A DNA stretch of 35,043 bases, taken from NCBI GenBank assembly GCA_021432655.1, contig MU271276.1:74915-109957 (forward strand), in the 5' to 3' direction. The position numbers and the translations under genes are program-made. How positions within the stretch are numbered: the stretch's first letter is position 1; each line of letters starts with the position of its first letter. Source of the stretch: Atractiella rhizophila. Its lineage: Eukaryota. Shown here in pieces: positions 1 through 35,043 of the stretch. Below the pieces are notes generated by a model. It was not told the DNA's origin. It did not search any database and saw only the letters and a program-made list of their open reading frames with translations.

Positions 1-730
1 GAGAGCGATGACGCTGGCATTGGGGATGAGGAGGAGAGTAGGGAGTTGTTGGAGAGAGACCCGAAAGAATGGAAGGTGTGCTTTTATCTTTGGCGTGTCC
101 TTTAGAACCAATGAAGTAATGGTGTCGATGTGTGAAGGACCAAGATCATTACGCTGTTTTGGGATTGAGCAAGTTGAGATATAGAGCCACACCAGAGCAG
201 ATCAAGAAAGCTCGTACGTTCGTCGTCATATTGTACGCTCGCACTGACCTTTCTGATACACAATAGATCGAAAGAAGGTACTCAAGCATCATCCTGACAA
301 GAAAGCTGGCAAAGTAGGAGACGCAAACGACGACTCCTTCTTCAAATGCATCGCCAAAGGTCTGTCCTTCTCGTCTTTTTCTCTCCTCTTCCGCTTGCTC
401 ATCATCCTGAAATGAATAGCGCACGAGGTGCTCTCCGATCCCACCAAGCGCCGTCAATACGACTCTGTCGATCCCGAGATAGACGACGACGACTTCGTAC
501 CTGACGGCACTCCTGATAGCCCTGAAGCCTTCTTCTCCCTCTGGGGACCGTTGTACGAACATGAAGCTCGCTTCTCTCGTTCTCCCGATCCGCCGCTTCT
601 GGGAACGTACGAGTCCCCCAAAGCTGAGGTGGAGGCGTTCTACGACTTTTGGTACAATTTCGATAGTTGGAGGAGCTTTGAGTATCTGGATAAGGAGGTG
701 AATGAGGGGAGCGATAGTAGAGATGAGAAG
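1..730 (+). CDS. ZUO1: Zuotin / DNAJC2 ribosome-associated J-protein (partial: 5' end before the window, 3' end in the N gap)
   Basis: Exons 1-75, 138-213, 267-359, 420-730+ (GT-AG introns) give [90 protein letters not shown]: J-domain with HPD plus zuotin homology domain. Confidence 0.95.
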
Positions 731-1650
731 NNNNNNNNNNNNNNNNNNNNNNNNNNNNNNNNNNNNNNNNNNNNNNNNNNNNNNNNNNNNNNNNNNNNNN
801 NNNNNNNNNNNNNNNNNNNNNNNNNNNNNNNNNNNNNNNNNNNNNNNNNNNNNNNNNNNNNNNNNNNNNNNNNNNNNNNNNNNNNNNNNNNNNNNNNNNN
901 NNNNNNNNNNNNNNNNNNNNNNNNNNNNNNNNNNNNNNNNNNNNNNNNNNNNNNNNNNNNNNNNNNNNNNNNNNNNNNNNNNNNNNNNNNNNNNNNNNNN
1001 NNNNNNNNNNNNNNNNNNNNNNNNNNNNNNNNNNNNNNNNNNNNNNNNNNNNNNNNNNNNNNNNNNNNNNNNNNNNNNNNNNNNNNNNNNNNNNNNNNNN
1101 NNNNNNNNNNNNNNNNNNNNNNNNNNNNNNNNNNNNNNNNNNNNNNNNNNNNNNNNNNNNNNNNNNNNNNNNNNNNNNNNNNNNNNNNNNNNNNNNNNNN
1201 NNNNNNNNNNNNNNNNNNNNNNNNNNNNNNNNNNNNNNNNNNNNNNNNNNNNNNNNNNNNNNNNNNNNNNNNNNNNNNNNNNNNNNNNNNNNNNNNNNNN
1301 NNNNNNNNNNNNNNNNNNNNNNNNNNNNNNNNNNNNNNNNNNNNNNNNNNNNNNNNNNNNNNNNNNNNNNNNNNNNNNNNNNNNNNNNNNNNNNNNNNNN
1401 NNNNNNNNNNNNNNNNNNNNNNNNNNNNNNNNNNNNNNNNNNNNNNNNNNNNNNNNNNNNNNNNNNNNNNNNNNNNNNNNNNNNNNNNNNNNNNNNNNNN
1501 NNNNNNNNNNNNNNNNNNNNNNNNNNNNNNNNNNNNNNNNNNNNNNNNNNNNNNNNNNNNNNNNNNNNNNNNNNNNNNNNNNNNNNNNNNNNNNNNNNNN
1601 NNNNNNNNNNNNNNNNNNNNNNNNNNNNNNNNNNNNNNNNNNNNNNNNNN
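731..1650. other. Assembly gap (920 N)
   Basis: Run of N. Presumably contains the 3' ends of both ZUO1 and the convergent SDR gene. Confidence 1.
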
Positions 1651-2909
1651 AAGGACGCACCTTCAAATCAACACCAGTCACGAATCCATTCCTGACAAAG
1701 AACCCCACAGCGTCAGCGACCTCCTCCGGCTCGCCCAACCTGCCCAAAGGCATAGTAGAAGCGATGGCGCGTCCAATGTCCTCCTTATTCCTTATTGCAA
1801 TATCGATCGCGTTCCCACTCAAAGCTGGGTTCCCGGAGTCAACTCCAACCAGAGTGGATTCTGCTGGCGCAGTCGTCGATTCTGATGCAGGGATTGGGAG
1901 AGGTTGAGGGATCATTCCGCTCACTACCATCGCTGGAGAGACGATGTTCACTGTTATGTTCCACGGGGCGAGGACCTGGATTGACTGAGTTCACCTTACT
2001 CTGGCGGGGTAGGAGATGGGACTGACGGTGGAGAGGTTGAGACCCATGGATGTCATCGCTCCCTGAATAAAGAGTATCACCAACGATCATTCTGTTGGAG
2101 AGAAGGATGGCATACCTTTGTGGACGCGTAATGGCAACCTTGTCATCTATCGTCAGTGGACGAGAGTGGAGCAGACGGGACGGCGGACCGTTGAGCCCTC
2201 CGCCATGAGCTGAGATGCTGGAAATCATCACGATCCTGCCCCAACTCTTCTTTTTCATCAGCGGCACCACTTCTTTCGTGATCTACTCCCTCGTCAGCCT
2301 TTCTTTCCAACGGGAGCAGCAAAGCAAAGGTGGATGTGAACCTGGAAGACGGAGGTGGTGTTAACCCGATGAATGAGCTCAAACTGTTCCAGCGAGATCT
2401 CCTCAATGTTCCTCAGCCTCATTCCCAACCCTGCATTGTTGACCAGCACGTCGATCGCCTCCCTCTTGTGGGCTTCGAGCACCGAAGGCACCAGAGTGGC
2501 GGTTGACTCCGCCGAAGCAAGATCAGCGGCATGGATCGTGAAAGACTGATTGGGATATTGCGACGCGAGCTCTCTTTGCAACACTTCCGCTTTCTCCTGC
2601 ACCGTGAGTTCAGTCATTGATCTGGCACATGGTTGGAGGAAATTTACTTTGCTGGAGGAATAATGCAATGCAATGTCCAATCCGTCCTTGGCAAGAGTTT
2701 TAGAGATCGCTTGTCCCAACCCACCTCTGAATCCAGAGCTGAGCGCCGAACGTTGGAGGATTCAGACGAATGGAACACTGACGATGCTCCGGTGACGAGC
2801 GCAAGGCGTGCTGGATGGGCGGATCAGCAAACTTCGTAATATCGACATAAGGTATGGCGGGAAGGCAACCTTTGATGTTGTTATCTGTCGGCCTCGGTTG
2901 GAACACCAT
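1651..2909 (-). CDS. Classical short-chain dehydrogenase/reductase (FabG-like, 3-oxoacyl-ACP reductase-like); last exon in the gap
   Basis: Spliced: MVFQPRPTDNNIK-ARLALVTGASGGLGQAISKTLA (TGxxxGxG), DVLVNNAG, WGRIVMISSIS, catalytic HYASTK (YxxxK), NITVNIVSP, PLGRLGEPEEVADAV..GFVTGVDLK, then a GTGCGT donor into the gap. Confidence 0.9.
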
Positions 2910-3440
2910 GTTCAGTTTCTGAATGCCCTTCCTGTTGAATACTCCTAAGTGTGCAGGTGTTAAGGGTTGCTCTGGGGTTACTGATGGCGGTGTGTTGATC
3001 GCGATATGGCACCACTGAATTCAAGCAAACGGGAACACCGCATTTCTGGAGCATAACAATTGTAACTAGTAACTAGGCGGGAACACTGGAAACTCATAAA
3101 ACCGCCAACATCCAGGTGCTTTTCCTTTCGCATTGCTTTTTTCTTGTTGTGAGTCTTTCTTCTCCTCTCCCAAAAAAGAGTATCAAAGGCCTAGTCGAAA
3201 GCCATTCATCTCAGGCTAGGCAAGCACAACATGGTTGTCGTCAACTTGAAACCTCATTTAATTCGCCACAAATACTGAGCGGATTTGGTTCTTAAATGGC
3301 AATGCGAGTGCTCTGACAGTACACTATTGAACTGTTTAAGGAGATGCTTAGAGAATGACACGAGAAATGGATATTGACGATTTATCGGGAACAGGTGAAC
3401 AACACTTTCTTTACCCCTTAATATACGTAAGGAGCCAACC

Positions 3441-6400
3441 ATGCTCCTCTCCCTCCTTTCTGCCCTTGCCATCAGCGCCACATCGACGCAGGCTCTGTTC
3501 CTCACTCCCAACCCCAACAACTTCGCCAGCGCGAACCGGAACGGCTACATCGTCGAGCTCGCACAAGACACCAGCACTACCCAGGCGTTGCGTCAAGCCA
3601 CACCTCATAAGCGGTTCTACAACCACCTCGAAGCCAGGGGGAGGAAGTTCAAGGTCAAACACGAATATTCTAATGAGAAATTGTTCCACGGAGCCTCGGT
3701 AGCTTTCGACGAGGACATCACGCCAGAAGAACTCTTGGGACTCGATGGCGTGGTCGGCGTTTGGCCCAATAAGCTGTACACCTCTATGGATTATGAATTG
3801 GAGAAGAACTTGCCGTCCGATTTGAGGAGGAGAGTGGTCGAGAATCCGTTAGAGGGCATCAAGAAGAGAGAAGTGAAGGACCCGCTTGAGGGAATCGTCA
3901 AAACGGCGGCAAAGGCGACCTATCCTCATATTCCCGCTAGCGATTTCAAGGGAGATAAATTCGGACCCCATCAGCAGATTCACGCCAGCGAGCTGCACGA
4001 AAAGGGGATCCTCGGCAAGGGGATCAAAGTTGCTGTCATCGATACGGGTGTCGAGTGAGTTTCCTCCTCCTCCACGTTCGAAGTCCTAAGACCGTGAGAA
4101 CAGTTACTTGCATCCTGCTGTACGCTTTTACTGTCTTTGCTTTGGACTAAGGTATACTTAAGACATACTGCAGCTGGGAGGTGGATTTGGAAAAGGCTAC
4201 AAGGTATCGTTTGGCAGGGACCTTGTGGGAGACAATTACGGTGATGGTTCTGACCCGGTATGCCTTCTCTGCTCCCTACACCATTGCCGTGCTTTCTCAC
4301 GAATTCTCACTAGGTTCCCGACAACGATCCCTACGATACCGTACGCTTTTCTTATTGCATGTCGGACACGTGACGCTGAAGAGGAATGCAGTGCGGTTCC
4401 CACGGCTCTCACGTCTCTGGAATCGTCGCCGCTGATCCTAACCCGTACAATTTCACCGGCGTCGCCCCTCAAGCCGATTTGGGACATTATAGGATCTTCT
4501 CTTGCAAGGGACCTTACACATCCACCGATCTGATTATCCAAGGTTCGTTCTTTTCTCACTCTCTCCAAGTGACCTGAAAATGAGGCTAACGTCTTGATGG
4601 AACAGCCCTTATTAGTGCCTTTCAAGACGGAGCTGACGTGTTCGTTGTGCTTTCTCTCACCACGATTGTCATTTAAGCTGACGACTGACGGATGTCACCT
4701 ACAGCATTACGTTGTCTCTCGGAGGAGTGAGCGGTTGGCAATCCGACCCTGGCTCTGTCGTCGCGGAGCGCATCAACGAGCTCGGACGCATCACCACCAT
4801 CGCAGCCGGGAACGCAGGTAACGAGGGACTTTTCTACGCCTCGTCTCCCGCCGGGGCCCAATCCGTCTGGTCCATCGCCTCCATCGAATCACCTTCGCTC
4901 TATGAGACACTGGCCCACTCAAACACCGGACGTACGATCCCCTATTTCTCCCTCCTCCCCTTCGGTAGCAAGCTTGGCATCTATGCCACTTCGAATCTCG
5001 AATGTCGCCGATGATGGTTGTGCTCCTTTCCAGATTCCTTCTTATGTCAACCTTAACAAGACTGCTGTCATCATAAAGAGAGGCACCTGCTTCATTGATG
5101 ATAAACTCAAAAACGCCGCTGCCGCTGGAGCTAAATTCATCCTAATCGCCAATAACGATGGTGCACCGTTCTATGCCGGGACAAATGCTGCATTGGTTTC
5201 TACCGAGGATGGTGAATTTTTGAGGAAGAGGTTTAGGGAGAACAAGAAGTAGTCTTTTTTAATTGTCTTCCATAAAAGAGGGTGGCTAATATTTGAGCGG
5301 CAGGACAACTGTCGACTTCACTGACACTGCTACCGTCACGGTTGCGAATCCTGGAGCTGGCTACCCTTCGTCTTTCGTACGCTCTACTGCTACTTGTTTC
5401 TATTTTACTGATTGACTGAGATGGTAGACAAACTATGGTCCCACCTTCGATATGCTTCAACAACCTTCATTCGCTGCTCCTGGTGGCCAGATCCTTTCCA
5501 CATACCCGCTCCGTCTCGGTGGATATGCGATCATTTCTGGAACTAGCATGGTTTGTCACGCTTGCTCGCTCGACTGAGAAGGCTAACATGGAGGGAAATC
5601 AGGCTACTCCAGCTGCTGCCGGCGCTGCCGCTCTCTTCCTCTCACAGCGCAAGAAGGAGAACCTCTCTCCCGTCCACATCAGGTCGATCTTCTCTTCCAC
5701 TGCCAACTACCAATATCTCTCTGCCTCCGCCGCCAACGTCATCTCTCCCGTCATCCAATCTGGTAGCGGACTCATCGACGTTTCCAAAGCCGTCAACTCC
5801 AAGATTGTCCTCGAACCTTCCCAGCTCGCGCTGAACGATACAAGGTACTTCAAGGCGAAACACACCATCAAGATCACCAACGTCGGTCTCACCCCAAAGA
5901 CGTACAAGGTCTCGCACAAGGCTGCATCAGCTGTCTTCACCTACAACGAGGACGAGACGGACTACATTTCCACTGCCCCCCAATTCGCAGCCTCGCCCGC
6001 CGCCCAGGTCTCGTTCTCGAAATCTTCCATTACCGTCGCGCCTCTGGTCGATGCCGAGTTGACGGTCACCTTCAAGAAGCCAGCGGTTAACGAACGCTTC
6101 CCCGTCTACTCCGGTCTCATCCTCCTTACTTCCGGATCGGAGGAACTCAAGATCCCCTACTTTGGAGTCGCCAACGAGCTCTACGACGTCCCCATCATCG
6201 ATCACTCTACTGGTGTTGAGAAACAACCTCCACCGCTCCTATGGACGAAGGCGGATCCTGTGAAAGGCGTCGATGCCAATGGAACCACTCAGATTGGCAG
6301 CGAGGTATGCAGAAATTGTTATCCTGAAGTAGATGAGTGCTGAAACTATGTTGCAGACCTACACCTTCAGTGGAACCAGCTACCCTGCCCTTATCTTCAG

Positions 6401-7003
6401 ACTGCTCTGTACGCTTCCTCGCTTCGATCCTGCCTTTTTTATGGCTCATTTGATTATTTTAGTCGGAACCCCCCGTCTCTCCGTCGACCTCGTTCATGCT
6501 AACACGACTTTGTGAGTTTCTACTTCTATCATCATAATATTCGCTGTTTTGACCAGCTCTCGTAGCGTACCGACGATCGAAGATCCCTACAACTCGGAGA
6601 AGACGACCCCCTCCAACGTCCTCCTTAGAACTCGCGCCACGACTCCCTACGACTCTGTTCCCATCGTGGGGAACATCCCATCCCTTTCTGGAGACTACTT
6701 GTCACGCGACTCCTCCACAGGAGATGAACAATTGGTGTGGGATGGAACTATTACCGCTAGTGGGAGCACCGTCAATGCTCCCAATGGAAGCTACAGGCTG
6801 TTGATGCGCGCTCTCAAGATGACTGGAAACCCAAAGGTGTGTATTCATTCTTTTTTGATTGAGATGGGATAAAATTGAAGCGCCTGTGCTTAGATTGAGG
6901 AGGATTATGAGAGCTGGTTGAGCCCCATCGTGCGTATATTTTCTACTTAATTGGGAATGCTCTGATACCGTGGATGGTCCAGGTCACGATCCAACGATCG
7001 TAA
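3441..7003 (+). CDS. Secreted subtilisin-like S8 serine protease (signal peptide, I9-like propeptide, PA domain, Fn3-like C-terminal region); apparent frameshift near 4995
   Basis: Hydrophobic N-terminus MLLSLLSALAISATSTQA. Catalytic Asp in VAVIDTG, His in CGSHGSHVSGIVAA, oxyanion Asn in AAGNAG, Ser in SGTSM|ATP (intron between M and A). PA motif IKRGTCFIDDKLKNAAAAGAK, QSGSGLID, YSGLILL. Many short introns and micro-exons; stop TAA 7001-7003. Confidence 0.9.
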
Positions 7004-8681
7004 CTGTCTTTACTTTTATCTATTACTATCATGTGACATACCCATCAAACCTGCAATTCTGTGCCAACTCTGTCCTTGAAAGATTTCAACTTTGTTCCTT
7101 CTCTTAATACTTTGACTCAGGCGGCATTGTCCGCTCCACTTGTGCGGGAAACCGACGGCGAAAAGCTCAAGGAGGCATGGTGTTTGCTAGCTCATGCATT
7201 CTTTTCCTCCACCTCAACTATCATAGAGGTTCACTACTGGGGCGCTTCACTGCCGTGGTCTGAGGAGTCTCATTAAGCTGGGATCACAACGTGTTCAAGT
7301 GAATTCCAAATGGCGATCGTATCTGCACAACAGTCAAAACTCGTTGTCGAGGTAGTTCATTTATGGCAGATAATACATAATACAAGGCCGAGTGCTATGA
7401 ATGACAATTCAGGCAAGAGCTTTGTCACTCACAGCCACTTTCAGACGAAGAAAATAGCAAACTGTGATTTTTGCTTACTGGGAACTGGTAAACCAGGCCA
7501 AGCGTTGAAACGAAGAGCACCTTTCGGCCTCTTCTACTCTTCTACGCAGAACTTTCAGCACCTTGTTGCAACATTCCATATGCACTGGCGCCCATCATCG
7601 TTCCTGCGTGGTCATTCCAACTGTTGCCGTCCACAACTTCTCCCCGTCTCAACCCATGCTGTCAGAGCACACCAATAGAAAAGGGAACTGAATCAAGCGT
7701 CCGATCGCAAGCGACGATCCCAAAGTGTTCCATCAGGATTCCATGCAAGGAAGAAGTGGTGCATTGCTGGGACCTCGGAGAGCTCAAAAACACGATTCAA
7801 AACGTCCGTTCAACCGCACCGAATGTCCCTGAAACGCCATCTGCCAGCACGACAACTGAAGAGAAACTTCTTGCTGTGTGGCCAGAAATCTTCGTGTCGC
7901 TGCGTGCTGTTGAGGGCATAGTTTGTCCATTTCGACCTGGTTCAGTCACAGGAGATGGAAGGGAGTACCGTGATAGATTGCCTGGTTGTGTTTAAGCGAG
8001 AAGCTCAGGAGATGGTTAATGATAATGTTCTTCCGAGTTCCTCCATGTTCCCACAAAAATCTGGGATTCTGCCATGTGAGCATATGCGAGGGATCGTTGA
8101 GTTCTGCTGTCGATCAACGACAATCTGAGCGAAACTGACGTCTTCACCTGTTCCTCAAATTTAGCCAGCAGCATCAAAGCAGCTTACCCTCGACCATCCA
8201 GAGGCTTTCGATAAGCAGGGAAACAAAGGGATTTCTGCGCAATCCCAACGTCCCGCGCAGAACTTTGTTCGGAGCAATTACAATTGGAACTCCTCGATCG
8301 GAACACACGCAGCACCACCACTACCAAACGACGAAAAAGTCAGCAACTTTTTTTGCTTGTCCATAGCTGGAGATAAAAGGCGTCGAATTAATCTGGGATT
8401 CTGGACTGTTGAGCGTGCTGCACTCTTTTCCGACTGAGGTACGTCCTTTGGGCTAAATTCGATGGTCGGTGTGGAGTTCTGCCTTTGTGTCGCTATCGCA
8501 TGCCTGTCAAGGCTCTGATAACTGTTCGCCTGAGAGCAGATTGCGCAAATCTCTCGAATTCATTAATGAACAAAACGATACTTTGCTGTATACCTTCTCG
8601 CTCGACGCACAGCTAGCTACAACTCCGTTTGCCTACTTGTCAATACTTGGATATCATCACCTTAATCGGATATCGTCAATA

Positions 8682-11600
8682 ATGGACGGAATTGTGAGTT
8701 CGTTTGGTCGTGTCGAGGAAAGAATTGAAATTGAACGTTTCTGTAGAAGGACCCAGAAACCACAATCGATGGTCACGTAGGCGACAGTACGCCGTCGTTG
8801 AACTCTCAATCTAATCCGTTGGGTGTAATGACCGCCATGCGCACCGTTCCACCACCTCACCGTCCCATCCCTGTACGAGCCAAAAGTGAAGATCCTCGAG
8901 CCATGTCTAGAGGAAGCAGTTTCACGTTCAAGACCCAAGCAGAGAACTCAGCTTCCAAGCCCTCTCATGCCCCCGCTCCTCCCCCAGTTCCACCTATTCC
9001 CTCCACATCTTCTGAACAGCAGCCTCTTTCGACAAAGCGAGAAACCGCGGCTGAGGCTTTCGATAAGGCCATTCGACGAATGGAAAACGTTTCGGATAAT
9101 AGCCAAGCATCACAGTTGCATTCGGATGATGAAGCATTCAACACCGTCTACGGTCCGCCAGACCCGTCCACCATCGCTTCTCCCAGTTATGGTACCAACG
9201 TTTTCTCGGCAACCGGTGCCTCGCCCGTATGGAATCCAGGTGCTCGATACACCCTCTCCCCTCCTCCTCGAGGAGGCGCTATATCTCCGTATCAAGGATT
9301 CCTAGGCGGAGCAGACTATCAGACCCTTCCACCGTCACTTTATCCCCACTATGCCTTCCAAGACCCACACTCTCAGCAGATTCCTCACGCTCAACAGCCT
9401 TTTTATCAAGGGGCACCACCCGGTTTCGTCTTGCCCACCTCTCCTCATCTAGGGCCTACGTCACCTGGATCACCGCAAATGGCAGCGGCTTACCAGATGA
9501 GTACGGTCGTCTCACCATCGCCGCATTCATATTATTACCAACCAACTGTTACGAGTCCCTACCTCACTCCACTCAGTCCTTCTCCTCAATCTCCTATGCT
9601 GACTCAACACCATCTCCACAGCGTCCCCTCTCATCGTCCCACTCCTCCGCCCCAACAAGGCAACCCGGGAATGATGATTCCTCACCATCAAGGGTATGGG
9701 ACGCAAGAGCAAATGGCTCGTCCTGGACCAACGAGCGTCTCCCAGGCTAGAGAGGGGTCATCTAATTCCCAAAAACCGTTATCTTCGATTTCACCACCAC
9801 TTCTCCAACATCAACAGCAACCACAGAATCCTATTCATTCATCTTACAACATCTATCAGTCTTATCAACCACTGCATATTCCTCAGGTTACCCCAACTAA
9901 TGTTGTCCAGAACCCGTATCAACCGAATACCATCCATCAACACCAACACCAACAAAATCCAGTCGACTTTCGTTTCAATTCCCAACCTTACCACGCGATA
10001 GGTCGAGCAACGTCTCCACCAGTGCCCGGATCACCCGTCACTTTCCCACCATACCAGATGCTTACCCAGGCACCCTATACCCCGCTCTCCCCTCTCTCCC
10101 CATCGCTGGGACCAGTGCCACTTTCCCCAGGACCAGTGTACCAGCGACAGCCAACGGCGGTGAAGGTAGAAACCGCGCCGTCACATCCGGCTCGCCAGCA
10201 ACCACTTGCAAGGGGTCACCTGGCTCAAGCGAAACTCAGAGGAGCGATCTTCGATTCGGAAACTCCATTAGATGGGGAACTGATCGATAAGAGGAAGATC
10301 CGTTCGGCCCTTCCGAAGCCGCCTTTACATTCTGAGTTTGCAATGTGGGTTGGAAACTTGCGTGCGCAATCAATTCTTTTGTGAATGACTTTCGTTGACG
10401 GACTTTACAGCAAGTGATTCTTCACACACCGAACTGTGGTCATTCTTCACCAGTCGCCCACCCCCTCCAAACCACCCTCTAGTACCAGTAGAGGCATTTC
10501 AGAACGGTTCCAGCGACATGAACCCCTCTGGTGTGGAGAGCATTCATCTCATCTCGCGCTCAAATTGCGCCTTCGTAAATTATATCTCTCCAGCCCATCT
10601 CGAGCAAGGGATTCATAGCTGCCATGGCGTGCCACTGCGAGCGAGGGACCCGAGATGCAAGCCACTCGTTTGTAGGGTGCGAAAGAGAGAGGATGATGCA
10701 AAGAGCGGCGTTGGAGCTCAGAGAGGTTCCGGTTAAGCTTTATTTCTTCTCCCTCTATCAGATGCTAATTCGACGCTTCAGGCATGCATCGACATTGGGT
10801 CGCGGAACGGAAAGCCAGAGGTCTGCCTGTTGAACAAACTTCTGAACAACAGATAGCTACAACTTCAGCTTCTTTGTCCATGGCTCGATCAATAAGTCAG
10901 ACCGCTGGGACTGTAGAGCGGCAGATCACGACGGCTGCAAAACGATCTTCTGGCTCAACCACTCATTCAGGATCAACGGCGTCAACCACTTCCTCTTTTC
11001 TGGGCAGGAATTTCCCCATGCGTTACTTCATTCTGAAGTCTCATACCGAAGATGATCTGCTTCTCTCTGTCAAGAGGGGGAAATGGGCTACACAATCTCA
11101 CGTGCGTCCTTTACATGCATGTCTGCTGGATCACTACTGACTGGGGAGAGGCGGCTTAGAACGAGGTTGTCTTAGACCAGGCGTTTCGGACTTCGAAAGT
11201 TGTTTACTTGATCTTTGGTGCCAGTACGTTAATTAACATTGGATCTTGATGAAGGCTCAGTTTTACCATTATAGATAAAAGTGGAGAATTCTTCGGATAC
11301 GCTCGAATGACTTCTCCCATCCTTGCTGGTCAGAATCGAATGTCATGGACGGTACGAGGTGACGAGAACACAAGTAGCGTTCGAAGCAGCGCTATCCCAG
11401 AAGACAGCGCACAGGATTTCACGTCTCCTCCACTCTTACTCTCTCCGTCCGAACATCGACCACCAAATACCTCTCCAGGAGTTATCACTCCCCAAGTTAC
11501 CCCTTCCGGGATACCCAACGTTAATCCAGCCTCCATTCCTGCATTCCGTCAGTCAGAACCGCTTCCTCCAAAAGCTGCACCAGAGTCGGGAACGGATCAA

Positions 11601-12195
11601 CGCTCCTCAACAGCTCCGGATTATTTTGATCGCCCCACGTTGGAGCGTTCTTTGTCAGATACCCAAGCGCCGCTACCAACCTCTTCTCTCTCGACTTCGA
11701 GCGAATCGAAGCCTACGCCAACGGCAGTGGAGGCGAAGGAGCTGTGGAATCCTGCTCTTCCGGCGGAAGAACGAAATGCCAAGTTGGAGAACATCGACGA
11801 GGAAGTGACAGAGCTTGGGAAGAAACTGGATAAGGCTTGGGGCAGGCCTTTTGACGTCGAATGGCTCAAAGTGTATGATTTGCAGCTCTCTGATGAAGGG
11901 GCGAGACTGAAGCTAATGCAGGGAACGACTACCGTTTAATCGAACACGACATTTGAGAAACCCATGGAATGGCTCTGGCAGAGAAGTCAAAATATCCCGA
12001 GACGGAACAGAGCTGGAGCCTGGCGTGGGAGAGGCGCTACTAAGAGAATTCGATAAGGTCGGTCTCGGTTACCCCTCTCCGCCAGCGCAAGGATTCCAAG
12101 CGATCTCTTCGATGGGATATCCGCATCGTCCGCCTATGCCGAGTGGTCTACCTCTCTCCATAGGCTCCCCACCTTTTTCACCGTCTTTATCTTGA
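8682..12195 (+). CDS. RNA-binding protein: P/Q/Y/S-rich N-terminus, RRM, and YTH (YT521-B/YTHDC-like) domain
   Basis: ATG 8682, intron 8694-8746, then in frame with ORF 8798-10384. RRM: MWVGNL-P..GVESIHLISRSNCAFVNY. YTH: RYFILKS..WATQSH-NEVVLDQAF..VYLIF..SGEFFGYARM..WGRPFDVEW..LRNPWNGSGREVKISRDGTELEP. Confidence 0.88.
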
Positions 12196-12250
12196 ATTTA
12201 TTTGCTCATGTTTTTGGACTTGTCGTAGATTTATCTAGGAGTATTTGCTT

Positions 12251-14778
12251 GATTTTTTGGTGATTTAGGATAGTCTCTCCTGTAGTGTCGCAATCAGCTC
12301 TCACTCAATGCAAGTAAATCAGCACATCATTCCTCCATGAGATCTGGCAACGCTACTCCATCCTATTTTTTTCGAGTTCCCCATCGCCTCTAATCATGAT
12401 ATGGGAATAGCAGCAAGAGCGCAAGAGCGAGACTCCTCGGCGTCCTTTTGTAAGCGTGAACTGCAAGTATACCTCAAGGTCATTTGAGGGAAGGAAGAAA
12501 CGTAGCATCAAGAACAGTCTATCAATTCACAGTCGGGATCAAAAATACAAGGAAAGCGAAAGTTCCAGCTGCCACCTAACGTCTCCTCTTTTTGGCCTCA
12601 TTCGGGTTCTTCCTCCCATACCCAACGACAGGCATTCCAGCGGTCGAATTCCACTTCTTCTCCCCTCCAAAGACCCACTCTGTTTCATCTAGATCACCCC
12701 TATCGCGTGCCTTCTCCTCTTTCTTCTTCCGTATATTCTCCTTTTTCACTCCCCGTTGAAACTCCTTCTGATCTTCTCGGAGGATGATGTTCTCGGCTCT
12801 TCCACCTTTGGGAGTAGGAAGTGAGTATTGAATACCACGGAGGCGATATTGATAGTTCCGCTTGAGATGGAGGACGTATCCCTGGGGATGCTTGGGAGAG
12901 GGAGTGACGTAGGTGATGGATGTGCGGAGCAGAGTGTTACCTCCACACGATGGGCAGAAGACCTTGGTCGTCTCTTTGGTGATTCTATCGGTCTATCAGA
13001 ATGCGTCTTCCACAACGAATCTAGATAGGACGAACTTGAAACAGCCATGACACCGCAACACCCACGTCCTAATATCCTTGATCCTCTTCCCCCCGACGCC
13101 GATCACATTCAACCCCAGCTGCAATGCAACATTCTGTACCGCAGTATCTCCTGTCATGATTGCCACATCAAAAGACTCCACCTCCGCCGATTCAGCTCCC
13201 CCTTTCCTCTTTTTGTCTAGGGAATGATCCTTTGAATCAACGTTTCCGGGTGTTATCCAGCCTTCTGAGTCGTCAGAATCGTCTGAAAGGTCACTTTCTT
13301 CTTCTGGCTCTTCAGAGTCGCTCTCTGCTGTGATGTTGGAGGGGTCTTCCGCCGCAGAAAGAGCGGTTGCAGTAGATGGAGGCTCATGCGAGGATGTAAG
13401 TCCCATGGAACTGAATTGTTCGGAGAGCCCATCTTCTGGAGCGTCCAACCGAGTATATGGCGATGGCAGCGCATTCTGACCAACGGTTTCCGGTGGGATA
13501 GATTGTGTCGCTTCAGATTTTTTGGTGATTTAGGATAGTCTCTCCTGTAGTGTCGCAATCAGCTCTCACTCAATGCAAGTAAATCAGCACATCATTCCTC
13601 CATGAGATCTAGCAACACTACTCCATCCCATTCTTTTCGAGACAAGGTTCCCATCTCTCTTAATCATGATGTGGGAATAACAGCAGCAAGAGCGAGACTC
13701 TTCGCGTCCTTTGTTGGAAGCATGAACCGCAAATATACCTTAAGGCCATTGGACGGAAGGAAAAGCGTAGCATCAAGAACAGTCTATCAATTCACAGTCG
13801 GAATCAAAATACAAGGAAAGCGAAAGTTCAAACTGCCACCTAACGTCTCCTCTTTTTGGCCTCATTCGGGTTCTTCCTGCCATATCCAACGACAGGCATC
13901 CCAGCGGTCGAATTCCACTTCTTCTCCCCTCCGAAGACCCACTCCGTTTCATCTAAATCACCCCTATCCCGTGCCTTCTCCTCTTTCTTCTTCCGTATAT
14001 TCTCCTTCTTTACTCCGCGTTGAAACTCCTTCTGATCTTCTCGGAGGATGATGTTCTCGGCTCTTCCACCTTTGGGGGTGGGGAGCGAGTATTGAATACC
14101 ACGTAGGCGATATTGATAATTCCGCTTGAGATGGAGGACATATCCCTGGGGATTCTTGGGAGAGGGAGTGACGTAGGTGATGGATGTGCGGAGCAGCGTG
14201 TTACCTCCACAAGATGAGCAGAAGACCTTGGTCGTCTCTTTGGTGATTCTATCGGTCCATCAGAATGCGCCTTCCACAACGAATCTAGATAAGACGAACT
14301 TGAAGCAGCCATGACACCGCAACACCCACGTCCTAATATCCTTGATCCTCTTCCCCCCGACGCCAATCACATTCAATCCCAGCTGCAATGCAACATTCTG
14401 TACCGCGGTATCTCCTGTCATGATTGCCACATCAAAAGACTCCACCTCCGCCGATTCAGCTCCCCCTTTCCTCTTTTTGTCCAAGGAATGATCTTTGGAA
14501 TCAACGTTTCCGGGTGTTATCCAGCCTTCTGAGTCGTCAGAATCGTCTGAAAGGTCGCTTTCTTCTTCTGGCTCTTCAGAGTCGTCCTCTGTTGTGATGG
14601 TGGAGGGGTCTTCAGCTGCAGAAGGTGCGGTTGCAGTAGATGAAGGCTCATTCGAGGATGTAAGTCCCATGGAACTGAATTGGTCGGAGAGCCCATCTTC
14701 TGGAGCGTCCAACCGAGTATTTGGTGACGGAAGAGCATTCTGACCAACGGTTGCCGGTGGGGTAGATTGGGTTGCTTC
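12251..14778. repeat. Direct tandem duplication of ~1.26 kb (copy A 12251-13514, copy B 13516-14778)
   Basis: Both copies start with an identical 95 nt (GATTTTTTGGTGATTTAGG...GAGATCT), then align colinearly at roughly 90% identity (estimated by eye). Confidence 0.97.
12576..13514 (-). pseudogene. NOB1: 5'-truncated duplicate of NOB1: acidic linker, C-terminal part of PIN, zinc ribbon and C-terminus; frame still open
   Basis: SEGWITPGNV, MTGDTAVQNVALQLGL, RCHGCFK, retained intron, FCPSCGGNTL, ILREDQKEF, GRKNPNEAKKRRR*. Lacks the N-terminal PIN (LVLDTSA) exon and the promoter. Confidence 0.8.
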
Positions 14779-15260
14779 TCCTTTTTCTGGTGCAACAGAC
14801 GAGGAAGGAGCCGTATCCGAAATAGCTTCTGCCTTAGCTGGTTCATCTTGTAATATCGGTGCTGCACTTTTAAGAGTCTTTTCAAGCTCATTTGACACAG
14901 TGACTAGGAGAGCAAGGATCCTCAAATCCGTGCGCGAAAGTGAGACGGTATCACCTGTGCGCTTCGCCGTCTCCGTGACTTTCTTTCCCATTTTCAATTC
15001 TCTCTAGTACAGCCTGTCTAAAACAAAAACGCACCTTTCGTATATGCATCTGCGCTCGGCTCCTTCACTACAATGTTGATACCAAGCAGCTCCAATCGCT
15101 CCAGAAGCTCTCTTGACGCTTTGTCTCGCACTTCATCGAGGACTGCTTGGATGGTAAAGAACTTGGTCGCGCCAGTGGCTTGCAGCGTGCTGATGGGGGA
15201 GGAAGACGAAAGGAGGGCAGAAGTATCGAGCACCAGAGTTTCTACCTTTGGAACTGGCAT
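13840..15260 (-). CDS. NOB1: Nob1, 20S pre-rRNA D-site endonuclease (PIN domain + Zn ribbon)
   Basis: LVLDTSALL, TIQAVLDEVRDKASR, AKRTGDTVSLSRTDLRILAL, GWITP, MTGDTAVQNV, WVLRCHGCFK..FCSSCGGNTL, C-terminal GYGRKNPNEAKKRRR*. Two introns. Confidence 0.95.
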
Positions 15261-15432
15261 CTTGGAGTTATCAGACCTTTATCAGAGAGCTTGATTTGAT
15301 CAGACTGATCTTGAAATTTTTCTGAAGGACACAGGCCTTTCGGCCGATGCTCAGCCTACGCGCACCACACGCGTCCGAAGGCAGGAAGACACTCATACTT
15401 CTACTTGTTACCTGATAGTCACAACCAATAGA
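15261..15432. promoter_or_regulatory. 172-bp bidirectional promoter between NOB1 and SMC6 with MCB-like elements
   Basis: Divergent ATGs at 15260(-) and 15433(+). ACGCG at 15358-15362 and the palindromic MCB box ACGCGT at 15369-15374. Confidence 0.6.
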
Positions 15433-18400
15433 ATGGCTCCCAAACGTTCTCATGAACCCAGCGACGAATCCGAGTCCGAGGGGGTGGACTCCGGGCCCTC
15501 CGCGAGCAAGCGGCAAAGAACACGCTCAGCTCTCGATAACACGCCGTCGACGCGTCTTGCCAATGCTGCAAACCCTTCGAGCGCGGGAGATGACGCCAGC
15601 GAAGATGATTTTGAGGAGGACGAGGACGAGCGAGCGAGAACGCAGCAGGGAGTCAACAGCATGAGAGAGCAGAGGGCACAGAGAGTTGGAGTGTGTTTTT
15701 TCTTTTTGAATATGGGGCAATGGCGTTGAGCGTTATTTGCGCGTGATAGAACGTTGCACAGGCTGGTGTAATAGAGAAAGTCGAATTGATGAACTTTATG
15801 TGGTCCGTATGACTGCTTTGAGCCTTTGTTGGAAGGAGGGTTGATGTGATATTTAGCCACAAGCTGCATACTACCACCTTCAAACCTCAGATCAATTTTA
15901 TCATCGGTCACAATGGCAGCGGAAAGAGCGCTGTCCTCACTGCCATCACTCTCGCCTTAGGTGGAAAGGCGAGCACCACGGTTCGTCTGCCCCCGCGTCT
16001 CTTTCACTATGGCTCACCTGCTGAGTATGTAGAACCGAGGAACCAATCTCAAAGGATTTATCAAAGAAGGCGAGACGCGAGCGCAAATCAGCGTCACGCT
16101 TAAAAACCAAGGCTCAGAAGCTTACGAGCCTGAAAAGTATGGCAAGAGTATCACGGTGGAACGAACGATCGATAAGACTGGGAGCGGGGGATACAAGATC
16201 AAGGCGGCGAATGGACGCATTATATCGACGAAAAAGGAGGAGCTCAATAGAATCATGGATGCTTTCGGGATTCAAGTGGACAATCCCATCACCGTTCTTT
16301 CTCAGGACAACTCTAGGTAAGTGCAAACCTCTTTCCTCTTTCTGTTGCTAATGGCGCACTCGTATTCTGCAGGATGTTTCTCAGCAACTCCTCGCCGAAA
16401 GACAAGTACAACTTCTTCATGCGCGGAACGCAGCTTTCTCAACTCGAAGCCGAGTATGCGCTCATCAAAGACAACGCCGACAGCTGCGCCATCACGTTGA
16501 GGCAGAAGCAATCAGCGCTCCCCGAATTAAAGAGAATGCTCAGAGAGTCTCAAGAAAAGCTTGTCGAGATCGAGCTGACGAAGAAGTCTGCGGAGAGGTT
16601 GGAAGATTTGAAGAAGGAAAAGATCTGGGCGGCTGTGGCTAATGCGGAGGATGACATTCAGAGGGCGGCGGTAATTTTGGAGCGCGAGAAGACGAAGGAG
16701 GGGAAGTACAGAACCGAGATTGACAAGCAGAAGGCCGCCTTGGAAAGTTTTGTGGCTCAGTTGGCGGAAGCGGAGAGGGAGAGGGACCAGTTTGATAATA
16801 CGACTGCCACGCTGACAGAGAAGGAAGAAATCAAGAAGATGTCAGCGGAGATCAAAGCCGAGCTTAGAGAAATCGCGGTTCGTAATTTGTTTAAAATGAA
16901 CCACTGTTTGCTAAGAGTCGGAAACAGGATCAAGAGCGTAGATTTGCGAGAGAATACCAAGAGCTTGAGTCGACAATTCAAGTCGTTCAAGATCAAATTG
17001 CGGAGGCTACTAGAAAAAACGGCAATCTGGCGGTTCAACAAGCTCGCGAGCAACGCATTCGTGATCTCGAGACACGGCGTGCGGAAGCAGCGAACTCGAT
17101 CGGCGATTTTAAGCTAAAGATTCAGGAAATCGAAGGACAACAAAGAACAAAGGGTCCCGAATTTCAAGCCTTGCGGTTATCGCTTGAGGATGCCAAAAGG
17201 GATGTTCAAAATGCGAGAATGTCCTTGAGTCAATTTGAACGTACCAGAGACAATCCCCTTGCAGCGTATGGACCGGATGTAATCGCTCTATGCCAGGCCA
17301 TCGACGCTGAGCGTGGTTGGAAGGTCAAGCCTTTGGGACCTATCGGACGGTATGTCAAGCTGAAAGACAGAAGGTGGTTGGACGTCGTTGAGACTGTTTT
17401 AACATCTCACTTGAACGCATTTGTCGTGCAAGAGGAAGAGGATATGAGGAAGCTCCGTGCCATGATGACGCGGTTTAAAGTGTAAGTTGTTTAGCTTTCC
17501 AATCTGTCCAGGTTTTGAAAAAAGAAAAGACACTGGTGTCAAGTCATCAAAAATCGATGGGACAGAAGTTTTGACTGCTCAGCCGGGGAACCGGACCAGA
17601 AATATCTCACGATTTTGCGTGTCCTGTCTGTAAGCAACCACTGGTCTGCATTTCTAGGGCTTATGAAGGCGAACAGTTTCAACATGACCACATCAGAAAC
17701 GTGCTGGTCGATGGAGCGCGCATTGAAGCAACAATCCTCGTTGAGGACGGTCGGGAAGCTGACGAAATCATGAGATATGCTCCCAAGAATGTCTTACAGT
17801 GTTATGATATTGATCTATACCGGCGTGGTGGAATGTTGGTCTTCCTCTTGCACTGACTGCACAACCACTGACTTATTGACAGTGAGGGTGGTGCTCAATC
17901 GATTGGTATATCTTCCCTTTCAGTGATAACCGGTATTGAAGGCTTAAATAGCTCTCGAAAAGTATAAGTATACACCTAGGCTGACGGAGGATATCGAGGC
18001 TGTCCTACAGTTCGCTTCCGTCTTAACGCTGACAATTCGCTTAACTGATCAATCTGCAGAGGGAAACGGCAACAAGTAGAAAGAGCCATCGTGATGCAAA
18101 ACGAGGCCCAAATGAGACACGACCAGCTCAATGACAGTTTAACCGCTCTCAACCTCCAACTTCAACAGACTCAGGTCCGTTCCCACTTAATATTCTTTGA
18201 TCTCTTGATGTTGATGTCTTTTGTTTCGTGAACAGCGTCAGCTTGCTTCAGTTCAAGACAAGAACAGGAGAGATGGCAACGAACTGAATATGCTCCAAGA
18301 CGAACTTCGACAGGATCAGCCTGAAGACATTGGGCATCTGCAAGATCAGCTTCAAGTATGTAATTCTTTATATCATTGACGGCCACAGCTGACATGGTAC

Positions 18401-19801
18401 GGTTTGAAGGGACTCGAAGCTGACCGCGCGAATCGCGATTTACAGTATAAAGCACTTGTAGAGAAGAAAACGGCCGCATCTGACCGAAATATTCCCCTTA
18501 TCCGTCGCAAAGAAGCCATTGATGAGATGGAAGCACAAAGGCACACGAGGATTCGAGCATATGACGTCCGTCCTTTATCCCAAGTTATACCTTTTGCTTA
18601 AGGCACTCTGGTTAACAGGAACGCACGAGCGCGATAACGAACTCAAAGGCTGTTGCGGAAGCCCATCTTCAACATTACGAAAAGAAACTTGACGAACATT
18701 CTGCCCGAATTGAAACCTTGACAGCACAGTTTGACGAGCTCACTGCCGAGCTTGGAAGGAAGGTCGAGGCAGCTGAGATGCAGTGCGAACGGCCAGAGAA
18801 GATCCGAAAGCAAGTTGAGAAGATAGCAAGGGAGATCGAAAATACGGAGAAGATCGTACGTGACAGAGAGAGAAGGTAGAAGCATTTGCTGGTATTCACG
18901 TCTCAGAAACAGAAGTGGCTGATTGGTAACATAGACAAGGCGCCAGTGCGGAGCAAATCCAAATGGAGTTCGACAGTCGAAAGAAGAACTTGGAGGAGGC
19001 TACGAAAGCAGTGCGCGACGTCGAAGTCTTCATCAAAGTGTGTCTTCTTTGTTTGCAAGACCAAGATGTCGAGCTGAAGTATCCAAGGCACTCTCCGCGT
19101 CCCTAAACAACCGTCTCAATCGCTGGTTGAGCTTCCGATTCACGATCGGCCGTCGAGCTAAGATGAATTTCCTATATTATCTTTCAATGCGTGGTTTCTC
19201 CGGCAGTCTGAGCTTCGACCATGATCGCCAGCGCTTGCACCTGAGAATTCAGACGGACGACAACAACCAGACGAAAGGGAAGGATAAAGGTGCGTTGTCT
19301 CGTTCTCAGTCTAACGAGATTAATTCTCACGTGCGTCTAGATCCAAAGAGTTTGAGTGGAGGAGAGAAGTCGTTTTCTACCATCGCTTTACTCCTCTGTC
19401 TATGGGAAGCTGTTGGTTGTCCCTTACGAGCCTTAGACGAATTCGATGTTTTCGTATGTCATTCTTCCCCTTCAAAGGAGTCTATTCTTGACACTGCACA
19501 ATCAACAGCAAGACGCCGTCAACAGACGAATTTCAATGAAAATGATGGTCGACACTGCCAGACTTGCCGATGAGACCCAGTTCATCCTCATCACACCACA
19601 GGGTAAGCGTCTTACCACCTTGACAAATCTCATCCTAAAATCTTACCTTTCAGATATGTCGACGGCAGCTCTTGGCCCTGAGACCCATATTGTTCGCATG
19701 AAGGGTTCGTGTCCCCTTTTAGTTTTGAGACTGAGTTGAGTTTTGCTGTTTTAGATCCTGGAAGGTCCCAAGGCACGCTCAGGTTCGGGAATTACAATTA
19801 G
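15433..19801 (+). CDS. SMC6: Structural maintenance of chromosomes protein 6 (Smc5/6 complex)
   Basis: [39 protein letters not shown] (Walker A, Smc6-type GHNG), Q-loop [11 protein letters not shown], coiled coils, hinge [11 protein letters not shown], signature [18 protein letters not shown], Walker [17 protein letters not shown]. Many short introns; stop 19799-19801. Confidence 0.95.
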
Positions 19802-20081
19802 ACAGCTTGCATTGCATCTGAGTGAGGTAATTTACAAAATGTTCCATCACCAACTTTTGAGAAAGAACTGTATCAATTATATCGTTATACGCAAATAATT
19901 GTAGACAATGTATTAATGCAAGACATTGTCCTGGATTATGCTTTATGCCAGAGAACCAAGAGCGGCAATACACAGGAACATATGGATAGACACAACAACT
20001 AGCAATGACAACAAGACGCTGAATACTGAATACAGTCAAGACAGAAAAAATCGAAATCAATAAAGGCTATCCCTCAAGAAA

Positions 20082-21652
20082 TCAAAGATTCCCTTCCTGA
20101 CACAGGTACAATGGACTCCTAACTCGGTAAAGATTCTCAGTCCAAGCCTCTGCTTCTTCTGGCAAAGGCGCCGTCCCAGTTTTGAGGCGTTTGAAATGAG
20201 GTATAGCGTTTTCCTTCAACTTTTGGATAAGAAGTTCTTGGCCAGCCAGCTTACCTGCGACGATTTCCTCCAGAGTGGGGGGAACCCTAGCGGCTGGCTT
20301 GTTGAGTTGTCGTTGGAGACGCAATTGACAGATTTTGAGGACTCTAAGTCGTTGGAAGGAATTGAATATGTTTCTAGACATTTCTCGATTTACGTGTTCG
20401 ATTACGGGACCCATCCAAAGTATTGCAAGTCGGGATTGATGCAAGAGAGCAGAGGCTTGTAGTGTTGCTCTTCGATATGGGATTTGATGAAAGAAAAAGT
20501 GCGAAGTTGAGGAGATTGTTGCAACAGGTCGAATAGGAAGGGGACGTGATCGTCCGCCCAGTAGGTGTAGTGCAATTCGAGAGTTTGAAGCTTTCCAATC
20601 CTGCAATTCTCCCACCATCCAATCTTGCTAACATCGTCAACCGAGTTCCAACAGGATAGTCCAAGGTGTTTAACCTTTGGGAAACTAGAAAGAAGCTGGA
20701 CTGAGAATGCCTTGAACGGTCGAGTGAAGTGGCTGCCCTCGTGAAAATAAAGGCCTTCGAGATGAGGGAAGGCAGCATCAATGTACTCGAGGACCTCCCA
20801 AAACTCCCTAGGGGTCGCTCTCCAAGTGGTGAAATCGATGTGAAGATGGTTGATGAACGGGACGTAGGTCAAGATCTCCAAAGTGAGAGCGGCAGAGATA
20901 CCTCTGAAGTGGATATTATAGACGCGCTTCGCAAGCGGAAGCCTCCGGCAAATGGTCCTCAGAAACCTCTCCGCTCGATCCTCGAAGACCAAACAAGGGG
21001 TGCGGTAGAGCAGTCGGCTGGCGACCTGAAAGAAACGCTTGTTTACCAAACAGAGGTTTCGATGGATCTGGGATGCCTTGAGAGCCGAAGTTTCGTCCTC
21101 AGATACCATCGCGATCACCGTGTCAATGACTTCAGTAATAGTAGTGCTCAAGTGATCCTTCAATGGGTAGTCCACTGCGATATGAGTTGGAGTAAGAGTT
21201 GCATCCTGTTTCTTTGTTGTCAGCTTTGGTGTCACAGGTTCAAAAATCGTCTCCAAGTTTTGATCTTTTGGATATTGACGGGAAGATTTAGGAGTTAGAT
21301 CTTGGCCCTCTTCATCGAGAACGATGGTTCTTGGGGGAGATGACAGGGTGCATTTCCAGCTCTCCTTGCCCTGGATAGCTTCATGAGCCGTTTTGATGCC
21401 AGTTTTGGCTTCTCTGGTTTTAGTTTCCTTGCGCAGTATCTCTTCCATGGAAAGTATATCTACTGCATTGGGAGAAGGAGAGGGGGAAGCATCGATATGG
21501 GCCGCTGGCGCGGGAACTGGAACATTGTCGGGAAGCAGCTGAGGGATGTTACGAAGCAACAGACCTTCCATCTGAGCCGTCACTTGACCGCGTGATCCAG
21601 CTGCAACGTTCCGTGATGCAGTGGCTTTCTCTGTAGAGAGTTCTTGAGACAT
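20082..21652 (-). CDS. Hypothetical protein, possibly F-box-like/RNI-type LRR; 3' exon structure uncertain
   Basis: 416-aa ORF with a disordered N-terminus, then NLCLVNKRFFQVASRLLYR (typical of basidiomycete F-box-like proteins) and LxxLxL repeats (FPHLEGLYF, FPKVKHLGL, KLQTLEL, SPQLRTFSF). Probably continues after an intron into the 20082-20370 frame. Confidence 0.55.
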
Positions 21653-22093
21653 GACTTGATGATTGCTTACGTTGAGGCGGGTCTGCCTGAGTGAACTGTT
21701 CCCGTATCAAATCAGCAAAGTACGTAAGAAAATAGCAAAAGCATTGCACTAACAATTTCGAGGAAATCTATGCTGTTGGGCGACTTTCTTGGTAAAAGAG
21801 AATGTAATTGTGGAATAGTGACCTGGACCTGTTATGGCAGTTGTTGATCAAGCAGACTGGCGGCAAACTCCCTAACGTGGAACATAAGCGGCAGTACACG
21901 GTATCACTGGCAGTGCGTTGTGAGGTGATAATTTCGTTGGATTGTGGGCCTGGAGAACTGTGCTGGAGCTTATGAAGGTGTTGATTATTGCTGCAAAGGA
22001 TAAGAGAATACTTGTGAGCTTTAATTTTATGTTTTGGGCTAGCGGTTGATGTGCACCGCGTCCTGGTGATGTTTGCTACGAATGATAGCCATA

Positions 22094-25000
22094 ATGGATA
22101 AGTGGGCTGCTCTTATTCCATCCCCCAATGCTCCACCGCCGCAGGGGAAGCAATCAGCGGTGGCTGCAACAATAGCCAAGCAGCAGAAGTACACTTCGCG
22201 GTCGCTGTCGCACATTGGAAGGCTGCCAGAAGAAGCATTCATCCTCATCTTCTCCCACCTCCCTCTCCCAGATATCGTCAATCTCGCCCGAGGTAACCGC
22301 AGACTAGGAAGACTTAGTAAAGATGAAAGGGTGTGGAAGCGTAAGTGGAGGTGGATGGAATGGAAAGGTCCCTATGAAGTGCTCGGGATCGGGAGCAAGA
22401 AGGAGAATGGGAATGGAACAAACGCCATTGATGCGAGCGGTTCGCATCAGTTACCTCCAACAACGGTCGCTCCTACTCCGGGAAGATCCTTCAACGATAT
22501 CGCTCGCTCTTCAGCTTTCACCATCGGCGACGACGACGACGACGAGTTTGGCGCTTTCTCCAGTGGTTCGGCATCGACCAGCGCAACTCCAATCTCAACA
22601 AATGGCAGCAGCGACTTCGACGACTTCGTATCTGCTCCTCTAGTGGCTCCCAATTCAACGTCACTCCAAGTTCCGCAAATTAACGGGATAACTCGCACAC
22701 CGGACATCACACCATCCATCACCCCATCACGACAATACGCCGATCCATTCGATATGAATTCCCTGAACTTTGACGCGACCGCCTCGTCTCCTTCTTTCTC
22801 CCCCAATCTCAGCGCACCCTCTCTACCTTCTTCAAAGCCCAAAACTCCTGACCTGTTCTCATTTGAAGAGCCAGTCAAAGCCGCACTCCCACCACTCGCG
22901 GTGAAACCAACGACGCCCCGTTCAAACTCTCCCTTCGTACCCAACGGCGTATTCTCCCCCACCTCTCCAAAATCCAAACTTTCCAAATTAGGATCAATTG
23001 ATACAACCTACCGCGAGCTCTTTATGGCATTGCACGCCTACCTCCTTCCCTTCTACCTTTCCTTCCAAATATACACCACCAACTCTCTCCTCTTCACGTC
23101 GAGATCACCATCCTCACTCCCGTCCTGCGCTCACACATCCTCGCCAGTCTCATCCCCTTCTCTCTCAACCAAAGTCTCTCACCGACACGGAGCAGCCACT
23201 CCGGGGCATGTTGTCTACAGGAATCTCATGTCCGCAACGGACTTTTTCGAGAGCACCATATTGGCCGAGTTTGACAGGTGGGAAGAGAAAGGAGGGGGAA
23301 GGAGAGAAGGGGATGAAGGAGACCAGTCGAGTGCTCTGGGAGTTGAACGGAGGTGGAAACGTCATTCAGAGCTTTTGTGAGAAGAGACCGGTTTTTTATG
23401 ACAATACGGCTCATAATCCCACTAAAAAACATCGTGTTCGTCCATCGCCACTGCTCCTGAGACATAAAGTTCTGAGAGAAGAAACAGGAAAGTCCCTTCC
23501 CCAAATGGCGAAATGGGGGATGGGATCGACTTCACTGCGATGGACGAATACATGAAATGGCTCTTGGAAACCGTCAAGAAGGATGGGTCACTAATCGCTA
23601 GAGTTTTTCCACCAGAGGCCGACGTTCTTATCTACTTTGCTGACCGTATAGCTTCGGAAGTGGTATGCCTCTGCCTCACTTCTCCTTGACTTGTCCCCAC
23701 GTCTGACAATGCGCGCAGCTTTCGGAGTACACGACAACCCTGTTGTCAGCAGCGCAGAACCTACGGCATCCACTCTTCCTACTCGCAACAGCTGCGACAT
23801 TTGCTCAATGTTACCGTCTAGTAGAGACTGTATGCACGATCGAGCCGAAGAACGAGAAGTTTGTGACGCGGGAACGAGCAGAGGACGTTGTGTTCAGGAT
23901 GTTCGAGCAACATATGGACGACTACCTACAAGAAGAGGGGGACTGGATCAAAGAGGTCCTGGAAGGCATCTGCACAGAATGGGATACCAAGGTCGCGAAC
24001 GAAACTGCCACCGTGGACGCCACTTTCCTCACCTCCCAGAACCCGGCGATGGTGAAGAAAAAAATGTCCTGCAAGGTTTCGGGAAAGTGCTGCTCGCTCC
24101 AATCACTATTGTACCCAAGACCGCCTCGCTCACTTACAACGTGATCAAGGTCACTTCCACCGGTGCTTTGAACACTGTCACTCAACTCGGAAACACGCTC
24201 GGTTCAGCCTTCACGCCTGCTTCTCAGAGGGAACTCAATAAACCCGCCAAGCTCGAACAAGACCCTAAGGCCACGAATGGAGGTGGAACCACGGCAATGG
24301 AGGAGTGGCAACAGACTACGCCGCGAGCTTCCCTTGACACTTCTACGTTGAGGACGGAGACTGACGCCTCATCCATCGCCCCTACCGTCTCTACCATGCC
24401 GACTGATGTGGACGCACCGTCAAGACCAGAGTCTGTAATCTCAACGAGTTCGAATCCAGCGTCCGTGAAAGAAAACAAGGTGCATCCGGGCTTTGAGAGG
24501 ATGCAGTTCCTTCTTTCGCTTGACACCTCTCTCGCTCTCATACAGGCCGATCGAGAATCGCTCAAGCGTGTTCAAACTTTCTTGAGGTATCCAGGGACAT
24601 ATGGAGCAAAAGTCAGGGATACGCTGGAGGAGATCTTCATTATTCTACTGCAGACTTTGAACGAGAGGCACATCAAGAAAGCTTTTCAGAGGCGAGCATC
24701 TTCCTTGATGATAATAACCTTACTAAATGAGAAGAACAGGGCGAGCCAGCAAATGTCTAGTTTTAAGCCAGAGGTGGCCCCTGACGGCCAAAATGTTGCT
24801 CCTTTAGTTCAGTTTTTTGAGTTAGTGCACATTGGGGATACGATTCAACAGATGGTACAAGCCTACTTCGACAAGGAGATGGCAAGCAGCTCCAATATGA
24901 TGCTGCCAAAACAAACTGATTTCATTGCAGGCAAACCGCATCAACCGTACCGATTTCTTGAACGCAGTCGTTCGAGAAAAGAAGAAGTTCGAACAGACTC

Positions 25001-25738
25001 TGGATGACTCCGTTGCTCAAGGCTTGCACTCCGGCGTCAGCATCCTCATGAACAATGTCGAATACATCATCACTTCGAAGCAGGATCCGAGGGATTTCTG
25101 TCCTGAGGTGGAAGATCTCGAGCTCCGTCCAACGCTCGCATGTCGGGAAGCGATTGAATGCCTACGCTTTCACTGTAACATGTTGAAAGGAAGCACCGAC
25201 AAACACATCCTGGAAGTTTTCTACCAAGAAGTCGGCATTCGATTACACACGTAAGTCTTCAGTTGCTGTTATGCACCAGATTAACCAGGAAGCAGTATTC
25301 TCTGTAAACACCTCAAACGCTCTATCATCTCGATTCACGGTGGTTTCCAAGTCATTTCAGATCTCAACGCCTACCACGCCTTCATCGTCACCCTTAAACA
25401 ACAGGAGTTGACCGCTTACTTCACCGCTTTAAAGATGATTGGACAGCTTTTCATCATAGACTCACCAAAGGATCTCGGTCAATTGGTGCGCGATGTTCAT
25501 CGATATGATGGTACTGTGAGGGCGGAAGATTTGTACGAGTTCATCCAGGTAAGTTCCCTTGCCTCCATGTTGCAGGAACTCACAATTTTCTCCATGACCT
25601 TGTAGCGGCGAACGGATTGGAAAAAGAGTGAGCATTTCCTCAGTCACACTACTTGTTTGCTAACATAAGACAGTTGACAAACAGGTAGAGAAGGAGTTGT
25701 TCGGTCTGCAGCTCTCTCAAGATTGTATCATAGCATGA
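22094..25738 (+). CDS. RCY1: Recyclin Rcy1: F-box + Sec10-like helical protein with C-terminal CaaX; several apparent frameshifts
   Basis: MDKW start, F-box IGRLPEEAFILIFSHLPLPDIVNLAR, RVFPPEADV, MQFLLSLDTSLALIQADRESLKR, LVQFFELVHIGDTIQQMV, REKKKFEQTLDDSVAQGL, STDKHILEVFYQEVGIRL, ISDLNAY, YEFIQ-RRTDW. Ends QDCIIA* (CaaX, as in yeast Rcy1). Confidence 0.9.
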
Positions 25739-25880
25739 TTCTTGTGTAATTTCTGACCTCTAAGTTGGAAGATATACCTCATTCTTGTTTGTACGGCGTC
25801 CTTGCATTGATCGATTTGTTTCTTTCTCGTGTCATAAGCCAATATTTACCCAGACCACTGGGAAAGAGAGAATCACGTGA

Positions 25881-27038
<1,158 letters not shown>

Positions 27039-27040
27039 GT

Positions 27041-28838
27041 TCACTCGCTGACGACGACGGAGCGGACGGTTGAGAGGGAAGGAAACCCGAATTGTGGACC
27101 TTTCTGTAGAACGAGGAGACGGTTGTTATGGTGGATGTAGGCTTTGATGTAACCCTGCATGAAAAAGTACAGTATACATTCAGTTTAAACCTCATTAGTT
27201 GGAATGAATACCCACCTGCTCTATCAAGACTGCGACCATACATTCTACATCGTCGATCTCAAGAGCTTCTTCCTCGTCGATGAATGCATTTGCCGGATCG
27301 ACGAGGTATTTCAGCTCGAGGCGATTCACAGTATGCCCTGGATCCAATGTGGTAACACTGACCAGACAGTCAGGGCTTTGTTTTATTCGAACAAGGTCAG
27401 AAGCAGACGAACATATTGCGCGTGAGATTCCGCCAGCACAAAATCTCGAGTTTTTCTCTGAGGAGAAGATAGGTCCGATTGCGCACGTGCCAGGTCCTCC
27501 ATTTCTCTATTGCCTTGAGAGCCGCCTTGTAGTTTCCGCACTGCAATATCATCAAAAGAGGCCAACGCAGTGTTACCGCTAAGATGGCTCACTTTGACAG
27601 CTGCAAAGAGGTCTAGGTATTGCTCGTCGAGTTGAAACATTTGCAGACATCCAAAGTCGAGAGTCAAACCTAGTAAAAGACAAGTTGGGATCAAGAATAC
27701 CAGAATCTGTCTGCCAAGGAAGTTATTATTCTGAAAGCAAAGTGCCACCGTGCTCACTGTCGCTGAATGTTGTGCTCTGGTCCGGTGCACAGGTCGAACG
27801 ACTTTCGCAGATTCATCATGGCCTGAGGAGATGTCTGAGCCGAAGTTATCAAGCAATGAGAAGGCAATACCTTTCGCAGATTTCTCTGATAGAGGGCCAA
27901 GCGGCCTAGGTAATAGTAATATTTGACCCTATCCGCCTTCAAGACGAAGTCGGTGTCTAAAACGTCATATGCTTTCGTCGCACTGATAATGACGGTGTCA
28001 CAAAGAGTGAAATTATCGAGCTTAAAGTGTCCTTAAATCATGAACATCGAGAGCTCGTGAAGGAGAAGACGTACTTTGAAGCAGATTCGAAATATTCCAT
28101 TCGCGATACTGAATGCCGCTTCTTTCTCTGTGAAATGAGCATTCGGGTCTGAGTTCCTGATTCCTAACTATTAAAAGGAAACTCAGGAACAGATGATGTT
28201 CACCTCTCATTGATCGCGAGCTGAATTGCCCTAATAAACTGTGGCGCATTCTGGTTTGTGATCTCCATCTTTTTATCACCGTTTTGGTCGTCCGCCTTTT
28301 GATAAACATCAATACTTCCTTCAAACGAAGGAGACAAGGTACTTACTAGAAAAGAGAGCGTAACAAGCGGTCCAGTTAACTTCCTCAGTGTCTGTGCGAA
28401 CCATCCAGCGTCAGGTTGTTGGAAGACGACAAGAGCGGCTCTATCTCGATCCCATCAGTATTCTACAGCTTCCGCCGGTGAAACTGCGTACTTATAAACG
28501 AGAACCATGAGCTCGCAAGCTTTGACGGCGTCGCCTTCTTCATGCAGCTGCGCGTCTCTCACGAATACGAGATAGTGAGCCAAAAACTCTGACAATGCCT
28601 TGTTTCTAGTCAAGCTCATCGCTCGGTCCACGAAAGTAGTGAGCCTGAAATTCGGATGCATCTGTGGATATCTTCATTTCAGAGACTGGAACAGCAAAGG
28701 AAGGGACGTAGGGACCAGAAGGTCGTTTTGCAGCTCCAGCTGAAAGTCATCTTGCGCAAGTGGATTGAACAGGTCGGATAGAGAATATTTATCCCCTTGA
28801 TTGAAGTATTCTGCAGAGGACTCTAAGAAACCGTCCAT
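27041..28838 (-). CDS. PCI-domain protein of the PCID2/Thp1/Csn12 family
   Basis: Spliced: IANGIFRICFK-LDNFTLC, DRVKYYYYLGRLALYQ, ILVFLIPTCLLLG, winged-helix end LEIDDVECMVAVLIEQ-GYIKAYIHHNNRLLVLQKGPQFGFPSL; stop at 27041-27043. Confidence 0.82.
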
Positions 28839-29144
28839 CTCTCAAGCGACAACTCCGTTCTCTGCACAGTTCTTTGCGTTCGAGCCGTTGATCTTTGATG
28901 TCTGTGTCCTGGTTTGTGGTTTGTTTTGAACTTTTGTTGCAGTTGGTTGGATTTGGGATGAACACTTAGCAAACAGAAAGCACAACTACAAGCGTCTTGA
29001 AGGACTTTGGTTACAACATTTTGACGTTGGACGCTTTGGTCCAGCATGCTTCAAGGGAAAGGCAAGAGATGGACTCATGCCTCAATGCATTGCAATTTGC
29101 AAACCTATTGATTGAAGGATGGACCCAAACAGCTTCTGAAACTT

Positions 29145-32100
29145 CTACTTATTCTGCGCTGGTGGCGGCGCCACAGCAAGCCTCGCCCAAAACATGGATT
29201 CTTTCAGCCTCACAATCTCTCCATAACACCTTTGTTCCCAGCCTGGAGACGGCCCGTTGCCGTTCGAAGGAGCTCCCTTCTCCGTTGTCGTCGTCAACAC
29301 TGAGGCAGCGCTGCTGCTGTTACGATCGATTGTGGGACGAATGGTACTCGCGACCGAGGGATTTTGAATGTGTCGACGCGGCGGCGGACGGGGAGGGGTT
29401 GCCACTGTGACTTGTTTTGGTGGAGCACTAGTAGCTTCTTGAGAGGGAGAGTCCGAGTCAGATTTAGATGGAGTGGATGATGGCGGTGGGGGAACAGTAC
29501 GACGAGCAGCAGAGCGCCTGGGCACAGGAGGTGGCGCGGACGGAGTCGAGGTACCACTGCTTAGCTGAGAGGGGGATCCAGTCTCCTTTTCGCTGGCACT
29601 TGAATCCATAGATAGACGTGGAGGCGCTTCCTCTTCCTTTGCTTCTTCAGTTTTCTCCTCCGCTTTTTCTGTCGCGACTTCTTCCTTCTTCTCCTCCACT
29701 TTGACTTCATCCTTCCGCTCCTCTCCTAACTTAACCTCATCATTCTTTTCTTCCACCTTGACTTCAGCTACCTTCTCCTCTTTCACTTCATCCTTCTTGA
29801 CATCTGCCTCCTTCTCGATTTCATTCTCCTTCTTTGCCTCCGCAACCTCTGGCTCTGCACTCTCTCCCTTCTTCTCTCCCTCCTGAAGCTTCGCATTGTC
29901 TTCCTCGGAAGTTGGCAGGGTTTTCTTCTCGTCCACTGCCACAGGCTCATTCTTCGCCACTTCCACCCCATTCACACCCTCCTCCCGCTTTTCCTTCTCC
30001 GCATCACTCTCCGCCTTCTTCTCCTCTTCCTCATCCACAACCATAGCAGTCCCATTCGGTTTCGGAGTCGTGACCTCCTCTCCCTTCTCTCCATCCGATT
30101 TTTCACTCGGGAGAGGAAGATGATCAATCGAACTCGACTTTGTCTTTGCCAACAGTGCCGCTCGAACATCCCTTTCCCTCGCCCCAACATTAGCGGCGGG
30201 TCCAGTGCTCACAGTCCTTCTATACGAGTTCAGAGCCGCTCTCCTGCCCTCAATCGACGGTCTACTCTTATGCGTCGGTCGCGTGAAGCTCGGGTTCGTG
30301 AGCAGAGGAGGAGGGGGAGGGGAAGCGCCGACGAAGTTGTATTCCTCGAGCAGGAGGCCGCGTTGAAGCGAGCGAACGTACCCCCAGAACTCGCATACAG
30401 CCCTCAGACGCCTCAGACAGTATGTAGGACAGAGCGTGTATTTGGCGGTTGACGAGTCGACGCGGAAAAAGTATATTTGTGAGTTCGGATTCGTCGAGGA
30501 GGCAGATCCGAGTGGGAGAGAGGAGGTAGAAGGGAACTGGAATGTTCCATCCATATCCTTAGGAGACGGGGCTCCAGAGGCAGAGGAGACAGAGGAGGTG
30601 CTGTCCTTCTTCGAGCGGGTGAACGACCAGGTAGAAGAAATCATCTTCTTGACCTGTTTTTGAGCCACCTCCGCCGGCGTCTCCACCTCTTGTCCGGGAG
30701 CAAACCACCTCTCCAATCCCGTTCCACACATCGAGCAACTAGCCGAAGGGAGCGTTCCATGCGCGGGCTCAATGACTAACTGTCCTTCCAAAACGGCAGT
30801 CGCGATCTGTCTGCGCGAGAGCCAGTTGAGACCAGGAGCGAATTCGAGGCGAAGAGACGGGTCCGAATCCTCCTCTATTGCTCTCTTTACGAACGGTTGG
30901 CCCGTATGTTGTGAGAGGGGCAGTAGGGGTGCGAGCGCCTCTTTGGGGTCCGGAGGAGGGCCAGGAGAAGGAGGTGCCGCATAGTACATCCCGCCAACTT
31001 GCATGCCGGTGCCATGGTGCGAGGGTGGGTGAAGTGCGACGTATCGCGAACGCTTGAGATGTGTTGTGAACGAGAGGAACTCATGGTAGGGCACGACGTC
31101 GATTTGGATCCCAGGGAAGGGATGGATGGATGAAGAGGGAGAAAATGCGATGATGGAGGAGTTCATGAGGTTAGGAGGTGGGAGAGGGATGGTGGAGACG
31201 GAAGAACGGGATCGATGCAGGGATTCCGTCGGTACGAGAGGGAGTGCAGCGAGTTCGAAATCGATCGGTATATCCAACTCCTCGAACCTCCTCTTCATGT
31301 TCTCATTCTCTCCTTCCAGAACCTTTGCGCGCTCCACTTCTTCCGTCAAGCTTCCCCTCAACGCATCGAGGACCCCCTGCATATCCTGCACCGACTCCTC
31401 CAAAGAAGCCATCTTGGCTTCCGCCTGCGCACGGACCATTCGTTCCGACGCGACCATCTTGTTCGCTTCCATGAAGAGGGACGAAGAAAGCTGGTCGAGT
31501 TCACCTTCGATCGTAGCCTTCGCAGCCTCAGCAGACGTGCGCTGCTCCGTCTCCTTCAGAATTTTATCCATCAAGCTCGTGAGTTCGGATTGAACGTGTC
31601 TCTGCATCCATGACCCAATTCACCATAAACGTTCCACTCGCACTAACAATCCCAAAGAAAGCGAAAGTGACATACACGCTCGACGAAAGTACCACCCTCT
31701 AAAGCCGCATTCCACTCCTGCTTCTCCTTCTCCAAACCCGCCACTCTCTTCTTGAGCACTCTCGCATGTTCCTGTTCATCCTCTAAATCTGAAATCTTGT
31801 GAAAACTCGACACAAGCTTCGAATTGAGGGTGTGGACCTGAGACGTGAGGTCGGTGATTTGGCTTCTGAGCGAAGTAATTAATGAAAAGGTGGGAGATTC
31901 GGGGTCGTTCTCGTCGTGGTCGTGGTCATGGTCATGATGTTCGTGTGAGGACGAAGGGGTGGAGCGAGAACTTTCGCGGATACCACGTGTGGATGACGAA
32001 CGGGAGTGGGAAGGAAACGAGGGAGGCGGAGGGAGAAGAGGGAGAGGGCTCTGGCTGCCTTATCGTCTTTGGCGAGCCGGATGCTTCTTTTCACACATGC

Positions 32101-32258
32101 CAAACCCTTCAGCCTCTTCCATGTGAGCTGAATTCGTGGAGGAATGACGAACCATGCAGATTGTCGTACTTGTGCGCGCTTTCGTTGTCGCCCTCCGCAT
32201 CAAATAGCTCTTCGTTATCGTTCTCTTTGCTCGTGTCTTTGGCAGCTGCAGAGCTCAT
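29145..32258 (-). CDS. SEC2: Rab guanine-nucleotide exchange factor Sec2
   Basis: Coiled coil LITSLRSQITDLTSQVHTLNSKLV; Sec2p motif IEGELDQLSSSLFMEANKMVASER; FVKRAIEEDSDPSLRLEFAPGLNWLSRR; CSMCG..LCPTYCLRRLRAVCEFWGYVR; C-terminal WEQRCYGEIVRLKESMFWAR. 5' exon boundaries are approximate. Confidence 0.9.
29630..30030 (-). repeat. Low-complexity Glu/Lys-rich coding repeats within SEC2
   Basis: Imperfect EVKVEEKK/DEVK repeats; pyrimidine-rich on the + strand. Confidence 0.7.
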
Positions 32259-33555
32259 GCTCACTTGAGACGTTAGATTGGTTGGGGAGAAGCAACTTGA
32301 AGTGATGTTGATGTTGATTTGCACTCACTAAACTTCAGCCTGGGAGATATTATTATTATTATGGTCTGGTCTGACTGGAATGTATGGGGAATGTGAGCAC
32401 GAGGATATGAAATTAATGCTCAGATGGAAGGGGAACTTAGGAAGGTGCGTGAACGGAGCTTTCGCTGTTTGGACCGCACAGATTGCTGCAGTTCTTTGCA
32501 CTTCTCACGCAAAAGTATCACGAAATGGATGAGCAACATTCTATCACCTCTGCAGAGATTTTGACCACCGACCAACATGACATTCTGATGACACTGTGGC
32601 TATGAGACCTGACAAATACACCTGAAAGTGTGGGATTGTCCTCGTTGCCAGTGGTCAGCGAGACGTTATGTGTAGCACTTTGATCTGTGACAATTTACAA
32701 TTTAAAGTGTCTGTGGCTTCCTAGCTTGGACTGGAATAGCAGAGAGCTAGCTTCCACAACCCTGCTACAATTCTGCCTGTCTTTCCACCTCTGAGGGAAC
32801 TAGACGGTCCCGCCTAACTCAGAAGTAAGAGGGGCTTTCCCTTGAGATCTTGAGGGATGGCGCTCGCATGGTGCCAGAGCGGCAGAGGTCGACGTATCCT
32901 CTAAGCTCCGCCTTTCCTCCTCCAATGGTCTCGTACCGATGTCGGATCGAAATGCTTCAGCTTTCCTTCGAGTGACAGCAACATGAAACTAGGGTAATAA
33001 TGCCCCACCGTCCATTGGCGAACCGCTCTAGCTGGCTCACATCTCCTTAGACAACACAAGAGAGACAAAGCAAATCTTTCATTCACCACCGGTCGTCGGC
33101 GGTAGCACCCGACCTGCACCGTCGGCTCCCTTTGCCTAACTCTTCCGTTCCCCAGCGCTCCTGACATTTCTCTCTCACACGTTGTCGCGAAAACTTCCAC
33201 CAACGAATCGAGAGCGGTTCGTTATGCAGATAGCCAGACCTCCAGAGCCGCAAGGAAAGCTTGGGGTTGCATAATTGCTTGCTCGGCTCAGTTGGCTTCG
33301 ATCCGAACCCAGCTCGGATCATGGACGGTTACCTTGAGCTCCACCTGGTTCCACGCATCTTTCACAGTGAAAGTGCCAGCATTCGCCTTCGTTTCTCTCT
33401 GTCGCAAAGTAATTTGTGGTTTGAGGATGTCATAGCCGACTCCGGAATGAATGGATACTGCTTTTTTTGTATCCCTTGTACTTCGGTTCGACCACTGTCA
33501 CCACCGCGTCAAGTGGGAGGGAGTGACGGCCGTTGATGTAGCTCACCATGTAAGA

Positions 33556-33564
33556 TATATAAAA
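33556..33564 (+). promoter_or_regulatory. TATA box of the P450nor gene
   Basis: TATATAAAA, about 90 nt upstream of ATG 33653. Confidence 0.65.
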
Positions 33565-33652
33565 GGTGGGATGGAGGGGACTGGTAGACATGAAATTCCC
33601 AACAGCTCATTCGCCCAGCTCTAAACATCTAGCCTTCACCTTCAAAAAAGCC

Positions 33653-35043
33653 ATGTCGACTGCCACTGAATCAGGTACGCCGTACCCCTTACCCTGGCTT
33701 TGGGTCTAATTAAAGCGGAATGTAGCTCCGCCTCGATTCCCCTTCTCTCGTCCCTCTGCTGCCATCCCTCCCCTCGAGTATGCGCAGCTGCGAAAGACTG
33801 CTCCAGTCTCAAAAGTCACTTTGTTCGATGGATCTCACGCCTGGTTGGTCGTCAAATACAAGGACATCTGCTCCGTCTTGACGGATGACAGACTTTCAAA
33901 GGTCCCTCTTGATTCTCCTTGTTACATCATCATTTTGAGCTCACTTTACGCGATATGAACAGCAAAGGAACCGACCTGGTTTCCCGGAGCTTTCTGCAGG
34001 AGGGAAGGCGGCAGCCAAGAATAAGGCACGTCTACTTCTTTCTATTCGTTCAACTCAGGACATGCTAATGCTAACTTTTCGGTGCCCAGCCCACTTTTGT
34101 GGACATGGACCCTCCCCAACATGGGCAACAGAGGGGAATGGTTGCTCCCCTTTTCACGCCTGAGCAAGCGCAACTCGGCAGGCCACATATTCAGAAGACT
34201 TGCGACGAGTTGATCGACGAGATGGTAAAGGAAGGATGCGGGAACGGCCTCGATATCATTCCTCGATTAGCCTTGAAGCTTCCTTCTTATGTGAGTTACC
34301 ATTGGTGCACTTAAATGCGATATTATGCTGATTCCTTATGCTGGACAGATCATTTATGGCATTCTTGGAGTCCCTTTCAAGGATCTCGAGTACTTGACGC
34401 AACAAAATGCAATTCGGAGCAATGGGAGTGGAACTGCGGCCGAGGCTCAAGCTGCTAACCAGTCAGTTGGTTCAAGAGTTGCGAACAAGTTACTTATGAT
34501 TCCACTCTAGAGAACTGCTGGATTACCTCGCGAATTTAGTGGAGGTGAAAAAAGCAGAACCAGGCCACGACCTCATTAGCGAGCTCATCGAGAAACAAGT
34601 GCGTAATCTTTCACAGTTTAATTCCCAGTTCTTACGGCCGAAATAGTTGAACCATGGGCACCTTGAAAAATCCGATGTTGTTCAGCTTGCTTTCCTAATG
34701 CTAGTCGCTGGAAATGCCACAATGGCGAGTAGTTTTGCTTCCGTGGCCCAATGTGCACTTACGTCCACATATTAGGTCAACATGATCGCCCTTGTGAGGA
34801 CCCCTGCTTACCTCTGTTACGAGTCCAGACTGATGCATTATTCAGGGAATTGTCACCCTCCTCCAACACCCTGATCAGCTCGCCGCTCTCAAGAAAGACC
34901 CCTCTCTCGCAAAAGACTTCGTGGAAGAACTTTGTCGCTACCATACTGGTTCGGCTCTTGCAACGAAGCGTGTAGCAAAGGAAGACATTGTTCTAAATGG
35001 AGTGGTACGCGTCTACTTCCTATTCCTCTCCAATTATTCATCA
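33653..35043 (+). CDS. CYP55: Cytochrome P450nor (CYP55), soluble fungal nitric oxide reductase; 3' end beyond the window; possible upstream in-frame start at 33590
   Basis: Exons 33653-33674, 33726-33901, 33963-34025, 34090-34290, 34349-34461, 34511-34598, 34647-34724, 34776-34793, 34846-35004 give [151 protein letters not shown]. This is colinear with Fusarium oxysporum CYP55A1 as I recall it. Confidence 0.95.

Follow-up and report, generated by a model that had tools for sequence, protein, structure and literature searches.

The stretch of DNA analysed here (the window; 35,043 nucleotides, G000:C97:74915-109957, Atractiella rhizophila) ends in a gene of the fungal nitric oxide reductase family (P450nor, CYP55), which is cut by the 3' edge of the window because this edge coincides with the contig end (Table 1). 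Nine exons on the forward strand (33653-35004) splice in frame to 306 amino acids, identical letter for letter to the NCBI entry "cytochrome P450, partial [Atractiella rhizophila]" (P0001). This agrees with the original prediction of nine exons with CYP55 motifs, as the spliced protein carries all six motifs named there (FPFSR at residue 12, GFPELSA at 72, PTFVDMDPP at 88, and three more at 169, 240 and 278), and the predicted absence of an N-terminal membrane helix is confirmed by a maximal 19-residue Kyte-Doolittle mean of 0.75 in the first 60 residues. The complete model comprises 11 exons encoding 406 amino acids free of internal stops, and ten introns of 48-64 nt each, eight of the GT-AG and two of the GC-AG type; all ten were recovered by a separate spliced aligner used as a control. 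In a protein search one locus alone in the genome matched the CYP55 query, indicating a single copy. A weak additional match on contig C724 (35%, E 2.4e-5) was taken for the heme region of an unrelated P450.

Table 1. Features of the CYP55 locus of A. rhizophila. Positions are those of the window, except for exons 10 and 11, which lie on contig C1493; correspondences are to Fusarium P450nor residues.
Feature	Position	Strand	Evidence or remark
SEC2-like GDP/GTP exchange factor, nearest identified upstream neighbour, divergent	29148..31619	-	Pfam PF06428, 1.1e-13
TATA-like box (putative function)	33556..33564	+	TATATAAAA at 33556
Candidate 21-aa in-frame N-terminal extension	33590..33652	+	ATG at 33590, stop-free up to 33653
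CYP55 exon 1, start codon	33653..33674	+	RNA joint 33672/33724, GT..AG at +2
CYP55 exon 2, FPFSR; last residue Lys66 = Lys62	33726..33901	+	Splice model, RNA contigs, alignment
CYP55 exon 3, B' helix region; Arg68, Glu75, Ser77, Gly79, Lys81 = 64, 71, 73, 75, 77	33963..34025	+	Splice model, RNA contigs, alignment
Intron 3, GC-AG	34026..34089	+	Skipped in X4 and X6 RNA contigs; position in 0/44 other fungal CYP55 loci
CYP55 exon 4, PTFVDMDPP; Asp92 = Asp88	34090..34290	+	Splice model, alignment
CYP55 exon 5, Arg177 = Arg174	34349..34461	+	Splice model, alignment, RNA contigs
CYP55 exon 6	34511..34598	+	Splice model, RNA contigs
CYP55 exon 7, I helix AGNAT, Ala242-Thr246 = 239-243	34647..34724	+	Splice model, alignment, RNA contigs
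Intron 7, GC-AG	34725..34775	+	Position in 0/40 other fungal CYP55 loci
CYP55 exon 8, 18-nt micro-exon	34776..34793	+	Letters between flanking exons in X6 and X19 RNA contigs
CYP55 exon 9, EELCR; Ser289, Lys294, Arg295 = 286, 291, 292	34846..35004	+	Splice model, alignment, RNA contigs
Intron 9, severed by contig end	35005..35043	+	Gene resumes on G000:C1493
CYP55 exon 10, heme Cys355	C1493 2406-2217	-	88-nt overlap, RNA contigs
CYP55 exon 11, Asp396 and stop	C1493 2167-2055	-	88-nt overlap

The last two exons were found on contig C1493, which shares an exact 88-nt overlap with the end of the window. The heme cysteine motif, which the original prediction expected downstream of the sequence then in view, is present there as FGYGQHEC (FxxGxHxC; residues 348-355), and exon 10 matches Fusarium oxysporum P450nor with an E-value of 1e-16. 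A second version of the 3' end is located on contigs C1266 and C1391. The two versions differ at five of 267 coding nucleotides, four of the differences being silent and one exchanging the stop codon for another stop, so that the 88 residues are unchanged; both versions run on into contig C596. They are presumably two alleles under purifying selection. C1266 and C1391 were also considered as paralogues; this was rejected, as both start within exon 10 and continue to one and the same contig downstream, and they are 99.8% identical to each other. The 3' flanks of C1493 (L003) and C1266 (L014) are strongly unlike, with approximately 2.0 and 2.8 kb, respectively, before C596, patches of 73-84% identity and no coding frame recognisable by eye. 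At its junction with C596-like sequence C1266 contains a 96-nt direct repeat (L014:3066-3257), which, together with the near-identity to C1391 (L013), points to redundant or stitched contigs in the assembly.

Four of the 24 listed sequencing runs were used: the DNA run X1; X4 and X6, which we took to be RNA; and X19, recorded as a root metatranscriptome. Contigs of X4, X6 and X19, which come from three studies, skip the introns at the predicted joints, six of which were seen directly in the X4 contigs. At 35004 all three sets leave the window sequence and continue with the first letters of exon 10 as found on C1493 (29 of 30 letters agree for X4 and X19, compared by eye), and this crossing supports the join over the contig break. 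In these three studies the transcripts are 95% to more than 99% identical to the gene; as assembled contigs, the RNA data are uninformative on level, strand or start. In the DNA run the depth is even, about 300, over the gene and its 5' flank, with two haplotype pieces; X1 may be the source of the assembly and hence not independent of it.

To describe the surroundings of the gene, Pfam was run on 31 ORF pieces taken from the window and, on the contig that follows downstream, from the initial 9 kb (the range used in PMC6161760 is 50 kb). Twenty three pieces had a match, mostly to housekeeping families: a short-chain dehydrogenase, a subtilase, YTH, NOB1, SMC, F-box/SEC10, COQ5 and SEC2 upstream, and KNR4, GNAT, an adenylate/UMP kinase family enzyme and a GH27 alpha-galactosidase downstream. 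None of the 31 pieces matched polyketide synthase (PKS), non-ribosomal peptide synthetase (NRPS) or terpene synthase families, and the picture of housekeeping neighbours without secondary-metabolite genes thus stands for this interval. Near its start the window contains a run of 920 N (731-1650), and the long ORFs listed across 149-1990 are artefacts of this run. Positions 12251-13527 and 13516-14792 form a head-to-tail duplicate of approximately 1.28 kb (92.5% identity), with a NOB1 zinc-ribbon match in each copy; this may reflect a genuine tandem duplication, or else two haplotypes that the assembly placed one after the other.

Comparison with solved structures identified the protein as P450nor. 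The twelve best matches were Fusarium P450nor and its mutants (E about 1e-125; 7e-126 over residues 7-303 for the best one), followed by CYP105 enzymes, the best bacterial P450 having an E-value of 2.4e-60. In P450 nomenclature, membership in the CYP55A subfamily takes more than 55% identity to named CYP55A proteins. The 39 best relatives listed are 63-72% identical to the query over approximately 400 amino acids, and the highest identity, 73%, was to metagenome locus L166. In the phylogeny the query falls inside the fungal CYP55 clade, which is set apart from the algal group with support 100/99. Hence the CYP55 identity proposed originally holds; the protein lies in the CYP55 clade, its heme cysteine is in place, and the name of the identical protein assigns the gene to a basidiomycete, as predicted, excluding an ordinary ascomycete denitrifier, so that none of the three outcomes named in advance as contrary to the original prediction occurred.

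For a survey of functional residues we took, of 329 proteins, those aligning over at least 370 residues and sorted them by identity to the query into classes of 164 (at least 55%), 19 (40-55%) and 104 proteins (below 40%, presumed bacterial). Residues were numbered via Fusarium xylarioides P0100, in agreement with the PDB alignment. The query has kept the equivalents of Fusarium Lys62, Arg64, Glu71, Ser73, Lys77, Lys81, Asp88, Arg174, Ala239-Gly-Asn-Ala-Thr243, Ser286, Lys291, Arg292, His350, Cys352 and Asp393. Lys62, Arg64, Glu71, Asp88, Arg174, Lys291 and Arg292 form the basic NAD(P)H pocket and its salt bridges, and Asp393 also has a role in P450nor. Each of Lys62, Arg64, Glu71, Asp88, Arg174, Ala239-Thr243, Ser286, Arg292, Cys352 and Asp393 occurs in 162-164 of the 164 CYP55-like proteins; Asp88, Arg174, AGNAT and Ser286 are present in all of them. 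In the I helix of the query, AGNAT (with Ala239 and Thr243) replaces the acid-alcohol pair, and positions 241-242, Asn-Ala in the query, are most commonly His and Glu in the 104 distant P450s (74/104 each). Functional roles of Ala239, Thr243 and Ser286 are described in the available text of PMC4030948.

Two positions of the query deserve separate mention. Gly at position 75, a residue linked to NADPH use in P450nor, is the family norm (163 of 164); from this residue, Gly79 of the query, the enzyme would be predicted to accept both NADH and NADPH. The residue preceding the heme cysteine is Glu in the query; among the 164 relatives it is Arg in 140 and Glu in one. Since P450nor has no partner protein to bind at the proximal face, where this residue is located, the substitution is not expected to abolish activity. 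A divergent group of fungal CYP55-like proteins (P0126, P0133, P0134 and relatives, from Friedmanniomyces and Aspergillus), 41-49% identical, often has changed equivalents of Asp88, Thr243 or Asp393, and may have a function other than NO reduction.

Every sequence-level test for P450nor gave a positive result, and by these tests the gene is an intact, transcribed CYP55A whose product is very probably a working NO reductase. By analogy with the family, the ferric heme, with Cys355 as its ligand, would bind NO; the basic distal pocket (Arg68, Arg177, Lys294 and the B' helix) would take up NAD(P)H, whose hydride would go straight to the bound NO without help from a reductase; Ser289, Asp396 and Thr246 would relay protons; and a second NO would then yield N2O, a greenhouse gas, and water.

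To trace the history of the gene we compared intron positions. A metagenome scan gave 80 loci; 48 of them went through the spliced aligner, and the counts below refer to 47 genomic loci, several of which are near-duplicates. For seven of the ten introns of the query, other fungal CYP55 genes have an intron in the same phase of the same codon: 66/0 (34 of 42 loci covering the position), 154/0 (43/46), 191/2 (30/46), 221/0 (17/44), 253/0 (27/40), 306/0 (19/38) and 369/1 (31/33). A further common fungal intron, 101/2 (30/44), is missing from the query. Intron 1 (7/1) was seen in none of 12 loci, two of which have an adjacent intron at 6/1. The two GC-AG introns, at 87/0 and 247/0, are exactly the two internal introns not found in any other CYP55 locus examined (Table 1), which would fit a gain of new introns with GC donors at this locus. 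The loci with common introns group among ascomycete proteins in the tree. Because seven of ten positions are common to fungal CYP55 genes, the ancestor of the gene, as judged from its introns, was a fungal CYP55 that already had introns, and direct entry from bacteria is excluded; if its acquisition was lateral, the source would for the same reason be another fungus and not actinobacteria.

Four trees were built on chosen subsets (116, 67, 76 and 49 rows), which were thinned step by step by removing redundant species and long rows of the outgroup; the careful tree was rooted on the group with green-algal members, and three quick ones, including the 67-row tree, had a CYP105-like outgroup. Trichosporon, absent among the matches listed, is not represented, so that the characterised basidiomycete enzyme is missing from the trees. 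In all four the query lies in an ascomycete-dominated core clade (support 100/97 in the careful tree; 92, 95 and 96 in the quick trees), within a polytomy and with no close donor. In the careful tree it belongs to a subclade (96/86) excluding six Eurotiomycetes, while Collybia nuda and Mycena rebaudengoi branch first, outside the core clade, and Mycena floridula is inside it at an unstable position. A protein labelled as coming from a Pleopsidium flavum MAG (P0288) groups with those of Myrmecia and Trebouxia; it may be a photobiont sequence in the MAG or the result of an alga-fungus transfer.

The lateral acquisition suggested originally is favoured by the best tree and is probably a better account than vertical descent; neither a place for the query beyond the ascomycete clade nor monophyly of the basidiomycete copies is rejected by the AU tests. 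Moving the query to the base of the core clade, as sister to all of it, gave p 0.264, uniting it with Collybia, M. rebaudengoi and P0010 gave p 0.124, and adding M. floridula to this group gave p 0.054, the groups having been named after the trees had been seen; the best tree was 10.9-33.2 log units above the constrained ones. With a GC3 of 0.516 the gene does not stand out from eight ORFs around it (0.459-0.651), and neither GC nor GC3 shows a sign of foreign origin, which implies that any transfer is old. The probable origin, in our view, is an old transfer at the DNA level in which a filamentous ascomycete donated the gene together with its introns; two GC-AG introns would then have been gained and one ancestral intron lost.

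The main competitor, to which we give a smaller though real chance, is vertical descent from a CYP55 with about eight introns in the ancestor of Dikarya, the copies in Atractiella, Collybia and M. rebaudengoi being relics after loss in most basidiomycetes. The common introns and the host-like GC3 fit this history equally well, Collybia and M. rebaudengoi lie outside the ascomycete core, and the topologies compatible with it are those that the AU tests retain; an origin of the CYP55 clan in the ancestor of Ascomycota and Basidiomycota is put forward in the accessible part of PMC4122930. Against it, the 100/97 branch parts the query from the two early agaric copies at the cost in log units given above, and the 71-73% identity to ascomycete copies exceeds what a placement near any basidiomycete copy offers. 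Very many losses would be needed, given three other named basidiomycete proteins among the matches listed, and duplication and loss alone are judged insufficient in the portion of PMC6161760 at hand.

Direct origin from actinobacterial CYP105, ascomycete contamination or a chimeric join can together be practically dismissed: CYP105 is indeed the nearest bacterial family, and the assembly does break within the gene and has redundant contigs there, but the seven introns at ancestral fungal positions exclude direct entry, the query falls within the fungal clade, a close relative finds no bacterial genome match above 36% identity, the contig that ends in the gene is 110 kb long and annotated as A. 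rhizophila, with even depth over the gene and its 5' flank, both 3' versions rejoin C596, and near-identical transcripts exist in the three studies.

As to its role, the enzyme would most likely act in roots and soil as a stand-alone cytosolic sink for NO and, when oxygen is low, as an NADH valve, and not as one step of a complete denitrification chain or part of a secondary-metabolite cluster. A rather improbable alternative is that P450nor operates within a real denitrification route, NirK reducing nitrite to NO and P450nor reducing NO to N2O, possibly with a mitochondrial isoform started at the ATG at 33590. The 21 residues added by this ATG contain no acidic side chains and are a candidate mitochondrial presequence, and N-terminal extensions occur in 48 of 164 relatives. 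The ATG lies 26 nt past the TATA-like box and upstream of the starts of the RNA contigs (33609-33624; such contigs cannot show the true start). Because of this closeness to the TATA-like box and the position upstream of the RNA contigs, a cytosolic enzyme is more likely, and use of the ATG and the isoform are unsupported.

The genome-wide searches for the nitrogen pathway bear on the same alternative. Multicopper-oxidase and NIR_SIR domains are expected in any fungus. A nirK candidate was not found in the genome with TIGR02376 or one bacterial NirK, a weak negative as the exon-by-exon matching also missed Cu-oxidase_3 and NIR_SIR. For assimilatory nitrite reductase the equally insensitive search gave no NIR_SIR match, and E. 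coli NirB yielded two weak 27% matches to a short stretch, likewise a weak negative. Three similar molybdopterin-oxidoreductase loci were seen (G000:C150, C580 and C642), one of which looks by eye like a short gene of the sulfite-oxidase type and not like nitrate reductase, which also speaks against denitrification. According to the text of PMC6161760 that we consulted, p450nor without nirK is the common case, 48 of the 167 p450nor genomes having both genes.

Globins and flavohemoglobin were not found with the queries used in this exon-by-exon search, which is insensitive in this genome. A bolder reading, which we hold to be unlikely, builds on this: P450nor would be an ancestral Dikarya gene and not an ascomycete trait leaking to basidiomycetes, A. 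rhizophila, a dominant root endophyte of the basidiomycete subphylum that diverged first, would keep and express it in roots as its main NO-removing enzyme, since no flavohemoglobin was found, and a non-denitrifying endophyte would be an overlooked source of N2O in the root zone.

Still less credible is a service to secondary metabolism, which has been proposed for some p450nor genes and in which the enzyme would handle NO or take part in nitration during the synthesis of a natural product. Of 167 p450nor regions, PMC6161760 predicts 19 to be clusters and reports hallmark genes close to another 40, and the GNAT acetyltransferase lies a few kb downstream of the gene; the absence of PKS, NRPS and terpene synthase matches from all 31 ORF pieces argues against it.

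Among known systems the closest counterpart is Fusarium oxysporum CYP55A1 (PDB 1ROM, 1EHE, 1XQD), which the query resembles in the I-helix AGNAT, the B' helix, Ser286, Asp393, the heme cysteine and solubility. It differs in its basidiomycete host, in Gly at position 75, where the wild-type F. oxysporum enzyme has Ser, and in Glu instead of Arg before the heme cysteine; further differences are that no nirK was found in the query genome by the insensitive search and that a mitochondrial isoform is unsupported. CYP105-like proteins of actinobacteria mostly lack Asp88, Arg174, Asn241-Ala242 and Asp393, and the green-algal CYP55 proteins (Myrmecia, Trebouxia) are the sister group used as the root.

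A CYP55 gene in a basidiomycete is less exceptional than originally supposed. The other named basidiomycetes among the matches listed (17 of 17, best 120 of 514 and best 120 of 715) are two Mycena species and Collybia nuda, all three Agaricales with genome-predicted CYP55; M. floridula is 70% identical to the query. In the best trees none of these copies forms a group with the query, and two of them branch earlier; monophyly is not rejected. The characterised basidiomycete P450nor is that of Trichosporon (Tremellomycetes), which belongs to Agaricomycotina, whereas NCBI taxonomy places A. rhizophila in Basidiomycota, Pucciniomycotina, Atractiellomycetes, on the branch of the rust fungi. CYP55 is given for two Trichosporon species among 23 Tremellomycetes in the available sections of PMC6627453. 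In those of PMC6161760, p450nor is counted in 167 of 712 fungal genomes, Tremellomycetes are the basidiomycete class in the monophyly tests, and transfer from Ascomycota is proposed; PMC12773724, in the part at hand, screened for the p450nor gene and went no further. In the literature searched, which lay outside subscription journals and supplements, we found no report of p450nor or nitrous oxide for Atractiella or the higher taxa named after it, and none of CYP55 in Pucciniomycotina. The gene is thus a member of a known family in a subphylum for which no earlier report was found; it extends the range of the enzyme and is not a new kind of system.

In summary, we slightly favour, as a whole, an intact single-copy 11-exon gene for a soluble 406-residue P450nor that would serve as a stand-alone cytosolic NO sink and would be derived from an ascomycete. 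The public protein record lacks the heme cysteine because of the contig break, and surveys demanding full-length models could miss the gene. The conserved set of eight intron positions can serve as a marker distinguishing a eukaryote-to-eukaryote history from bacterial entry, and the gene provides a Pucciniomycotina data point in the debate on transfer versus loss of p450nor. According to PMC6450171, a study of Populus roots, A. rhizophila dominated in five out of eight soils. By analogy with the enzyme family the fungus would produce N2O; an active enzyme would enable this common endophytic basidiomycete to convert plant- or soil-derived NO to N2O, and the fungus might also shape NO signalling in root colonisation.
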